This document shows, piece after piece, positions 1 to 64,000 of a stretch of DNA of 64,000 nucleotides (positions within the stretch are counted from its first letter, which is position 1; each line of letters opens with the position of its first letter). The stretch spans positions 2,304,001 to 2,368,000 of the forward strand of contig OZ243927.1 in NCBI GenBank assembly GCA_965213925.1. The letters are read 5' to 3'. This stretch comes from Trueperaceae bacterium. GTDB lineage: Bacteria; Deinococcota; Deinococci; Deinococcales; Trueperaceae. The translations under genes were made by a program, and so were the position numbers. Under the pieces are notes generated by a model. That model worked only from the letters and a program-made list of their open reading frames with translations. It was not told where the DNA came from and made no database searches.

Positions 1-11
1 AACTGCGAACC

Positions 12-473
12 ATGCCACCTGCTGGACACGAACACGGCTCCATCGCCATGACCTTTGGAGCGTTTCTAATGACCTACGTTCGAACAAAGGAATTAGGGCG
101 TGTTTACGCTGCTGAAACGGGCTTTATCATCGCTACTGAACCCGACACAGTTTTGGCTCCCGACGTTGCTTTCGTGTCCACTCAACGCTTGCAGCTTATC
201 AGCAGAAGAGAAGGCTACTTTCCTAGCGTCCCTGATCTCGCTGTGGAGGTTGTCTCTCCAAATGATCGCTACAGCGAGGTGGAGGAAAAAGTGAGGTTAT
301 GGCTTCAGTATGGTACGCGCATGGTCATCATCGTCGACCCGCGCACCGAAACGCTCAAAGTCTACCGCAGCCCTAGCGACGTGCAAATTCTGACGAGAGA
401 AGACACTTTAGAGGGCGGCGACATCGTCCCCGGTTGGACACTTTCTTTAGCTGAGCTGTTTGCTAACCTTTAA
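12..473 (+). CDS. Uma2/DUF820 family endonuclease-like protein (5' end probably outside window)
   Basis: PDVAFV, PDLAVEVVSP and EEKVRLWLQYG motifs of Uma2; frame is open to the window start. Confidence 0.85.
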   Translation: MPPAGHEHGSIAMTFGAFLMTYVRTKELGRVYAAETGFIIATEPDTVLAPDVAFVSTQRLQLISRREGYFPSVPDLAVEVVSPNDRYSEVEEKVRLWLQYGTRMVIIVDPRTETLKVYRSPSDVQILTREDTLEGGDIVPGWTLSLAELFANL

Positions 474-475
474 GC

Positions 476-853
476 ATGGAACAGAAAAACGTTTACGGCG
501 AACCCTTAAAACCCTGTAGCCATGACCCGGTCACCGGCTTTTACCGCACGGGCGGCTGCGAAACCGGACCGGAAGACGCGGGCGTCCACGTCGTGTGCGC
601 CGAGGTAAGCCAGGAATTTTTGGAGTACAGCAAGTCGCGCGGCAACGACCTCATGACGCCGCGCCCCGAGTTCGGCTTTGCGGGGCTCCAACCTGGCGAC
701 CGCTGGTGTTTATGCGTGGACAGGTGGAAAGAGGCGTTAGACGCGGGCGTTGCGCCGAGCGTCATTTTAGAGGCGACGCATGAGAAGGCGCTTAGGGTAG
801 TAGGGTTAGAGGTGTTGGAGGAACACAAAGTCAACTCTGTTGCAAAAGATTGA
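476..853 (+). CDS. DUF2237 family protein
   Basis: NVYGEPLKPCS..PVTGFYRTGGC, HVVCA and GDRWCLC signature. Confidence 0.9.
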   Translation: MEQKNVYGEPLKPCSHDPVTGFYRTGGCETGPEDAGVHVVCAEVSQEFLEYSKSRGNDLMTPRPEFGFAGLQPGDRWCLCVDRWKEALDAGVAPSVILEATHEKALRVVGLEVLEEHKVNSVAKD

Positions 854-1015
854 AGCGCGCTAAAACATCCCCTCCCGCTTCTCCTCTTCGTAAAGCCTTT
901 CACCCACAAACGACTTGAGCAGCATCTGATAGCCCATTCCCTTCTTGCGGGCGAGCCTTTTAAGCCGCGTAAGCGTGTCTTGCTCGAGCCCCTTACAAAA
1001 TCCTGACTCAAACCC

Positions 1016-1048
1016 GTAAGAATCTCGTCAGAGGCTCTGTACTAAACT
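1016..1048 (+). promoter_or_regulatory. Candidate activator-dependent promoter: GTAAG-N6-GTCAG-N11-TAAACT
   Basis: 11-bp-period direct repeat in place of a -35; same spacing at 43213-43181 on the minus strand. Confidence 0.5.
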
Positions 1049-1054
1049 CTTTTC

Positions 1055-1144
1055 AGGTAAGCGCGAACGACATCAACACCATCCCCTTGACGCGCTTACC
1101 GCTCTCTCCCTCCTTGCCCCGCCGCCCAAGCGGGGTCTTTTTTT
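1055..1144 (+). ncRNA. Candidate ~90-nt small RNA
   Basis: Perfect 10-bp stem 1056-1065/1091-1100, C/U-rich linker CTCTCTCCCTCCTT, terminator; starts about 6 nt after a -10 box. Confidence 0.55.
1116..1144 (+). terminator. Rho-independent terminator
   Basis: GCCCCGC/GCGGGGT stem followed by C and T7. Confidence 0.8.
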
Positions 1145-1149
1145 GTCTG

Positions 1150-1917
1150 CTACGCTTCACGCTCGAACCCAGTCAGCCTCTCCAAACACGTCGCCACCTC
1201 ACCTGGATAACGCGGCGACCACCAGAGCAGGAGCCCGTCCAGGTCGCCTTTTCGCATGTGTTCACTCACCCGCTGCAAACACGCCGCGCCCGCCTCCGCC
1301 GTGACGCCGTTGCGCGAGGCGGGGTCTAGGCTGATCTGCACGGAGATAGGGTGGCGCGCCTCAAGGACCCGGCGCTGTTCTACTAACCTCTCTAGCGCTT
1401 CGGTAAAAACAGCCGGATCTTTTTTGCAGTAGGTCTGCGTCTGCACAAAAAGCGCGTCCACTTCCGCGCCCAAAGAGGCGTAGTCCCAGCCGTGCTTAAA
1501 GAGGTAACGCTGATAGAGAGGTCGCCCCGTCGGTTTACCGAGGGCGCTCAGGTTTCTGGCGTGCGCAAGCGCTCTCACGGTGGCGAAGTGGCGCAAGGTG
1601 TCCGCGAACGTCCAGGTGAATTCGGGCGCGTTGCTGAAATTCGGCTCGTAGATGTAGACCACGCCTCCTACAGGCGGGCTGACATGGGCGGCGAGGCTGC
1701 GGATGTGCTCTAACCCGGCTGTCGCCGCGAGCAGGGTACTTCGGGGAAAATGCGTTTCTAAGCGCTCGGCTGAGCGGTTCACCCAGGCGACGTCGAGGGG
1801 TTTATTCATGTTGCCCGAGACCAGCATGAAGGTGACGTCTGGGGGGATATGCTGAGCGAGCGGCCCTGTGGCAGCCTCGAGCCCCCGCGCGTTATAGATG
1901 GGTAAGGTGAGTCTCAT
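1150..1917 (-). CDS. Hypothetical protein (255 aa)
   Basis: Long ATG ORF with protein-like composition; no family recognised. Confidence 0.65.
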   Translation of the reverse strand: MRLTLPIYNARGLEAATGPLAQHIPPDVTFMLVSGNMNKPLDVAWVNRSAERLETHFPRSTLLAATAGLEHIRSLAAHVSPPVGGVVYIYEPNFSNAPEFTWTFADTLRHFATVRALAHARNLSALGKPTGRPLYQRYLFKHGWDYASLGAEVDALFVQTQTYCKKDPAVFTEALERLVEQRRVLEARHPISVQISLDPASRNGVTAEAGAACLQRVSEHMRKGDLDGLLLWWSPRYPGEVATCLERLTGFEREA

Positions 1918-1968
1918 CGCTTAACAGCGTGACGCTCGAGAGCCCGACTTAGCCATGTGCCGCGTCCG

Positions 1969-2202
1969 CTAGCCTTTACGCGACCTCTTGGCCGCGTCCT
2001 CTTTTTCCTTCTGCCGCTTGAAACGCGCCACCTCGCGCTCTTTGGCTTTGAGCTTACGGAGCAGTTCTTCGCGCCGCTCCACGTCCTCGTCGTAGCGGCG
2101 AATAATCCACACGCTCATCCAGATAAGGAGCGCGATCGGCACGACGATGATCCAGAAAATCCAGAAGACGTCCCAGAAGCTCAGTGAGAGTAGGAAGTCC
2201 AT
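1969..2202 (-). CDS. Small single-pass membrane protein with charged tail
   Basis: Hydrophobic N-terminus followed by a K/E/R-rich helix. Confidence 0.6.
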   Translation of the reverse strand: MDFLLSLSFWDVFWIFWIIVVPIALLIWMSVWIIRRYDEDVERREELLRKLKAKEREVARFKRQKEKEDAAKRSRKG

Positions 2203-2438
2203 CAGGTGTACCGCCCTCTACATCGTCTTGCGAAGAGGACGAGGGGCGTCGGGTGACTTTGGCACGTCGGTCTCAGTAACACCCGTTCATCTTATCGCTA
2301 ACGCGCATGTAGGGCGTGAATGCGGGCACAAAGCTATGCTTGTGAGTAACTCAGGGGTAACGGCATAGTTGGGGCGGACTCCTTGCGGTGAAGTTGTAGA
2401 TACATGCTGTTCAGACGAGCGTTCTCGAGGCTGCGAGG

Positions 2439-3665
2439 TTGGAGATGGATGAGAAAGAGGTGCGAACGGACATTGTCATCGTAGACGCCGAGCGGCGGGC
2501 GGTGCGTTTGGAAGGGGTCGCGCTCACTGGGGTGAACACATTGCCCAGGGCACTTCGCGCCGCAGTGCGCGAGCGGCTACGCTTAGACGCCGTGCTGCTT
2601 CATGACGGCGGCTTGTCTCTCGGCGAACCGCACGCACCCGTACTCATGGAAGCGTCCGAGCGCTTACCCGCGGACACGACCTCTTGGCGGCAGCCTGCGC
2701 ACGCGAGACCCTGGCAGCAGCTTGGCTGGTTCGCTCAGGCGACGCGGTGGTTGGAGCAAAATCTCAGGGCGCGAGGTGAATACTTGCAAGGCGACGTTCG
2801 GCAGGTCAGTCTCAGCGACCTCGTTTGCGTTTTATACGTGAACACGGACAGAGGTGGCGTCTACTTCAAAGCGAGCGAGACGGCTTTCGAAGCTGTTGTG
2901 ACCTCCTATCTCGCTAATACCTACCCCGACCTCACGCCCAAGGTGCTCGTCCACGACGACGCAAGGGGTTGGCTCGTAACGAGAGACGGCGGAGCGCGTT
3001 TGAGCGCGTCGGCGAGGTTGCAGGACTGGACTGACGCGCTCGAGAAACTCGCCCGTTTTCAGCGTGCTAGCGGTCGAGTCGGGGTCGAAGGCGCGTTCGG
3101 GCACTTAGGGTGTGCGGTCTATCCGTTCGCCGAGCTTTTCGAGCAGGCGAGCGCGTTTTTTGACGACGAGGAGACCTTGGCAGCTTGGGGCTTGCGCGAG
3201 GAGCAGCTCGGGAGGCTCAAGCACCTCTTGCCCACCTTGCGAGACGCGCATAGACGTGTGCAGGCGCTCGAGCTTCCCCTCGCTCGCGCGCACGGCGACG
3301 CTCAACCGATGAATGCTCTTTACAGAAATGCGCGCTGGTTCGATTGGAGCGAGGCGAGTGTGGCACATCCCTTCACCGATGTCGGTTGGTGTCTGGCGTG
3401 GACGCTCAATCCTGCTCGTAAGCTGCCCCTCTTGCGCGCTTACCCGGATGCTCCGGCTCGGTTATGGCGTAATTACCTCCGTGCTCTGGGCGTGCACGGT
3501 GTGAGTCATCTCGACGTAGACGCCCTCAGACGAGACGCGATGAGGTTAGCGCTCGCGCACCGCGCTTTGGTGTGTCACAGAGAATATGCCGACTTCAAGA
3601 GCACAGTTTCGGGTTGGCGACCGCAGTACGTCCCCTACTACTTGAAGCTTTTACTGAGCGTTTAA
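2439..3665 (+). CDS. Aminoglycoside phosphotransferase-like kinase
   Basis: VYFKA, HGDAQPMN and FDWSEA..HPFTD motifs; start may be ATG at 2445. Confidence 0.8.
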   Translation: MEMDEKEVRTDIVIVDAERRAVRLEGVALTGVNTLPRALRAAVRERLRLDAVLLHDGGLSLGEPHAPVLMEASERLPADTTSWRQPAHARPWQQLGWFAQATRWLEQNLRARGEYLQGDVRQVSLSDLVCVLYVNTDRGGVYFKASETAFEAVVTSYLANTYPDLTPKVLVHDDARGWLVTRDGGARLSASARLQDWTDALEKLARFQRASGRVGVEGAFGHLGCAVYPFAELFEQASAFFDDEETLAAWGLREEQLGRLKHLLPTLRDAHRRVQALELPLARAHGDAQPMNALYRNARWFDWSEASVAHPFTDVGWCLAWTLNPARKLPLLRAYPDAPARLWRNYLRALGVHGVSHLDVDALRRDAMRLALAHRALVCHREYADFKSTVSGWRPQYVPYYLKLLLSV

Positions 3666-3749
3666 GACTCTGGTCCCAAATAGGTCTAGTTCGGGCGCTT
3701 CTGTGACGCTTTCGCCTCCAGCGCTTTTAGCCTCGTCTATGCTAGTTTC

Positions 3750-4112
3750 ATGCACCTTCACGCCGACTACCTCCTCCGCATCCGTCAGAGCGTCTTGCTT
3801 AGGGCTAAAGTGCTGAGGCTCGAGCTGTACTTCCCCGAGCCGCGCCGAGGCAGCGATCACCTACTCATCGCCTTAAACGGCAGCAAAGAGAACGTTTTGC
3901 GAATCCCCAACTACCTCTTCGACACCTTCGACAAGATCGACGTCGAACTCATCCGCAGCGAGGAGTCGGACGACATATACCGCATCCTCATCGCCGTGAC
4001 CAAAAAGCTCGACGCGCAACCTGCGACCCCTTCTGAGCAGCGGCGTAAATTGAAGCGGCGCGTGTGGCGCGAAGCCGACCTCAAAAACCCGACACACCGC
4101 CTCAATGTATAA
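3750..4112 (+). CDS. Hypothetical protein
   Basis: ATG ORF with host-like codon usage; no family recognised. Confidence 0.5.
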   Translation: MHLHADYLLRIRQSVLLRAKVLRLELYFPEPRRGSDHLLIALNGSKENVLRIPNYLFDTFDKIDVELIRSEESDDIYRILIAVTKKLDAQPATPSEQRRKLKRRVWREADLKNPTHRLNV

Positions 4113-4177
4113 CTAAGTGCAACTATGAAAATTCTTACAAAAACGCGTCTCTGACGGGCTTTGTGTTAGATTGAGTC

Positions 4178-5059
4178 ATGGCAGATATCAGCATTTTAGG
4201 CATCCCGATGGACCTCGGCGCGGGGCGGCGCGGCGTGGATATGGGCCCAAGCGCGATCCGTCTAGCAGGACTAGAGGCGCGCTTGGAACGCTTGGGATAT
4301 AGCGTGCAGGATAAGGGCAACATCGAGGTCCCCGTCGCTGAGGCGCTGCAGAATAAGAACGGACTGCACTACGCGGACTCCATTCGTGAAACTTGCGCCG
4401 CCGTCTACAGAGAACTTCGCGGCGTATCCAAAGAGAGCTTCCCTATCGCGTTGGGTGGCGACCACTCCGTCTCGATGGGGACCGTGGCGGGCGTCGCGCA
4501 AGAGGGTCGCACGGGCGTCCTTTGGATCGACGCCCACGCCGACCTCAACACGCCCGCCACGAGTCCGAGCGGCAACGTTCACGGGATGCCGCTGGCGCAC
4601 CTTTTGGGTCACGGCGACGAGCGCTTCTTAAAGCTGTGGGGCGGCGGCGCGGTGCTGCGCCCCGAAGACGTCGTTTTTATCGGGCTGCGCAGCTTGGACC
4701 CGGCCGAGCGCCGCTTGATCCGCGAACACGGCATCAAGGCGTATACCATGAAAGAGGTCGACGGGCGCGGCGTCGCGGAAATCGCGGCGGAGGCGCTGGC
4801 GCACCTGCAAACGGAGCGCCTGCACGTCTCCTTCGACGCCGACGTGTTGGAGCCCAGCCTCGCCCCCGGCGTCGGCACGCCCGTCCCCGGCGGGCTCACC
4901 TACCGCGAAGCGCACCTGCTCATGGAACTTCTGGCGGACACCGAGAGGGTCACGAGCCTCGACCTAGTGGAGGTCAATCCGATTTTGGACGTCAAAAATG
5001 AGACAGGGCGCATCATGGTGGAGATGGCGTCCAGCCTGCTGGGGCAAGCGATTCTTTAG
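4178..5059 (+). CDS. rocF: Arginase
   Basis: GGDHS, DAHADLNTP, SGNVHGMP and SFDADVL motifs; leaderless-type TAGATT-N5-ATG start. Confidence 0.95.
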   Translation: MADISILGIPMDLGAGRRGVDMGPSAIRLAGLEARLERLGYSVQDKGNIEVPVAEALQNKNGLHYADSIRETCAAVYRELRGVSKESFPIALGGDHSVSMGTVAGVAQEGRTGVLWIDAHADLNTPATSPSGNVHGMPLAHLLGHGDERFLKLWGGGAVLRPEDVVFIGLRSLDPAERRLIREHGIKAYTMKEVDGRGVAEIAAEALAHLQTERLHVSFDADVLEPSLAPGVGTPVPGGLTYREAHLLMELLADTERVTSLDLVEVNPILDVKNETGRIMVEMASSLLGQAIL

Positions 5060-5163
5060 AAGGTAAGAATAAAATACCTCAGTACATTGTTAACCTAAGT
5101 TCGGAGTTTCCAAATAGCATAAGCATCTCCTAGAATGAGGGTGTTGAAGGCTCAAAAAAGGAG

Positions 5164-6070
5164 ATGCTTAGGACGAGTTTACTAGAATTGTTCTGCGAGG
5201 TGGATGACTTCTGCAGAGGCTTCGCGCTCTGGGCACATAAACAGCAGCTTGCTGAGAGTAGAAAGCGTGGTCCTAAGTGCCGCTTGAGCGTAAGCGAAGT
5301 GATGACGATCATGATTCACTTTCACAGTTCAGGCTACCGAGACTTCAAGAGCCACTACCAGAAACACGTGTGCAAGCAGCTTAAAGGTGAGTTTCCAGCA
5401 CTGGTATCGTACTCGCGCTTTGTAGAACTGACCTCAGAGGTTTTGCTGCCGCTTTGCGCCTATCTGCGAGCGAGTATAGGTGAAGTAACAGGTATCAGCT
5501 TTGTAGATAGCACGCATGTGGCAGTGCGCCACAACAAACGTATTGAACGCAACAAGGTCTTTGCAGGCTTAGCAGCGCGTGGCTGTACCGGCATGGGTTG
5601 GTTCTATGGTTTCGAGCTGCATCTCATCATCAACGATAAGGGTGAACTGCTCGCCGTCTATCTAACGCCTGGCGATACGGATGATCGCAAGCCGCTCGGT
5701 GTACTTACGCAAAACCTGTTCGGTAAGCTTTTCGGTGACAAGGGTTATCTCTCACAAGACCTCTTCGAAAAGTTCTTTGAGCAAGGCATAGAACTCATCA
5801 CGACCATCCGCAAGAACATGAAAAGCGCGCTGAAGCTTGAGGACAAGATTCTCCTGCGCAAGCGGTTCATCACCGTTCGTCCAGCTTGACTGGATCGAAA
5901 CGGTGAACGATCAGCTCAAGAATATCTCGCAGATTGAGCACACCAGACACCGAAAGCCTGCTAACTTTGCTGTCAATCTCATCGCTGGACTCATCGCCTA
6001 TCAGCACCAGCCCAAGAAGCCTTCGCTGAATCTGGGAGCTGACATTGACCCTCTCCCTGTCCTGATTTGA
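5164..6070 (+). pseudogene. IS982 DDE transposase frameshifted by a 22-nt insertion
   Basis: FVDST, GWFYGF, FGDKGY and IETVNDQLK motifs; deleting 5872-5893 gives one 294-aa ORF reading [14 protein letters not shown]. Confidence 0.9.
5872..5893 (+). repeat. 22-nt small dispersed repeat (ACCGTTCGTCCAGCTTGACTGG)
   Basis: 21/22 match to the reverse complement of 51280-51301; interrupted copies at 8225-8294 and 51236-51322. Confidence 0.85.
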
Positions 6071-6135
6071 CTTCGAACTTAGGTTACATGTAAGGTGATA
6101 GAATACAGCCATTCAGCCATATCCCGGAGGTCATC

Positions 6136-6393
6136 ATGTCCCTCGTTTGCATTGGAAGCAAACATCAGATTACGGTTCCCATTAAGGTGCGCAAGGAACT
6201 CGGTTTGGATGAGGGTGATTGGCTTTACGCCGAAGTGGAGGGCAACCGCATCGTGCTTACGCCTCAAGTTGTCGTGGAGCAAGTAGATATTAAAGCGGCA
6301 ATTGCCGAGGCTTTAGAGGATGCAAAAGCGGGACGGGTCTCGCCTGCCTTTAGCTCGTCGGAAGAGTTGCAGGCCTAGCTCGACGAAGAGTAA
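6136..6393 (+). CDS. AbrB/MazE-family antitoxin; orphan, with a probable premature TAG at 6376-6378
   Basis: QITVPIKVRKELGLDEGD motif; LDEE-TAA follows the TAG in frame; no toxin gene downstream. Confidence 0.7.
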
Positions 6394-6437
6394 GCGTTTA
6401 TACAGGTTGCACTAGACAGAGCCAAGTCAGCTTTCAG

Positions 6438-7039
6438 TTAATCACGGTCAACATAAGCAAAAATTTCAACTTCAGCGTCTTCGTTTCCAACACCAACCAC
6501 GAACTTCTTGTCGGGAAAGAGGTCAGCTAACTTCCGCCGCCACATTGTCTCGATTTCTCTTGCGATAGAAACGACGACTTCCTGCGGAATATCGTTGTAG
6601 TCAGGGTCGTTCAGGCAAAAATCATCCAAATGTATATGGTTGTAGAGGTATTCAATGCTTGCGAGAGGTCGTCCTTCTTGCTTAAATCTGGCGATAATAT
6701 CCTCGAGGTTTTCCGGTATCCCTCCTTCGCGTAAGATGAGTCCATCTATCTCCACAAACTCAGGACTGAAAAGCTCGAGATATAAGACCATCTGATCGTA
6801 TCTTGCGTAATAAAGCAATTAACATAAACACTGAGCTTGAATCACGCAAGTATCATTCCTTAAAGTGCGTGCTAAACCGCGTTCTCTCTTCTCAGGTTGG
6901 CTCAAACCAAATGATACTTGCTATAGCTCCGATACGACGTTAAACGCTCTTCAATAGATTTAGTAGAAGAGTCATTAGCGACGTACCAACTCTCGAAAGC
7001 AGGAAGCTCCTCAAGAAGTTTGAGTTTTCTATCTGTCAT
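6438..7039 (-). pseudogene. Hypothetical protein (162 aa when restored) disrupted by a MITE
   Basis: Removing 6813-6923 plus one TA joins MTDRKLK...SYRS to YYARYDQ in frame. Confidence 0.8.
6813..6923 (-). mobile_element. 111-bp MITE, copy 1
   Basis: TA at 6811-6812 and 6924-6925; colinear with 10750-10860 and 17059-17169. Confidence 0.88.
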
Positions 7040-7051
7040 TGAGCTGAAAAG

Positions 7052-8056
7052 TTAAAGCGCCCCTTGTGCGTGCAAATACTCCCCAATCTGCACTGCGTTC
7101 AAAGCCGCCCCTTTACGAATCTGGTCGCCCGAAACGAAGAGCGCAATCCCGCCGGGGTTGCTCACGTCTTCGCGAATCCGCCCGACGAGCACCTCATCAC
7201 GCTCGCTCGCCTCTAAGGGCATCGGGAAGTGGTTGTTCGCGCGGTCGTCCACGACCTTGAGACCGGGGGCGCGGCACAAGACCTCTCTCGCTTCCTCCTC
7301 GCTCACAGGGCGCGAGAACTCCGCGTGAATCGCTTCGCTGTGGGCGCGAAAGACGGGCACGCGCACGCAGGTGGCGCTGATGCGAAGGTCACTGTGAGAG
7401 AGGATTTTCTGGGACTCGAGCGTCAGCTTGCGCTCTTCGACGTTGTAACCGTCTTCGCCTACGTCACTGTCGTGCGAGAAGAGGTTAAAAGCGATAGGGT
7501 GCTGAAACTTTTCAGGCGCGACCGCTTCGCCTGCTAGCGCACCTCTTGTCTGCGACTCCAACTCGTCGAAGCCCGCCGCCCCTGCGCCCGAAACGGCTTG
7601 GTAGGTGGCGACGGTCGCCCGCTCGAGCCCGAACGCGCGGTGAAGCGGCGCGAGCGCCATCAGCGCGATGATAGTCGAGCAGTTCGGGTTGGCGATGACG
7701 CCCTGGTGCTTCAAGGCGGCGTCGCCGTTGATTTCAGGGATGACTAGGGGTGCACGTTCATCCATGCGCCACGCGCTGGTGTTGTCGATCACCACTGCGC
7801 CGTGCTGCGCCCAGTTCCAGGCGTGCGCTTTCGAGATGCTGCCGCCCGCTGAGGAGAAGACCACGTCCGCGTCTAAGTTGCCATCTTCGGGTAGCGCCTG
7901 CACCGTTACCTCTCGCCCCGCGAACGTCACCGTTTTCCCTGCCGAACGCGGCGAAGCGTAAAGCTTCAGCTCCGTGATCGGAAAGCTCCGCTCGGCTAAA
8001 AGGTTCAAAAACTCCTGTCCAACGGCTCCGGTGGCTCCGGCAATGGCTACGCGCAT
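7052..8056 (-). CDS. asd: Aspartate-semialdehyde dehydrogenase
   Basis: GATGAVG, ANPNCST, CVRVPV..HSE and KGAALNAVQI motifs; AAGGAG RBS before ATG 8056. Confidence 0.95.
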   Translation of the reverse strand: MRVAIAGATGAVGQEFLNLLAERSFPITELKLYASPRSAGKTVTFAGREVTVQALPEDGNLDADVVFSSAGGSISKAHAWNWAQHGAVVIDNTSAWRMDERAPLVIPEINGDAALKHQGVIANPNCSTIIALMALAPLHRAFGLERATVATYQAVSGAGAAGFDELESQTRGALAGEAVAPEKFQHPIAFNLFSHDSDVGEDGYNVEERKLTLESQKILSHSDLRISATCVRVPVFRAHSEAIHAEFSRPVSEEEAREVLCRAPGLKVVDDRANNHFPMPLEASERDEVLVGRIREDVSNPGGIALFVSGDQIRKGAALNAVQIGEYLHAQGAL

Positions 8057-8161
8057 ACAGTCTCTCCTTACTTCAACTCGTGAGCGGAAAAGGTCCGCAG
8101 GTTCAGCATAAACTATCACGGGGTTGCGTATCTGCGTTGGGGTATCCTTCATGCTGTATGA

Positions 8162-8318
8162 GAAGAGCAATGAGCAACGAGCAATGAGTTGAAAGTAAAA
8201 ATCTTTGATTTTAACTCACTGCTCACCGTTTCGCGTCTGCGAAAACTTCGTAATCGTTCACTACGTGAGGACTTACGTACACCAGCTCGACTGGGTTGCT
8301 TTCAACTCATTGCTTCTT
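8162..8318. repeat. Palindromic GAGCAAT-heptamer repeat with a nested insertion (8225-8294)
   Basis: Arms GAGCAATGAGTTGAAAG / CTTTCAACTCATTGCT; homologous to 51213-51396. Confidence 0.85.
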
Positions 8319-8367
8319 AGTGGAGGTAACCTCCCATCAAAACTCCTCTTACTCTGAAAGGATTACC

Positions 8368-8922
8368 ATGAAACGCATCGCTATTGACATGGACGAGGTC
8401 ACCGCCGACACCTTCGGCGGACGGGTTAAAAGTTACAACGAGGCTTTCGGCACCTCTTTAGAGCCGGGTGATTTTACGGGTAAAAGCGTCTTTGATGTCA
8501 TTCCTGAAGCGCGCCGCGATGTGATGAAAGTGCACATGCGCGAGCCCGGCTTTTTCACCTCTTTGGGCGTGATGGAAGACGCGCCAGAGGTCATCCGTGA
8601 GCTTACGGAGCACTACGAGGTCTTTATCGTCACGGCGGCGATGGAGGTGCCCACCTCGTTTCACGAGAAATACATCTGGCTGCGCACGCACTTTCCCTTT
8701 CTCGAGCCGATGAACTACGTCTTTTGCGGTCACAAGTACGTCATTAGAGCGGACTACCTGATTGACGACCACGCGCGGCATTTTGAGACCTTTTCGGGCG
8801 AGGGTATCCTCTTCGACGCACCGCATAATGCAGCGGCAGACGTGGACAAAGAGGACTATAGGCGCGTCCATTCATGGGCAGAGGTGCGCGAACTGTTTAT
8901 AAACGAGCTGCGAGCGAGTTAG
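8368..8922 (+). CDS. 5'(3')-deoxyribonucleotidase (NT5C, HAD family)
   Basis: IAIDMDEV, EKYIWLRTHFPF and DYLIDD motifs. Confidence 0.9.
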   Translation: MKRIAIDMDEVTADTFGGRVKSYNEAFGTSLEPGDFTGKSVFDVIPEARRDVMKVHMREPGFFTSLGVMEDAPEVIRELTEHYEVFIVTAAMEVPTSFHEKYIWLRTHFPFLEPMNYVFCGHKYVIRADYLIDDHARHFETFSGEGILFDAPHNAAADVDKEDYRRVHSWAEVRELFINELRAS

Positions 8923-8930
8923 AGTAGCGT

Positions 8931-9194
8931 ATGGCGAACGATTGGATAGATTGGGGGAAGCTCGAGCAGACCATCCCCCTAGACGACCTGCCCCGCTTCC
9001 ACCGCGAGTTTTTGAAGCTCACGCGACCCGAGGGAGATTGGGACGCGGCTCCCTTACGGCAGATTCAAGGCAAGGTGCAGGCGAGCTTGAAGAGGTTGGA
9101 GCGTGAGGGCAAAGCGAAGACGGAAGGGGATGCGCTCTTCGTGATGAAAGAGGTCATTCCCGAGGATTTTCAGCACTACACCGATGAACTTTAA
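8931..9194 (+). CDS. Small hypothetical protein
   Basis: ATG ORF tightly packed in an operon. Confidence 0.7.
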   Translation: MANDWIDWGKLEQTIPLDDLPRFHREFLKLTRPEGDWDAAPLRQIQGKVQASLKRLEREGKAKTEGDALFVMKEVIPEDFQHYTDEL

Positions 9195-9206
9195 CCTCTT
9201 GCGGCT

Positions 9207-9659
9207 ATGATCTCTAAAGATTCCAAACGACCTCTTTTCATCGTCAACGTCGAAGGTGCAATTCTGCGCGGCGAGCGCTACCTCATGATCTTAAGAGGTG
9301 AAAAGGAAAGTCACGCGGCGGGAACCTTATCTCTACCTGGGGGCAAGGTCGAATTAACTGAAATCGGAGATAATGTCTTAGAGAAGGCGCTAGAGCGTGA
9401 AATCAGGGAAGAGGTCGGGTTAGAGGTCTTAACTATTCGCTATCTCGAGAGCAAGTCTTTCGTCGCAGATGACGGTGAGCCGGTGGTGGATATCGTCTTT
9501 CTCTGTTCTTGTGAAGAGGGCGAAGCGGTGACGGGAGACGCCGAAGTCGAGGCGCTTCACTGGCTTACGGCGCAAGAGGTCTACGCGCATCCGAAAACGC
9601 CTTCTTGGATTCGCCAGAGCGTTGAAAAGGCTGAAAAGGTGCGAGAACCGAAGCTATGA
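9207..9659 (+). CDS. NUDIX hydrolase
   Basis: PGGKVE...ALEREIREEVGL Nudix box. Confidence 0.9.
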   Translation: MISKDSKRPLFIVNVEGAILRGERYLMILRGEKESHAAGTLSLPGGKVELTEIGDNVLEKALEREIREEVGLEVLTIRYLESKSFVADDGEPVVDIVFLCSCEEGEAVTGDAEVEALHWLTAQEVYAHPKTPSWIRQSVEKAEKVREPKL

Positions 9660-10738
9660 AATGGAAAAGAATCGTGGTGAAGGTGGGCTCGAGTTCCATC
9701 ACGGACGACTCGGGGCGCATCCATCCCCCGTCGATGTGGGCGATTGCCAGAGGGATGCAGGTTGTCCAAGGGACGTTTGCGTGTAAGGGGATTCTCGTCT
9801 CGTCGGGTGCGGGCGCGGCGGGGCGCGAGCAACTCGGGCTGTCGTTACCGCTTACGATGCCCGATAAGCAAGCGGCTGCGGCGGTAGGGCAGACGCTTCT
9901 GATGCTCGACTGGGCGCGAGCGTTAGCACCCTTGCCCGTCGCCCAACTCCTCCTCACTGCGTCGGACGTGCAAGACCGAGAGAGATACGTCAACGCGAAA
10001 AACGCGCTAGAAGCCTCCCTCAAACTAGGCGCTGTGCCGATCATTAACGAGAACGACTCGGTGACGACCTCGGAAATCAAATTGGGTGATAACGACACCC
10101 TCTCGGCGTGGGCGGCGTATCTGGTCGGGGCGGACGCGCTGATTATCTTGACCGATGTTGACGGACTTTATGACGCGGACCCGCGCACGAAGCCCGCGGC
10201 GAGGCGCTTAGAGGTCGTCGAGAACGTGAAAGAGGTGAGCCATCTGGCGGGCAAGGCGGGCTCGAGCCGAGGCACAGGCGGCATGGTCACGAAGCTGCGG
10301 GCGGCGAAGATTGCGACGGAAGCGGGCATCGAAACGCTCGTTATCGGCGGAGGCGGGGCGGGGTTGGAGGCGCTGGCAAGGGGTGAAGTCAGAGGCACGC
10401 GCTTTCTCGCGCAAGCGCACCCACCCGCGCGTAAAGCGTGGTTGGCGCAGCAGCCGACCAAAGGACGTATCACGGTAGATGCGGGCGCGGCGCGTGCACT
10501 TAAAGCAGGGCGGAGTCTGTTGCCGAGTGGAATTACGGAGGTCTCGGGCACGTTCAGCTTTGGCGACGCGGTGTCTGTCGAGCATGAAGGCTCACCCCTT
10601 GCGCGGGGCTTGGCGAACTACTCAGGGTCCTCGTTGCAGAAAATCAAAGGACGGCAGACGAGCGAGATCGCGTCGGTCTTAGGCTACAAAGATTACGATG
10701 AGATCATCCACCGGGATAATTTGGTCATTGTGGGCTGA
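9656..10738 (+). CDS. proB: Glutamate 5-kinase
   Basis: VVKVGSS, INENDSV, GDND and GTGGMVTK motifs plus a C-terminal PUA domain. Confidence 0.95.
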   Translation: MKWKRIVVKVGSSSITDDSGRIHPPSMWAIARGMQVVQGTFACKGILVSSGAGAAGREQLGLSLPLTMPDKQAAAAVGQTLLMLDWARALAPLPVAQLLLTASDVQDRERYVNAKNALEASLKLGAVPIINENDSVTTSEIKLGDNDTLSAWAAYLVGADALIILTDVDGLYDADPRTKPAARRLEVVENVKEVSHLAGKAGSSRGTGGMVTKLRAAKIATEAGIETLVIGGGGAGLEALARGEVRGTRFLAQAHPPARKAWLAQQPTKGRITVDAGAARALKAGRSLLPSGITEVSGTFSFGDAVSVEHEGSPLARGLANYSGSSLQKIKGRQTSEIASVLGYKDYDEIIHRDNLVIVG

Positions 10739-10749
10739 GTAGGTCACTA

Positions 10750-10860
10750 TAGCAAGTATCATTTGGTTTGAGCCAATCCGGGAAGAGACAACATTGACGA
10801 GCACGCACATTCGAGAATGATACTTACGTGACTCAAGCTCAGTGTTTATGTTAATTGCTT
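10750..10860 (+). mobile_element. 111-bp MITE, copy 2 (at the stop codon of the convergent hydrolase gene)
   Basis: TA at 10748-10749 and 10861-10862; close match to copy 1. Confidence 0.88.
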
Positions 10861-11819
10861 TATTCATAGAGCGCTTGGACGAAGCTCGAGATAGCCTCCA
10901 CCAGTCCATCCGTAAGCGGTAGGTCGGGATTCGCATACGTCGCTAGGTTTAGAGCGCGGTTTGCAGGTGCATCTTTCAAGACGTGGTTCATCCCTTCTAA
11001 AATGACAAGCTCGGCGTCAGGCTGGGCGGCGCTCAGCAGTTCGGCATCTTCGACGCGCACCTGAATATCCGTTGTGCCTTGAACGACGAGGACGGGCATC
11101 TCGAGCCTCGCCACCTCTTCCGCCGGGTCGTACTGAAACCAACTGATGAGGTAAGGCTGCACGTTGGGGCGAAAGAGGGCGTCGCCGATAGCGGGCACGG
11201 CGGCGATACCTTCCGGTAGCGGCTGGACGGTTTCGCCCTCCTCTAACGACGCGATGACCTCTTTGCTCTCCTCCAAAAGAGGTCGAGGAAGCTGGACGCT
11301 CAGTTGGCGCCCCAACGTATCCGCCGCTGGCTCCCCTGCGCCCGCGAGAGAGATGAAAGCGTCCACGTCCGCACGTTGCGCCGCCACCATGCCGATAAGC
11401 GAGCCTTCGGAGTGACCCAGCATGACAATGTCGGAGAAGCGCGCATCGCTTTGCAAGAGGTCGAGCCACGCCGCCGCGTCGTCGATGTAGGTGCCAAAGC
11501 GTAACGCGCGCTCCTCGAGCCCTGCCGGAGCACTCTCGCCGATGCCCCGTTTGTCAATGCGCAAGCTCGCGATTCCTTCATCCGCCAACGCTTCCGCTAA
11601 AAGTTTAAGGCTGTCGTTCTTGCCGGGGAGTTGCGCGGAGTTGCCGTCCCTATCGGTCGGACCTGAGCCGGGATGGATGAGGACGACAGGATAAGGTTCG
11701 CTCGTGTTAGGAAGCTCGAGCGTCCCGTAGAGCGTGCCCGTCATCGTCTCCAAGCTGATAGGCTCAGATTGAGCAGATGCAAAAGCGAGGCTCAGTAAAA
11801 GAAGAACGAGGTATTTCAT
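10860..11819 (-). CDS. Secreted alpha/beta hydrolase
   Basis: Signal peptide; GSGPTDRDGN, GHSEG and GMNHVLK motifs. Confidence 0.9.
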   Translation of the reverse strand: MKYLVLLLLSLAFASAQSEPISLETMTGTLYGTLELPNTSEPYPVVLIHPGSGPTDRDGNSAQLPGKNDSLKLLAEALADEGIASLRIDKRGIGESAPAGLEERALRFGTYIDDAAAWLDLLQSDARFSDIVMLGHSEGSLIGMVAAQRADVDAFISLAGAGEPAADTLGRQLSVQLPRPLLEESKEVIASLEEGETVQPLPEGIAAVPAIGDALFRPNVQPYLISWFQYDPAEEVARLEMPVLVVQGTTDIQVRVEDAELLSAAQPDAELVILEGMNHVLKDAPANRALNLATYANPDLPLTDGLVEAISSFVQALYE

Positions 11820-12242
11820 GGGACGACCTTTCAAAAAGTGTGCTCATGTGCCACTTCGCCAATGAGCAAAATTATAGCGTAGCGGAAGCGGTAAAGTAAG
11901 TGGGTTCCTTCTATTCTTTCGTTACTCGGTCTCATCATCGTCGGGCATCAACCATCAGAAGAGGCAGGGATGGCGTATTTGGCGGAGTGGCTAAAGCCTA
12001 AGCTCCCGAATACTCCTACTACTCATATTCCGAGTAGTTATCCGTTGAAGACTGCTTGAACTCTTGGTCACACTTTTCGCACGCGCTGAGGTTACCGAAT
12101 TTAACGTGCTTTTAGAGGGTTGGCGGTTAAGTGTTAGAGGACTCGAGACCCTAGGTCGTCACCTCTTCAGCGGTCTCTACGCGGCGTTTTCACAAGCTGA
12201 CAAAGACCATACAGAGTCATTTTAGACTGCCGAGGAGACCTC

Positions 12243-13643
12243 ATGGACAAAGCCTCCGCTTCGCCCGCTACCAAACCATCCGCCACACCGTCCGCTGCTC
12301 ACGACATCCCCTTCTCTGAGGCGTTTCGCGTGTGGGTCAAGGTCGCGCTCAACTCCTTTGGCGGTCCGGCGGGGCAGATTGCGGTCATGCACAGGCTTCT
12401 CGTGGAAGAGAAGCGTTGGATCAGCGAGACGCGCTTTTTGCACGCGATGAACTACTGTATGCTCCTGCCCGGACCCGAAGCGCAGCAGCTCGCCACCTAT
12501 ATCGGCTGGCTACTTCACAAAACAAAAGGCGGGCTCGTGGCGGGGTTGCTCTTTATCCTGCCGGGCTTTCTCTCGATTCTCGCGCTGAGTATCGTTTACG
12601 CGCTTTACAGCAGCTCGAGTTTCGTCGAAGCCCTCTTCTTCGGGCTCAAGGCGGCGGTGCTGGCGCTCGTCGCCGAAGCGGTCATTCGCATCGGTAAGCG
12701 CGTCGTCAAAAACTGGGCGATGCTCCTCATCGCCGCCCTCGCCTTTATCGCGATCTTCTTTTTCACCTTGCCCTTCCCGCTCATCGTATTCGCCGCGGGT
12801 CTCATCGGCTTTTTAGGTGGGAAGCTCGCGCCTGACCTCTTCTACGTCGTCAAGGGGCGAGAGGTCGGCAAAGACGATGAAGCAGGGTTTGTCATCACCG
12901 ACGCCGTCGCCTCTCACACTGCGCTGTCCGCGTCTTATGCGCTTAAAACGAGCGCGATTTGGCTCTCTATTTGGCTGGCTCCCTTAGCACTCATTATCTT
13001 GACGCTCGGCGCAGATAATGTCTTTTCACAGATCGCCCTCTTCTTCTCCCAAGCCGCCGTCGTGACCTTCGGCGGCGCGTATTCGGTGCTCGCCTTTATC
13101 GCGCAGCAAGCGGTGGAGGTCTACGGCTGGCTCCGCCCCGGCGAGATGTTAGACGGGCTCGGCATGGCGGAGACCACGCCGGGACCGCTCGTGCAGGTCA
13201 CGCAGTTCGTCGGCTTTATGGGCGCGTATCGGCAGGGCGGCTTCGAGCCTATTACGGCGGGCGTGTTAGGCTCGGTACTCACTACCTGGATGACGTTTGC
13301 GCCCTGTTTTTTCTTCATCTTCTTGGGTGCGCCCTTTATCGAACACTTGCGCGGTAACAAGTCACTCACGGCGGCGCTCTCGGCGATTACGGCGGCGGTG
13401 GTGGGCGTCATCCTCAACTTGGCGGTCTGGTTCGGAGTTCACGCGGTGTTCTCTAGCGTGACGGACGTCTACTTCGGTCCGCTCCGGCTGCTCGTGCCTG
13501 ACTGGGCGACGCTCAGTTGGACGGCGCTCGTGATCGCGGTGGGTGCGTTCGTGGCGCTTTTTCGCTTTAAGGTAGGTATGATTCCCACCCTGGCGGTAAG
13601 CGCGGGGGCAGGCTTGCTCTACCGCTTGGTGTTCGTCGGCTGA
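12243..13643 (+). CDS. chrA: Chromate efflux transporter (long-chain CHR)
   Basis: SFGGPAGQI, LPGPEA, TFGGAY and ETTPGP motifs. Confidence 0.93.
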   Translation: MDKASASPATKPSATPSAAHDIPFSEAFRVWVKVALNSFGGPAGQIAVMHRLLVEEKRWISETRFLHAMNYCMLLPGPEAQQLATYIGWLLHKTKGGLVAGLLFILPGFLSILALSIVYALYSSSSFVEALFFGLKAAVLALVAEAVIRIGKRVVKNWAMLLIAALAFIAIFFFTLPFPLIVFAAGLIGFLGGKLAPDLFYVVKGREVGKDDEAGFVITDAVASHTALSASYALKTSAIWLSIWLAPLALIILTLGADNVFSQIALFFSQAAVVTFGGAYSVLAFIAQQAVEVYGWLRPGEMLDGLGMAETTPGPLVQVTQFVGFMGAYRQGGFEPITAGVLGSVLTTWMTFAPCFFFIFLGAPFIEHLRGNKSLTAALSAITAAVVGVILNLAVWFGVHAVFSSVTDVYFGPLRLLVPDWATLSWTALVIAVGAFVALFRFKVGMIPTLAVSAGAGLLYRLVFVG

Positions 13644-13650
13644 AAGCCCA

Positions 13651-15366
13651 TCACGGCTGCTGCGGCTTACGGATGGGCAGATAAGTCGGGTTCCACATGC
13701 GTTTAGAGATGAAGGTGTGGGGGTCTTCCTCCAATCTAAATTCGGTATCATCTGCTTCAGCAACCGTCCGCACAACCTCCGCTGCCACCCGCTCACTTGC
13801 CCCGCGCAGCTCGCCGATGCCGGGGTAGACGAGCCCCCTTTCCAGACGCGCCGCCGAGACCTGCTCGGAGAGCGCCCGCGCCGCGACGTTCAGGATGTCA
13901 GCGTCTACGTGCTTCGCGCCGCTCAGCATCAATCCTAGACCCAAGCCGGGAAAGATAAAAGCGTTATTGCCCTGCCCGACGCCGTAAGTTTGACCGCCAT
14001 ATTCCACATCGTCGAAGGGGCTGCCCGTCGCGAGCGTCACACGCCCGTTTGTCCAGCGGATGAGGTCTTCAGGTTTGGCTTCGCAGTGGCTCGTAGGATT
14101 TGAGAGCGGGAAGATGATGGGGTGCTCCGTATTGGCGCACACCGCCTTAGTGACCTCTTCACCGAATGCGCCCGCTTGACCGGAAAAGCCTAAGAGCGTC
14201 GTTATGCGGGCGTTTTGGACCACCTCGAGCAAACTCGGGTCATCCCCTTCAATGTGCCAGCCCTCCAAACGGCTCGGGTCTTGCGCCAGGCTCGCCTTGT
14301 AAGACTCCAAGCCTCGGCGGTCATTCAGGATGAGCCCGAAAGGGTCCATCATGAAGATTTTGGCTTTGGCGTCGGCGGCGCTCAACCCTTCGTGTTTAAG
14401 CGCCGCGAAGAGCTGCCGCGCCACCCCGACGCCTGCGGCTCCCGCGCCGAAAATCAGAAAGGTTTCGTTTTTGAGGGTATGCCCGTGTCGCTTCGTTGCA
14501 GCGAGGAGCCCGGCGAGCACCACCGCGCCTGTCCCCTGGATGTCGTCGTTAAAGGAGGGGAGCGTCTCTTTATGCTGCGCCAAAACCTCGAAGGCTTTGT
14601 CGCGGCTGAAGTCCTCCCACTGCAAGAGCACGCCCGGATGATGCCGCTCTAACGCCTTCACAAAGGTGTTGATAAAGTTGTAGTAAGCGCTCCCCGTGAG
14701 CCTCGGATGGCGTGCGCCCAGATACATAGGGTCTTCCAACAACTCCTCGTGGTTCGTGCCGACATCGAGCTGTACGGGCAAGCAGAGCGCCGGGTCCACA
14801 CCCGCCGCCGCCGTGTAGAGCGAGAGCTTGCCGATGCAGATCGCCATGCCGCCGAAGCCCTGATCGCCGATGCCCAAAATACCCTCAGCGTCGGTAGCGA
14901 CGATGAGCCTGATATGGGGGTAGGGCGTGTTGGCTAAAAGGTTGTCGATGCGGTCGATATTTTTCGTGCTGACGACGAGCCCGCGCGGAAAGCGGTAGAT
15001 GCGGCTGAAGTGCGTCGCGGCGAGCGCCACGGTGGGCGTATAAATGATGGGCATCATCTCCTCTAAGTGCTCGGCTAAGAGCGCGTAAAAGAGTACCTCG
15101 CAGCGGTCTTGCAAGAGCCGCAAATAGATGTACTTGTCGAAGTCCTTCTCGAAATGGCGGTAGTTGTTGTAGGCACGCTGAACCTGCTCTTCTAGGCTCG
15201 AGACGTGTGCAGGCAAGATGCCCCAAAGGTTAAAAACGTCGCGCTCCTCGGCGGTAAACGCGGTGCTCTTATTCAAGAGGGGCAAGCGGGTGAGCATCAG
15301 ACCGGGGAGGTCGGTTTCTAAGTAGGGATTGCCGCTCGCGTCGCGTTTGTACTCAAACTGCTTCAT
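13651..15366 (-). CDS. maeA: NAD-dependent malic enzyme
   Basis: PIIYTPTV, ILGIGD, QWEDF, FNDDIQGTG and PLSNPT motifs. Confidence 0.92.
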   Translation of the reverse strand: MKQFEYKRDASGNPYLETDLPGLMLTRLPLLNKSTAFTAEERDVFNLWGILPAHVSSLEEQVQRAYNNYRHFEKDFDKYIYLRLLQDRCEVLFYALLAEHLEEMMPIIYTPTVALAATHFSRIYRFPRGLVVSTKNIDRIDNLLANTPYPHIRLIVATDAEGILGIGDQGFGGMAICIGKLSLYTAAAGVDPALCLPVQLDVGTNHEELLEDPMYLGARHPRLTGSAYYNFINTFVKALERHHPGVLLQWEDFSRDKAFEVLAQHKETLPSFNDDIQGTGAVVLAGLLAATKRHGHTLKNETFLIFGAGAAGVGVARQLFAALKHEGLSAADAKAKIFMMDPFGLILNDRRGLESYKASLAQDPSRLEGWHIEGDDPSLLEVVQNARITTLLGFSGQAGAFGEEVTKAVCANTEHPIIFPLSNPTSHCEAKPEDLIRWTNGRVTLATGSPFDDVEYGGQTYGVGQGNNAFIFPGLGLGLMLSGAKHVDADILNVAARALSEQVSAARLERGLVYPGIGELRGASERVAAEVVRTVAEADDTEFRLEEDPHTFISKRMWNPTYLPIRKPQQP

Positions 15367-15522
15367 TAGGTCTCCTTGTTCGCCTTGTTTTGTCCTAATT
15401 TATCCCGACAAAGCGCTCTGCGGAAGACCTAAATGTCTATTGCGGCGATATTTTTGTTTTTCTGTGTCTCGAGCGATTGTGTGTTATAGGTTGCCCGAAC
15501 TATCTGTAGATTGGAAGCGAAC

Positions 15523-16008
15523 ATGGGTGTCAAAAATTACTTAATTGAAGGCGTTTCCGGTACCGGCAAAACCTCGGTCTGCGACGAGCTAAGGCGGCGC
15601 GGCTACTACGCCATTCATGGCGATAGGGACTTGGCCTATCAAGGCGATCCAAAAACTGGTGAGCCTCTGGACGGCTTTGCCCACGAGCATCATATCTGGG
15701 ATGTCGATAAGGTCAGCGCTTTGGTGGCCGACCAGAGCCACGCGGTATCGTTCTTTTGCGGCGGTTCCAGGAATTTCGACCGTTTCATCGATCTATTTGA
15801 TGGCGTTTTTGTTCTCGAGGTCGATCTGGATACGTTGAACCGGCGTCTTGCCGTCCGAGCTAAAGACGAGTGGGGCGGACGAGTAAGCGAACGGGAATTC
15901 ATTGCGCGATTACATGCGACTAAAGAAGACATTCCGAAGAACGCAATCACAATCGACGCCACGGCACCAATCTCACGTGTTGTCGACGCAATTCTTGAGC
16001 AATGGTGA
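15523..16008 (+). CDS. P-loop nucleoside/nucleotide kinase-like protein
   Basis: Walker A motif GVSGTGKT. Confidence 0.8.
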   Translation: MGVKNYLIEGVSGTGKTSVCDELRRRGYYAIHGDRDLAYQGDPKTGEPLDGFAHEHHIWDVDKVSALVADQSHAVSFFCGGSRNFDRFIDLFDGVFVLEVDLDTLNRRLAVRAKDEWGGRVSEREFIARLHATKEDIPKNAITIDATAPISRVVDAILEQW

Positions 16009-16280
16009 CTTGTCCCTTGCTGGTGATAGTGGCGGTGTGCTTCATCCTCACTCCTGTTCAGTAAGGTAAGGGTGGAATAATGACAGTTATCGAGTAGCTT
16101 GGAGAAATGGGTTTCGGCTTCGTGGATGTCAGCATAGATTAAGCGGTAGACCAAAATATAATGATGATATGGAAGAAAGGACTTTTAGCTCGAGAGGTAC
16201 TCTTTGTTTCGTTAAGCGTAGCTATTCGCACCCGAATTTTTTAAGTTGAATACCACACCATAATTTGTAGGGAGAGAAGC

Positions 16281-17350
16281 GTGGCAAAACGTTACCCAGC
16301 GATTGAACCTTTTGCCTCGGGTATGCTCGAGGTCGGAGATGGACATGAGCTTTATTGGGAAGAGATCGGCAACCCTGAAGGAACCCCTGCTGTTTATCTA
16401 CATGGTGGACCTGGTAGCGGTTGTAGCCCCGGCTCACGCCGCAACTTTGACCCTAACGCTTACCGCGCCGTGCTGTTTGACCAACGAAGTTGTGGGCGTA
16501 GTCGCCCCCTTGCCTCTAAACCTGATGCTGATTTGAGTACCAACACGACCCGTCATCTCACCGCTGATATTGAAGCCCTGCGTCAACATTTTGGTATCGA
16601 ACGTTGGGTTGTTGCGGGTGGTTCGTGGGGCGTTACGTTAGGGTTAGTGTACGCACAACGCTATTCCGAACGAGTAAGGGCTATGGTGCTTGGCGCTGTA
16701 ACTGCTGGAACACGCCGCGAAATAGCTTGGATCACCCGCGATATGGGCAGAATCTTTCCGCGTGAATGGGAACGTTTTGTTGCGCTTGTTCCTGAAGCTG
16801 AGCGTAGCGGTGATTTATCTGCTGCCTATGCGCGGCTCTTAGCCAGCCCTGATCCAGAGGTACGTGAACACGCAGCACTCGAGTGGTGTCAATGGGAAGA
16901 TACCCATGTTTCTCTAATGCCAGATTGGGAACCCAACCCACGTTACCAGGACCCGCAGTTTCGTCTCCTTTTTGCTCGCCTTGTGACACACTATTGGAGT
17001 CATGGTTGCTTCTTGAGCGACGCCGAAGTGATGGTCGGAATGCACCGTTTAGCAAATATAGCAGGTATCATCTGGTTTGAACCAACCTCACGTTATAGAA
17101 CATCGTGTAGCACGCACTTCAAGTGATGATACCTGCGCCATTTCGCTCCAATACTTCCGATAACCGCTATATTCCCGCAATACTTATCCACGGGCGTTGG
17201 GATATTTCTGGTCCTTTGGATATAGCCTGGGCTTTGCACCGTACTTGGTCAAAGAGCGAGTTGCGCATCTTAAATAATGCGGGACATGGAGGAATCGGCT
17301 TTCCTGAAGCGATGACGGCTGCGTTAGATAAATTTCGTGATGCACCCTGA
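16281..17350 (+). pseudogene. pip: Prolyl aminopeptidase disrupted by a MITE
   Basis: HGGPGSG and GGSWG motifs; removing 17059-17169 plus one TA restores RLANIPAILIHGRWD in a 318-aa ORF. Confidence 0.9.
17059..17169 (+). mobile_element. 111-bp MITE, copy 3
   Basis: TA-TAGC...GCTA-TA ends; internal IR GCAGGTATCATC/GATGATACCTGC. Confidence 0.9.
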
Positions 17351-17379
17351 GCTATGGTCGTTGAGAGATATCCGTAACC

Positions 17380-17439
17380 AAAGAAAAAAGCGTTGAGCGA
17401 TTCACGGTCAGTAACTGTCTTCCGTGAATCACTCAACGC
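17380..17439 (-). terminator. Terminator of the infB operon
   Basis: 18-bp stem with one G-U pair, followed by TTTTTTCTTT on the minus strand. Confidence 0.85.
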
Positions 17440-17488
17440 CCTCGTTGCAGGGTAATCGAAGGTCTTATCTAAGGTTCTCTACAAACCT

Positions 17489-19255
17489 CTAAACTGGCAC
17501 CTCCACCATCTCATACGCCTCAATCACATCCCCCTCTTGCACGTTCTCATAGTTCTGCAAGTTAATCCCGCATTCAAAACCGTTACCGACTTCGCGCACG
17601 TCGTCTTTGAAGCGGCGAAGCTGCGCGACGGAACCTTTGTAGACCTCTCTACCCCCGCGAATGAGCCGCGCTTTCGCCCCGCGCCGAATCGTGCCGTCGG
17701 TGACGTAAGAGCCGGCGATGTTACCCGAACGCGGCACGCGGATGACCTGGCGCACTTCGGCGTGACCCGTGACCTGCTCTTCGTACTCGGGCTCGATCTG
17801 ACCGCGAATCATCCGCTCGACCTCTTCGATGAGCTGGTAGATGATCTTGTACGTCTTGAGCGTGACGCCTTGGCGCTCGGCGGCTTTCTTGACGCTGCCC
17901 GCCGGGTTGACGCCGAAGCTCATCACGGTGGCGTCCGCTGTGCCTGCTAAGAGCAAATCGCTCTCGGTAGGTGCGCCGACTTCGGCGAGCATGATTTCTA
18001 CGTCCACCTCGTCGGTCTTTTCGGCTTCTTTGGCAATAACGCCTTTGATGGCCTCAAGTGACCCCTGCGTGTCCGCCCGCAAGATGAGGTTAATCGTCGT
18101 GACTTTCGGCTTGCCGAAGAGGTCCGCGAGTGTCACGCCCTTCATGCCGATGCGCTCGCGCTCCTCCTCTTCGCGGGTTTGGGTCCGCTCCGAGACGAGT
18201 TGCTTAGCGGTGGCTTCGTCGGCGACAGCGACGACTTTGTCGCCCGCTTGCGGCTGGTTGCTAAAGCCTAAAATCTGTACGGGGAAAGACGGCCCAGCTT
18301 CCTTGACGCGCTCACCCGAAAAATCCGTCATAGCGCGAATCTTCGCCCACGCCTCGCCCGAGACGATATAGTCGGTGACATGGAGGGTGCCTTTTTGCAC
18401 CAATATGGTGGCCAAAACGCCCGCGCGTTTGTCCAGAATGGACTCGATAACGACGCCTTCTGCTTCACCATCTCGAGGTGCACGGAAGTCTTCCAACTCC
18501 GCCACGAGCGAGATCATCTCCAAGAGGTTGTCGACGCCTTCGCCCGTCTGAGCGCTGATCGGTACGACGATGGTGTCGCCGCCGAAGTCCTCGGGGACGA
18601 GTTCGTACTGCATCAAGTCCTGCTTGACCTTGTCGGGGTTCGCTTGGGGCAGGTCGATTTTGTTAATGCCTACGATGATAGGAACGCCCGCCGCTTTCGC
18701 GTGGGCGATCGCCTCGCGGGTCTGCGGCATGATGGAGTCGTCCGCCGCGACAACGATGATGACAATGTCGGTCGCGGACGCGCCGCGCTGCCGGATTGTC
18801 GTGAAGGCCTCGTGACCCGGCGTGTCTAAAAAGGTGATGGGGCCGCCCGGCGTTTCAGCCTGGTACGCGCCGATGTGCTGGGTGATGCCGCCCGCTTCGC
18901 CCTCGGCAACTTTGGCTTTACGGATGTAGTCTAAGAGGCTCGTCTTGCCGTGGTCGACGTGCCCCATGACGGTGACGACTGGGGCTCGAGTCGGCGCGTC
19001 AGGGTCCACCTCGGGCTTGACCTCTCCCAGTTCCTCGCCCGCTTCGGCTTCGTTGGCGCTCTCAACAGCCGCTTCCGCCTCGGGTGCGCCGCCCTCCTCT
19101 TCGACCAACTGCCGCACGGTGTCGGCGATGTCACCCTCCAAAGTGCTCGAGTGCGACTTATACTCCACCCCCATCGAGTCGAGGATGTCGAGCATGTCTT
19201 TGGTTTCAAGGTTTAAGTCTTTGGCAAGTTGATAAATTCGTACTTTTTCAGACAT
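17489..19255 (-). CDS. infB: Translation initiation factor IF-2
   Basis: [18 protein letters not shown] and DTPGH motifs. Confidence 0.98.
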
Positions 19256-19271
19256 TTAGTTTAGTCCTCCC

Positions 19272-19384
19272 AAGCAGGTATCATCTGGTCACTAGTACGC
19301 TTAACTGATAAAGCCTTTTGCTTAGCTATCACATTCATAGATGATACTTGCGTCATTTCAAATTGAGTATTCATGAAACTTCCT
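19272..19384 (+). mobile_element. Degenerate MITE, copy 4, between ylxR and infB
   Basis: GCAGGTATCATCT...AGATGATACTTGCGTCATTTC with a similar tail; no clear TA duplication. Confidence 0.6.
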
Positions 19385-19658
19385 GTTGTGGTTGTCCTTT
19401 GGCGTGCTCGAGAAGCTCCTCGTGCAACCGCTCGGTCTGTCCGCGAAAAAAGCGCTTGAGCTTCTTCACGCGCCAGCACTCGGGGTTGTCCGCGCAGACC
19501 CACGCGCCGCGCCCGTCGCTCTTGCGGTTGCGCTCCAAGTAAGCCGTGTCGAGCTGCCAGCCCTCGTCACCCCTATAGAAACGGACCAGGTCGCCCTGCG
19601 GACGCTCGCGCCGACACGCCACGCAGCGGCGCATCGGCACGTGCTTGGCGCGGCTCAT
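19371..19658 (-). CDS. ylxR: YlxR/DUF448 family RNA-binding protein
   Basis: PMRRCVACR and GRGAWVC motifs; located between nusA and infB. Confidence 0.9.
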   Translation of the reverse strand: MSRAKHVPMRRCVACRRERPQGDLVRFYRGDEGWQLDTAYLERNRKSDGRGAWVCADNPECWRVKKLKRFFRGQTERLHEELLEHAKGQPQQEVS

Positions 19659-20914
19659 CCGCGGCTCGTCTCCTCCTGGGCTTCGGGTTCTGTTTCCGCC
19701 TCTATCGTCGCTTCGACCTCTTCGCTCGCTTCTACTGCTGCCTCGACCTCTTTGCTCTCTTCTTCGGGACCGGGCGACGCGCTGAAGAGGGCGTCGAAGG
19801 CGGCGCGTTTCGAGTCGGCTGTGACCGCAGGCACGTCCTCACCGCGCTCGGCGGCGGCTTGCATGGCGGCGTCCAGATCAGAGACCGTCTCCGAAGCGAC
19901 GAGGTCGATTTTGAAGCCCGTGAGCTTCGCGGCTAAGCGCACGTTCTGTCCGCCTTTACCGATGGCGAGCGAGAGTTGGTCGTTGCCGACTAAGACCTTC
20001 GCCTCGCCCTTTTCGGTGTCCACGTCAATCGTGCCGACTTTAGCGGGGGAGAGGGCGTTACGAATGAATTCTCGGGGGCTCGGGTCCCAGAGGATGATGT
20101 CCACTCGTTCACGCTGCAACTCGGCTGTGACGGCTTGAATACGTGAGCCCCTATGTCCGATGCACGCCCCGATAGGGTCCACATTCGGGTTGCGGCTGAT
20201 CACCGCGACTTTAGAGCGTTGCCCGGCTTCCCTGGCAATCGCTTTGAGTTCTACGGTTTCGTCCGTAACCTCAGGAATCTCTTGGCGCATGAGGTACTCC
20301 AGGAGTTCGGGGGCGGCTCTCGAGACCAAAATGCTCGGTCCACGGTTCGAAAGCTCGACCTTGACCACGTACACCTTGAGCCGCATCCCGACCATCGTCC
20401 GCTCGCCTGGAATCTGCTCTTTAGGCGGCATAATGGCTTCGCCGCGCCCTAAATCCACGAAGACGTTGCGCTTGTTGTCCTGACGTGAAACGACGGCTGT
20501 GATCACGTCGCCCGCGCGGTCCTTGTATTCGTTAAAGACAATAGCGCGTTCCGCCTCGCGGATTTTCTGAGTGATGACCTGCTTGGTCGTTTGCACCGCG
20601 ATGCGCGTGAACTTGTCGGGGTCCACGGGGAATTCCATCTCCATGCCGACCTCGACGGTGGGGTCGAGTTCCCGCGCTTCCTCTAGGCTCATCTCCTGCT
20701 CGGCGTCCTCGACCTCTTCGACGACGCGCCGCACGATTAAAACCTCGATCTCGCCCGTTTCGGGGTCGACTTGCACCTCGATCGCTTTGCCCGGCTCGAC
20801 GTTGCGCTCGTAAGCTTGCTCTAAAGACTCCTCAAACGAGGCTAAGAGCTGGTCTTTGTCCAGGTTGCGCTCGGTGGCGAGTTGGTTGAGGGCGTCTATA
20901 AAATCTTTGTTCAT
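19655..20914 (-). CDS. nusA: Transcription termination factor NusA
   Basis: S1 and KH domains; DPIGACIG and AIGKGGQNVRLAAKLTG motifs. Confidence 0.97.
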   Translation of the reverse strand: MNKDFIDALNQLATERNLDKDQLLASFEESLEQAYERNVEPGKAIEVQVDPETGEIEVLIVRRVVEEVEDAEQEMSLEEARELDPTVEVGMEMEFPVDPDKFTRIAVQTTKQVITQKIREAERAIVFNEYKDRAGDVITAVVSRQDNKRNVFVDLGRGEAIMPPKEQIPGERTMVGMRLKVYVVKVELSNRGPSILVSRAAPELLEYLMRQEIPEVTDETVELKAIAREAGQRSKVAVISRNPNVDPIGACIGHRGSRIQAVTAELQRERVDIILWDPSPREFIRNALSPAKVGTIDVDTEKGEAKVLVGNDQLSLAIGKGGQNVRLAAKLTGFKIDLVASETVSDLDAAMQAAAERGEDVPAVTADSKRAAFDALFSASPGPEEESKEVEAAVEASEEVEATIEAETEPEAQEETSRG

Positions 20915-20981
20915 ACTAAATACTCCTATTCAGTTGTGGGTATTGCCTTTATCTTCTATGTCTATCCTGCTTTGTCTATCT

Positions 20982-21425
20982 CTACCTCGGCGTATCGGGC
21001 CACTCCGCCAGACGCGCGCTGCCGATGTCGCTTAGCGCAACCGTGCGCCGCTCTTTACCAACTTCAAACGTGACGCTCTCGTCACTCACCTCGCGCACCT
21101 TGCCCTTGAAGGTCTCGTTGCCGACACGCACCTTGGCGAGCAGGTCGTGAAAGCGGCGAAAGTGCTCGGGACGTTTGAGGGGGCGCTCAGGTCCGGGTGA
21201 TTCGACCTCTAACTTATACTCGCTCTCGAAGGGGTCCAACCGGTCGAGTTCTAAGCTAAAAACCTCCGTCGCCAAGCTCACGTCCTCCATCGTCACGACC
21301 TTTTGGTCTAGCCGGTCGATGCGCAAGAGGACGTTTCTTTTTTTGCCTTTGCCGCTCACGGTTAGCTCTAAGACTTCGAAGCCTAAGGGCTCCAGTAATT
21401 CCTCCGCTGCTCTCGCTAATTCCAC
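20982..21425 (-). CDS. rimP: Ribosome maturation factor RimP
   Basis: YKLEVESPGPERPL motif; GGAGG RBS; upstream of nusA. Confidence 0.93.
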   Translation of the reverse strand: MELARAAEELLEPLGFEVLELTVSGKGKKRNVLLRIDRLDQKVVTMEDVSLATEVFSLELDRLDPFESEYKLEVESPGPERPLKRPEHFRRFHDLLAKVRVGNETFKGKVREVSDESVTFEVGKERRTVALSDIGSARLAEWPDTPR

Positions 21426-21578
21426 AGTACCTCCTGAACAGCAGGTCTCATTCGCTTAGAAACAGCCTCAGTCAATCAAGCTCTTGTTTAGCTTCTATAT
21501 TGAGTAATTTCTGTGCGACGCAACCTCACTAAAATACCTGCACCTACAACGCTTATATTGCCTTCATCCCTAACCATC

Positions 21579-21607
21579 AAAAAAGGTGGCGTGCAGCGCA
21601 CCCACCT
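21579..21607 (-). terminator. rimP-leader-type attenuator hairpin
   Basis: Minus-strand AGGTGGGTGC-GCT-GCACGCCACC then T6, downstream of TATAAT (21642-21637) and upstream of rimP. Confidence 0.7.
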
Positions 21608-21714
21608 ATAAGGTAGTCGGGATTTCTCCAAGCAGGATTATACGCCTTTTGCGAAGAACTTTACAACCTCTTGTGGACGTTTAGGCTAGAACCCGTGAGA
21701 ATTGGGGTAGCGTT

Positions 21715-21957
21715 TTAGCACTTGTTGGTTTCATGACCTCTTCGCATGTACACGAACGCGCTATCTTCTTCGTAGGTCATAAATCCGAACCTCTTATAAA
21801 GCTCGCTCACGCAGGGGTTGCTCTGCAAATAACCGAGGCGACATTCTGCGCGTTCGTGGTCTAGTTTTTTAGTGACATGAAGATAGAACGTGCGAGCCGA
21901 TTCCTCGCCCCTGATACTCAGGTAGGATGAAAAAGCGGGCGAAAAGGTCATGCTCAT
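21715..21957 (-). pseudogene. GNAT acetyltransferase C-terminal remnant
   Basis: LQSNPCVSELYKRFGF resembles the GNAT C-terminus; the N-terminal core is missing. Confidence 0.5.
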
Positions 21958-22280
21958 CTACTCAATACACCCATTGACCGAAGGAATCCAAGGGTGAACT
22001 TGAGCATTGACGATACCCTCTTTAACAGCAGGGTCGTTGGTGACTATTGATAGCCTGCGCTCGCTCCAACGTCTCTACCTCTAGTATCCCCATCATGCCT
22101 GCGCTATCTGTAAACGCACCACCCAGCACTAAAATTTCTGATTCAAGCTCCGTCATGTAGGCGAAGTGTCCGCCTAGAGGCTGCTCGAGGATAGCTTTAC
22201 CAGGCTGCCACAACTCGCCTGGTGTGTAGAGAAAAACGAAGTACGTCTCGTCTTCTCTAAAGTCGGGCACTGGTATAGTC
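21958..22280 (-). pseudogene. YciI-like protein, frameshifted, 5' end unclear
   Basis: HFAYM..LVLGGAF motif; VTNDPAVKEGI..HPW continues in another frame. Confidence 0.65.
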
Positions 22281-22355
22281 CAGGCGCATGACGCGCACCT
22301 TTCAACTCGCTTTCTGGTCAATTCGCTTTCTAAAACTGCGCAAAGTGAGCGCCCC

Positions 22356-23486
22356 TTGCGGCTGAGCGTCGCGGGCTTCGCCGCCACTGCTATCACCTTT
22401 GGACCAGCCCGCAGCGGCTACGGGCTGTTCTTACCTATTTTCCGCGAGGAGTTCGGGCTCTCGACGGTGCTCTTAGGGTTGATCGCGAGCGGTTTGTACT
22501 TAGGCTATTTGCTCGCGCTCTCTGCGGTGGGGTTGCTCGCTTCTAGGGTGGGTCCGCTTCCCTTGATTACGGCGGGGCTCGTGTCGGCGGCGCTCGGCAT
22601 GACGCTAGTTGCGTTTGCTCCTAGTGCGCCTATGCTAGCGGCGGGGGTGGTGTTGGCGGGCTCGAGCGCAGGTTGGACGTGGGCTCCTTACAACGACGCG
22701 GCTAAGCAACTCGTCGCAGAGCGAAGGCGCGGGCGCGTGCTCTCAGTGGTTAGTACGGGTACAACGGTGGGCATTTTCGTCGCGGGTTTGAGTGCGCTTT
22801 TCGTAGGTGCAGACTGGCGCGTTGCTTGGCTTCTGTTCGCCGGGGCTGCGCTCGCGGCGCTCGCGCCCAACGTACTTGCGCTAAGAGGGTTGCCGAACCC
22901 GTCCGACCTAGCGGAAGCCCCCAAAGAGGTCGCCTGGCGCTGGTTTGCTCGAGCTGAAGCGGTACCTCTTTTCATCGTTGCCGCCTCGTTCGGTGTAGTG
23001 AGCGCTTTTTACTACTCGTTCGCCGTGGACTTAGTCGTTTTGTCGGGTATCTCGCGTACCTTCGGAGGACCCGTCCTCTACGCTTTCATCGGCGCGGCGG
23101 GGTTGAGCGGACTGTTCACCGGCGACGCGGTTTCTCGCTTTGGTGCTAGGTGGGTGCTCCTCGCGACGCTCGTCTGTTTGAGCGCTGCTGCTTTCTCTCT
23201 AGGTCTCGCGCCGTCCTCTTGGTTTGCTATCGGGGTGTCCGCTTCGCTCTTCGGTGTGGGCGTGATGGTGATGAGTGCGCTCCTCTCCATCTGGAGTTCG
23301 TCGGTTTTCGCCGCAAGACCGTCGGTCGGCTTTTCCGCCACGCTCTTCGTCTTTGGCATCGGGCTCACGCTCGGACCTGTGGCGCTGAGTATGCTTGTGG
23401 AGCCCTTGAGCTTAGGGACGACTTTCCTTATTGCGGGTTTGATTGCTCTGCTTACAATGTTTGCGCAGCCTAAAAAATTCAGTTAG
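22356..23486 (+). CDS. MFS transporter (YbfB/YjiJ-like); start uncertain
   Basis: About 12 hydrophobic segments; FGPARSGYGLFLP motif. Confidence 0.85.
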   Translation: MRLSVAGFAATAITFGPARSGYGLFLPIFREEFGLSTVLLGLIASGLYLGYLLALSAVGLLASRVGPLPLITAGLVSAALGMTLVAFAPSAPMLAAGVVLAGSSAGWTWAPYNDAAKQLVAERRRGRVLSVVSTGTTVGIFVAGLSALFVGADWRVAWLLFAGAALAALAPNVLALRGLPNPSDLAEAPKEVAWRWFARAEAVPLFIVAASFGVVSAFYYSFAVDLVVLSGISRTFGGPVLYAFIGAAGLSGLFTGDAVSRFGARWVLLATLVCLSAAAFSLGLAPSSWFAIGVSASLFGVGVMVMSALLSIWSSSVFAARPSVGFSATLFVFGIGLTLGPVALSMLVEPLSLGTTFLIAGLIALLTMFAQPKKFS

Positions 23487-23526
23487 TGTGCACCTTTACG
23501 CTTCCCTAACCTGTAAGCTATTCCAC

Positions 23527-23555
23527 TTTACACAACTTACTCAGTTGTGTATACT
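23527..23555 (+). promoter_or_regulatory. Sigma-A promoter TTTACA-N17-TATACT overlapped by palindrome TACACAACT-N5-AGTTGTGTA
   Basis: Near-consensus boxes; perfect 9-bp inverted repeat at 23529-23551. Confidence 0.7.
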
Positions 23556-23562
23556 CGCCTTT

Positions 23563-23592
23563 ATGAAGTGCTTTTCCCAGCGAGCTAGCTAA
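23563..23592 (+). CDS. Candidate leaderless leader peptide MKCFSQRAS
   Basis: ATG lies 7 nt after the -10 box and upstream of a terminator-like hairpin. Confidence 0.4.
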
Positions 23593-23627
23593 CCGCGGTG
23601 CGTTATTCTACGTATCGCTCTCTTAAA

Positions 23628-23662
23628 CGGCCTACCTTAAACGGTAAGGTCGCTTTTCTTTT
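23628..23662 (+). terminator. Candidate attenuator terminator in the aminotransferase leader
   Basis: CGGCCTACC/GGTAAGGTCG stem followed by CTTTTCTTTT. Confidence 0.5.
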
Positions 23663-23702
23663 AGAGACCCAGAGCCTTTTAGGGGCAGAAAAGGAACCAT
23701 CC

Positions 23703-24866
23703 ATGAACCACCCACAGCCCGTCCTCTTGCTTACGCCCGGTCCGACCCCGATTCACCCCCGCGCCGCCGCCGCTCTTTGCTGGCCTATGCTCGGGCATAT
23801 GGACCCGGAGGTCTTTGCCTATAACGACCGCGTGGCGGAGGATTTACATGCGCTTTACGGCACGAACGGCGAAGGGTTCACGAGCCTCCTATCTGGCACG
23901 GGCTCGTTAGGGATGGAGGCGGGCTTTGCGAACTTGCTCGAGCCCCTTGACAGCGTACTTATCGTCTCGAATGGCGTCTTCGGCGAGCGCATGGTGGAGA
24001 TGGCGTCGCGCTTAGGCGCAGAGGTCGAGACCGTGCGCTTCTCGCCTGGATGCCCTATCGATTTAGGCGCGGTAAGAAGCGCGGCGCACTGCGTTCAGCC
24101 CAAGCTCATCGCCGCTGTTCACGGCGAGACGAGCACGGGCGTGATGAACCCGGTGCCAGAAATCGGCGAGATTGCTAAAGAGGTCGGCGCGCTCTATTCG
24201 GTGGACGCGGTGACGACGGTGGGAATGCTCCCTTTTAGCATGTCGGACTGGGGTATTGATTACGCCTATACCGGCTCACAAAAATGCCTCTCGGCACCCC
24301 CAGGACTCGCGCCCGTCGCATTTAGTGAGCGAGCTTTAGAGACGATTCGCACGCGCCAGACGCCCGTGACAACATGGTACAGCGACGCGGTGGGGATGCT
24401 CGGCTATTGGGCGTCGGTGGAGCAGGGCGGGCGCAAGTATCACCACACGGTTCCAGTACAACTCCACTGGGCGACGGGCGAGGCGGTTCGCGCGGCGTTG
24501 GAAGAGGGCGCGCAAGCGCGAGCGGAGCGCGTTAGATGGTTGGGCGAAGCAGTTCTAAGCGCGTTAGAAACGGTCGGCTTCTCCGCTTACATCCCTGAGC
24601 CTCACCGCTTGCCGACGGTGCTCGCGGTGAACCTACCCGCAGGCTTAGATGACGCGGCGGTGCGCTTGCAGCTTCGTAACGACTACCGCATCAGCGTCAC
24701 GGGCGGTTTGGGCGAGACAGCCGGGAAGATTTGGCGCTTGGGTTTGATGGGGGAGAACGCGCGGGCGGTGCATTACCTCAAACTGATGGACGCCCTCGCG
24801 GAGATCATGAATGCGCCGCACCTACCCGAAACGTTTGAAGCGTTACTCGCAGTCGTAGCAGAGTGA
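23703..24866 (+). CDS. Class V PLP aminotransferase (alanine-glyoxylate/serine-pyruvate family)
   Basis: [19 protein letters not shown] and [12 protein letters not shown] motifs; AAGGA RBS before ATG 23703. Confidence 0.92.
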
Positions 24867-25218
24867 CGCTTCAGAAGCGTTGAGGCTCGAGTCCTAAAAA
24901 AGAAGGGATAGCTCGTCAACTCGAGCTGTGCGAAAAGCGTGAAGCGCTTAAAAGAAGTAGACGCGGCGGTTCTAAGCAATATTGAGGGTGGCCTCCCCGG
25001 TAGAGTAAACCGCCGCATCTGAGGAGTCAGCACGCTGGGCAGCGTAGAGACTCATGTATGTATATTACTCCACTCACTCCGAAAACACATAAACCTTACC
25101 TTAATGTTTCGATTAATGATTTCTCATAAAGGGGTCGAGGCTGAAAACGAGTGCTGTGGAGAGGCTCCACGGCGCACTGAAAAAAACAGACGCGAACTGC
25201 ACAGTGTTGCTGTAACGG

Positions 25219-25252
25219 CGAAACGTCCAACCTTTTCGGGTTGGACGTTTCG
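25219..25252 (-). terminator. Strong hairpin downstream of the RTX gene
   Basis: Perfect 14-bp stem CGAAACGTCCAACC/GGTTGGACGTTTCG; weak U-tract. Confidence 0.6.
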
Positions 25253-25292
25253 TTGGTTCTACTTAGTTGAGCGGGCGTGACTACGTGACGCG

Positions 25293-26630
25293 TTAGTCTC
25301 TGTCCGCACCTCTAGCGAATAATGCGTCCCGAGTAAGTCCGTCGTTTCCGACGACGCCTTTGAGTCTCACTGAGGAGAAGAAGTCGTCGTTTTCATCACG
25401 GTCGAACGTGAAGATCAGGTCGCGCCCATCGACGATAGCGTCGGTGTCGCCTACGCCGTCGTTCTCGACCTCTTCGACGAAGTCTAAGAACTCTTCGGTC
25501 GTAGAGAGCGCTCTTTGGGTGCCTTCGAAGCTGAACTCGAGGGTATCGAATGTGCTTTCAGAGCCTCTATTGACGTCAAAGTCCTTGATTTCGTCGTTGC
25601 CCCTATCAAACCTGATCGTGTTGCTGTCGCTACCGCCGCCTCTGATCTCGTCGTCGCCCGCGCCGCCGCGGATGAAGTCGTCGCCGTCACCGCCGAGGAG
25701 GGTATCGTCGCCCGCTTCGCCGAAGATTCTGTCGTCGCCGTCGCCGCCGTCAACAACGTCGTCGCCGCCTTGACCGTTGACGGTATCATTACCATCTTGT
25801 CCTCTGATGATGTCGTTGTCGCGTCCACCCAAGATTTCGTCGTTGTCGTCGCCGCCGCGGAGGATATCTTCGCCGTCGCCGCCGTCGATGAAGTCGTCGC
25901 CTTCGTCACCATTGATGATGTCGTTGCCTGTGCCGACTTTCGGGCTGGACTTGAGACCGCCGAAAAGCTCGTCGTCGCCTTCGCCGCCTCTGATCCTGTC
26001 GTCGCCACCTTGACCGCTGATGGTGTCGTTGCCCTCGTCGCCTTCGATATCGTCGTTGCCGGCTTCACCGAAGATCGTGTCGTTGCCTTCGTCGCCTCTT
26101 AATGTGTCATTGCCGCCCTGACCGTTGATCGTGTCGTCACCTTCGCCGCCGCGGATGGTGTCGCTGCCACGCCGACCACGGAGGACGTCGTCGCCGTCGC
26201 CACCTAAGATGAAGTCGTCATCCGGACCTGCTACCGGGTTGCCGCCGTCGATGAAGTCGTCGCCGCCTTGACCGTCGAGCGCCTTGTCGCTGCCTTCCTC
26301 GCCAAAGATTTTGTCGTCACCTTCGCCGCCGCGCACGGTGTCTTCGCCAGCGCCAGCGCAGACGACGTCGTCGCCGCCTCTAGCGCGGACGATGTCGTCG
26401 CCGCCGAGCGCTAAGATGAGGTCGTCGCCGTTCGTTCCGCGGATAACATCGTCGCCCTCAGTGCCAACAATAACGTTGTAGTCGTTGACGTCAACCTCGG
26501 TGCAGACGTCTAACTCCGGTTGATTGCCTGTTGTCGTCTCGAGTTCCTGCGGCACTTCGGCTAGATCCGAACATGCGGCTAAGAATAAGAGCGCGATCCC
26601 TACGGTAAAAACGTTTTTCAGTTGTTTCAT
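25293..26630 (-). CDS. Lipoprotein with RTX (hemolysin-type) Ca-binding repeats
   Basis: MKQ..LFLAAC lipobox; many GGxGxDxI nonapeptides; GGAG RBS before ATG 26630. Confidence 0.88.
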   Translation of the reverse strand: MKQLKNVFTVGIALLFLAACSDLAEVPQELETTTGNQPELDVCTEVDVNDYNVIVGTEGDDVIRGTNGDDLILALGGDDIVRARGGDDVVCAGAGEDTVRGGEGDDKIFGEEGSDKALDGQGGDDFIDGGNPVAGPDDDFILGGDGDDVLRGRRGSDTIRGGEGDDTINGQGGNDTLRGDEGNDTIFGEAGNDDIEGDEGNDTISGQGGDDRIRGGEGDDELFGGLKSSPKVGTGNDIINGDEGDDFIDGGDGEDILRGGDDNDEILGGRDNDIIRGQDGNDTVNGQGGDDVVDGGDGDDRIFGEAGDDTLLGGDGDDFIRGGAGDDEIRGGGSDSNTIRFDRGNDEIKDFDVNRGSESTFDTLEFSFEGTQRALSTTEEFLDFVEEVENDGVGDTDAIVDGRDLIFTFDRDENDDFFSSVRLKGVVGNDGLTRDALFARGADRD

Positions 26631-26670
26631 GTATCTCTCCAAAGAAGAAAAAAGGTTTAGTAATGTTCGT

Positions 26671-26778
26671 CCTGTTCGGTAACCTAGCTGTCTCATTGTT
26701 CGGACGTCGTAAGCCAGTTTGACGAGACCTGCGGTTTTGCAACCTGCTCAGAAACAGGTATGCCTTTTCGTAGAACGG
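26671..26778 (-). ncRNA. Candidate variant c-di-GMP-I (GEMM) riboswitch
   Basis: aaaaGGCATA-cctgtt/agcagg-TTGCAAAACCGCAGGTCTC...GAGACAGCTAGGTTACCGAA; P1, P2 and P3 can pair; GNRA loop absent. Confidence 0.55.
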
Positions 26779-26921
26779 TGCGGATTTTGAGCCATCACCT
26801 CCTCGGATTAGTACGCTCAGAAGTCTGAAGTGCACCCCAAAACGGAGGGCGCTCAGTCCTCGTAATGTTTCCAGGGCGTTTGCACCCTACGTCCACAGTG
26901 AACCCCCACCGTGCTTTCATA

Positions 26922-26940
26922 GGACATCTGTGAGATGTCC
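26922..26940. promoter_or_regulatory. Palindrome GGACATCT-N3-AGATGTCC, candidate operator
   Basis: Perfect 8-bp inverted repeat between the luxR-type gene and the RTX gene. Confidence 0.4.
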
Positions 26941-27036
26941 CTGTTGTAAATCTCACTATGGACAAAAGACACCCTAACACCAGATGGGGAAAATTTGTAC
27001 CGGCTAAAGTCCCGGTTTTTGGTTGAGACGAAAGTC

Positions 27037-27597
27037 CTAAGACCCCCTGGATAACAGTTGAGCACGGCAGATAAGCTCGGTTCGCTTCTTCGCCTCCAGC
27101 TTGCTGAGCAGATTGGTAACGTATCCTTTCACCGTTTTCTCAGAAATGTCTAATTTTTCACCGATTTCTCGGTTCGAGAGACCGCTCACGACGAGATGAT
27201 GCACCTGCTGCTCACGGCGCGTGAGCTGGTGCGTGTCGGACTTTTCTAGCGCTCTGGAGATGAGCCGCCGTTCGCCCCACACCTCTTCGCGCAAGAGCGC
27301 GCGGATGGCGGGTACGATCTTGTCGCGACTTTCCTCGGGTCGCAAGTAGCCTTTGTAGCCTAGGTGAAGCAGTTGCACAATTTCATTCTCGCTGTTTTCG
27401 CCGTTCCCCGAGACGATGGCGAGCGTTGGGCAAGCGGGCGGTGCGGGATACGGCGAGGTCGCGCCCTGCAAATCTATGAGGGCGACGTCGACGTACGGCG
27501 CTAACTCGGCGGTGAGCTTAAAGTTTTCTTCGCCAAGACGCGCTCTTAATGCGTCTTGCATGAGCGTGTTGGGGGTATCTACAAAAATAGTTGCCAT
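27037..27597 (-). CDS. LuxR/NarL-family regulator with an atypical receiver domain
   Basis: HTH motif LTRREQQV..GLSNREIGEKLDISEKTVK; receiver lacks the acidic pair. Confidence 0.9.
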   Translation of the reverse strand: MATIFVDTPNTLMQDALRARLGEENFKLTAELAPYVDVALIDLQGATSPYPAPPACPTLAIVSGNGENSENEIVQLLHLGYKGYLRPEESRDKIVPAIRALLREEVWGERRLISRALEKSDTHQLTRREQQVHHLVVSGLSNREIGEKLDISEKTVKGYVTNLLSKLEAKKRTELICRAQLLSRGS

Positions 27598-28172
27598 GAA
27601 GGTCTCCAGTCAAAACAAGCTGCGAAGACGAAGAAGGCGAAATGCATAGCGTGAGTGGATTTACACCGGCGTGAGCGTAGTGGCGTAGCCGGTACACATG
27701 TAACGCACCGCCTTCCGGGGTGGATGCACGGATAACTAGAGAGCGTTCGAATTTATAATTCGACGTTCGCTGTCTCAGACAGTCTCCGTTGAGTTTAGCA
27801 CATGCTCCAGACGCAAGCATAAGGGTTCTAAGTACTCTTCCGGCATTATTTCAATACCTTGTGATACTACTTCCGATTGAGTTACGCATGATGATGAATC
27901 GATCTGAGCACTTCATGAAGCCTTCATGTCTACTCTGCAACGAACGCCGTTCGAAGTAGCGCAACCAATTCTCGCCAGCGCCGTACTCGAGCGGACGGTG
28001 TACGAATTCGGTGATGAGGCTGCGTGGTGACCGCACCGAGCCGGCGCGCCATAAGCTGTTCTTCATCTAAGCATCTTATAGTGAGCTGGCTAGGCGTCCC
28101 GCAAGCGGACACGCTTAGCGTTGCAATTCTTGCTTACACGACCTTATTACGCTGCACCTTATTGGGGGCTCG

Positions 28173-29633
28173 ATGATCCAAAACACCATTCAGGAACCGA
28201 AAGTCCAGACTCAACCTGCGCCGCTCTGTGTGGACTTAGACGGCACACTCGTCCGTACGGACATGCTCTTAGAGGCGCTTCTGCTGCTGCTCAAGAGAAA
28301 TCCACTCTACCTCTTTATGCTGCCCGTATGGTTGCGGCGCGGCAAGGCGCATCTCAAGCAGGAGATCACCAAGCGCGTCGAGATCGACGCGGCGAGTTTA
28401 CCCTACAACGAGCCGCTCATCGCCTATCTGCAGGAGGAGCGAGCGAGAGGGCGCACGCTCGTTCTGGCGACGGCGGCGGATCAGAAGGTAGCGGCGCAGA
28501 TTGCCGAACACGTCGGGCTTTTCGGCGAGGTCGTGGCAAGTGCTGGCGGCGTGAACCGCTCAGGTGGGGGCAAGTTGGCGCTTCTTAGAGAGAAATACGG
28601 CACCTTCGCCTATGCGGGCAACGCCGAGGTGGACTTGGCGGTGTGGCGCGGTGCGGCGGAGGGGATCGTCGTCAGTCCTGAGCGCTCGCTCGCTGACAAA
28701 GCTCGAGAGGTCACCCAAGTCAGCCGCGTCTTCGCGGAGCCCCAAAAACCCACCTGGCAGCTTGTCGTCAAGGCGGCGCGGCTCCACCAGTGGGCTAAAA
28801 ACGTGCTGCTCTTCGTGCCGCTCGTGACCGCGCACCAGATTTTTAACGTACAACTCCTTGGACAAGCCGCGCTCGCCTTCGTCGCCTTCGGGCTCTGCGC
28901 CTCGTCGGTCTACCTGACGAACGACATGCTCGACTTAGCAGCGGACCGTCGGCACCACCGCAAGCGCTTTCGACCCTTCGCGTCGGGTGCGTTGCCGCTC
29001 GAGTTAGGTTTTGTGCTCACGCCGCTCTTTCTGCTCGCAGGCTTGACGCTCGCACTCTTCTTGCCCCCGACCTTCCTCCTTCTTTTGGTCGGCTACCTCA
29101 TCCTCACCGTGTCGTACTCGTTTTACGTCAAGCAGGTCGCGCTGTTAGACGTCATCTTGCTCGCGGGGCTCTACACGGTGCGCATCGTGGGCGGCGCGGC
29201 GGCGACGGGGATCACCGTGTCACCCTGGCTCTTAGCCTTTTCGATGTTCTTCTTTTTGAGCCTCGCGTTTGTAAAGCGCTTTTCGGAACTCAGGGTGCTC
29301 CACGCGCAAGGCGATAACGAAGCGCGGGCACGTGGCTATATGGTGGGCGATTTGGAACAGTTGGCGAGTTTAGGCGCGGCGAGCGGCTACATCTCGGTCT
29401 TGGTTATGGCGCTCTACATCAGCAGCGACGCTGTCATGATGATCTACAGTGTGCCCGGCGCGCTATGGCTCATCTGTCCTCTAATGCTCTACTGGATAAG
29501 CCGCGTCTGGCTCTTGGCGCGGCGCGGCGAGATGCACGACGACCCGGTGGTCTTTGCGCTCAAAGACCGCGTGAGCTACGCTGTAGGGATAAGCGCGGCG
29601 CTCGTGGCAGTTGCAGCGAGTTGGAACTTCTAA
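28173..29633 (+). CDS. HAD-UbiA fusion, polyprenyl-phosphate phosphoribosyltransferase-like
   Basis: N-terminal DLDGTL; HQWAKN, NDMLDLAADRRH..KRFRPFASG and HDDPVVFA motifs. Confidence 0.88.
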   Translation: MIQNTIQEPKVQTQPAPLCVDLDGTLVRTDMLLEALLLLLKRNPLYLFMLPVWLRRGKAHLKQEITKRVEIDAASLPYNEPLIAYLQEERARGRTLVLATAADQKVAAQIAEHVGLFGEVVASAGGVNRSGGGKLALLREKYGTFAYAGNAEVDLAVWRGAAEGIVVSPERSLADKAREVTQVSRVFAEPQKPTWQLVVKAARLHQWAKNVLLFVPLVTAHQIFNVQLLGQAALAFVAFGLCASSVYLTNDMLDLAADRRHHRKRFRPFASGALPLELGFVLTPLFLLAGLTLALFLPPTFLLLLVGYLILTVSYSFYVKQVALLDVILLAGLYTVRIVGGAAATGITVSPWLLAFSMFFFLSLAFVKRFSELRVLHAQGDNEARARGYMVGDLEQLASLGAASGYISVLVMALYISSDAVMMIYSVPGALWLICPLMLYWISRVWLLARRGEMHDDPVVFALKDRVSYAVGISAALVAVAASWNF

Positions 29634-29752
29634 GTATGCCAAACTCTTTTGAACTTCTGGGAAGCTTTTAGCCGTTAGCTTAAACACTTTCGCTGATGGC
29701 TAAGAGCTAACCGCCTCTTAATAGATAGATCAAGCCCTCAATCCTCATCTAA

Positions 29753-29925
29753 TAGCAGGTATTATCTGGTCAGCAACGCTCTCACTAGAGAGACCGTCGT
29801 TTCGCGATGCGAAAACTGTGTAATTAGTACGCACTTTAAGTGATGTTCCGTTACAGCAAAGCTGTGAAATCTGCGGAGAAGCGTTGCTTCGCATAGTTGC
29901 ACTTAAGCAACCATAAGTGGAACTG
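29753..29925 (+). repeat. Degenerate MITE, copy 5, carrying nested small hairpin repeats
   Basis: TAGCAGGTATTATCTGG and TAGTACGCACTTTAAGTGATG match the MITE; GTTTCGCGATGCGAAAAC resembles 8228-8246; TTGCTTCGCA matches the reverse complement of 51304-51313. Confidence 0.6.
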
Positions 29926-29957
29926 CTACAAAATGAAAACAACGGTGGAGACATCTA

Positions 29958-31274
29958 ATGGCTTATAAATCCTGGGGCAACTACCCCAAAACGGACGAAA
30001 ATATTCAGCAGATGAACTGGCGGAGTGAAGAACTCACGGTAGGGGAGACCTCGGTGCTCCCGTACGGATACGGCAGAAGCTACGGCGATAGCTGCTTGAA
30101 CGACGGCGGCGTGTTGCTCGACACGACGAAGCTAGACCGCTTCATCTCCTTCGACGCCGAAACGGGCGTCTTGCGCGCCGAAGCGGGCGTGAGCTTAGAG
30201 CAGATTTTGAAGTTCGCCGTGCCTAAGGGTTGGTTTTTGCCCGTGAGCCCCGGCACGAAATACGTCTCCCTTGCGGGCGCAATCGCCAATGATATTCACG
30301 GCAAGAACCACCACCGCGCGGGGACGTTCGGAAGGCACGCGACGCGCTTTGAACTCCTGCGCTCGGATGGGCAGCGCCTGGTCTGTTCGGAAGACGAAAA
30401 CGCCGAGCTGTTTCGCGCTACGATCGGCGGGCTCGGCTTGACCGGGCTCATCTTATGGGCGGAGATAGCGCTCAAAAGGGTCAAGAACGCCTTTTTCGAC
30501 GTGGAGACGGTGAAGTTCGCGAACTTAGAGGAGTTCTTTGAGCGCTCCGCCGAATCGGATGAAGCGTTCGACTACACGGTGGCGTGGGTGGACTGTTTGG
30601 CGCAGGGCAACAGCTTGGGGCGTGGACTATTGATGCGCGGCAACCACGCGGAGGTCGGCGAGTTGACAGTGGAAAGCAAGCAGCTCTTTAGCGTGCCGGT
30701 CAACGCGCCGAACGTGCTCCTCAACAACCTGACGATGAAGACCTTTAACGTGCTCTACTACCACAAACAGCGGCAGAAAGTAGTGCGCTCGCGGCAGCAC
30801 TACGAGCCCTTCTTCTACCCGCTCGACAGCATCGGCAACTGGAACCGCATCTACGGCGAGCGCGGCTTTTTGCAGTATCAGTTCGTGTTGCCCTTCGACG
30901 GGGACACGCGCGTCATCCGCAGGATTTTCGAAGACATCGCCGCCTCGGGCATGGGGTCGTTTTTAGCGGTTTTGAAGATGTTCGGCTCGCTGCCCTCACC
31001 TGGTATGATGTCCTTTCCGCGTCAAGGGGTGACGTTGGCGCTCGACTTCCCCTATCAGGAGAAGACGTTGGGGCTCCTCAATCAACTCGATGAGGTCATC
31101 GCGGATAGTGGCGGGCGCGTCTACCCGGCGAAAGACGCGCGGATGTCGCCTGAGAGCTTCCGGCGCTTCTACCCGCAGTGGCAAGAGTTCTCTCAGTATG
31201 TGGACCCGCAGTTTTCCTCGAGCTTCTGGCGGCGCGTCACGCAAGAGGTTAAACAAGAGGTCAGGTCCTTATGA
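29958..31274 (+). CDS. FAD-dependent oxidoreductase, DprE1-like
   Basis: GRSYGD, PGTKYV, ANDIHGKNHH, FFYPLD, GFLQYQ and GRVYPAKD motifs. Confidence 0.88.
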   Translation: MAYKSWGNYPKTDENIQQMNWRSEELTVGETSVLPYGYGRSYGDSCLNDGGVLLDTTKLDRFISFDAETGVLRAEAGVSLEQILKFAVPKGWFLPVSPGTKYVSLAGAIANDIHGKNHHRAGTFGRHATRFELLRSDGQRLVCSEDENAELFRATIGGLGLTGLILWAEIALKRVKNAFFDVETVKFANLEEFFERSAESDEAFDYTVAWVDCLAQGNSLGRGLLMRGNHAEVGELTVESKQLFSVPVNAPNVLLNNLTMKTFNVLYYHKQRQKVVRSRQHYEPFFYPLDSIGNWNRIYGERGFLQYQFVLPFDGDTRVIRRIFEDIAASGMGSFLAVLKMFGSLPSPGMMSFPRQGVTLALDFPYQEKTLGLLNQLDEVIADSGGRVYPAKDARMSPESFRRFYPQWQEFSQYVDPQFSSSFWRRVTQEVKQEVRSL

Positions 31275-32008
31275 GGCGCATCCTAATCGTCGGCGCGACC
31301 TCCGCGATTGCGCAAGAGGTCTCTAAGCGCTTCGCGTCGGCAGGAGACAGCCTCTTCTTAGTCGCGCGTGATGGGCGCAAATTGGACTCCGTCGCCCAGG
31401 ATTTGCGCGTGCGCGGTGCGAGGAAGGTCGCGTGCGCTGCACTGGACGTGAACGACTTCGAGAAACACGAACCTCTTATTCAGGAGGCGAACGAGGCGCT
31501 GGACGGTCTGGACGGCGTCCTCATCGCGCACGGCACGCTCCCCGACCAGAAGGCGTGCGAGGCGGACTACAAAGTAGCCGAGCGAGAACTCAACACCAAC
31601 TTCCTCAGCGTCGTCTCGCTCCTGACGCCTATCGCCAACCGGTTCGAAGCGCAGCGCGGCGGCTTTATCGCGGTGATTTCGTCCGTGGCGGGCGACAGAG
31701 GGCGGCAGAGTAACTATCTTTACGGAACGGCGAAGGGCGCGACCAGCCTCTTTTTACAAGGGCTCCGCAACCGCCTCCATCCGGCGGGCGTCTCGGTTAT
31801 CACCATTAAACCGGGCTTCGTGGATACGCCGATGACCAAAGATATCGGCAAAAACGCCCTCTTCGCGCAGCCGGAGCAGGTAGCCGCGGGGATCGTCAAA
31901 GCGGTGGAGCAAAAACGAGAGGTCGTCTACTTGCCCTCTTTCTGGCGGATGGTCATGCTGCTCATTCGCGCCGTGCCCGAGCCGCTCTTCAAGCGGCTCA
32001 AGCTCTAA
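31271..32008 (+). CDS. SDR oxidoreductase, DprE2-like
   Basis: GATSAIA, SSVAGDRGRQSNYLYGTAK and KPGFVDTPMT motifs. Confidence 0.88.
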   Translation: MRRILIVGATSAIAQEVSKRFASAGDSLFLVARDGRKLDSVAQDLRVRGARKVACAALDVNDFEKHEPLIQEANEALDGLDGVLIAHGTLPDQKACEADYKVAERELNTNFLSVVSLLTPIANRFEAQRGGFIAVISSVAGDRGRQSNYLYGTAKGATSLFLQGLRNRLHPAGVSVITIKPGFVDTPMTKDIGKNALFAQPEQVAAGIVKAVEQKREVVYLPSFWRMVMLLIRAVPEPLFKRLKL

Positions 32009-32011
32009 GGG

Positions 32012-32956
32012 ATGGAAGGCAAGGTCAAACCCCTCATCTACACGGCGCTCCTGGCGGTGTTGGCGTACGTAGGTTTCGCCATTTGGAACGGCTGGGACGA
32101 GACCGTCGCGGCGATTTCGAAACTCGGCGTCGGCGGCATCGTCGCCATTCTGGGCTTGTCGCTCGTGAACTACGCGCTGCGCTTTGTGCGCTGGCAACTC
32201 TATTTGTCACGCTTAGGGTACGAGGTGCCGCACTTCGCGTCGTTTCGCTACTACCTCGCGGGCTTCGCCTTCACGACGACGCCAGGCAAAGCGGGCGAGG
32301 CGGTGCGCTCGGTGTACCTCAAGCGTCACGCCGTCCCCTACGCGCAGAGTTTGTCCGCGCTCTTCGTCGAGCGGCTTTCGGACCTCGCCGCCATCATTCT
32401 TCTGTCCTCGCTCGGCGTGTGGTTTTTCGGCAAGTACTTCGTCTTCATCGTGCTGAGCGTCGCAGCGGTAGCGCTGCTCATCCTCGTGCTGCAGAGCCAA
32501 AAGGCGAGAGTCTTTCTCCGCGACAGCGTTGTCCAACGCTTGCCTGATAAGCTGGCGCGACCCGCGGGGCACGCGCTGGACCTGATGGAGGCAGCACAAA
32601 GCCTCCTCACGCCGCGCTACCTCTGGGGCGGCTTAGGGCTCAGTTTGCTCGCGTGGGGCGCGGAAGGGGTGGCGTTCTACCTCATCCTGGCGTGGATGGG
32701 TCTGCCTGCTACCTTCGTCGCGGGCGTCGGCATCTACTCGCTCGGCGTGACGGTGGGGGCGTTGTCCTTTTTGCCGGGCGGCTTGGGCAGCACCGAAGCG
32801 GTCATGGTGCTCCTGCTGCTAGCGCTAGACATCGGGCAAGCGGACGCCGGAGCTGCCGTGATTTTGTGCCGCCTGGCGACGCTCTGGTTCGCAGTTCTCA
32901 TCGGGGCGGGGGTACTTTTGGGGCTCGAGCAGCCCAAGCAGGTGTCGCAAGCATAA
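32012..32956 (+). CDS. Lysylphosphatidylglycerol-synthase TM-domain (flippase-like) protein
   Basis: LRFVRW, TPGKAGEAVR, ERLSD and PGGLGSTEA motifs. Confidence 0.85.
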   Translation: MEGKVKPLIYTALLAVLAYVGFAIWNGWDETVAAISKLGVGGIVAILGLSLVNYALRFVRWQLYLSRLGYEVPHFASFRYYLAGFAFTTTPGKAGEAVRSVYLKRHAVPYAQSLSALFVERLSDLAAIILLSSLGVWFFGKYFVFIVLSVAAVALLILVLQSQKARVFLRDSVVQRLPDKLARPAGHALDLMEAAQSLLTPRYLWGGLGLSLLAWGAEGVAFYLILAWMGLPATFVAGVGIYSLGVTVGALSFLPGGLGSTEAVMVLLLLALDIGQADAGAAVILCRLATLWFAVLIGAGVLLGLEQPKQVSQA

Positions 32957-32978
32957 CGTTTGGGGTAAGTCCGGGGGG

Positions 32979-35021
32979 ATGACGATGGTTTTATGGGGGC
33001 TGGTTTTACGGGGGCTGGGGCGCGCTAAACTGCGCTACTTTATCTACGTTTTAGCGGCGGGCTTCTCCGCCAGTTTTGCGGTGTGGTCGGTTCTGCACGC
33101 GCCGCAGCTCGCTCCTTTCGTTCTGAAGAATCAGCTTCCTTCAGGTGAGCGCGATGAACTTCTCCTTTATATAGGCGTCGGCGTAGTCGCCGCTTACGCT
33201 CTCTGGCTCGTTGCACCGCTCGTGCTTACAAGGGCGAAGGATGAAGTTGAGCACGTACTCGCACACGTTGCCGCTCAGCTTTCACTGCTCATCCCCACCA
33301 TTTTTCTACCTGCGCTTCTCCTGCCTAACTTTGGAAATGGGTACCGCTTTCTGACCTTTTTCTTGACCCTGTGCGCGAGCGGGCTTCTCTACGGGGCGGT
33401 TAGAGAGGTTCAGGGTACGAAACGCGCATTAGCCGGGGCTCGAGTTAGTGGACTCGAGGACGCGGGCAGAAACATGGATGAAGTTAAAGGCGGGGGTGAA
33501 GTTAAAGGCGAGGATGAAATTAAGGTTGGCGGCGAACCTACTAGACGGCGCTGGCGCGGAGTCGCCCTCATCTCCCTTCTGAGCCTTGGGTACGGCATGT
33601 ACTTCAGCGTCTTTACGGTCTCCAACCATAACGCCTTTCACACCCACGCCTTCGACTTGGGCATCTTCGACCAGGTGATGTACCACACCGTGCAGAGTGG
33701 CAAGATGCTCTTCACCGTCGTCCACGACCCGCCCGAGAGCTTCTGGAGCGTCCACTTCTCGCCCGCGCTCTACTTGCTCACGCCCTTCTACGCGCTCTAC
33801 CAGGACGCCCGCACGCTTCTCGTCCTGCAGAGTTTCTTGCTGGGCGCGGGCGCGGTCGTCCTCTACGCGCTCACGCTTCACCTCACTGGGCGCGCGCTGC
33901 TCGCGGGGGCGCTTAGCGTGAGCTACCTGCTCTCCGCTGCCCTGCACGGCGTCAATACCTTCCACTTTCACGAGGTGGCGCTCGCGCCGCTCTTCCTCCT
34001 GCTGACGCTCTATTGTCTCGAGACGGAGCGCCTGCCCCTCTTCTGGCTCTTCTTAGCGCTCTCGCTGCTCATCAAAGAGGATATCCCCTTGACGGGTGCA
34101 GCCCTCGGGCTCTATCTCCTCGCTAGAGGGCGCTACAAGCTGGGGCTCGCCGTGACGGTGACCTGCACAGTAGCCTTCTTCGCCATCGTGGAGGTGCTTA
34201 TCCCCCACTTCGGCAGCGGCAACTACAACCTCATAGCGGGGCGTTTTGGGGAGGTCGTGGCTCCCGGCTCGGAGGGCATCATAGGCGTGGTCAAAACGGG
34301 GCTGACCAACCCGCTCTATGTGCTCATTTATATCTTGAGCAATCCCCACAAGCTCGCGTACCTCGGCTACCTCTTCGTCCCCGTGCTCTTTTTGCCCCTC
34401 CTCGCGGGGCGGGCGTGGCTCGCTATCCTGCCCGCGCTCGCGACCGCGCTGCTCTCCTCGTTTCGGGGTCAGTTCGACATCGGCAACCAGTATTCCGCCG
34501 TAGTCATCCCGCTCGTGTTCTTTCTAGCGGCCAAAGGGATGAGCAAGGTGCCGCGCGCGCATCACGTGGGGCTCGCAGTGGCGCTCTTAGCCTCGAGCTT
34601 CCTCATGAACTACACCTACGGCAGACTGCCCCCCGCCGAGCTTTTCTCCACCGGTCGCCGTTCGGTCGTCCACGAGCCGACGCCCTTTCAGGGGAGAATT
34701 GATGAGATGTTAGCGCTTATTCCCCCCGACGTGAGCGCCGCCGCGACGGGCACCTTCGTGCCGCACCTTTCGACCAGGGACACCGTCAAGATGCTGCCGG
34801 GCGCGGGCGAGGCGGAGGTGGTGCTGATGGACCTGCGTCCGGGGGCGAACTACTGGCCTAGCTCGAGGGAAGCGGCGCTGGGCGCGCTTACTAAACTGCT
34901 CGAGTCGGGCAATTATGGCGTGCGCGATTACGACGCGGCTTGCTGTATCTTGTTGGAACGTGGGCAAAAAGCGGCGGGCGACGCTACAGACCGTGCTAAG
35001 GTTTTAGAGGGGCTCCCCTAA
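32979..35021 (+). CDS. DUF2079 membrane protein (GT-C-like)
   Basis: FDLGIFDQ, HFSP, FHFHEV and KED motifs; many TM helices. Confidence 0.8.
   Translation: MTMVLWGLVLRGLGRAKLRYFIYVLAAGFSASFAVWSVLHAPQLAPFVLKNQLPSGERDELLLYIGVGVVAAYALWLVAPLVLTRAKDEVEHVLAHVAAQLSLLIPTIFLPALLLPNFGNGYRFLTFFLTLCASGLLYGAVREVQGTKRALAGARVSGLEDAGRNMDEVKGGGEVKGEDEIKVGGEPTRRRWRGVALISLLSLGYGMYFSVFTVSNHNAFHTHAFDLGIFDQVMYHTVQSGKMLFTVVHDPPESFWSVHFSPALYLLTPFYALYQDARTLLVLQSFLLGAGAVVLYALTLHLTGRALLAGALSVSYLLSAALHGVNTFHFHEVALAPLFLLLTLYCLETERLPLFWLFLALSLLIKEDIPLTGAALGLYLLARGRYKLGLAVTVTCTVAFFAIVEVLIPHFGSGNYNLIAGRFGEVVAPGSEGIIGVVKTGLTNPLYVLIYILSNPHKLAYLGYLFVPVLFLPLLAGRAWLAILPALATALLSSFRGQFDIGNQYSAVVIPLVFFLAAKGMSKVPRAHHVGLAVALLASSFLMNYTYGRLPPAELFSTGRRSVVHEPTPFQGRIDEMLALIPPDVSAAATGTFVPHLSTRDTVKMLPGAGEAEVVLMDLRPGANYWPSSREAALGALTKLLESGNYGVRDYDAACCILLERGQKAAGDATDRAKVLEGLP
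33477..33530 (+). repeat. In-frame 18-bp tandem repeat, three copies
   Basis: GATGAAGTTAAAGGCGGG / GGTGAAGTTAAAGGCGAG / GATGAAATTAAGGTTGGC. Confidence 0.75.
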
Positions 35022-35116
35022 AGCCCAATCGTGCAACGCTTTACAATGTTAGCCTCCGACAACGTTGCGCGTCACTCACACGCTTATATTTAGAGCTATG
35101 GTAGCCTGGAGCCGAA

Positions 35117-35785
35117 ATGACTGAGACGAGCAAGCACGCAGATGTAGACATAGGTTCGCCTTCCGTTACGGTCATCGACCATCCGCTGATTCAACACAAG
35201 CTTTCCCTGCTGCGAGACAAGACGACCAACGTGCGCGACTTTCGCGCGCTCTGCACCGAGATCAGTATGCTCATGGCGTTCGAGGCGATGCGCGAGCTGC
35301 CCTTAGAGACGGTCACAGTCGAAACGCCTGTCGCGCCCGCTGACGTGCGCAAGCTGAGCGGCAAGAAGCTCGCGCTGGTGTGCGTGCTGCGCGCCGGGTT
35401 GGTCATGGTCGATGGTATCTTGAACCTTGTGCCGAACGCGCGCGTCGGGCACATCGGTCTCTACCGCGATCCGGAGACCTTGGAGCCCGTGGAGTACTAC
35501 CAGAAGCTCCCCCCCGACATCGCCGAGCGCGACGTTTTTTTGCTCGACCCGATGTTGGCGACAGGCGGCAGCGCCGCCGCTTCGGTTCAAGTTCTCAAAG
35601 CGTCAGGAGCTAAGCATATCCGCTTACTCTGCATCATCGCTGCACCTGAAGGTATCCAGGCTGTGCACGACGACCATCCCGAGGTGGAAATCGTGCTCGC
35701 CGCGAAGGACGAAAAACTCAACGATCACGGCTACATCGTGCCGGGGCTGGGCGACGCGGGCGACCGTATTTATGGGACACGTTAG
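35117..35785 (+). CDS. upp: Uracil phosphoribosyltransferase
   Basis: DPMLATGGS and [16 protein letters not shown] motifs. Confidence 0.97.
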
Positions 35786-35859
35786 GTGGTATACATGCTT
35801 TACACAACTTCATCACATATCCTCTCGCTTTGGTGTAGAATCTCTCTGGACGTGAAGCG

Positions 35860-36945
35860 ATGAACGACTACCTTCCACTCGTCAGCATCACCTTCGTTAT
35901 GGCGCTCGTCGCCGTAGCGATGTTCGTACCTAAAGTCCAAGACTTCGCGCATAAGATCGGCGCGTTGCAGCGTGGTGGTGGACGGCGTGTCCATATAGGC
36001 GCAATCCCGAACATCGGCGGCATCGCGATCTTCGGCGGTTTCTTGATCGCACTTTTAGTTGGCAGCGTGATTAAACCCGGACTGCTCGACGCCTACCGCG
36101 TCGAGCTTTTGGCGATTCTCTTGGGCGGCGCGCTCATGACATTAGTCGGGTTCATCGATGACATTTGGGAGGTACCGCCGACCATGCGCCTCGCCACGCA
36201 GTTTGTAGCCGCGGGAATTCTCGTCGTCAACGGGGTCACGATCGACTACCTCACGAACTACTTTAGCTACTTTAGCGGCACGCCCCTGCTGGTCTTCGGG
36301 CAGACGCTTTCGGTGCTCGTGACCCTCCTCTGGGTCGTGGGTTTCACGAACGCCTTTAACTTCATCGACGGGCTCGACGGGCTCTCGTCGGGCATCGCCG
36401 CGATCGCGAGCCTCTCTTTGCTGACCGTTGCGATGCAGTTGCCGGGGGCGGGCGCGGCCGTGCTGCTACTCGCCGCCTTAGCGGGCTCGTCGCTGGGCTT
36501 TTTGCGGCACAACTTCAACCCCGCGAAAATTTACATGGGCGACTCGGGCGCGTACATGCTCGGTTACATCCTCGCTGCGACGAGCGTGCTCGGCACGCTT
36601 AAATTCACCGCGACGCTGACCGTCGTCGCGCCTATTTTGATTTTAGGCGTGCCCGTATTCAACATCGCCCAGGTAACGGTGCGGCGGCTCTCGAGGGGAA
36701 AAAGCCCCGCCCTAGCCGATAACGACCACCTGCACGACATCATCCGTTTGCAAAGTGGTTCAAAGCGTTTTACTGTGTTAGTACTATGGTTCACGACGCT
36801 CCTACTCGGCACCTGCGGCATGATGCTCTCACGCACGCCGCCCGAATTCATCTACCTCACGGTCATTGGCACGGTTGTGCTCATCGCGGGCGTCTGCTGG
36901 TTGCGACTGCGCGAAGTGTCTCGAGAGACGACCGCCACGGATTAG
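35860..36945 (+). CDS. WecA/TagO (MraY-family) undecaprenyl-phosphate HexNAc-1-phosphate transferase
   Basis: GFIDD, NAFNFIDGLDGL and NFNPAKIYMGDSG motifs. Confidence 0.9.
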   Translation: MNDYLPLVSITFVMALVAVAMFVPKVQDFAHKIGALQRGGGRRVHIGAIPNIGGIAIFGGFLIALLVGSVIKPGLLDAYRVELLAILLGGALMTLVGFIDDIWEVPPTMRLATQFVAAGILVVNGVTIDYLTNYFSYFSGTPLLVFGQTLSVLVTLLWVVGFTNAFNFIDGLDGLSSGIAAIASLSLLTVAMQLPGAGAAVLLLAALAGSSLGFLRHNFNPAKIYMGDSGAYMLGYILAATSVLGTLKFTATLTVVAPILILGVPVFNIAQVTVRRLSRGKSPALADNDHLHDIIRLQSGSKRFTVLVLWFTTLLLGTCGMMLSRTPPEFIYLTVIGTVVLIAGVCWLRLREVSRETTATD

Positions 36946-36952
36946 GGGGAGG

Positions 36953-38068
36953 ATGACCAAGCGCGTCTGCGTGGCTCTAGGCACACGCCCTGAAGCTTCG
37001 AAGATGGCCCCCGTCATCTACGCCTTACGCGAACAAGCGAACGTCACGCCGCTCCTGCTCGTCACGGGTCAGCAGCGTGAACAGCTCGAGCAGATGCTCA
37101 CGATTTTTGGTCTCATACCTGACGCCAATCTGAACGTGATGCGCGCTTCGCAGACCTTGGCCGACCTGATGGGGCGCATCGTCCCTGCCGCAGCCCAGGC
37201 GCTGCGCGAGCTGGCGGCGGATTACGTCTTGGTTCACGGGGACACCTTGACGACCTTCGCTGTATCTCTAGCTGCGTTCTTCGAAGGGATTCCCGTTGCC
37301 CACGTCGAGGCGGGGCTGCGCTCTTTTGACCTCACGCAGCCCTTTCCCGAAGAGGCGAACCGCCGCCTCACGAGCGTGCTGACCGACATGGATTTGCCGC
37401 CGACGCCCTGGGCGAGGCAGAACCTTACAGCCGAAGGCAAGGGGGACCCGATGGTCGTGACCGGCAACACGGCGGTCGACGCCGTGAAACACCTAGAGGC
37501 GAGAGCCGAGCTGCCCCCTCATCTGCCGAGCGACAAACTCGTCTACCTGACGATGCACCGCCGCGAGAATCTGCCCGTCATGCGCGGTCTCGCCGAGGCA
37601 ATCGCAGAGGTCGCCCTGGCTTTCCCCGACTACACCTTCGCCTATCCTGTGCACCTCAACCCTGCTGTGCGTAGAGCGATCTGCCCCGCCATGCAACCTG
37701 TTCCCAATATCGTCCTGGACGAACCTTACGACTTTCTGACCTCGCTCGCAGCTCAGAAACACGCGGCGCTTGTCATCACCGATTCGGGCGGCATCCAAGA
37801 GGAGGGCACGGCGCTCGGGGTGCCCGTGGTCGTGTTGCGCAACGTGACCGAGCGTCCCGAAGGGATCGAGGTGGGCGCGCTTAAACTCGCCGGGAACGAC
37901 CCTGCGAACGTGAAAGCGATTTTGATGGACCTGCTCGGGAACGAAGCGGCGCGCGCCGCCATGCGCCGAAAAGACAACCCTTACGGAGATGGTCAGGCGG
38001 GCAAACGCATCGCTCAGGCGACCGCGTGGCGCTTGGGGTTGGCTGAACGCCCTCGAGATTGGCGCTAG
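36953..38068 (+). CDS. wecB: UDP-GlcNAc 2-epimerase (non-hydrolysing)
   Basis: GTRPEA, HVEAGLRS, PFPEE and TDSGGIQEE motifs; GGAGG RBS before ATG 36953. Confidence 0.95.
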   Translation: MTKRVCVALGTRPEASKMAPVIYALREQANVTPLLLVTGQQREQLEQMLTIFGLIPDANLNVMRASQTLADLMGRIVPAAAQALRELAADYVLVHGDTLTTFAVSLAAFFEGIPVAHVEAGLRSFDLTQPFPEEANRRLTSVLTDMDLPPTPWARQNLTAEGKGDPMVVTGNTAVDAVKHLEARAELPPHLPSDKLVYLTMHRRENLPVMRGLAEAIAEVALAFPDYTFAYPVHLNPAVRRAICPAMQPVPNIVLDEPYDFLTSLAAQKHAALVITDSGGIQEEGTALGVPVVVLRNVTERPEGIEVGALKLAGNDPANVKAILMDLLGNEAARAAMRRKDNPYGDGQAGKRIAQATAWRLGLAERPRDWR

Positions 38069-38093
38069 CCTGAATGCTAGAAAGATAGGAACG

Positions 38094-38693
38094 CTAAAAG
38101 ATAGGCTTGTCGCCTTTGAGTGAAGGCACGTGTTTGATCCCTACTGCCAAGGCAATAAACGCCGCACTCAAAGTGGCGAGTTGTAAGAATGGAGGCGGGT
38201 GCCCGGTGCGCTCGAGCACCAGAAAAACCGTTATAGGATAGAATAGCGCTAGCACCACCCCAGCCAATGCTACGCGCCTGAGCAGCAACACGAGCACGAT
38301 GAGGAGCGCGAACCCGCTCAGCCCGCCGAGCGGATAGATAGGTAGCGCTACCCCGAGCGTCGTGGCGAGCCCTTTACCGCCGCGAAAGCCGATGTAGGGC
38401 GACCAGATATGCCCCCACACCGCGCCGACGCCAGCGGCGAGACCGGCGCTCAGCGCTGCCGCCGCGAAAGACCCGACGAGAAGCCCTACATACGCCGCGA
38501 GAGCCCCTTTTCCCGCGTCGAGCACGAAGACGAGCAAACCCCACGTCCAGCCTAGATTCCGCGCCGTGTTCATCGCGCCGACGTTGCCCGAGCCGACCGC
38601 TTGGATGCGCGTGCCGCGCAGCCGCGCGATGATGTCGGCACTTGGAAACGCGCCGATGAGGTAGCCGAGTACGAGGGCAAGAAGGGTGCTCAT
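38094..38693 (-). CDS. plsY: Glycerol-3-phosphate acyltransferase PlsY
   Basis: GSGNVGAMN, DAGKG and GH..FRGGKGLAT motifs. Confidence 0.88.
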   Translation of the reverse strand: MSTLLALVLGYLIGAFPSADIIARLRGTRIQAVGSGNVGAMNTARNLGWTWGLLVFVLDAGKGALAAYVGLLVGSFAAAALSAGLAAGVGAVWGHIWSPYIGFRGGKGLATTLGVALPIYPLGGLSGFALLIVLVLLLRRVALAGVVLALFYPITVFLVLERTGHPPPFLQLATLSAAFIALAVGIKHVPSLKGDKPIF

Positions 38694-38696
38694 GTA

Positions 38697-39431
38697 TTAT
38701 GTATTAACGAGCGCCGTGTAACGCCGCAAATTCGTCAAGCTCTCGACCTCGCCGACGTGGTAGGCGAGGTAGCGCGACAAGAGGTTCCAGTGCGTAGGTC
38801 GTTCTGTTAAGGGCTCGTCTAAGACCTCGCGTACGGGGCGTTGATGTAACGTCCAGAGTTCGTCTACCACTTGCGCCGAGAGTTTCAACCCGACGCCGCA
38901 CGCTTCGCAGGTCAGCCCGCCCGAAGCGACGTCGAAGGTGAAGCCGACCTCGCGCTCGCCGCAGCGGACGCAGCGCGTTAAGCGCGGCGCTAAGCCCGCT
39001 TGCGCCAGGAGCCGCCAGCTCATCACGAGCGCCACCGCTTCGGGGTCGTCATGCCGCACCAAGCCGCGCAGCCCGCTCGCTAGGTAGCTGTAGATGCGCT
39101 CGCCTAAATGAACATCCACCGTGAGCTTGTCAGTCAGCTCGGCTAAGACGTGGGCATACGGGTAGATATCCGGGTCGCTCAGTTTCGGCAGTGCGCCGTT
39201 GAGCTGGACCTGCGTGATGAGCGCCAAATCCTCGTCCTGGCGGCGGTAGTGCTGCACGGTGACGTCATGAAATAAGCTCAGCTTGCCCAGGTTGCCGCCC
39301 ACGAGCTTGCCCTTACGCGCCACCCCGCGCCACTTGCCGTCTTCGGACAAAAGCGTGACAATGACGTCGCCGCTCGGCAGCTCAGAGCGGCGCAGCACGA
39401 TGCCCTCACGGACGCTGTAGCGTTTACTCAC
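38697..39431 (-). CDS. recO: DNA repair protein RecO
   Basis: OB-fold N-terminus (GIVLRR..DVIVTLLS) and CxxC...CxxC zinc finger. Confidence 0.9.
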   Translation of the reverse strand: MSKRYSVREGIVLRRSELPSGDVIVTLLSEDGKWRGVARKGKLVGGNLGKLSLFHDVTVQHYRRQDEDLALITQVQLNGALPKLSDPDIYPYAHVLAELTDKLTVDVHLGERIYSYLASGLRGLVRHDDPEAVALVMSWRLLAQAGLAPRLTRCVRCGEREVGFTFDVASGGLTCEACGVGLKLSAQVVDELWTLHQRPVREVLDEPLTERPTHWNLLSRYLAYHVGEVESLTNLRRYTALVNT

Positions 39432-39539
39432 CTCTCCATTTTACGCGCTGCGAGGGGTGAAGAACGTTGCGAGGGGAAGTGATCCGCCACGATAATCGTG
39501 AAGAGGGTTGTGGTGTCGTTCCTACTCAGCCTCAAATTC

Positions 39540-40310
39540 CTACGACCTCTCAAGCGCCCACCTTCCCGAGTGCTCCGACGTTACCTCTTTTCGCAAACGG
39601 TGTTTCGCTACGTAAGTTCGCGCCGCGCGGTAGAACAAAAACCACTGGATGAGCGCGAAGCAGTTGAAGACCAAGTCCGCCGACGATTCGGGAAGGGTAA
39701 CGTAAGAAAGGTCGGCTAAAAACCACGCTCCGGTGGCGGCGCTGATAAAGAGGAAGGGGCGCGTGAGGCTGGCGTCTCCCGAAAACCAGAATGCCAACGC
39801 TGGAACGAGCAGGGCGGCGCTTAAGTAGAGACCGGCGCTGTCGGCGATGGTGACGCCCATCTCGAGGCTAAAAATCAAGCCTAGAATGACGGCGACCAAG
39901 AAGACAACAGCGGCGATAAGCCCGACCACGTAGGTGAGAACCTCGAGGTAGAGCGCCCCGCGCATGCGGTCATACACGATAAAGAGCGCGACAGAGAGCG
40001 CGTACGCCCAAGGGATGACCTGCAAGGTGTAGAGGGTCGCGCCCAAAAACTCCAAGGGGAGCGGCACCTCGCCCACGACGCTCCCGTATACCCAAGCGAG
40101 GTTATGCAAGGTGATGACCGCCGCGGCTAACGCCATCGCCTTGATGCCGCGTTGCCAAGGCAGATTCTGACTCTTGTTCGCGAGCACGCAGAGCCTAAAC
40201 GCCGTGACGCCCAGAAGAAGTGTAAAGCTAAACTCGCTGACGAGTGATGAGACGACGCCGAAAAGCGTGAGCTTACCAATTAGAAAAACGGTGACATAAG
40301 CGAGGATCAT
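39540..40310 (-). CDS. Multi-pass membrane protein
   Basis: About 7 hydrophobic segments; 26 bp downstream of the GGDEF-EAL gene. Confidence 0.7.
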   Translation of the reverse strand: MILAYVTVFLIGKLTLFGVVSSLVSEFSFTLLLGVTAFRLCVLANKSQNLPWQRGIKAMALAAAVITLHNLAWVYGSVVGEVPLPLEFLGATLYTLQVIPWAYALSVALFIVYDRMRGALYLEVLTYVVGLIAAVVFLVAVILGLIFSLEMGVTIADSAGLYLSAALLVPALAFWFSGDASLTRPFLFISAATGAWFLADLSYVTLPESSADLVFNCFALIQWFLFYRAARTYVAKHRLRKEVTSEHSGRWALERS

Positions 40311-40336
40311 CTTCGACCTTTCTTTTGAAACGTGAG

Positions 40337-43060
40337 CTAGGCGACCTTTTGAGGTGCAATATAGGGACCTAAAGGATCGGTCGCTAAAACCTCCTCAAGT
40401 GGCAGCGGTTTGGCGAAGAGGTAGCCCTGACCGTAGGCGCAGCGGAGGTTTTGGAGCGCGGCGCGCTGCGCCTCGGTCTCGATGCCCTCCGCGACGACCT
40501 CCAGATTTAGGCTTTGTGCGAGCGAAAGAATCGCGCGGATGATCTCTACGTTGGTCTCGTCCTCCTGCATCTGGTTGACGAAGCTCCGGTCGATTTTAAG
40601 GAGTTGAATCGGCAGGCTGTGCAGGTACGAGAGTGACGAGTAGCCCGTGCCGAAGTCGTCCATGACGGTCTGCACGCCCAGAGCTTGCAACCGCGCGAGG
40701 TGCGCCGTGGCGAGGTCGTGGTTTTCGATGATGGCGCTTTCTGTAACCTCGAGCTTGAGCTGCCGCGCCGACAGTCCCGTCTTGCTCAGCACCGTGCGAA
40801 CCTCTTCGACCAGCGTGGGCTGGACGAGCTGTTTGCTCGACAAGTTGACGCTGACGCTGACTTCGGATGGCAAGCGCGCCGCTGCGAGTTCACGGCACGC
40901 CTCGCGCAGCACCCACGCGCCGATATTCACGATCAAGCCCGACTCCTCCGCCACCGGGATGAATTCGGCGGGCGAGACGAATCCCTTGACCGGATGCTCC
41001 CAGCGGATGAGCGCCTCCAATGACATGAGCGCACCTGTCTCCAGAGAGAGGATCGGCTGATAGACCAGCCGGAACTCGCCGCGCTGCAGCGCGGCGCGCA
41101 GCTCGGTTTCGGTGCGCTGGTTCGCGGTCGCTTGTTCGTAGATCGTCTCGTCAAAGTGCAGATGAGGTTGCCCCAGCTCCTTCGCGCGGTACATGGCGAT
41201 GTCGGTATTTTCTAATACCACCTCGGCGTCCTCGTAGCCTTCCAAAGACGCCACCACGCCGATGCTCGCGCCCGTATAGACGGTGTGACCGTCCAGCTCA
41301 AAGGCGCGGCCCAACTCAGCCTCGATGCGCGCTAAGAGCGGCTCAACGTTGCTGATGTCCTCGAGCAAGAGGACGAATTCATCGCCGCCGATACGCGCCA
41401 CGAGGTCGCGGCTCCGCACGCACTCCTGAAGGCGCTTGGCGATTTCGATCAGGAGCAGGTCGCCTATCTTATGTCCTAACGAGTCGTTGATAACTTTGAA
41501 GCGGTTTAAGTCCATAAAGAGCACGGCGCACGTATACGCCGGAGTCTCCCCGCTCTTACACAGGGCGTGTTCCAAGCGCTCGGTCAAGAGGAGGCGGTTG
41601 GGCAGCCCCGTGAGTGCGTCGAAGACGCCGCGCTGAGTAATGTCCGTCAGCGACCCCGCCATGCGCACCGCGCGACCGTCCTCGCTGCGCACCGCGACAC
41701 CCCGCACCAACATCCAGCGGTAGCGCCCGTCTCGGTGTGCCATGCGCAGCTCGGTTTCGAACTGCTTGGTTTCGCCTTTTAAGTGCGCGATAAGCTGCGT
41801 ATGAACGCGCTCGCGGTCGTCGGAGTGCGCTAAGCCCGCCCAGAACTCGAGGCTGACCTCACCTTCTTCTAGCCCGAGCATCTCGGCGCAGCGCCCTGAG
41901 AGGGTCAGCTTGCGCGACGCTGTGTCCCAGTCCCACATGCCGTCGTTGGCTCCTCTGGCGGCGAGGGCGTAGCGCTCTTCCGAGTCGCGCAGCGCCCCGA
42001 AGGTCTCCTCTAGTGAAGCGAGTAGCCCGTTGATGTCGCTCGCCAAACGCGCGAGTTCATCCCTACCAATGAGGGTGATGCGCTCAGCGATGTTGCCGCT
42101 TTGAGCGATAAAGCTCACCTTACGGCTTAAAAAGGCGAGGCGTGAGAGCATCAGCCTCTCGACCAGCCCGAGCGCCAAGACGCTAAAGGTCAAGCTCACG
42201 ACGATCATCGTGACGATAAGAAGGCGCACGCTCAGGAGTCCTTGCTCGTAGAGCACGCGCGGGCTCTCGACCTGTAAGACCAGTGCGGGCTCCCCCGAGA
42301 GGTCACTGAGCGCGGTAAAGCCGACGATGGTGTCGCCCGCAGTTCGGCTATAGACCGGGCGCTCGCGAGTGTTCTTGTCCGCGGTGAAAAGTGTCTGCTC
42401 GAGCCCGTCCGTTTGAATAGAAGCGTCGAACGGCGTGAAGGCAACCGAGACGAGCGCCGCTTCTCCGAGCGCCGCCGCCCTCGCCTCGTTGAGGTAACGC
42501 ACCATAACAAACGCGCCTCGAGACGGTACCGTACCCTCGTTGTTAAGGATGGGGCTCGCCGCGACCAGCGCGTGACCCTCGGGTAAACGTACCAGACCGA
42601 CCTGAACCTCGCGCGCCGCGCTCTCAAAAAGCATCTCTTTCAAGAGCGCAACGGTGTCACCGCTAAGCGCCGCGACCTCTTGCGTATCCGTTGCACGCTC
42701 GCCGTGGAGGAGTGCGCCCTCCTCGTTAAAAAGCGCTAGGGCGTCCGCACCGAACGTGTTGAAGAAGTATAGACCTAGATTTTCGTCCAAATAGGTTTCG
42801 TGCTCACCGCCCGCGAAGGCGTACGTGTCGTTCCACTGCGCGTAGTCGACGACTGTCGTGCGCATCGCGCCGAGTGACGCACCAAAAGCGTGCAGTACCC
42901 GCGCCACATCTTCGTGCGCAGCTTGCGCCTCGAGCTGGGAGAAGTTGCGCAGCGACAGCGCCCAGACCGTCACTGAAAGCGTGACGACCAGGCCGACGAG
43001 CACCACAGCGATGGTGAGCGCGGTGCGGAGGCGTAAAGTCACTGTCTGACACCTACGCAA
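40337..43060 (-). CDS. CHASE4-HAMP-PAS-GGDEF-EAL protein (start uncertain)
   Basis: DYAQWNDTY, GRDELARLA, NDGMWDWD, GGDEF with RxxD I-site, EALIRW and DDFGTGYSSL motifs. Confidence 0.92.
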   Translation of the reverse strand: MRRCQTVTLRLRTALTIAVVLVGLVVTLSVTVWALSLRNFSQLEAQAAHEDVARVLHAFGASLGAMRTTVVDYAQWNDTYAFAGGEHETYLDENLGLYFFNTFGADALALFNEEGALLHGERATDTQEVAALSGDTVALLKEMLFESAAREVQVGLVRLPEGHALVAASPILNNEGTVPSRGAFVMVRYLNEARAAALGEAALVSVAFTPFDASIQTDGLEQTLFTADKNTRERPVYSRTAGDTIVGFTALSDLSGEPALVLQVESPRVLYEQGLLSVRLLIVTMIVVSLTFSVLALGLVERLMLSRLAFLSRKVSFIAQSGNIAERITLIGRDELARLASDINGLLASLEETFGALRDSEERYALAARGANDGMWDWDTASRKLTLSGRCAEMLGLEEGEVSLEFWAGLAHSDDRERVHTQLIAHLKGETKQFETELRMAHRDGRYRWMLVRGVAVRSEDGRAVRMAGSLTDITQRGVFDALTGLPNRLLLTERLEHALCKSGETPAYTCAVLFMDLNRFKVINDSLGHKIGDLLLIEIAKRLQECVRSRDLVARIGGDEFVLLLEDISNVEPLLARIEAELGRAFELDGHTVYTGASIGVVASLEGYEDAEVVLENTDIAMYRAKELGQPHLHFDETIYEQATANQRTETELRAALQRGEFRLVYQPILSLETGALMSLEALIRWEHPVKGFVSPAEFIPVAEESGLIVNIGAWVLREACRELAAARLPSEVSVSVNLSSKQLVQPTLVEEVRTVLSKTGLSARQLKLEVTESAIIENHDLATAHLARLQALGVQTVMDDFGTGYSSLSYLHSLPIQLLKIDRSFVNQMQEDETNVEIIRAILSLAQSLNLEVVAEGIETEAQRAALQNLRCAYGQGYLFAKPLPLEEVLATDPLGPYIAPQKVA

Positions 43061-43180
43061 ACAGTGAAGCAGTTTTTAAGTGAGCCTTCCAAGGTTCGTC
43101 TTTGCACGTTTCGCATCACAGTTCTTCTCCTCGCTCCGTCCGTCTGTACCTCAACATAAGTACATGACCCGTCAAGGAGT

Positions 43181-43213
43181 AGCGTAGAGGAAGAGGTCTT
43201 ACGAAAGTCTTAC
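43181..43213 (-). promoter_or_regulatory. Candidate promoter GTAAG-N6-GTAAG-N11-TACGCT
   Basis: Same architecture as 1016-1048. Confidence 0.5.
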
Positions 43214-43380
43214 TTTTCTATTTTCAGCGACCACCCTAAGTTTTGGCGTTAAAATTACCTCTTGATCTGCAGCTTTCTCTCTCACAAGACTGCCACTCTT
43301 ATACCTTAAAATTTAAGGTATATGGGCTCGGGAAAGGTCTCGAAATCACACCCCATCGCAAAAGCGAAAGGCGGTAGGAG

Positions 43381-43758
43381 ATGGCAAACGCACTCAACTG
43401 GTTCGAGATTCCTGTGACCGATTTAGCTAGAGCCAAGGCGTTTTACGAGAAGGTCTTGGACACGGAGCTTACCGACGCGCAAGAGATGGACGAAAGCGGG
43501 ATGGAGATGGCGATGTTTCCAGCTAGCGATGGGGTCGGCGGCGGGCTCGTCAAAAGCGAGACGTGGCAGTATGTACCGAGCCGCACGGCGAGCCTCATCT
43601 ACTTAAACGGCGGCGATGACCTAAGTGTTCCTTTGAGCAAAGTAAAAGAGGCGGGGGGCGAGATTCTCGAGGAGAAGATGGACATCGGCGAAAACGGCTT
43701 TATCGCGCTGTTCGTGGATTCGGAAGGGAATAGGGTAGGGCTGCATTCGATGGGCTGA
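43381..43758 (+). CDS. VOC/glyoxalase family protein
   Basis: WFEIPVTDLARAKAFY and DSEGNRVGLHS motifs. Confidence 0.92.
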   Translation: MANALNWFEIPVTDLARAKAFYEKVLDTELTDAQEMDESGMEMAMFPASDGVGGGLVKSETWQYVPSRTASLIYLNGGDDLSVPLSKVKEAGGEILEEKMDIGENGFIALFVDSEGNRVGLHSMG

Positions 43759-43771
43759 AGGTTGATTTGAA

Positions 43772-43804
43772 GAGGGCGCAGGGGGAATCATCTCCTGCGC
43801 CCTC
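43772..43804. terminator. Hairpin between convergent genes
   Basis: GAGGGCGCAGG/CCTGCGCCCTC stem. Confidence 0.6.
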
Positions 43805-43820
43805 ACTTTGCAGAGGATAG

Positions 43821-44249
43821 TTACAGGCTCGAGCCTAAACCGGGCTTACTAGCTCTACCGTCGGATAAGTAGGTCTTGTAGCGCTTAACATCTCTCGTCA
43901 AAAGGGGCAGCTTCTGAACCGCCGCCTGAGCCCCGATAAAAAAGTCTGGCAAGGTGGACGCCTTCGCGCCGCCCCGCCGCCTGTAGCTCAAAAACACCTT
44001 GCCCGCTAAAAAGAGGGCTTCTCTCGGCAGCGGCGCTATGCCTATAGAGGCAGTGCGTAACGACGCCTCGAGTTCCTCGATTCTTTCAAAGCTGATGGAA
44101 AGCTCTGTGTAGATGACCGGGTTGATCACGAGGTCGTGCGTTCGGGCGTAGCGGCTCAGCATCTGCTCGGACCAGGTAAACCAAACGGGGTCGTCCGAAA
44201 AGATGTCTAATAAAACGTTGCTGTCTACGAGCAGTTTAGGTTTCGCCAT
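43821..44249 (-). CDS. VapC-type PIN toxin
   Basis: LVDSNVLLD, PDFFIGAQA and LLTRD motifs. Confidence 0.9.
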   Translation of the reverse strand: MAKPKLLVDSNVLLDIFSDDPVWFTWSEQMLSRYARTHDLVINPVIYTELSISFERIEELEASLRTASIGIAPLPREALFLAGKVFLSYRRRGGAKASTLPDFFIGAQAAVQKLPLLTRDVKRYKTYLSDGRASKPGLGSSL

Positions 44250-44258
44250 CGTTGCGAG

Positions 44259-44498
44259 TCATGTCGTCATAGTGTCACGAGTCATAGTATTGCGGGTTAG
44301 TGCCATGATCTCGTCCGTGCTCATCGCCACCGTAGCGACGCCGCGCAACCTCTTGAACGGGGTGTCCTCATCCTCTTTCTTAACCAGTACGACGCGGTTC
44401 CCTTCGACGACAAACTCAACCTTGCTGAAGGGGGTGATGCCCAGCTTTTCGCGGATCGCTTGCGGAATAGTAACCTGTCCTTTACTGATGACGCGCAT
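44259..44498 (-). CDS. AbrB/MazE-family antitoxin
   Basis: SKGQVTIPQAIREKLGI motif; directly upstream of the PIN toxin. Confidence 0.9.
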   Translation of the reverse strand: MRVISKGQVTIPQAIREKLGITPFSKVEFVVEGNRVVLVKKEDEDTPFKRLRGVATVAMSTDEIMALTRNTMTRDTMTT

Positions 44499-44618
44499 CC
44501 TTGTCCTCCTAAATTCAGAGTATTACTCTTACTAAGTATTACCAATATATCGTGTCTTTATGCGCATCTTTTGATTGTAGGCAGGCGATTTAGGGACCTC
44601 TCACGTTATAATCGAAAC

Positions 44619-44810
44619 ATGGAACGTATCGTTATTGACCCCGACATCTGCAACGGTCGCCCAACCGTCGAAGGAACGCGCGTCACAGTGAAGACGATTC
44701 TCGAGTTTCTAGGCGCAGGCGACTCTGTAGAGGATATTTTGAGCGAGTACCCGAGCCTTGCACGCGAAGACATCGAATCTCTCATTCCTAATGAGGCTTC
44801 TACCTCTTAG
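44619..44810 (+). CDS. DUF433 protein, probably C-terminally truncated
   Basis: IDPDICNGRPTVEGTRVTV motif; TATAAT-N6-ATG start; sequence diverges after REDI. Confidence 0.7.
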   Translation: MERIVIDPDICNGRPTVEGTRVTVKTILEFLGAGDSVEDILSEYPSLAREDIESLIPNEASTS

Positions 44811-44832
44811 CTTTTGTCGTTATACTCTTCTT

Positions 44833-45063
44833 ATGAGTCTCACCTATGTCACAGACCGTATCACCGTCAATCCTAAACAGTGTGGGGGCAAGCCTTGCAT
44901 TCGCGGGATGCGCATTCGGGTCATCGACGTTTTAGATTTGCTCGCTAACGGCTTGAGCGTTGATGATGTTTTGGCCGAATTTCCTAAGCTCGAGCGCGAG
45001 GATGTTCTAGCTGCTATTAAATACGCCAGAGACCAAGTCAATCACGTGGTACTTGCCGCTTGA
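44833..45063 (+). CDS. DUF433 antitoxin-like protein
   Basis: QCGGKPCIRGMRIRV motif; TATACT-N6-ATG start. Confidence 0.9.
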   Translation: MSLTYVTDRITVNPKQCGGKPCIRGMRIRVIDVLDLLANGLSVDDVLAEFPKLEREDVLAAIKYARDQVNHVVLAA

Positions 45064-45416
45064 AGCTCTGGCTCGACGCACACCTCTCTGCTCACCTTGC
45101 TCCTTGGATAAGTAAACGGTTTGCTGTAGACGCCTACTCTTTGGAATACCTCGAGCTTGATGAAGCGGAAGATGACGCAATTTTTAGTGCGGCGCGTGAG
45201 GCAGGCGCAAACGTCATGACCAAAGATGAAGACTTCGTCAGTTTGCAAAAGCGCCTTGGCGCACCGCCCAATCTTATTTGGATAACCTGTGGCAACACGT
45301 CTAACGTTTACCTGCGCAACGTGCTAAGTCAAACGCTCCGAGATGCGCTAGATGCACTGCTGGCTGGAAATACTCTTGTGGAGATAAGCGACGCAGTGAA
45401 GCCAAACGAGAGGTGA
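45060..45416 (+). CDS. DUF5615 PIN-like toxin
   Basis: LWLDAHLS, TKDEDF and PPNLIWITCGN motifs; overlaps the DUF433 stop. Confidence 0.88.
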   Translation: MKLWLDAHLSAHLAPWISKRFAVDAYSLEYLELDEAEDDAIFSAAREAGANVMTKDEDFVSLQKRLGAPPNLIWITCGNTSNVYLRNVLSQTLRDALDALLAGNTLVEISDAVKPNER

Positions 45417-45629
45417 AATTTGAATCTTTGTACTCAGTTGTTGAGGAGGCTCGAGCCAAGCTGTGACTTCAACGTTCTTGTGCCCATTCAACCTTCGCTA
45501 AGTCCACACATTCTATGCGGCGGTTTTCTGGACAAAAATGTAATCGCATTTCGGCGGTGGTAAGCCTACTTTGTCGGTTTAACTTCTCTCTACAAAGCTA
45601 GAATTTCAAATTTTACATTTCAAAAGCAG

Positions 45630-46112
45630 GTGAGGTTGACATATGCTTATGTTTCGATGTCATCAGCACAGCAACCTACACGTACTGAACCCTCCACAAT
45701 TTTGCAGCCGTACCGAAAACAACTTGTACTCTTGGGACTTTTTATTTTCGTTCTTTGGCTACCCTTCCTGATAGGGTTTCGTAACGTTTCCGAGAATGTC
45801 AGGGACAACATTGAGGAGCAGCTAGAGACCTACATTGAAACTGGTACGAACCAGCCCTGGGTTTATCGGTATCCTGTAGCTTCAGGAGAGAGCAAAACCG
45901 ATATTCAGCTCTTAACCGTCCAAATTAAACCCGATCTTCTGAAGACCTTGACCCGCGGATGTAGCGACGTTCGAAGTTGCAATTCGCCCAATTTTTTTAA
46001 GCGTTGGTATAGGATTGATGCAACGTATCAAAGGAACGGCGTCACCTTTGAGAAAAAGTTCTATGCGATTCGCAAACCGAATATATACGTAGAGATTGTG
46101 GAGTACGATTGA
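45630..46112 (+). CDS. Hypothetical membrane-anchored protein
   Basis: One TM segment; AT-richer ORF; start uncertain. Confidence 0.55.
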   Translation: MRLTYAYVSMSSAQQPTRTEPSTILQPYRKQLVLLGLFIFVLWLPFLIGFRNVSENVRDNIEEQLETYIETGTNQPWVYRYPVASGESKTDIQLLTVQIKPDLLKTLTRGCSDVRSCNSPNFFKRWYRIDATYQRNGVTFEKKFYAIRKPNIYVEIVEYD

Positions 46113-46144
46113 CGCTCCGAACTCAGGTCACTTAGAACCTATGT

Positions 46145-48949
46145 TTAATCCCAATACACCACCGACCCCTCCGGCTTCTTACGCACCTTGAGCCTCGAGG
46201 GTAGCCGCTCGCTCAGCGCCGTCACGTGCGTCACCACGCCCACCATGCGCCCCTGTTCGGTCAGCGCCTCCAACACTTTCGCCACCGAATCTAACGTTTC
46301 AAGGTCGAGCGTCCCGAAGCCTTCATCCAAAAAGAGCGCCCCTAGCGTCGCGTTGCCCGCCACCGAGTCCGAAAGGGCGAGCGCCAGCGCCAAGCTCGCA
46401 ATGAACGTTTCCCCGCCCGAGAGTGTCTTGACGTTGCGAAGTTCGCCCGTGTGCCAAGCGTCTAAGACGTGATACTCGCTGTCTTTGAGGCGCAAGTCGT
46501 AGCGCCCTTCGGTGGCGTCGCGCAAAATTTGCGAAGCGCGAATCGCTAAGTCACTCTGAACGCGGGTCATGAGGTAGTCCTGAAACTGGTTGCCGCGCAG
46601 GTCTCCGTGGAGTTGGCGGTAGGTGTCGTAGTCACGCCCTAGGCGGGTGAGTTCTTTGCGGAGATGGGAGGCTCGCTCTAACTGCCCCTCCACGTGTTCA
46701 AGCTCCTTCGCCACACTGCCCAAGCGCTGCTGCACCTCATTCAAACCCTCTTCGGCGTCGCTGAGCTGAGTCTTGAGCGTTTTGTAAACCGCTTCGTCGA
46801 GCGTGCGTCCTCTAAGTTGCCCCTCCAACTCCTTCTGACGCTGCTCCATAGTGGCGCGTCGCGAGGAAAAGGTCTGAATCGCGTCCGCCAACCTCTTCTG
46901 CTCCGCGTCACTGAGCGCCGCCGCACGGACCGCTTCGGCGTTTCGAAAGTCGGCGTTCTCCAACGCCCTATTTAGCGAGGCCCCTGCCCCCACGACCTCT
47001 TCCTCTAACTCCTTTTGCCGCTCAGCGAGCGATTCGGCTTTGGTCGTGAGCTTGTCTAACTCGGTTTTTGCCCTAACCTGCGCCTCTTGCGCTCGTTTCA
47101 AATTCGTTTCAATCTGCTTGGTTTCCGCTGCAAGCTGCGCCGGGGCCCGTTCGGGATCTAAGCCGTTCGACTTCTCCACAACCTCTTGTGCCAAGCCTGC
47201 TAAGAGGTCTAAATGTTGAGTTTCCAAGTCTTTGACTAGGGTGTCTAGCTCGAGCCTTTCCGGGTCATCTATAAAGAGGTCAGCTAGCTCGAGCCGCTCT
47301 TTCTGGGCCTCTTGGAGCTGCCGCGCTGCTTTCTCGACCTCTCCTTGACGTTCTTTGAGGCGGGTTTCTCTAGCAGTTTTGAGGTTGGCTTGCGTCGTCA
47401 AAAAGGTTTCGCGGAGTGCCTCGAGCTTTGCCTGCGCTCTCTCCTTCGCCTCCGCTAGCGCCGTTAAGTCCACCTCATCCTCGCGCAGCTCAGGAAGCTG
47501 CTTGACCTCTTGCTCGCAGACGGGGCAGGCGTCGCCCTCGTGCAGATGCGGTCTGAGGGCGAGGGCTTGGTTTTCGACGACCGCTTGTTCGTAAGTTTTG
47601 GAGGCTTTCTCCGCGACCTCTTTCGCTGCTGTGCCTTCGGTTTTGAGCCTTTCTAGCTTCTCGCGCAACCTTGTGATCTCCGCCTCGGTTACCTTGACCG
47701 CTTTCTGCGCCGCCTCTAAAGACTTTGCGGCTTCCCTCTCACGCTGCACGGCTCGCTGCAAGCTCGGTACTTGCGCACGCTTGCTCTGTAAGGCGTCCCA
47801 CGCTTCATCCCAAAGTCCATCACCGTAAGGTCGCGCCGTGTCTCTTTCTGCGAGTTTCAAGGTTCCTTTTCGCGCCCTGAGCTGTTTGAGCAGAGGTTCC
47901 GCCGCTTTCAGCTCGCCGAGTTGGGTCTGAATTTCGGGGAGACGCGCCGCCTCTTCCTCCGCCGCTCCTAAAGAGGTCTCGGCGCGTTCGGCCTCTTGCC
48001 GCCGCGCGTCTAAAGCACCTTCTAACGTCTTAATGCTGCTCAAAACCCGCTCTAACTTGACCTCTTGTGCGGCTAGCGTCTCCAACTGCGGCATGAGTAG
48101 CGCCGCCCGTTTTGCTCGTTCCAACGCTTCCTTGTCGGCTTCGATTTGATTGGCTCGAGCCTCCAACCCCGCCAACTTCCGCGCCACCTCTTGGCGAGTA
48201 TCCAAAAGCGCCTTGACCTCTTCTAACCCTGCAAGTTCCGTCTGCGCCTCCTTGCGTAGCGCGCTTAAACGCTCGCGCTCGGTTTGCAACGAGGTCCGCT
48301 CGTTTTTCAAAGTACGAAGTTTATTGGGGGTTGCACCTTGGTAGTCTTGCTCGAGCCTGAGTTCAATCCCTTTTTGCTCCCTCTCGGCGTCACGGGCGCG
48401 TTGCCCCGCCTCCTTTTGCATCTTTTCTAGGCGGTCTAGTCCCAAGAGGTTGACGAGCAAGCGCCGCCGCTTCGAGGCGTCGCCGCGCAAAAAGGAGTCG
48501 AACGCGCCTTGCGGCAGCATCACCGCGCGGGTAAACGAGTCGTAGTCCAGCCCGACGATGCGCTCTAACGCCGCGCCCGCCTCTTTGATCTTCTCCGTTT
48601 CGGGGAGCTGCTTCCAGTTGCCGCCGCTCAGCTTTTCCACGCGCACCTGCGGCTCGACGCGGCTCGCCTTTTTAACGAGTGTGCGCGTGGCGCGGTAGGC
48701 GTGAGAGCCGACTTCGAACTCCAGACTCGCCAGCATCTGCTCCAAGCCGGGGCTTAAAAGCGCATCTAAGCCGCGCCCGCCTAAGCGCGGCGTCTGTCCG
48801 TAAAGCGTGTAGGTCAGCGCGTCTAAAATCGTGGATTTGCCCGAGCCTGTTGGTCCTTCGATGGCGAACAGCTCTAGCTCGTCGAAGTTGACTAAGGTCT
48901 CCTCGCGAAAGCAGGTGAAGCCGCTGAGCTGTAATCTAAGCGGTCTCAC
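46145..48949 (-). CDS. sbcC: SbcC SMC-type ATPase
   Basis: GPTGSGKS, zinc hook CPVC, LSGGE and FLDEGFGTLD motifs. Confidence 0.95.
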   Translation of the reverse strand: MRPLRLQLSGFTCFREETLVNFDELELFAIEGPTGSGKSTILDALTYTLYGQTPRLGGRGLDALLSPGLEQMLASLEFEVGSHAYRATRTLVKKASRVEPQVRVEKLSGGNWKQLPETEKIKEAGAALERIVGLDYDSFTRAVMLPQGAFDSFLRGDASKRRRLLVNLLGLDRLEKMQKEAGQRARDAEREQKGIELRLEQDYQGATPNKLRTLKNERTSLQTERERLSALRKEAQTELAGLEEVKALLDTRQEVARKLAGLEARANQIEADKEALERAKRAALLMPQLETLAAQEVKLERVLSSIKTLEGALDARRQEAERAETSLGAAEEEAARLPEIQTQLGELKAAEPLLKQLRARKGTLKLAERDTARPYGDGLWDEAWDALQSKRAQVPSLQRAVQREREAAKSLEAAQKAVKVTEAEITRLREKLERLKTEGTAAKEVAEKASKTYEQAVVENQALALRPHLHEGDACPVCEQEVKQLPELREDEVDLTALAEAKERAQAKLEALRETFLTTQANLKTARETRLKERQGEVEKAARQLQEAQKERLELADLFIDDPERLELDTLVKDLETQHLDLLAGLAQEVVEKSNGLDPERAPAQLAAETKQIETNLKRAQEAQVRAKTELDKLTTKAESLAERQKELEEEVVGAGASLNRALENADFRNAEAVRAAALSDAEQKRLADAIQTFSSRRATMEQRQKELEGQLRGRTLDEAVYKTLKTQLSDAEEGLNEVQQRLGSVAKELEHVEGQLERASHLRKELTRLGRDYDTYRQLHGDLRGNQFQDYLMTRVQSDLAIRASQILRDATEGRYDLRLKDSEYHVLDAWHTGELRNVKTLSGGETFIASLALALALSDSVAGNATLGALFLDEGFGTLDLETLDSVAKVLEALTEQGRMVGVVTHVTALSERLPSRLKVRKKPEGSVVYWD

Positions 48950-50145
48950 GCGGTTTCCGCGGGTAACTCGGTAGTTTCACCCTCACCGCTCGCTTCATAA
49001 AGGGTGTCGAACGCCTTTTTAAGCGCCTCCGAGGGCACTTGACCTCGCGTCTCTTCGTAGAACTGCGCGTACGCCTGGCTCATCGTCACTCGCTCTAAGT
49101 CCACGCCTCTCTGCGTCTCCTCTTGCTGGTCGGGGAGAGAGAGGTCTATCGCCAACACGTTTGGCAGGTGGCGGCGGATGCGGTCTTTGAGTCCGGGGAG
49201 GGGGTGCGCTAAGTCCACTGTGACTTTGAGCCAGCCCTCGAATTCTGCCAACTCTTCTGTGCGCCTATCAAGCTCATCCAACGCCACCTTGACGCGCCGC
49301 AACCTCTTGCCCGACTGAATTTCATGCTGCTTCACGAGCGTTGTGGGTTTGCCCGCTCGAGCCTCCACGATATAGACGTACTTCGTATCCCCTTGCTCCC
49401 CGAAGTCGAGTTGAAGGATGCTGCCCGAGTAGCGCCCCGCGTTTTCGGGGTAGCCCTCAACCTTTTGTGGCTTATGAATATGACCGAGCGCTACGTAGTT
49501 ACACCGCTCCGGGAAGAGGTCGGCGCTGAGGCTATAGTTCTCCGTCGAGTGAAACTGATATTCGGAGTTGGACAGCGTCGCGCCGTTCATCGTCGTGTGC
49601 GTCACGAGCAAATTCACCGCGTCGGGTCGGAAGGGCTTCGTGAGGTTGCCGATAAGCTTCCGCATCCCCTCCTGATAACGCTCACGCCACTTGCCAGGGT
49701 CTTCATCCAAGAGTTCCGCGACTTTGACGATGCGCCGCTCGGAGATAAAGGGTAGCGCGGCGATTTGCGCAGGCTCATCCCCGATTTGTAAACTAAACGC
49801 GCCCCCTTGCCCCGCGACTTTGACCTCACCGAAAGCGTAAGTGTTCGTCAAACCGAGCAGACCTCTCGCAGCGTCAATCCGGCTCGGCGAGTCGTGATTG
49901 CCTGCGACGACAACGCTGGGGATGCCCGCCCGTCCTGTCGTCACGAAGAACTCGTACACGGCGGCTTCGGCGTCGGCTCCGGGGTTGCGCGTGTCGAAGA
50001 GGTCGCCCGCGACTAAGATAAGGTCAACAGCTTCGCTCTTGGCTAACTCGGCGATTTCTTGCAAGGCTTCGCGGATTTCGGCGGTGCGCGGAACGCCGTG
50101 CAAGGTGCGCCCGGCGTGCCAGTCGGCGGTGTGGAGGATTTTCAC
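48946..50145 (-). CDS. sbcD: SbcD nuclease
   Basis: HTADWH, AGDLFD, AGNHDS and ALGHIH motifs. Confidence 0.95.
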   Translation of the reverse strand: MKILHTADWHAGRTLHGVPRTAEIREALQEIAELAKSEAVDLILVAGDLFDTRNPGADAEAAVYEFFVTTGRAGIPSVVVAGNHDSPSRIDAARGLLGLTNTYAFGEVKVAGQGGAFSLQIGDEPAQIAALPFISERRIVKVAELLDEDPGKWRERYQEGMRKLIGNLTKPFRPDAVNLLVTHTTMNGATLSNSEYQFHSTENYSLSADLFPERCNYVALGHIHKPQKVEGYPENAGRYSGSILQLDFGEQGDTKYVYIVEARAGKPTTLVKQHEIQSGKRLRRVKVALDELDRRTEELAEFEGWLKVTVDLAHPLPGLKDRIRRHLPNVLAIDLSLPDQQEETQRGVDLERVTMSQAYAQFYEETRGQVPSEALKKAFDTLYEASGEGETTELPAETA

Positions 50146-50203
50146 CCTCCTAGTTTAACTTGGGAGGGCGTGAGGCTTGGGAAAATGTGAGGTGGTTTGG
50201 GGG

Positions 50204-50584
50204 CTAATCCTCACACTCCGCCGTAATACTCGTCCCCCACCGGTACGCCTCCACACAGGGCACCGCAAGCCGCCGAATCTGGAGCGAGTTCTGAACGTTC
50301 CCCTCTGTGTACAACTGGGCGGAGGCGAGCACCGTCGCGCTTCTAGGAGCCCAGAAGTAGACCGTATGCGGGTAGCGTGAGGTGACACCTTCGCCTAAGC
50401 GCTCTAAGGGATTGCCCCTCGAGTACACAAGCGGCTCCGTCGTCACGAGGTAGCGTCCTTCAAAGGGCGTGCCGGGCTCGCCCTCCCAAGTGATAGACTG
50501 CGGGATAGGTCCGCCAAAGAGAAAATAGAGTGCGCCAATAACGGTGATGCTAAATAGAGCGATTACGCCGAGCATGACTTTCAT
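50204..50584 (-). CDS. Small membrane-anchored protein, paralog A
   Basis: N-terminal TM segment; aligns with 50818-51213. Confidence 0.75.
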   Translation of the reverse strand: MKVMLGVIALFSITVIGALYFLFGGPIPQSITWEGEPGTPFEGRYLVTTEPLVYSRGNPLERLGEGVTSRYPHTVYFWAPRSATVLASAQLYTEGNVQNSLQIRRLAVPCVEAYRWGTSITAECED

Positions 50585-50817
50585 GGTGTCAATGTACCTT
50601 GCGTGAGTGAGGTCAACCGTGAGGTTAAGTGCAGATGCTTCTCCTCGCACTCTTTTGTAGTTTGTTTCACATGTAAGTTCTAATGGCGTTTTGTCGCTTA
50701 CAATAGGGATGCTGAGGGCGAAACGTCCCTACAAGTCAAATCTAAAGCGTCATAAACTGAACTGCGCCCTGTCGAGGTGTACCTTTTCCAAACATCCATC
50801 ACACTTAGGAGAACGTT

Positions 50818-51213
50818 ATGTCAGCCTTTCCCTTTGAAGTCCGTATCTTTCATATTTTCATCGGCGCGTTCGCGCTCGTCGTGCTGCTCGCGGCGTATTA
50901 CGTTTTAGGTGGTCCGGTCATTCACGTTATTACCTTTGAGGGCGAGGAGGGCACGCCTTTCCAGGGAAGTTACGTGGTCTCCCGCCAGGCTCAGAGTACG
51001 CCGTCGGAGGCACTCGCTTCGGCTAGAAACAGCATCGAGGGAGAGTATCCTTTCACCGTCTTTACGTGGGCCTCGAAAGACGCGCACATTTTAGCGGGCG
51101 CGCGTATCGCCTTAGAGCAAAATATGTACAACACCATCACGATTCGCCGAGCTGGAGTTGTCTGTAGCAAGGGGTATGTCTGGGGGCAGGCGGTGACGGC
51201 GGCGTGTGAGTAA
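50818..51213 (+). CDS. Small membrane-anchored protein, paralog B
   Basis: AGGAG RBS; aligns with paralog A. Confidence 0.78.
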   Translation: MSAFPFEVRIFHIFIGAFALVVLLAAYYVLGGPVIHVITFEGEEGTPFQGSYVVSRQAQSTPSEALASARNSIEGEYPFTVFTWASKDAHILAGARIALEQNMYNTITIRRAGVVCSKGYVWGQAVTAACE

Positions 51214-51396
51214 GCAGCAATGAGTACCGAGCAATCCAGTCGTACCCGCTTGCGCAGGGCACAGGGCTGGTTATGTAACCCAGTCAAGCTGAACGAACGG
51301 TCTTGCGAAGCAAACGAACGGTGAGCAATGAGTTGAAAGTCTTTGATTCTCACTCATTGCTCGTTGCTTTTAACTCATTGCTTCTTGTTGCTTTCA
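51213..51396. repeat. GAGCAAT-heptamer repeat with multiply nested insertions (51236-51322)
   Basis: Homologous to 8162-8318; contains an intact 22-nt element at 51280-51301. Confidence 0.85.
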
Positions 51397-51424
51397 TCTA
51401 TCTGCTACAAAATAGCGCGCCGCA

Positions 51425-51676
51425 TCAACCCCTTGGCGGGTCCTCCTCCCCCCGGTGCTGATAGTTGCCCGCGTCGAACTCCTGCGGCGTCAGCTTAACG
51501 ACGCCGTCGCCCTCTTGCTGTTCCAAAATCACCATGTCGATCTGCTTGTCCGCCACGCGAAAACCGCGCCCTTCGCCGTCTACGACGATGTCATCTACTG
51601 TGAGGTCGTCATAGGTCGCGCTGTACGTGGAGTCGTCTATAGTGTCGTCTGTGGGGTTATAACTCGGGTCGTCCAT
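51425..51676 (-). CDS. Small acidic hypothetical protein
   Basis: AGGAG RBS; abuts the upstream gene. Confidence 0.65.
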   Translation of the reverse strand: MDDPSYNPTDDTIDDSTYSATYDDLTVDDIVVDGEGRGFRVADKQIDMVILEQQEGDGVVKLTPQEFDAGNYQHRGEEDPPRG

Positions 51677-51943
51677 CTACGCTCCTAACAGGGTCACGCG
51701 CCCTGCGCTCATGCCGGTGATAGAGGAGCGCGAAAGCGCCAAGTGCGCCATCTCCGCGACCTTTGCGCCGCCGCTATACACCTCGACCTCTTTGAGATAG
51801 AGGACATCGCCCGCTTGCGCCTCGCCTTGTGATGCGTAATCTTCGGGTGAACTGCGCAGTCCTTGAATGATAAGTCCTTGCACCAAAAGCGTCATCGGCG
51901 TGTCCATGTCGAGACTCACGTTTTTCTCGCTGGCGTCACTCAT
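51677..51943 (-). CDS. Small hypothetical protein
   Basis: Start overlaps the fasciclin stop codon. Confidence 0.65.
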   Translation of the reverse strand: MSDASEKNVSLDMDTPMTLLVQGLIIQGLRSSPEDYASQGEAQAGDVLYLKEVEVYSGGAKVAEMAHLALSRSSITGMSAGRVTLLGA

Positions 51944-52341
51944 GAGGGTAAGAGTACCTGATCGACGACGTGCACCGCGCCGTTGTCCGCCATGAGGTCG
52001 GCTTTGAGAACGGCGGCGCGTCCTACTCTAAGGTGCTCCGCGTCGCCGCCCACGCTCACCTCTTGCCCGCTCAAGGTGGTGAGCGTGGGCGAGCCCGAGA
52101 TGCTCGCTGCAGTAACTTCACCTGCAACAGCGTGATGTTTGAGCAACTCGGAGAGCGCCGCGCGGTCTCTTAGAAGGTCATTGACTGTCCCCTCCGGAAG
52201 CTTGTTAAACGCCTCGTCTGAGGGGGCGAAAAGGGTGTAGGTCCCCTCGCCGAGCGTGCCGAAAAGGTCCGCGTCTTTGAGCAGCGCGGAGAGCGTTTTG
52301 AAGTTGTCGTCGTTCTGAATGATGTCAACCACCGTAGGCAT
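51940..52341 (-). CDS. Fasciclin (FAS1) domain protein
   Basis: YTLFAPSDEAFNKLP and ADNGAVHVVDQVLLP motifs; AAGGAGG RBS. Confidence 0.92.
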   Translation of the reverse strand: MPTVVDIIQNDDNFKTLSALLKDADLFGTLGEGTYTLFAPSDEAFNKLPEGTVNDLLRDRAALSELLKHHAVAGEVTAASISGSPTLTTLSGQEVSVGGDAEHLRVGRAAVLKADLMADNGAVHVVDQVLLPS

Positions 52342-53001
52342 CGTGGCCTCCTTCACCGCTTTATAACGTGTCCGCCTCGAGTCAGGTGTGCGCTGCGGCT
52401 CGATGTACCGACCCGGGTGTGCCGGCAAAGCCATGACGCCAGCTTACGGCTGCATCCATAGTCGCGCCTTTTGCGTTACGATGTGGCTCTTCATACTCTT
52501 TCGGTGACGCTCGCCGCGGCCCTAATACGGTCTTTATGCGGGCGTAGTCACGCGCGCTCCTTGAGTTCTTTCGAGCGACGCTTGGCGGACGAAGATCAGG
52601 CGCAAGCGCTCGCGACGTGGCTCGAGGAGAATAGCGTGCGCGAGAGAGATGTTGAAGTCTCGAGCAGCGAGTAAACGAGCGAAGAGTCAGACGCGCTCAG
52701 TGTACATTGAGAAAGGTGTACGTTAAAGATGAGCAGACCTCTTCGTGGTTATCCTAGGTGTTTCGTCCGTGCCTGGTGGACCTCTCGCCTCGCGCGACCT
52801 CTTTGATAGTCGCGCCGCCATCTCTTTACAGGTGTTCAAGATAAAAACTGAGAAATGTTCTTGGCGATATGGGGCAGTCTGCTCGTATCGATCCAGCTGC
52901 TCAGTTCGGTGAGATTTACCTGAATTCCTGACCCCGCAAACATGATACTGTCTCTTAATTTGTGTGGAGGGGGGCGCACGTCCTCCTCTGGAGGATTTTT
53001 C

Positions 53002-54558
53002 ATGGCATTCGAACGCGCATCCGGTATCCTGTTGCACCCGACCTCTCTCCCCGGCAGACACGGCGTCGGCGATTTAGGGCAGGGCGCTTACGACTGGCTC
53101 GACTTCTTGGAACGCTCCGGGCAGCGGCTCTGGCAGGTCTTGCCGCTCGGTCCGACGGGCTTCGGCGACTCGCCTTATCAGTGCTTCAGCGCCTTCGCGG
53201 GCAACCCGTACCTCATCAGCTTGGACAGGTTGGTGGACGGCGGTCTCTTGGATGAGAGCACCCTAGCGGATACTCCTGACTTCTCCGAAAGCGAGGTGGA
53301 CTACGGCGCGGTCATCCCCTTTAAGTTGGACATGTTGCGAGCCTCCTATAAGGTCTTTAAGGAGCGGGCGACGGAGCAGCAGAAGGAATCGTTCAATACC
53401 TTTTGTGACAAGCAGGCGTATTGGTTAGACGATTATGCCCTTTTCATGTCCTGCAAGGAAGCGAACGAAGGACGCGCCTGGAACGAGTGGGATGAGGGCT
53501 TGCGTAAGCGTAAAAAACGCGCTCTAAAAGAGCATCAAAAGGAGCACGCCGACGACCTTCAGCGCTGGCGCTACTGGCAGTGGCTCTTCTACACGCAGTG
53601 GGTGGAGGTCAAGCGCTACGCGAACGCGCGCGACATCAAGGTTATCGGTGACATCCCCATCTTCATCGCTTACGACTCCGCCGACGCCTGGGCGAACCCC
53701 GAGCTGTTCTACTTCGATAAGGAGGGCAACCCGACCGTCGTGGCGGGGGTGCCGCCCGACTACTTCAGCGAGACGGGGCAGCGCTGGGGCAATCCGCTCT
53801 ACCGCTGGGATAAGATGAAAAAAGACGGCTTCGCCTGGTGGATTTTGCGCTTTCAGTCCACCTTGGATTTCTTCGACCTCATCCGCGTAGACCACTTTCG
53901 CGGCTTCGAGGCGTACTGGGAGATTCCCGCCGACGAGCCGACCGCCGTCGAAGGGCGCTGGGCCCAAGGACCGGGGCAAACGTTCTTCGACGCGCTCGAA
54001 GAGGCGTTGGGCGAGCTGCCGATTATCGCCGAGGACTTAGGCATCATCACGCCGGAGGTCGAGGCGCTGCGCGACGACAACGACCTCCCCGGCATGAAGG
54101 TCTTGCAGTTCGCTTTTGCGGACGGCGGCGACGACCTTTACCTGCCGCACAACTACACACCTAACTTCGTCGTCTACACGGGCACGCACGACAACGACAC
54201 GACGCTCGGCTGGTACAGAAACGCGCCCCAAAAAGAGCAGGACTTCGTGCGGCGTTATCTAGCGAGGGACGAGAGCAACATCGTTTGGGATTTGATCCGC
54301 TTGGCGTTTGCGTCAGTGGCGGACTTGGCGGTTGTGCCGCTCCAAGACGTGCTGCGTTTAGGAACAGGGGCGCGGATGAACTTGCCTGGACGCGCGGGGG
54401 GAAACTGGAGTTGGCGCTACCGCCCGGAGCAGTTGGAGGACTGGCTTGCGCCTGCGCTACTAGAGATAGCGGAAAACTACGCGCGGGTGAAGGCGAAAGA
54501 GCCGGAGGATACACCGTATCGGCAGTCAACGACGGAGAGCGAGGCGGAGGAGGGATAG
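53002..54558 (+). CDS. malQ: 4-alpha-glucanotransferase (amylomaltase)
   Basis: GILLHPTSLP, GVPPDYFS, RVDHFRG, AEDLG and GTHDN motifs. Confidence 0.96.
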   Translation: MAFERASGILLHPTSLPGRHGVGDLGQGAYDWLDFLERSGQRLWQVLPLGPTGFGDSPYQCFSAFAGNPYLISLDRLVDGGLLDESTLADTPDFSESEVDYGAVIPFKLDMLRASYKVFKERATEQQKESFNTFCDKQAYWLDDYALFMSCKEANEGRAWNEWDEGLRKRKKRALKEHQKEHADDLQRWRYWQWLFYTQWVEVKRYANARDIKVIGDIPIFIAYDSADAWANPELFYFDKEGNPTVVAGVPPDYFSETGQRWGNPLYRWDKMKKDGFAWWILRFQSTLDFFDLIRVDHFRGFEAYWEIPADEPTAVEGRWAQGPGQTFFDALEEALGELPIIAEDLGIITPEVEALRDDNDLPGMKVLQFAFADGGDDLYLPHNYTPNFVVYTGTHDNDTTLGWYRNAPQKEQDFVRRYLARDESNIVWDLIRLAFASVADLAVVPLQDVLRLGTGARMNLPGRAGGNWSWRYRPEQLEDWLAPALLEIAENYARVKAKEPEDTPYRQSTTESEAEEG

Positions 54559-54562
54559 AGTT

Positions 54563-54826
54563 ATGGACAAAAAACCTGATAAGACGCCGGAGAGGTTTGA
54601 AACCTATGAAGAAGCTGCTGAATTCTGGGACACGCACGACGCAACTGACTACTTGGACGAGTTTCGAACAGTCGAGGTGAAAGGCGAGTTGCGGAATCGG
54701 TACTTTGAGATTGAAATTGAAGAAGATGTTGTCCGCTCGCTTCAAGATAGGGCGGAAGAACGAGGCGTATCGTTAGGGCGTTTAGCGTCGGAGTTACTGC
54801 GGCAAAAGTTGCGCGAAGCAGCTTGA
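54563..54826 (+). CDS. CopG/BrnA-like antitoxin, orphan
   Basis: FETYEEAAEFWDTHD motif plus an RHH-like C-terminus. Confidence 0.8.
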   Translation: MDKKPDKTPERFETYEEAAEFWDTHDATDYLDEFRTVEVKGELRNRYFEIEIEEDVVRSLQDRAEERGVSLGRLASELLRQKLREAA

Positions 54827-54838
54827 TATAGACACCTC

Positions 54839-55192
54839 GTGGCTGATTCGATTTCACTACTGCCAGAGCGAATTCAGTGGTGGTATAAATTGCAAGTGGA
54901 AAGTATTTGTCAGAAGGTGAAAGAGGTAGCCAAAAATAGGCTTCAAGCTACAAATGTATACACGAGCGAAGTTCCGTTTTTGGAATTGGCTGAAGTATTC
55001 GATAATCATTACTTCGAGCACGAAGAGGCTGGCAACATGGAAGAATCACGCCGCTACTTCGAAATTGCCAGACTTTATTCGTCTTTAGCAAATTGTGAGG
55101 AAGGCGAAGCGCGCAAGTCAGTGTACGAACTTTCCTTCGGCTTAGGCGAATTGGTGGAACACTTTTTTGATGCTGTAGCGGAGGCGTGGTAG
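54839..55192 (+). CDS. Hypothetical protein
   Basis: AT-richer ORF lying between TA genes. Confidence 0.5.
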   Translation: MADSISLLPERIQWWYKLQVESICQKVKEVAKNRLQATNVYTSEVPFLELAEVFDNHYFEHEEAGNMEESRRYFEIARLYSSLANCEEGEARKSVYELSFGLGELVEHFFDAVAEAW

Positions 55193-55227
55193 ATGCTCAC
55201 CAGGACTTAGTGGAGTAAAATGAAGCT

Positions 55228-55464
55228 ATGAATCAAAACGATCTCTTAAAGCGCATTACCATCAGCCCAGAAGTGCGTAGCGGCAAACCTTGCATAAAAG
55301 GTACACGAATTACTGTGTACGACATACTCGAGTACCTAGCAGGCGGCATGAGTGAGGATGAGATTCTTGAAGACTTCCCGAGCCTCGAGCGCGAAGACAT
55401 CAGGGCGGTTTTAGCGTTTGCTGCAATGCGTGAGCGTAGATTGGCTTATTCAGCGGCAGCGTGA
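55228..55464 (+). CDS. DUF433 antitoxin-like protein
   Basis: RSGKPCIKGTRITV motif; TAAAAT-N6-ATG start. Confidence 0.9.
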   Translation: MNQNDLLKRITISPEVRSGKPCIKGTRITVYDILEYLAGGMSEDEILEDFPSLEREDIRAVLAFAAMRERRLAYSAAA

Positions 55465-55790
55465 AACTGCTCTTTGACGAGAACTTGAGTCCAAAATTAG
55501 TTAGGTCGCTCGAGGATATCTTTCCAGATAGTGCTCAGATTGAAACTTTGGGGATGCGCGGAGAGACAGACTTTGCCATCTGGGAGTTCGCGAAACGTAG
55601 GGGTTTTACAATTGTCTCAAAAGATAATGACTTTCGGCAGCGTATCTTTTTGCTGGGACCGCCGCCGAAAGTGATTTGGTTATCGGTAGGAAACGCGAGA
55701 ACCTCTACTATCGCAACGATTCTCAGGGGGAACGCCTCACGAACCGAAAAATTTTTAGAGCAGGATGAAGGGCTTTTGGTTCTTTCATAA
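55461..55790 (+). CDS. DUF5615 PIN-like toxin
   Basis: LLFDENLS, SKDNDF and PPKVIWLSVGN motifs. Confidence 0.9.
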   Translation: MKLLFDENLSPKLVRSLEDIFPDSAQIETLGMRGETDFAIWEFAKRRGFTIVSKDNDFRQRIFLLGPPPKVIWLSVGNARTSTIATILRGNASRTEKFLEQDEGLLVLS

Positions 55791-55800
55791 GTGAGGTAAT

Positions 55801-55971
55801 ATGAGCGAAGACGAAATTTTTGAAGACTTTCCGAGCCTCGAGCGTGGGAACGCTAGGGCAGTGCTTGAATGTCACACTTCAGCCACAAGCGAGCCGACCT
55901 ACTATCTCTTATCACAGAGGCGAAACCTCGAGGCTGAATCTACCGTACCTGGCATGTATAGCTCGAGATAA
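55801..55971 (+). pseudogene. DUF433 C-terminal-half remnant
   Basis: MSEDEIFEDFPSLERGNARAVL versus MSEDEILEDFPSLEREDIRAVL in the neighbouring gene. Confidence 0.7.
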
Positions 55972-55995
55972 CCTATCCCTTTCTTTAGTAACGTT

Positions 55996-57525
55996 ATGCT
56001 TAACCTTGTGAGCTTACGTTTGCCGACGCGACCCCGTGACCCGACGCCTGCCGAGCCGACGACCGAGCACTCTATAGCGATTCGCTTAGCAGGCGTCTCG
56101 GTCACATTTCAGGACAACCCGGTGCTGCGCAACGTAGACCTAGAGGTCAGGCGCGGCGAGTTCGTGGCGCTTATCGGTCCGTCGGGCGGCGGTAAAAGCA
56201 CCCTTTTGCGCGTGGTCGCGGGGCTCCTTAGAGCGAACGAGGGCGAGGTGGAGGTGCAGGGCGGTCCCGCCGTCGTCTTTCAGGACTACCGCCTTTTGCC
56301 CTGGCGCACGGTGCGGCGCAACGCCTCGTTGCCCCGCGACCTCACGGGACGCGGCGAGGACGCAGACGCGGTCTTGAAGCAGGTAGGGATGCTGGAGCAC
56401 GCCGCTCGCTATCCACATCAGCTTTCGGGCGGGATGCAAGCGAGAGTGGCGATTGCGCGGGCGCTCGCCCAAGACGCCGAAGTCCTCCTGATGGATGAGC
56501 CCTTCGCCGCGCTGGACGCCCTGGTGCGTGAACGCTTCAACTTAGAACTCAAGCGCCTACATGAAAAGACACAGAAGACCGTTCTCTTCGTGACGCACAG
56601 CATCCGCGAGGCGGTCTACATGGCGGACCGCGTAGTTGTTTTGAAAGACGGGCGTATCGAGACGGTCTTAGATGCCCGCACCGAAGGACGCATCACCGCG
56701 TACGAGGCGGGTTTGGAGGCTGACTTGCGTTCGCGCTTAGGCGTCGCCGACTCGACCGAGCTTCGCGTCGCGCGCACGCCGCCGCGTGCGCCCTGGGAAC
56801 TCTTAGGCACGGCGGCACTTCTCGTCCTTTTCTTAGTAGGTTGGAGTACGCTCGCCACGCGCGTCTCGCCGCTCTTTTTGCCCTCACCCTTAGAGGTCGG
56901 AGAGGCGCTTCTAAACAACGCCGCCGTTCTCACCAGTCACACGCTCGCCACCTTGCGCGTTACGCTCCTAGGCGTTCTTGTTGCGCTTGGGTTAGGCGTG
57001 CCGCTAGGCTACCTTATGGGGCGCTCGAAGCCTTTAGAGCGCCTTCTGTCACCCTTTATCGTCTCGCTTCAAGCCGTGCCGACCGTGATTATCGCGCCAC
57101 TCCTCGTCCTCTGGCTCGGCTACGGCTTGCCCGCCAAACTCACCGTGACCTCGCTGATTTCGGTTTTTCCGGTGCTCGTCTCGACGGTGGTCGGCGTGCG
57201 CGAAGTCGGGCGGGTTTACCGCGAAGTGTTTAAGACCATCGGCGCGACGGCTTGGGGGAACTTTACGCGGCTCGAGCTGCCCGGCGCGCTCCCCGTCGTG
57301 TTGGGTGGTCTGCGCCTCACCGTAACGCTGGCGCTCATCGGCACGGTCGTGGGCGAATTCGTCTTCGGCGGACCGGGTTTAGGCGCGTTCGCGAACAGCG
57401 AGCGGCTGAACTTCCGGGTGGCGAACGCGGTGGCGGCGGTCGGTGTAAACGTTGCGCTCGGCTTACTCCTTTACGGCGCGGTCGGGCTTCTGGAGAGGTG
57501 GGCGCTGAGCTACCGCCGCAGGTAA
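55996..57525 (+). CDS. NitT/TauT-type ABC transporter, fused ATPase and permease
   Basis: [15 protein letters not shown] and LMDEPF motifs followed by TM helices; start uncertain. Confidence 0.88.
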
Positions 57526-57531
57526 GTTGCG

Positions 57532-58023
57532 GTGAAGAAACAAGAGGTCATCGTGGATTTCGAACTTAGAGAAGCCACGCCTAACGACGCGGAAGCTATG
57601 GCGCAGCTTTGGCTCGAGGCTACCGCCGAAGTCGCCCAGCACGAACCCATTTACACTCCTTACATCAGCCAAGCTGAGTTGACTAAACGCCTAGCTAAAG
57701 AACTGAGTGAAGAGGTCAAAAGAGCTTACGTTGTCTATGCCGGAAATACTTTAGCCGCTTACGTCACCTTCTGCACCGAGGACGAAGCACCTATTTTCAT
57801 ACCCAGACGCTATCTCTACATCACTGACTTAGATGTTTCCGCCACCTTTCGCCAAAAAGGTTTGAGCCGCTTACTGATGGCTGAAGTCGAGTCTTATGCT
57901 AAGTCTCAGCGGATTGACCGCCTCGAACTCTCGGTTGCTTTAGCCGACCCTCGAGCCAAAGCGGTGTGGGAACGCCACGGCTTTAGGCCGCATCTGCTTA
58001 TGATGAATAAAGAGGTCGAATGA
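57532..58023 (+). CDS. GNAT acetyltransferase
   Basis: LDVSATFRQKGLSRLLM and WERHGF motifs. Confidence 0.85.
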   Translation: MKKQEVIVDFELREATPNDAEAMAQLWLEATAEVAQHEPIYTPYISQAELTKRLAKELSEEVKRAYVVYAGNTLAAYVTFCTEDEAPIFIPRRYLYITDLDVSATFRQKGLSRLLMAEVESYAKSQRIDRLELSVALADPRAKAVWERHGFRPHLLMMNKEVE

Positions 58024-58137
58024 AGAGGTGATGAGCCTTTCCTGTCGCGCTGCTCACGGAATTTCTCAATTCACTGGGTATCTTGTATCTTAGCTTTTTG
58101 TAAGCTTTTAATCCCTAAGGAGGTGTGTCAGTTCTTA

Positions 58138-59150
58138 TGACGACACTACTGCGCCATACTATTCTTCCTTTACTCCTACTTGCGACAACCGCGTGTGCTC
58201 AGAGCACGGATACGGTGCGTGTCGGGCTCGGCTACTTACCCGACGTGCAGTTCGCGCCCTTTTATACCGCTGCGGCTGAGGGTTTCTACAAAGAACAGGG
58301 GTTAGAGGTCGAATTCCAGCACGGCTTCGTCAGCGAACTCTACCCGCTCTTAGCCCAAGGTAGGCTCGACTTCGTTGTAGGCGACGCCGAAGACGTCATC
58401 AGTTTGCGCGCCCAAGACCCTGACAACACGCGCTTCGTCTACCTTATGGCGCTCTTTCAGCGCGTACCGAGTGCGCTCTTTTCGCTGCCAGACGCGAACA
58501 TCACTGAAATCGAGGACTTAGCAGGTAAGACGGTGGGCTTGCCGGGGCTCTTCGGCTCGTCGTACACCTCGTTTCAAGGGGTGTTGCAAGCGGCGGATTT
58601 GACGGAAGACGACCTTTCTGTAGAGCAAATCGGCTTCACGCAGTTGGAGGCTATCCTCGGCGGTCGCGTAGACGTGGCGATGGGTTTTATCAACAACGAA
58701 CCGCTCGTTTTGGCACAACGTGGCGTCGAGGTGAACGTCATCCCCGCTGGCGACTACAACCCGGCACCGGGCGCGGGCGTCGTCACCACGGAAGCGGTTT
58801 TGGAGAACGAGGACCTGGTGCGGCGTTTTCTGAGCGCGTCGCAAGAGGCGCTAGCGCTGACTTTAGAGGAGCCTGAACGCGCGTTTGAGGCGTCGAGGGG
58901 CTACGTAGAAAACCTAGACGAAGACCGCTTAGCGGTTTTAGAGGCGACGCTGCCTCTCTTTACCTCAGCCTACAGCGAGGCTAACGGCGTAGGCTTCACC
59001 AACCCGGCACGCTGGGACGACGCGCTCACATTTTTGCAAGAGGTCGGGCGCGTCGAGACGGACCTCTCGGCGGATACGTTTTTCAGTAATGAGTACTTGG
59101 ACCCGGCGGTGAATGTTGAAGGGGTAGGAACGGGCGGCTCGAGTCCATAA
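58138..59150 (+). CDS. NMT1/THI5-like ABC substrate-binding protein
   Basis: Signal peptide; GLGYLPDVQFAPFY and GLPGLFGSSY motifs; start may be GTG 58123. Confidence 0.85.
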
Positions 59151-59175
59151 GCTCAGCCAGAGCGTCCCACCTACC

Positions 59176-59204
59176 TTGTCCCGAACGCTCTGTTTTGCTA
59201 CACT
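59176..59204 (+). promoter_or_regulatory. Promoter TTGTCC-N17-TACACT with extended -10
   Basis: Consensus spacing; directly precedes the T-box. Confidence 0.7.
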
Positions 59205-59210
59205 TCGTTT

Positions 59211-59570
59211 AGGAGGAGTAGCTCGCTTTTCACTTCTCGAGAGAGCCTGGACGGTGCGCTGAAAGTCCGAGCGGAGCGTAGCGAGTGAAGGTCGCCTAGC
59301 GAGGTATCATCTTGCAAAAGATGGTGCTCGTACGAGGAAGAAAGGTAAGAGTAGCGCAGTATCTAAGGTCTTCCTGATCTTGAAAGCTACTAGCTTTAGC
59401 CGAGTAGACCCTCCGGTGAACACAAACCTTGTCACTGTGTTCAAGTCGCCCCGTCAGCCGCGACGCAATGAAGCGCCTTGTGCCGTGCATAAGGAACTGC
59501 GGTGGTAACGCGGGGAAGAGCCTCGTCCGCACCTTACGTACAAAACTACGTGAGCGGAGGAGGCGTTTTT
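59211..59570 (+). ncRNA. T-box riboswitch (Val)
   Basis: Stem I AGTA, GAGAGAG and GCTGAAA elements; GAA-G-GTC specifier at 59291-59293; T-box GCGGTGGTAACGCG; terminator 59520-59570. Confidence 0.88.
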
Positions 59571-60320
59571 GTGGATGAATTCGGTGAGCTTTACAGAAAG
59601 TTTCATGAGGTGCGCCAGTCCGACGCGCGCACCCAAAAAGAGGTGGACGGGCTCGTGACTGCCCTTGACCTCTCGACGGGTCAGCGCGTTTTAGACCTCG
59701 GGTGCGGTTGGGGCGTGCACCTCGCAGAACTGGCGCGTCGCGGCTTCGGACCGCTCGTCGGGGTGGACGCGCAAGCGCGTTACTTAGAGAGGGCGGCGGA
59801 GCGTTTGGCGTCTTTCGACGCCGCTTTAGTCGAAAGAGATGCCAGAGCCTTACCTTTCGACTCCGTCTTCGACGCCGCGTACTGCCTCTACAACACGCTC
59901 TTCGCCTGGGACGACGAAACGCACCTGGGCATTTTGCGCGGCGTCGCGACCTCGCTCCAACCGGGCGGACGTTTCCTCTTCGACACGACCAACCGCGAGC
60001 GGGTCGCTCAAAGCGGCGTTCAGCAGAGCTGGCAGCGTTCCGCTAAAGATTTACCTTGGCTCTTGCGCGAATCGCGCTTCGACGCCTACACGGGCGACCA
60101 GCACCACACCGAGCACTACGTTTTTCCTGACGGTAGGGTTCAAACGCAGACCTTTAAGCGCCGCCACTACACGGTGAAAGAACTCGTCAGACTTTTCGAA
60201 CGAGCGGGGCTGCGTGTCACGGGGTGCTTCGGCGCGCTCGATCTCAGCCCCTATACGCTGGATAGTCCGCGAACTATCCTCGTCGCTGAACTCGACACTA
60301 AAAAAGGAGTACCCCAATGA
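59571..60320 (+). CDS. Class I SAM-dependent methyltransferase
   Basis: VLDLGCGWG and LQPGGRFLFD motifs; GGAGG RBS before GTG 59571. Confidence 0.88.
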   Translation: MDEFGELYRKFHEVRQSDARTQKEVDGLVTALDLSTGQRVLDLGCGWGVHLAELARRGFGPLVGVDAQARYLERAAERLASFDAALVERDARALPFDSVFDAAYCLYNTLFAWDDETHLGILRGVATSLQPGGRFLFDTTNRERVAQSGVQQSWQRSAKDLPWLLRESRFDAYTGDQHHTEHYVFPDGRVQTQTFKRRHYTVKELVRLFERAGLRVTGCFGALDLSPYTLDSPRTILVAELDTKKGVPQ

Positions 60321-62971
60321 CCGACACTGCAAACGTGCCTCGAGACCTAACAAAACAAAATCTGGCTAAGCAATACAATCCCTTTGAGGTTGAAGAGAGA
60401 TGGGTGGAGCGCTGGGCTGAAGAGCCTTTCACCGCCGACGCGACCTCGAGCAAAGAACCCTTCTGCATCGTCATTCCGCCGCCCAACGTCACGGGCAACC
60501 TGCACTTAGGTCACGCCTTTGATAACACCATTATCGACACGCTGATTCGCTTCAAGCGGATGCAGGGTTATGAAGCACTTTTTCAGCCCGGCACCGACCA
60601 CGCGGGCATCTCGACGCAGGTGCAAGTCGAGCGTGCCCTGCGCGAAGAGGGTAAAACCAAATACGACCTCGGGCGTGACCAGTTTTTGGAGCGCGTTTGG
60701 AAGTGGAAAGAGCGCTACGGTGGCATCATCTTAGGTCAACTCCAGCGCTTAGGGATTTCAGCGGACTGGACGCGCACGCGCTTTACGATGGACGAGGGGT
60801 TGTCGCGTGCGGTGCGTAAGCAGTTCGTGGACCTCTATCATCAGGGGCTCGTCTACCGGGGTGAGCGTATCGTCAACTGGGACCCGGCGAGCCAGACGAC
60901 GCTCTCCGAACTCGAGGTAGACCGCGAGGAGCGGCAGGGGAAGCTCTACACGCTGGCGTACGAATTAGAGGGTGGCGGCGCTATTCACATCGCTACGGTG
61001 CGCCCTGAAACCATCTTTGCCGACCAAGCCATCGCCGTGCACCCCGACGACGAGCGTTTCAAAAAGTTAGTCGGCACGAAAGCGCGCATCCCGCTAACCG
61101 AACGTTGGGTGCCCATCATCACCGACGAAGCCGTCGAGATGGACTTTGGCACGGGCGCGCTCAAAATCACGCCTGCGCACGACCCGACGGACTTTGAAAT
61201 AGGGGAGAGGCACGACCTGGAGCGCCCCAGCGTCATCGATTTGGACGCCAAGCTCTTCGGCGAGTTGGTGCCCGAAGCGTTTCGCGGCTTAGACCGCTTC
61301 GAGGCGCGGAAAGAGGTGGTGAAGGCGTTGGAGGCGAGCAGCGAACTGTTGGGGCAGCGTGACTACACCGTCGCCTTAGGGCTCTCGCAGCGCACCGGCG
61401 AGCCCGTCGAACCTCTTTTATCCAAGCAGTGGTTTTACAATACGCAAGAGGTCGCGAAGCGCGTGCTACGCGGGCTAGACGAGGGCGACATCGCCATCTT
61501 CCCCGAGCGCTACGCCAAGGTCAACCGCGACTGGCTGGAAAACCTGCGCGACTGGAACATCTCGCGCCAGCTTTGGTGGGGACATCAAATTCCGGCGTGG
61601 TACGACGGCGAGGGCAACGTCTTTGTCCCCGACGCGGATGACCCCTACACCGACCCGGCGCAGAAAACCGACGCCGCTTTGACCCAAGACCCGGACGTGT
61701 TCGACACTTGGTTCTCCTCGAACCTGTGGCCCTTCTCCACGCTCGGTTGGCCCGACACGGACGCACCTTTTTTCAAGAAGTTCTACCCGACTTCGGTGCT
61801 GGTAACAGGCTACGACATCCTCTTCTTGTGGGTCGCCCGAATGGAGATGGCGGGCTATCAGTTCACGGACCGAGCGCCTTTTAAGCACGTCTTCTTGCAC
61901 GGGCTCGTCTTAGACGAAAAAGGTCAGAAGATGTCCAAGTCGAAGGGCAACGGCATCGACCCCTTAGAGGTCATCGGGCGCTACGGCGCGGACGCCTTGC
62001 GCTTCGCGACGAGCTACGCTTCGACGGGTGGGCAAGACATCCGCTGGGACGAGCGCCGCGTAGAGATGGGGCGAAACTTCAATAACAAGCTGTGGAACGC
62101 GGCGCGGTTTGCGTTTATGCATCTTGGAGGTAGCATCTCGTCATCAACGAGCGATGTAGAGGTGAAACCGAACACCCTCGCCGACGCTTGGATTTTAAGC
62201 CGCCTCCAACGCGCCACAAAAGAAGCGACGGAGCGCTTAGAAGCGTACGATTTAGGCGGCGCGAACCGCGCGCTCTACGACTTCGTCTGGTCGGAGTTCT
62301 GCGACTGGTATTTAGAGGCGGCTAAACCGCAGCTCTACGCCGAGAACGCGCAAACGAAGGCAGTGCTGCGTCACACCTTCACCTCGATTCTTAAACTTCT
62401 GCATCCGATTGTTCCTTTTATCACCTCCGAGCTTTATGAGGCGCTAGGTCATGAGGCGCAGCTAGGCTACACCGAGTGGCCTCGAGCGGACGAAACGTTG
62501 ATGAGCGAGGATGCCGAGCGCGACTTTGTACACTTGCAAAACGCCGTCACTGCCGCCCGCAACCTCCGCGCCGAAGCGAACTTGAACCCGACCCAAAAGA
62601 TCAACCTCTTCGCCGAAGGGGACGCGGCAGGCGTGCTCTACGCGAATAAAAATAAAGAGGTGGTGGAGAGTCTGGCGCGGGCGACGCTTTTAGACACGCA
62701 ACCAGAAGGTGCGTCCCTTTCGCAAGTTGTGCCGGGCATCAAGCTCAAACTCCCCTTCGAAGGACTCGTAGACGTAGACGAGTGGCGGCAGCGGCAGGAG
62801 AAGCGCCTAGCTGAGCTTGAAAAGAACGCGCAGAAGAGCGAGAAAAAGCTCGGCAACGCGAAGTTCGTGGAGAACGCGCCTGATGAAGTCGTAGCAGAGG
62901 AGCGCAGGCGTTTAGAGGAGGCGAAAGCGCTGATTGAAGGGGTTAAGGGGAGCTTGGCGCAGCTCGGTTAA
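60317..62971 (+). CDS. valS: Valine-tRNA ligase
   Basis: PPPNVTGNLHLGHA, WNISRQLWWGH and KMSKSKGN motifs; coiled-coil C-terminus. Confidence 0.98.
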   Translation: MTDTANVPRDLTKQNLAKQYNPFEVEERWVERWAEEPFTADATSSKEPFCIVIPPPNVTGNLHLGHAFDNTIIDTLIRFKRMQGYEALFQPGTDHAGISTQVQVERALREEGKTKYDLGRDQFLERVWKWKERYGGIILGQLQRLGISADWTRTRFTMDEGLSRAVRKQFVDLYHQGLVYRGERIVNWDPASQTTLSELEVDREERQGKLYTLAYELEGGGAIHIATVRPETIFADQAIAVHPDDERFKKLVGTKARIPLTERWVPIITDEAVEMDFGTGALKITPAHDPTDFEIGERHDLERPSVIDLDAKLFGELVPEAFRGLDRFEARKEVVKALEASSELLGQRDYTVALGLSQRTGEPVEPLLSKQWFYNTQEVAKRVLRGLDEGDIAIFPERYAKVNRDWLENLRDWNISRQLWWGHQIPAWYDGEGNVFVPDADDPYTDPAQKTDAALTQDPDVFDTWFSSNLWPFSTLGWPDTDAPFFKKFYPTSVLVTGYDILFLWVARMEMAGYQFTDRAPFKHVFLHGLVLDEKGQKMSKSKGNGIDPLEVIGRYGADALRFATSYASTGGQDIRWDERRVEMGRNFNNKLWNAARFAFMHLGGSISSSTSDVEVKPNTLADAWILSRLQRATKEATERLEAYDLGGANRALYDFVWSEFCDWYLEAAKPQLYAENAQTKAVLRHTFTSILKLLHPIVPFITSELYEALGHEAQLGYTEWPRADETLMSEDAERDFVHLQNAVTAARNLRAEANLNPTQKINLFAEGDAAGVLYANKNKEVVESLARATLLDTQPEGASLSQVVPGIKLKLPFEGLVDVDEWRQRQEKRLAELEKNAQKSEKKLGNAKFVENAPDEVVAEERRRLEEAKALIEGVKGSLAQLG

Positions 62972-63104
62972 GCGTGAAGGGGCGGCTCGTTCAGTCGTCC
63001 CCTCAACGATCACCCGAACGTGTGCGGACGCTTAGGCTTCTTGTCGCCCGCCACATTTATCTCACGACCCTCCTGTCTTACCATGAGGGTATAAGGGGTG
63101 AGAT

Positions 63105-64000
63105 ATGAAACGACGTGCTTTCTTTTTGCTGCTTCTAACGCTGAGTTCGGTGCTGTGGGTCGCTTGCTCGAGCCCTGAACCGAGCCCCGGAGCTGAAACC
63201 GAAGTGCCCAGCGCCGCAGTTCCCATCATCATCGACACCGACGTAGGCGTCGACATCGACGACGCGGGCGCGCTCGCCGTGCTCCACACGCTCGCCGACA
63301 GAGGTGAAGCGACGATCCTAGCGACGGTCTCCAACGTCTACGATCCGTATGCGTCCGCTACAATCGACGCTATCAACACCTACTACGGTCGCCCCGACAT
63401 CCCTATCGGCCGCAACCCGAACCCCGCGCACTACCCCGTGGCGACCCCCTATTGGCGTCCCAGCATCCCCCACTTCGTGAAGGCGATGGCTGAATTTCCC
63501 AACGACACCGACTTAGGCGCGCTGCCGCCTGCCGTCACGGTTTACCGGCAGGCCTTAGCGGCGCAGCCGGACGGGAGCGTCACGGTGGTGTCGCTCGGCT
63601 TCATGCAAAACTTAGCTGACCTCATGGACTCCGCGCCCGACGAGTACAGCGACCTGAGCGGTTCGGACCTGATTCGGCAAAAGGTCGACAAGCTCGTCGT
63701 GATGGCTGGGTACTACCCTGGTCATCCAGGGGAACTCTACCTAGCGGGCGGCAAAGAGATGAGCGCCGCCCCCGCTAAACAAGTCGTCGACGGCTGGCCC
63801 ACCTCCGTCGTCTTTTCGCCGGGCAACGCGGATGTGTGCGACGGCGTTGTGAACGGGGGAACGCTCTCCGAGGAGACGCCTATCACTAATCCGGTGCGGC
63901 TAGGCTACGAGCTTTTTAACGGATCGGAGCGGGGGCGCACTGCCTGGGACCTCTGCGTGGTGCTCTACGCCGTGCGCGGTCTCGCCGACCCGGAGGACGG
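63105..64000 (+). CDS. Nucleoside-hydrolase-family lipoprotein (runs off the window)
   Basis: Translated by hand: MKRR..WVAC lipobox, IIIDTDVGVDIDDAGAL and AINTYYGRPDIPIG. Confidence 0.85.
   Translation, partial: MKRRAFFLLLLTLSSVLWVACSSPEPSPGAETEVPSAAVPIIIDTDVGVDIDDAGALAVLHTLADRGEATILATVSNVYDPYASATIDAINTYYGRPDIPIGRNPNPAHYPVATPYWRPSIPHFVKAMAEFPNDTDLGALPPAVTVYRQALAAQPDGSVTVVSLGFMQNLADLMDSAPDEYSDLSGSDLIRQKVDKLVVMAGYYPGHPGELYLAGGKEMSAAPAKQVVDGWPTSVVFSPGNADVCDGVVNGGTLSEETPITNPVRLGYELFNGSERGRTAWDLCVVLYAVRGLADPED

Follow-up and report, generated by a model that had tools for sequence, protein, structure and literature searches.

The gene at positions 5164 to 6070 of the window raises a simple question. 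What are the 22 nucleotides that interrupt an otherwise complete transposase gene, and how did they come to be there? An earlier note on this DNA had proposed a mobile element. The window is the whole stretch of DNA that was analyzed and is 64,000 nt (64 kb) long. Its source genome, G000, contains 4.75 Mb in 6 contigs, and the G+C content is 58.4%. Our verdict is that the 22-mer belongs to a family that is real and mobile, and that this family is closest to small dispersed repeats.

A 22-nt insert in an IS982-type transposase gene

The features of the interrupted element are listed here by window coordinates.

5091..6085, plus strand: IS982-type insertion sequence (IS), 995 bp, with a 15/16 terminal inverted repeat AACCTAAGTTCGRAGT

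5164..5871, plus strand: N-terminal part of the transposase, 236 aa, with the C-terminal end RKRFI

5872..5893, plus strand: 22-nt micro-element, T variant, exact match; 5' tag ACCGTTCGT followed by the hairpin CCAG-CTTGA-CTGG

5894..6070, plus strand: C-terminal part of the transposase, 58 aa and a stop, with the N-terminal start IETVNDQLK

The full 22-mer at 5872-5893 (plus strand) reads ACCGTTCGTCCAGCTTGACTGG. The number of copies expected in the 64-kb window was 0 (100 dinucleotide-preserving shuffles). The open reading frame 5164-5889 terminates at a TGA within the 22-mer, which would give a truncated protein of 241 aa. Removal of the 22-mer rejoins the two transposase parts (236 aa and 58 aa) into 294 aa, as the earlier note had read it. 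The first part matches positions 2 to 133 of the Pfam profile DDE_Tnp_1_3 (PF13612; E value, 2.7e-55), and the second matches positions 134 to 154. The profile breaks exactly at 133/134, and therefore the 22 nt split the domain with no position lost or gained. The rejoined C-terminal part fits an R-x3-E-x6-K signature, which we take to surround the catalytic glutamate of IS4/IS5-like DDE enzymes.

No target duplication was found at the site, in line with the earlier note. Related IS copies read ...TTCATC^ATCGAA..., where the caret marks the point of insertion. The border is uncertain by one base (ACCG..CTGG or CCG..CTGGA) because the insert begins with an A and is followed by an A.

The host element has the traits of the IS982 family, namely, the DDE_Tnp_1_3 transposase, the length of 995 bp, and the 15/16 inverted repeat. 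It is present in four copies in G000. The copies are 99.9% identical, lie in four different places with differing flanks, and each contain one private substitution. All four contain the 22-mer at the same site. No other close or intact IS982 gene was found in the G000 assembly, which thus offers no candidate source of transposase. The G+C content of the element is 49.7%, against 58.4% for the genome, and the element was therefore probably imported. A small open reading frame beside it (window 6136-6378, plus strand) encodes an AbrB/SpoVT-like antitoxin-type N terminus (MSLVCIGSKHQITVPIKVRKELGL...), judged by eye.

Empty sites in related elements

With 4/4 IS copies filled, G000 itself offers no empty IS982 site, and the evidence for emptiness rests on relatives. 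We examined 41 genomes, 3 from the genus and 38 others from 29 genera of the same order. IS copies from two other genera of the same family (G024 and G014) align across the site with 68% and 63% identity. Each has one clean 22-nt gap, at TTCATC^ATCGAA and TTTATCA^TTGAA, respectively.

Metagenomes yielded 508 confirmed homologues of the transposase, of which the best 80 were compared (50 to 72% protein identity). Among these best 80, the site of the 22-mer was uninterrupted in 79. The frame continues with no gap in 75, and 4 have a 3-nt indel some codons upstream. The remaining homologue (L106:1245-1334) contains a different insert of 37 to 40 nt (CGGACAGGCCCGGG...GACAG) about 60 nt upstream, and its frame is broken.

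The earlier note had allowed that all IS copies might carry the 22-mer as native sequence. Part of this was found, since every G000 copy is filled; the relatives are empty, and further copies exist elsewhere in the genome. The 22-nt gaps in two genera and the 79 uninterrupted homologues rule out native IS sequence. These alignments support the reading of the 22-mer as an insertion into the IS982 element.

An adapter or misassembly artifact was also rejected. Independent short-read contigs carry the 22-mer, three species share its contexts, and its stem variants are compensated. Of four runs, all in the form of contigs, two metagenome runs carry the IS with the 22-mer, and the other two contained next to nothing of the window. 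No joint that skips the 22 nt was seen among the joints listed, and no fresh insertion event was observed.

Copies of the 22-mer in the source genome

Three further family members in the window are composite or nested.

8225..8294, plus strand: composite member with C-variant arms ACCGT..TCGT..CCAGCTCGACTGG, within a heptamer-repeat hairpin nest

8230-8253 and 8258-8281: two nested 24-nt modules of the composite at 8225..8294

51236..51322, minus strand: composite member whose outer arms enclose the 21-nt module TTGCTTCGCAAG^GTTACATAA, which is split by the 22-mer

51280..51301, minus strand: second copy of the 22-mer, with one mismatch (C10>T), nested in the 21-nt module

The earlier note had reported a second 22-mer with one mismatch elsewhere in the window and had claimed that the ends of the 22-mer bound two other insertions. 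Both claims were borne out, by the copy at 51280-51301 (minus strand) and by the composites at 8225-8294 and 51236-51322, which have the 5' arm ACCGTTCGT and the 3' arm CCAGCTYGACTGG. The loop of the outer hairpin of the composite on the minus strand is replaced by a further insert.

G000 contains 11 exact copies of the 22-mer, 24 with at most 2 mismatches, and 36 with at most 4 mismatches. Chance matches at the last threshold were estimated at about 0.3. The 36 copies with at most 4 mismatches are dispersed over the genome, and the note's expectation of further copies held.

The 22-mer consists of a 9-nt 5' arm and the 13-nt 3' arm CCAGCTYGACTGG, which occurs 64 times in G000. In 26 of the 64 occurrences, the 3' arm lies directly behind the 9-nt 5' arm and forms the compact 22-mer. 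The other 38 have 15 to 45 extra bases between the arms or a diverged 5' arm, and these longer forms are 37 to 67 nt. The extra inner bases are small units with a 3- to 5-bp stem and a TTCG, TACG, TGCG, or GAAA loop. On the opposite strand, the inner units are built like the 22-mer (a tag of about 10 nt and then a hairpin) and are located at CTGG^AC.

Most G000 copies lie in intergenic nests that consist of the heptamer CATTGCT and the hairpin GAGCAATGAGTGAA...TTCACTCATTGCTC; within these nests, they follow immediately after the hairpin foot. Flanks are common to many of the intergenic copies, and these may therefore have multiplied within larger repeats and not by movement of their own.

In a sister species, contig C4 of G001 contains the 3' arm of the family 12 times on the forward strand and 32 times on the reverse strand. 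GC skew was too noisy for placing the origin and terminus.

An intergenic repeat of about 110 nt was also observed at window positions ~6810-6925 (minus strand). It is present in more than 100 places in G000. It starts with AGCAGGTATCATCTGGT and ends with the inverted complement ..GATGATACCTGC.. At the gathering threshold, Rfam gave no match in the 64-kb window, and the 110-nt repeat is absent from Rfam. Some copies of the repeat contain a 21-nt module at TTGAG^ACAC, and this module itself bears the 22-mer.

Other filled and empty sites

Paired sites were found beyond the IS982 element. The spacer around the second window copy exceeds its orthologues in length by about 95 nt, and G001 and G002 lack the whole nested block. 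Within the abundant 110-nt repeat, a 21-nt module is intact in 12 copies, and a family member interrupts it at TGCG^AAGCA in 3 others. An IS3-type element (G000 C1:1.2412-1.2427 Mb) contains a 43-nt family member in orfA and the 22-mer in orfB. At the orfB site, its paralogue at 2.914 Mb is shorter by exactly 22 nt; this paralogue bears a 43-nt member of its own elsewhere.

The sister species G002 has the 22-mer in two copies of a DDE_Tnp_4 IS. G001 contains this IS (84% identity) in three copies, each 22 nt shorter, and two alignments between the two genomes have the clean gap AAC^ATG. G002 also contains three identical copies of an IS630-like element, all with the 22-mer. An IS630-like IS with 68% identity, present five times in G002 and once in G000, lacks a net 22 nt across the span. 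In three IS families, every copy within the genome is filled (4/4, 3/3, and 2/2). This pattern is not easily explained by a purely inactivating insert.

Transposase genes as insertion sites

G002 has 13 exact copies, 10 of them within transposase open reading frames at 7 independent sites. Three mismatched copies (L197b, L206, and L216) also lie in such frames. The transposase types at the loci are as follows.

L030: DDE_3 (IS630 type), between ...GSWLN and MVEIEF

L189 = L192, and L206: DDE_Tnp_4

L191b = L194 = L195, and L216: IS630-type HTH

L193: DUF4096 (IS4/5)

L196 (twice) and L197: IS3 type

The transposase families entered in the genus are IS982, IS3, IS630, DDE_Tnp_4, and IS5-like. 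One Chloroflexota MAG has the 22-mer within a DUF772 transposase domain. In two cases, the insert adjoins residues that we take to be catalytic. Both orientations relative to the gene occur, which argues for an event at the DNA level and not for a translational device. In silico excision in G000 restored a long frame for the IS982 copies only. The other coding copies in G000 are decayed IS3 elements, and the remainder are intergenic. Copies may be more frequent in IS genes than the fraction of dispensable DNA made up by ISs would suggest.

Target site, nesting, and hairpin

The tally of target sites, a check named in the earlier note, was made from 199 copies in 76 flank classes (G000, the sister species, and the Chloroflexota loci). 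It gave A at the base after the insert (+1) in 61/76 classes and C or T at +2 in 73/76. The base before the insert (-1) was C or G in 66/76. The insertion target follows a weak rule, 5'-S^AY-3'.

The 22-mer contains one S^AY site per strand, and these are both of the observed nesting points. Nesting at CTTG^ACTGG was seen in 9/78 of the loci listed by a strict count, and in more by eye. The other point is T9^C10, where the opposite strand reads CTGG^AC. Of the 78 loci listed, 7 have head-to-tail arrays that repeat every 22 nt. The arrays fit the S^AY rule because ...CTGG^AC is a target.

The CCAG/CTGG hairpin described in the earlier note was recovered. Alone, it has a predicted energy of -2.7 kcal/mol (z, -1.7). 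The A and Y behind the insert extend the stem to GTCCAG/CTGGAY. With its flanks in the IS, the predicted energy is -6.9 kcal/mol (z, -3.6), compared with -2.3 for shuffles, and 0/200 shuffles fold as well. The stem is nearly invariant (CCAG/CTGG in 135 copies). Six stems are double compensated, as CAAG/CTTG (two), TCAG/CTGA (one), CCGG/CCGG (two), and CCCG/CGGG (one).

Distribution

With at most 2 mismatches, each of the three genomes of the genus contains the 22-mer (24, 13, and 38 copies in G000, G001, and G002, respectively). None of the 38 other genomes, which represent 29 genera of the same order, contained it. A reversed-pattern control gave no matches.

A wider scan with a degenerate form of the 22-mer covered one genome per species and returned at least 78 loci. 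Those listed come mostly from Chloroflexota MAGs (Anaerolineae, Anaerolineales, Chloroflexia, and Ca. Desulfolinea). They also include one Trueperaceae MAG, which is the sister species G002, one MAG labeled Zixiibacteriota, and a few singletons in actinomycetes and others, which have one coding context in common. We have taken these singletons as chance or native sequence. No cyanobacterial record was present among the loci listed.

The 22-mer is found letter-identical in Chloroflexota MAGs. These carriers have 7 to 48 copies each, nearly all compact. In four of these genomes, the compact 22-mer accounts for 8/8, 29/30, 5/5, and 8/8 of the 3' arms. Tandem and self-nested copies are present among the Chloroflexota loci listed.

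Two Chloroflexota loci, L097 (G041:C6:38000-56000) and L098 (G044:C31), contain 22-mers in same-strand arrays with a spacing of 0.2 to 3.4 kb. The arrays run between small unrelated genes, HigB/HigA-like pairs included, and have the look of cassette arrays. The two matches in viral contigs (L187 and L188, which are identical) are a G/C variant of the 22-mer. It lies in frame in a long open reading frame of low G+C, encodes PFVQLDW, and leaves the frame unbroken; it may be either an insertion or a chance match.

Search for a mobilizing enzyme

No mobilizing enzyme was identified in the carrier genomes tested by Pfam-type gene co-occurrence. The Y1 HUH transposase (PF01797, Y1_Tnp) has one match each in G001 and G041 and is absent from G000, G002, and G042. 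Reverse transcriptase (RVT_1) is encoded by four genes in G000. Among the carriers tested, Y2_Tnp was found in G045 only and TnpB-type genes were found in G001 and G045 only, and neither co-occurs with the 22-mer. IS110-type genes (PF01548) are present in 5/5 carriers tested and in 10/38 noncarrier relatives. The ends of multicopy IS110 elements in G001 and G002 have no likeness to the arms of the 22-mer. The earlier note had named HUH/RAYT, IS110, and reverse transcriptase genes as possible partners. Of these, only IS110 co-occurs, with unrelated ends; Y1 and reverse transcriptase do not.

GIY-YIG genes were rejected as the mobilizer. All five carriers have them, but so do 12 of 14 control genomes. 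A likeness upstream of a small GIY-YIG gene was traced to the abundant 110-nt repeat. Genes bracketed by two copies of the 22-mer included no nuclease-like gene; they encode a DeoR-like regulator, a membrane protein, and metabolic functions.

Several IS110-type and reverse transcriptase genes were observed along the way. A 7-copy IS110-type element in G001 (loci L250-L253) lies inside the terminal motif ACCAGATGA^GATACCTGCT of the 110-nt repeat. An 8-copy IS110-type element in G002 (loci L245-L249) lies in a different palindromic repeat. The reverse transcriptase open reading frames in G000 are four copies of one frame and encode 618 to 637 aa (C1:291528, 2670406, 3430718, and 3475506). They have no counterpart in the sister species and possibly belong to group II introns.

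Alternative explanations

The 22-mer could be an REP-like element with a GTAG- or CGTC-style tag, moved by a RAYT or an IS200-type Y1 HUH transposase. Its conserved tag does precede a short hairpin in the manner of REPs, CGTC lies at the foot of the stem, and there is no target duplication; PMC3733652 reports CGTC-type REPs that likewise lack a dedicated transposase. But Y1_Tnp is missing from G000, G002, and G042, carriers with 24 to 48 copies, inverted pairs typical of REPINs are rare, and no REPtron-like gene is flanked by copies. The stem is 4 to 6 bp, against 8 to 9 bp for CGTC REPs in the same paper. We consider an REP origin unlikely. It is highly improbable that the 22-mer is the footprint or the extreme internal-deletion derivative of a larger transposon, with the forms of 37 to 67 nt as less deleted stages. 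Constant arms do enclose variable inner segments in 38/64 G000 copies, but no full-length parent was found, and each of the 64 3' arms in G000 has a 5' arm, standard or variant, no more than 80 nt away. The Chloroflexota arms are almost all compact (8/8, 29/30, 5/5, and 8/8). The inner segments are separate tag-and-hairpin units at the S^AY site CTGG^AC, and 22-nt tandem arrays exist.

Movement by an IS110-type recombinase (DEDD, bridge RNA) would account for insertion with no target duplication and for a liking for repeats. Its gene is present in every carrier tested, and a 24-nt variant of the 22-mer lies about 110 nt behind an IS110-type open reading frame (G000 C1:2646.9 kb). The carriers, however, represent three independent lineages only, and IS110 is common in noncarriers. 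The multicopy elements in G001 and G002 are located in other repeats and have ends unlike the arms, and a double-stranded circle of 22 bp is implausible as a donor. We give this route very little weight. Even less can be given to spread through an RNA copy and a reverse transcriptase. The nested modules have UNCG- and GNRA-like loops (TTCG, TACG, TGCG, and GAAA), which are typical of stable RNA hairpins, and G000 encodes the four reverse transcriptases. Yet G001 (13 copies) and G002 (38 copies) have no RVT_1 match, the borders are exact, and there is no poly(A) or other mark of retro-insertion. Least credible is that the 22 nt function within the IS as a signal for recoding or bypass and so allow synthesis of the transposase. 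In three IS families, every copy is filled and the copies are near-identical. For IS982 and IS630, the insert is in sense orientation, lies at a codon border, and reaches TGA six codons in. Against this, no RNA record with the IS was among those listed, homologues lack the 22 nt, other transposase genes have it in both orientations at unrelated positions, and the IS630 case has no matching take-off and landing codons. A +1 shift would add seven residues inside the R-x3-E motif.

Proposed history and mechanism

The 22-mer is probably a nonautonomous, ultra-small mobile module, the compact member of a superfamily of 20- to 22-nt tag-and-hairpin units that enter S^AY sites, putatively by peel-and-paste. 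The modules insert at this loose site and also into one another. In the IS982-type gene, the 22-mer was inserted precisely between two Ile codons with no target duplication, directly before the codon of the putative catalytic glutamate region. It shifts the frame, and the protein is predicted to end at the TGA inside the insert. Under so loose a target rule, it is very unlikely that a single position within a 1-kb IS was hit four times independently, and therefore the insert most likely entered one copy first. The filled copy may then have been multiplied in trans by a transposase that has since been lost, or the insert may have spread by gene conversion.

We infer that the module moves as a folded single strand. 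An enzyme encoded outside the element would cut this strand at its two borders, which are S^AY-like, and join it to DNA at a further S^AY site. Single-strand peel-and-paste logic appears to fit the anatomy best because there is no duplication, the borders are target-like, one hairpin stands at the 3' border, and nesting occurs in the hairpin loop. Known single-strand transposons have fixed tetra- or pentanucleotide targets, whereas the constraint on the left flank here is weak.

A bolder reading, which we regard as doubtful, is that a mobilization system so far undescribed (not Y1-HUH, reverse transcriptase, or DDE) moves 20- to 22-nt modules into S^AY sites in unrelated phyla, with transposase genes preferred for landing or retention. 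If so, the modules would be parasites of transposons and natural silencers of ISs that ride inside them between genomes.

A length of 22 nt is near the lower size limit of mobile DNA. The family offers clean material for study of the mechanism, with exact borders, independent filled and empty pairs, and a simple target rule that predicts nesting. Carriers in two distant phyla allow a comparative hunt for the enzyme. Transposase genes of at least five families are disrupted, and it may be asked whether modules of this kind restrain transposons. The inserts create pseudogenes and frameshifts that annotation pipelines are liable to misread. Machinery able to place a defined 22-nt tag in DNA with no seam would also be of technical interest.

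Comparison with known systems

The closest known systems, compared by description, appear to be the small dispersed repeats (SDR1 to SDR8) of Nostoc punctiforme and its relatives. Nesting and an association with heptamer repeats were reportedly described for the SDRs of Nostoc punctiforme by Elhai et al. in 2008 (Genome Res 18:1484). We know of no mobilizing enzyme for the SDRs of Nostoc. The likeness drawn in the earlier note holds by size, precise insertion, nesting, and this lack of a known enzyme. SDRs are of the same size class (~21 to 27 nt) as the 22-mer with its 22 nt and many dispersed copies, and they insert precisely, as the 22-mer does with its filled and empty sites and no target duplication.

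The SDR literature describes repeat modules of about 20 nt in Nostocaceae that insert precisely and are possibly mobile and tandem. SDR5 inserts between the third and fourth bases of HIP1, whereas the 22-mer targets S^AY. The hosts also differ, with SDRs in Nostocaceae and the 22-mer in a genus of Trueperaceae (Deinococcota) and in Chloroflexota. A 2018 paper states that, among HIP1-rich cyanobacteria, SDRs were not found outside Nostocaceae. Among the 15 literature matches listed of 2,545 for Deinococcota and Chloroflexota, a weak indication, none mentioned SDRs. Neither phylum is a subject of eight papers citing Elhai et al. 2008, judged by their titles. Unlike SDRs, the 22-mer is repeatedly found in transposase genes and is letter-identical across phyla.

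REP and REPIN elements, palindromes tagged with GTAG or CGTC and accompanied by RAYTs, are described in PMC3116915 and PMC3733652. The 22-mer shares with them a tag beside a hairpin, a high copy number, and a mostly intergenic location with copies now and then inside genes. It differs by a far shorter stem, single units in place of inverted pairs, and exact empty sites. Its CGTC overlaps the 4- to 6-bp stem, and three high-copy carriers have no Y1 gene.

IS200/IS605 elements (IS608 and ISDra2) move by peel-and-paste with two subterminal hairpins and a fixed target of 4 to 5 nt. The 22-mer resembles them and their gene-less derivatives in the lack of duplication and of inverted ends, the dependence on a hairpin, and the seamless target-like borders. 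Unlike them, it has one hairpin, 22 nt in total, a loose target, and no Y1 enzyme.

MITEs are likewise nonautonomous, multicopy, and gene breaking. They exceed 50 to 100 nt, bear terminal inverted repeats, and create target duplications, none of which applies to the 22-mer. Its ends match in 5/7 positions at best, and no duplication is present at four clean empty sites. Nor is it an IS110-mobilized mini-element by its arms, which are unrelated to the IS110 ends of G001 and G002.

The byps of yeast mitochondria and the gap of T4 gene 60 are tiny inserts (27 to 55 nt) in coding genes. They likewise have a hairpin and a stop soon after the point of entry. The 22-mer differs in that take-off and landing codons are generally unmatched and both orientations occur. 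Against all of these systems, the notable points of the 22-mer are the identical sequence in two distant phyla, the target rule that explains its own nesting, and the recurrent sites in transposase genes.

Follow-up and report, generated by a model that had tools for sequence, protein, structure and literature searches.

Nested ultra-small mobile modules in intergenic repeats of a Trueperaceae bacterium

The window, i.e., the whole 64,000-nucleotide stretch of contig OZ243927.1 from a Trueperaceae bacterium analysed here, holds an 87-nt stack of short elements located between ordinary genes (positions 51322..51236, minus strand; a slash in sequences below marks a point of insertion). Read on the minus strand, the stack consists of ACCGTTCGT, TTGCTTCGCAAG, ACCGTTCGTTCAGCTTGACTGG, GTTACATAA, CCAGC, CCTGTGCCCTGCGCAAGCGGGTA and CGACTGG, bordered by ...ACTCATTGCTC and ATTGCTCGGTACTCATTGCT..., a string that agrees base for base with the one reported in the initial annotation. 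It opens with the left end of an outer A element (ACCGTTCGT, 51314..51322), the same 9-mer that heads 58 A-type copies on contig C1, and continues at the T/C junction of this element with the 5' hairpin part of an inserted E-type module (51302..51313), an inner, uninterrupted A with one mismatch to the consensus (51280..51301, corresponding to C1:2355280-2355301) and the 3' tail of the E-type module (51271..51279). The first part of the right-end hairpin of the outer A follows (CCAGC, 51266..51270), then an F module composed of CCTGTG, a GCAA-loop hairpin and TA (51243..51265), and finally the last part of the outer right end (CGACTGG, 51236..51242). The outer A is interrupted by the E module, which itself holds the second intact A, and by the F module. 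While the earlier description of a split outer 22-mer is accurate as to the split, the outer A measures 21 nt, one T of the consensus CCAGCTYGACTGG being absent at the F junction. The host sequence upstream of the insertion is an intergenic hairpin of heptamer-type repeats (GAGCAAT and ATTGCTC units; 51323..51412, minus strand) that is kept in both sister species, and the heptamer-repeat sequence continues downstream (ATTGCTCGGTACTCATTGCTG; 51215..51235, minus strand).

When folded as RNA, the whole 87-nt composite was no more stable than shuffled sequences (z of 0.15 and -0.56), which leaves the mini-hairpins as its only structure, and a search of the whole window against Rfam 15 at the gathering score returned 0 matches. 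Logan contigs of the probable source sample are represented at the stack by fragmented unitigs from paralogous repeats, none of them spanning the locus. The stack is unlikely to be an assembly artefact: nesting follows the same grammar elsewhere in this genome, and again in two further assemblies of the genus.

A second composite in the window (8225..8294, plus strand) reads ACCGT, TTCGCGTCTGCGAAAACTTCGTAA, TCGT, TCACTACGTGAGGACTTACGTACA and CCAGCTCGACTGG. Here A is split at ACCGT/TCGT by a 24-nt hairpin+tail module (8230-8253) and at T/C by another of 24 nt (8258-8281), so that the initial annotation was right about different sequence occupying the same T/C junction but had counted one split where there are two. 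Graded states of nesting coexist in this one genome: A{E}, A{E{A}}, the stack itself, and A{E{A{C21{G24}}}} at C1:163101, with depth reaching up to five levels. The E module occurs without an inner A at C1:953885, and with one at C1:2054371 and C1:163101. The composite A+D20 is present as 6 identical copies in 5 different contexts. A module with a passenger still moves as a unit and composites remain mobile, which implies that only the module ends are needed.

Three families of module contribute to these structures. The A element (22 nt) combines the 9-nt left end ACCGTTCGT with a right-end hairpin, CCAG-CTYGA-CTGG, and allowing at most one mismatch it has 21 copies in this genome (G000), and 11 and 36 in the two other genomes of the genus (G001 and G002), against 0 matches to a reversed-pattern control in the three genomes. 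The hairpin+tail modules, represented by E in the stack, are 19-25 nt long and consist of a T, a 3-5-bp stem whose two halves enclose a T-N-C triloop, and a conserved tail (RRACTNCGTAA or a variant); their pattern matched 55, 68 and 73 times in G000, G001 and G002, respectively, versus 0 in the control, and a structural search of this genome gave 156 matches versus 28 in the control. The F module (CCTGTG, hairpin, then TA) accounts for 17 copies starting with CCTGTGCCC, 7 of which lie inside A right ends and 10 in other contexts. Neither A nor the hairpin+tail pattern had a single copy in 38 other relatives, and within the family the modules are restricted to one genus. The initial annotation had made its reading depend on the independent occurrence of modules, and all three families are indeed seen outside one another.

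The structure of the modules is conserved with compensatory changes: both free stem positions of the hairpin+tail modules are Watson-Crick paired in 45 of 54 copies, by 6 pair types. As read from the copies, the T-N-C triloop of simple modules in A is closed by C-G in 24 of 24 cases. Read on the opposite strand, this triloop is G-N-A, and G-N-A triloops are a hallmark of unusually stable DNA mini-hairpins. An interpretation of the loops as RNA-type UNCG tetraloops was dropped, as the stems fit only with T-N-C triloops. Most A copies (49 of 58) are intergenic. Neither A (20 in the same and 10 in the opposite direction) nor hairpin+tail (9 and 13) has a preferred orientation relative to neighbouring genes, and the distribution of modules over convergent, tandem and divergent gaps equals background; in alignments of orthologous loci, orientation is set by the target sequence, on either hairpin arm. 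A replication-strand bias of hairpin+tail modules (37 of 54 on one strand) was unusable, the GC skew being too weak to place origin and terminus.

Comparison of orthologous sites captures the modules in both filled and empty states. At the stack, both sister species have the exact empty site, …CTC/ATTGCT…, with no target duplication. Out of 47 A positions examined, 32 had collinear flanks and 19 of these were aligned as orthologous loci, with fill-state classes assigned by reading the alignments: exact empty sites were present at 4 (L080, L108, L111 and the second copy in L099), the same A with different fillings at 3 (L097, L100 and L099), A opposite a variant, A', at 1 (L112) and A common to both species at 1 (L101). 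The same A copy can be empty in one species and filled in this genome, with filling that proceeds stepwise. The insertion junctions are constant, being T/C inside A, C/A(T) for A itself, and a C-S-T 5' flank for hairpin+tail. The 58 A copies occupy 29 distinct 12-nt contexts, flanked on the left by C in 46 and on the right by A in 53. Among 54 hairpin+tail copies, position -3 of the 5' flank is C in 45, position -2 is C or G in 50 and position -1 is T in 38, and these modules land 3' of C-S-T mostly inside A at T/C or in loops of their own kind.

Modules also interrupt genes. A 995-bp insertion sequence at window positions 5091-6085 carries an uninterrupted A (5872..5893, plus strand) within its transposase gene. 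The A brings in an in-frame stop and falls between adjacent positions of the Pfam DDE_Tnp_1_3 model, the match to positions 2-133 ending at 5871 and that to positions 134-154 resuming at 5894, with nothing duplicated. A was also found in two IS3-type genes, and the genes broken by modules here are transposase genes of three insertion-sequence families. An IS3-like region at C1:1241-1243 kb, considered as a 'master locus', proved to be a decayed insertion sequence struck by A and not a source.

Beyond the genus, Chloroflexota assemblies contain the identical A 22-mer at 39 loci, and there too it is nested, tandem or polymorphic among paralogous repeats; one of these genomes (G041) has 19 A copies, and head-to-tail 22-nt arrays occur in Anaerolineae. 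When 186 kb of Chloroflexota DNA surrounding A copies was compared with this genome, the proteins in common came from housekeeping or cassette genes only (MaoC, aldo-keto reductase, HTH, RNase Y, pyruvate kinase and GGDEF). A search of viral contigs for A gave 0 matches; for hairpin+tail, 121 pattern matches were obtained in viral contigs, only 15 of them with paired stems, and these were set aside as being near chance level.

The modules are site- and orientation-specific insertions, with precise junctions and a definite nesting order, and the proposal in the initial annotation that short hairpins are written into specific targets without duplication is upheld by the empty orthologous sites, the stepwise filling, the constant junctions and the clean transposase insertion. 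That they are real mobile micro-insertions is very probable, based on the copy counts relative to controls, the empty sites and filled/empty orthologues, their independent occurrence, the clean interruption of a transposase gene and the identical 22-mer in Chloroflexota. Whether each event represents insertion or precise loss is judged by parsimony from three genomes.

The closest known kind of element, very similar in behaviour, is found in Nostocaceae such as Nostoc punctiforme, namely the small dispersed repeats SDR1-8. To our knowledge, very small mobile repeats have been described once, in 2008, for this one cyanobacterial family. In that report (Genome Res 18:1484), Elhai et al. are said to have found SDRs nested in each other and in their own copies, and embedded in tandem heptamer repeats; a hairpin is reportedly common among them and backed by compensatory changes, and their mobility was reportedly inferred from related genomes. 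SDRs are ~21-27 nt long with many dispersed copies, comparable to the 22 nt of A and the 19-25 nt of hairpin+tail, and insert, as the modules do, precisely at one defined position within a short target, duplicating nothing. The modules also exhibit the mutual nesting and the residence in tandem heptamer repeats ascribed to SDRs, as well as a hairpin maintained by compensatory changes as is reported for them (45 of 54 copies paired). The comparison with SDRs covers behaviour and described features. Conversely, the hosts here are Deinococcota and Chloroflexota rather than heterocyst-forming cyanobacteria, and one element is identical across two phyla, composites move as units and nesting extends to as many as five levels. 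SDR5 splits the HIP1 octamer between its 3rd and 4th bases (PMC4390886), a survey of HIP1-rich cyanobacteria found no SDR-like repeat in those outside the Nostocaceae (PMC5861425), and SDRs of Nostocaceae are treated in two citing papers (PMC13756078, PMC3116915).

Several better-known classes share part of this behaviour. MITEs are non-autonomous, multi-copy and often nested, with the enzyme encoded elsewhere, whereas the modules have neither terminal inverted repeats nor target-site duplication and are five to ten times shorter. The IS200/IS605 family relies on recognition of hairpins in single-stranded DNA, with two different sub-terminal hairpins and the Y1 transposase TnpA, and its gene-less derivatives are tens to hundreds of bases long at least. 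The modules resemble this family in inserting 3' of a short motif (C-S-T; C/A(T)), in one orientation, without duplication or terminal inverted repeats; however, each has a single mini-hairpin of 3-5 bp, and this genome has no PF01797 match. REP, BIME and REPIN elements are likewise short hairpin repeats of intergenic DNA; they have a conserved flank of set orientation, number in the tens to hundreds and form mosaics, and REP elements are considered to be moved in trans by one enzyme recognising the hairpin in single-stranded DNA (PMC3116915). By comparison, the modules are smaller and insert into one another at fixed junctions instead of forming inverted doublets, there is no RAYT in this genome or G002, and a REP-associated gene of the Y1 HUH type, usually repeat-flanked in REP/RAYT systems, was found near A copies only in G044, a member of the Anaerolineae.

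The Ssn nucleases provide another point of reference. As presented in PMC11893778, these small, trans-acting, single-domain GIY-YIG proteins (cd10448) recognise SRM/NTS hairpin repeats only as single-stranded DNA; the repeats are hairpins of 20-50 nt with an oriented conserved flank, hundreds of copies and few occurrences inside genes, and Chenal et al. 2025 remark on their likeness to insertion sequences, with cutting by Ssn but not insertion shown. The A, hairpin+tail and F modules differ in that they do not fit the SRM motif, and the printed SRM pattern was barely enriched in this genome (24 matches versus 13 in a reversed control). On the other hand, 142 GTCATTCTGA...AAGAATCTC elements in this genome resemble the printed NTS flanks, 3 of them carrying an A head, and in G002 an array of such elements lies ahead of a second small GIY-YIG gene. 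No repeat-flanked Ssn-type GIY-YIG gene was found in this genome, its only GIY-YIG being YhbQ-like; the same type is present in at least four genera without modules.

Other explanations for the observed patterns need to be weighed. If the modules were not mobile, they would be functional cis-elements (terminators, or protein or RNA binding sites) assembled by selection, or an assembly artefact; the intergenic location of 49 of 58 A copies and the capacity of host hairpins to act as terminators would suit this account, but it is largely refuted, and we consider it extremely improbable given exact presence and absence at orthologous sites, a transposase gene broken by an in-frame stop, a background distribution over gene gaps, a composite no more stable than shuffles and the same grammar in three independent assemblies. 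Alternatively, no dedicated machinery may exist: after a few rare founding events, dispersed repeats could have recombined with one another, by homologous or short-homology recombination, so that a filled repeat converts an empty one. Gene conversion, template switching at replication forks or, in a naturally competent lineage, the uptake of single-stranded DNA from outside could each bring this about. Homology is available for such events, since the left flank is of heptamer type (GCTC or ACTC) in 33 of 58 A copies and the right flank is ATTG in 31; moreover, modules sit at the same A junction every time, whole hairpin flavours are swapped between species at 7 of 19 aligned loci, and A is replaced by A' in L112, in a manner resembling cassette replacement. 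Nevertheless, recombination is unlikely to be the whole explanation, as A occupies 29 distinct 12-nt contexts, among them DDE transposase coding sequence where no homologous filled template is possible, two IS3-type genes and unrelated hosts of another phylum, and inside A the available homology amounts to only 9 and 13 nt. Most copies do lie in repeats with shared flanking homology, so that much of the spread could be owed to recombination instead of transposition.

Under RNA-mediated copying, modules would be transcribed within intergenic hairpins, and a small RNA would be reverse-transcribed and integrated, or would prime templated synthesis at a nick; for the SDRs of Nostoc, an RNA intermediate was reportedly the preferred route. 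A gene for a 637-residue reverse transcriptase is present in this genome in 4 copies, the sense-strand GCAA (F) and GAAA (A') loops are good RNA loops too, and the head-to-tail arrays of Anaerolineae could stem from repeated short-template copying. We nonetheless find this route improbable: RVT_1 has 0 matches in module-bearing G001 and G002 (11 and 36 A copies; 68 and 73 hairpin+tail copies) as well as in G041, G042 and G044, orientation follows the target sequence and not the neighbouring genes, and stems fit T-N-C triloops rather than UNCG tetraloops. Similarly little weight can be given to the idea, put forward for REPINs, that the modules are REP-like and owe their movement specifically to a REP-associated Y1 (HUH) tyrosine transposase, even though insertion 3' of a short motif, orientation-specific and without duplication, is the style of the Y1 class. 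A region of G044 filled with hairpin repeats contains two RAYT-like genes in tandem (C7:7490-7831 and 8423-8764); an A copy precedes the first gene by ~360 nt and another follows the second by ~115 nt, and G043 has 10 Y1_Tnp matches; however, the repeats directly adjoining the RAYT genes of G044 are others, not A. In addition, Pfam Y1_Tnp (PF01797) has 0 matches in G000 (96.9% complete), G002 and G041 despite 21, 36 and 19 A copies, while 9 other genomes of the relatives sample have Y1_Tnp and none of the modules. The Y1_Tnp match of G001 was discarded, being a domain in a 1322-residue methylase-like frame with no counterpart in this genome.

The initial annotation had suggested a search for master loci beside a recombinase, HUH nuclease or reverse transcriptase. 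Neither the Y1-HUH transposase nor the reverse transcriptase tracks the modules, the same is true of the small GIY-YIG nuclease, and the IS3-like candidate was rejected. An S23p four-helix-bundle protein was likewise rejected as mover, since it occurs also in genera without modules. As for the suggestion of an uncharacterised system, the process itself stands, while a dedicated enzyme was not found and the kind has a precedent in the SDRs of Nostocaceae.

On balance, we favour the view that the stack is made of ultra-small, non-coding, non-autonomous mobile modules, built by successive insertions and perhaps moved as single-stranded DNA. Successive site- and orientation-specific insertions into the intergenic heptamer-repeat hairpin would have produced the 87 nt, with three families taking part (A landing at C/A(T), hairpin+tail 3' of C-S-T, and F) and no target duplicated. 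A structure-specific nuclease or recombinase, supplied in trans, would mobilise the modules in the form of folded single-stranded DNA, much as hairpins are recognised by the enzymes of IS200/IS605 and REP elements or by Ssn nucleases. This enzymatic single-stranded-DNA mechanism is our preference, albeit a tentative one. Weighing against it, no enzyme was found, there is one hairpin per module and not two sub-terminal ones, and all elements that such enzymes have been shown to move are much longer than the modules. A broader and rather speculative reading, which we regard as somewhat doubtful, is that A, hairpin+tail and F form the smallest class of transposable DNA (20-25 nt), driven by an enzyme family new to transposition or by a conserved host replication or repair enzyme acting on extruded hairpins; the whole recognition signal would be a 9-nt end plus a 4-bp hairpin, passengers would be tolerated, movement between phyla would occur, and the same process would lie behind the Nostoc SDRs. 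On this reading, the process may further be connected with the heptamer arrays and the highly iterated palindrome GCTCGAGC that co-occur with the modules.

Ultra-small nested mobile DNA, in print so far only for Nostoc-type cyanobacteria, is present in a genus of the Trueperaceae. With three sequenced species, many filled/empty pairs and clear target rules, this genus offers a cleaner system in which to ask what moves micro-repeats. Composites that move as units define which ends matter, and an A element identical letter for letter in Chloroflexota makes phyletic profiling for the enzyme possible, with 73 A-free close relatives of the carriers available for contrast. Should the mover be found, it would be a means of writing ~20-nt sequences into single-stranded DNA at specific sites, with no duplication. 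For annotation, the modules account for much of the odd intergenic sequence of such genomes.

On the minus strand, the nested locus occupies 87 nt (51322..51236), and our re-reading agrees exactly with the string written in the initial annotation. The element that is split, here termed A, is a 22-mer with the consensus ACCGTTCGTCCAGCTYGACTGG. The outer A reads ACCGTTCGT ... CCAGC ... CGACTGG and is interrupted twice: after ACCGTTCGT by TTGCTTCGCAAG ... GTTACATAA, which encloses a whole ACCGTTCGTTCAGCTTGACTGG, and after CCAGC by CCTGTGCCCTGCGCAAGCGGGTA. Its flanks are heptamer-type repeats (…ACTCATTGCTC on one side, ATTGCTCGGTACTCATTGCT… on the other) that form an arm of a long intergenic hairpin. 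The genes around the locus are unremarkable (a fasciclin-domain protein, small unknown ORFs, SbcD and 4-alpha-glucanotransferase). For the composite at 8225-8294 on the plus strand, the previously described split at the same T/C junction is confirmed (slashes mark insertion points), but there are two splits rather than one, the copy parsing as ACCGT[24-nt module]TCGT[24-nt module]CCAGCTCGACTGG.

Element A is confined to one genus within its family. Allowing up to one mismatch, we counted 21 copies in the source genome (G000; 4.75 Mb, 58% G+C), 11 and 36 in the two other species of the genus (G001 and G002, respectively), and none in 38 other relatives, which represent 22 more genera of the family plus four additional families; the control, a reversed pattern, gave 0 matches in every genome searched. 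A regular-expression catalogue of the source genome contains 61 matches: 21 empty copies, 35 copies enclosing recognisable modules (including two artefactual rows of the nested-locus type) and 5 chance-like matches with unrelated interiors of 16, 19, 95, 96 and 154 nt. By a rough gene map, intergenic positions hold 49 of the 58 A copies and 50 of the 54 copies of a second family, G. Their distribution over tandem, divergent and convergent gaps is close to the background, and their orientation relative to genes shows no clear trend (20 same and 10 opposite for A, 9 and 13 for G). The 87-nt composite folds no better than shuffled sequence, and Rfam has no match anywhere in the window. Together, the poor fold and background-like placement point to selfish DNA and away from a structured RNA or terminator design.

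In the catalogue, modules inside A always lie at the junction ACCGTTCGT/CCAGC. They comprise C19/C21 (TCC(C)-TNC-GG(G)A-GACTGCGTAA, 10 copies), D20 (TCCTGCGGAAGCTAAAGCCA, 6 copies), B24 (TCACTRCGTGAGGACTTACGTACA, 4 copies), E24 (TTGCTTCGCAAGAACTAGCGTGTA, 3 copies) and E21 (TTGCTTCGCGAGAGTACATAA, 1 copy without and 3 with an inner A), and follow a common plan of a T, a 3-5-bp stem, a T-N-C triloop closed by C-G, the other half-stem and a tail resembling RRACTNCGTAA. G is a larger sister family with the plan TTNNC-loop-GNNAA-AACTNCGTAA. Its modules sit inside A at ACCGT/TCGT, inside the loops of D20 and C21 (TCCT/GCGG) and in many other hosts, and also occur in tandem or reversed within a loop of their own kind. 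The G pattern has 55, 68 and 73 matches across the three species and none in the remaining 38 relatives. Its reverse matches once in G014 and in no other genome, and a looser structural scan gave 156 matches versus 28 in the reversed genome. In 45 of 54 copies, both stem positions left free by the pattern form Watson-Crick pairs, of six types in all, so it is structure rather than sequence that is under conservation in this family; the mini-hairpins are conserved. A third family, F (CCTGTG, hairpin, TA), has 17 copies beginning CCTGTGCCC, 7 of them in the right ends of A and 10 elsewhere, for example at GATGA/TACCTGC sites of another repeat family. The initial annotation would have been refuted had modules never occurred independently; this refutation fails, as all three families were found in other contexts. 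F and hairpin+tail modules are also hosted by a repeat family of about 113 copies in the source genome with inverted ends GCAGGTATCATC … GATGATACCTGC (for example at window positions 17061-17136 and 19274-19351), one copy of which lies just upstream of a YhbQ-like GIY-YIG gene (C1:1995088-1995363).

The source genome holds a graded series of nesting, in which braces denote an element split by another: A{E} at C1:953885, A{E{A}} at C1:2054371, A{E{A}} with F inside the outer A at the nested locus (window 51322..51236, minus strand), A{E{A{B24}}} at C1:2938975, and A{E{A{C21{G24}}}} with F, five insertion levels, at C1:163101. The composite A{D20} is present as six identical copies in five different contexts, which indicates that a filled element still moves as a unit and that only its ends can be needed.

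Insertion is precise, oriented and free of duplication at short motifs. The intergenic region of the nested locus has orthologs in both sister species (~80-84% identity) that are empty: …AACTCATTGCTC[87 nt]ATTGCTCGG… in the source genome corresponds to …GACTCATTGCTC/ATTGCTTTC… in G001 and …AACTC/ATTGCTCGG… in G002, with no target duplication, in support of the earlier proposal of duplication-free insertion into specific targets. When the surroundings of the G001 and G002 copies of A were compared with the source genome, flanks were collinear at 32 of 47 positions, of which 19 were aligned and read, leaving out multi-copy insertion-sequence matches, a region of 99% identity and four whose gaps differed greatly in size. 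By our reading of these alignments, the source genome has an exact empty site at 4 of the 19 loci (L080, L108, L111 and the second copy of L099) and lacks A with less certain boundaries at 3 more (L086, L092, L105). At 3 loci the same A copy has different contents: it is empty in G002 and in the source genome carries a 42-nt module plus F (L097) or C21 (L100), or is filled by different modules in the two species (L099). A faces a variant A' (ACCGTTCGT + CCCCGAAAGGGG) at L112 and is present in both species at L101, while L079 is complex. At the other 7 (L004, L006, L091, L094, L102, L104, L106) the whole heptamer hairpin is replaced by another repeat flavour, (GAGCAAT)n versus (GGACTGA)n or (CAGTAGT)n, between conserved flanking genes; these intergenic hairpins are replaced as cassettes.

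Targets are short and variably embedded. The 58 A copies lie in 29 distinct 12-nt contexts, preceded by C in 46, followed by A in 53 and then by T in 48, and the target sets their orientation: either arm of hairpin hosts is used, in constant sense relative to the ATTGCTC unit. Upstream of G modules stand C at -3 (45 of 54), C or G at -2 (50 of 54) and T at -1 (38 of 54), a triplet that belongs to the host wherever empty hosts are known. A 995-bp insertion sequence (window 5091-6085) has its transposase gene interrupted by an A: positions 2-133 of Pfam DDE_Tnp_1_3 match up to the base before A and positions 134-154 match, in a shifted frame, from the base after it; A also brings an in-frame stop. 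This insertion sequence is absent from the sister species, and all four copies (window 5091-6085, C1:2404920, 2431680 and 3607411) carry A. The copies are 99.9% identical though the gene is broken in each by stop and frame shift; either the insertion sequence is moved in trans by something that did not turn up here, or it somehow overcomes the interruption. On both sides, A is bordered by an ATC codon.

IS200/IS605 transposases, RAYTs and Ssn nucleases read a hairpin together with an adjacent single-stranded motif, and our modules appear to behave like substrates of such an enzyme. The T-N-C triloop is a G-N-A triloop on the other strand, which is exceptionally stable in DNA, and a preference for the loops and feet of hairpins in other repeats is consistent with transiently single-stranded DNA. 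We therefore favour, tentatively, a route in which the modules would fold as single-stranded DNA hairpins, a trans-acting nuclease or recombinase would recognise hairpin and adjacent motif, and the module would be moved as single-stranded DNA into a short target motif without duplication. Spread driven by recombination, without dedicated machinery, is unlikely, since the A inside the DDE transposase gene cannot be a conversion from a homologous filled site. For movement through RNA, which we consider highly improbable, the source genome offers four group-II-like RVT_1 genes, and none was found in G001, G002 or three A-bearing Chloroflexota genomes (G041, G042, G044). That a RAYT specifically is the mover might be suggested by the Anaerolineae genome G044, where A copies are found a few hundred bases or less from two RAYT-like genes; the repeats adjoining these genes are of other kinds, however, and PF01797 has 0 matches in G000 and G002, making this very doubtful.

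The Y1, RVT_1 and small GIY-YIG classes were examined as candidate movers, and none tracks the modules. Y1_Tnp (PF01797), found in 12 of 41 relatives, occurs in G001 only as a domain inside a 1322-residue methylase-like frame, and was rejected as mover. That frame (G001:C4:3782500-3790500, minus 2211-6176) is of restriction-modification/methylase type, with short proline-rich repeats beside the mid-frame Y1-like domain, which may be an in-frame mobile insertion. A syntenic YhbQ-like GIY-YIG gene is shared by all three species of the genus and was likewise rejected, being also present in at least 4 genera without modules. Ssn enzymes are described as small GIY-YIG nucleases that require single-stranded DNA and cut it beside oriented hairpin repeats, which number in the hundreds (PMC11893778). 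In the source genome, 142 GTCATTCTGA…AAGAATCTC elements, 3 of them carrying an A head, resemble the NTS flanks printed there; the printed SRM pattern is hardly enriched (24 versus 13 in the control) and no Ssn-type gene was found. G002 has a candidate Ssn-type gene preceded by elements of this type. The interior lengths of the 142 source-genome elements cluster at 8-9, 18-19, ~30, ~40 and ~60 nt, and it looks as if their loop also grows by stepwise insertion of ~10-nt units. The proteins that the source genome shares with 186 kb of A-flanking Chloroflexota DNA are housekeeping or cassette genes only, and viral contigs contain no A and G-pattern matches at chance level only.

An exact-match scan of one genome for each of 185,579 species returned 45 A loci: 5 in a Trueperaceae sister assembly, 39 in Chloroflexota assemblies (Anaerolineae, Anaerolineales, Chloroflexia and Candidatus Desulfolinea) and 1 in a bin labelled Alphaproteobacteria. 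The Chloroflexota copies use other hairpin hosts (…CGAAG/A/ATCC…), form head-to-tail arrays of two or three, nest in the loop of their own kind and have relatives with another hairpin; on a Chloroflexia contig, only some of the paralogous repeats in a cassette-like array contain A. Copy numbers of the A head are moderate (30 versus 7 in the control for G041, 25 versus 7 for G044), distribution is patchy (8 of 81 genomes around G041 carry A, only two with more than one copy), and the G family was not found in five A-bearing genomes of the Chloroflexota scan. A small-ORF array in Chloroflexia (G042:C6:36000-55900) is punctuated every ~1.1 kb by ~300-nt composite repeats, starting …GCCTAACGTCTCGCAG and finishing near …GGTTGTTAGG, which resemble integron attC core sites. 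Copies of A and of a 26-nt tandem module fill these repeats.

As far as the available accounts go, the modules behave like the small dispersed repeats (SDRs) of Nostocaceae, the mover being equally elusive in both. The initial interpretation of short hairpins written into targets is supported, apart from its implied lack of precedent. One paper citing the SDR work states that no such repeat was found outside Nostocaceae among the cyanobacteria examined (PMC5861425), and our literature search found no report for Deinococcota or Chloroflexota. Relative to SDRs, what differs here is the new phyla, an identical element across phyla, deeper nesting and the movement of composites as units.

Among the 8-mers of the source genome, GCTCGAGC is the most frequent (1751 copies versus ~127 expected from base composition, and 4.5x the next palindromic 8-mer). 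It is a highly iterated palindrome comparable to cyanobacterial HIP1, and the genome thus shares with Nostoc the combination of iterated palindrome, heptamer arrays and SDR-like modules. Two further words, AAGAGGTC and its complement GACCTCTT, each have ~1500 copies where base composition predicts ~65; both strands carry them equally along the chromosome, and they may be an uptake-type or coding-bias signal. Finally, all 3 source-genome genes for PF05635, the four-helix-bundle 23S-rRNA-intervening-sequence protein (C1:2994325-2994636, 1223965-1224234 and 1725164-1725397), are flanked on both sides by heptamer-repeat arrays, and the single such gene of G002 (C8:175498-175812) has an A copy ~60 nt away.
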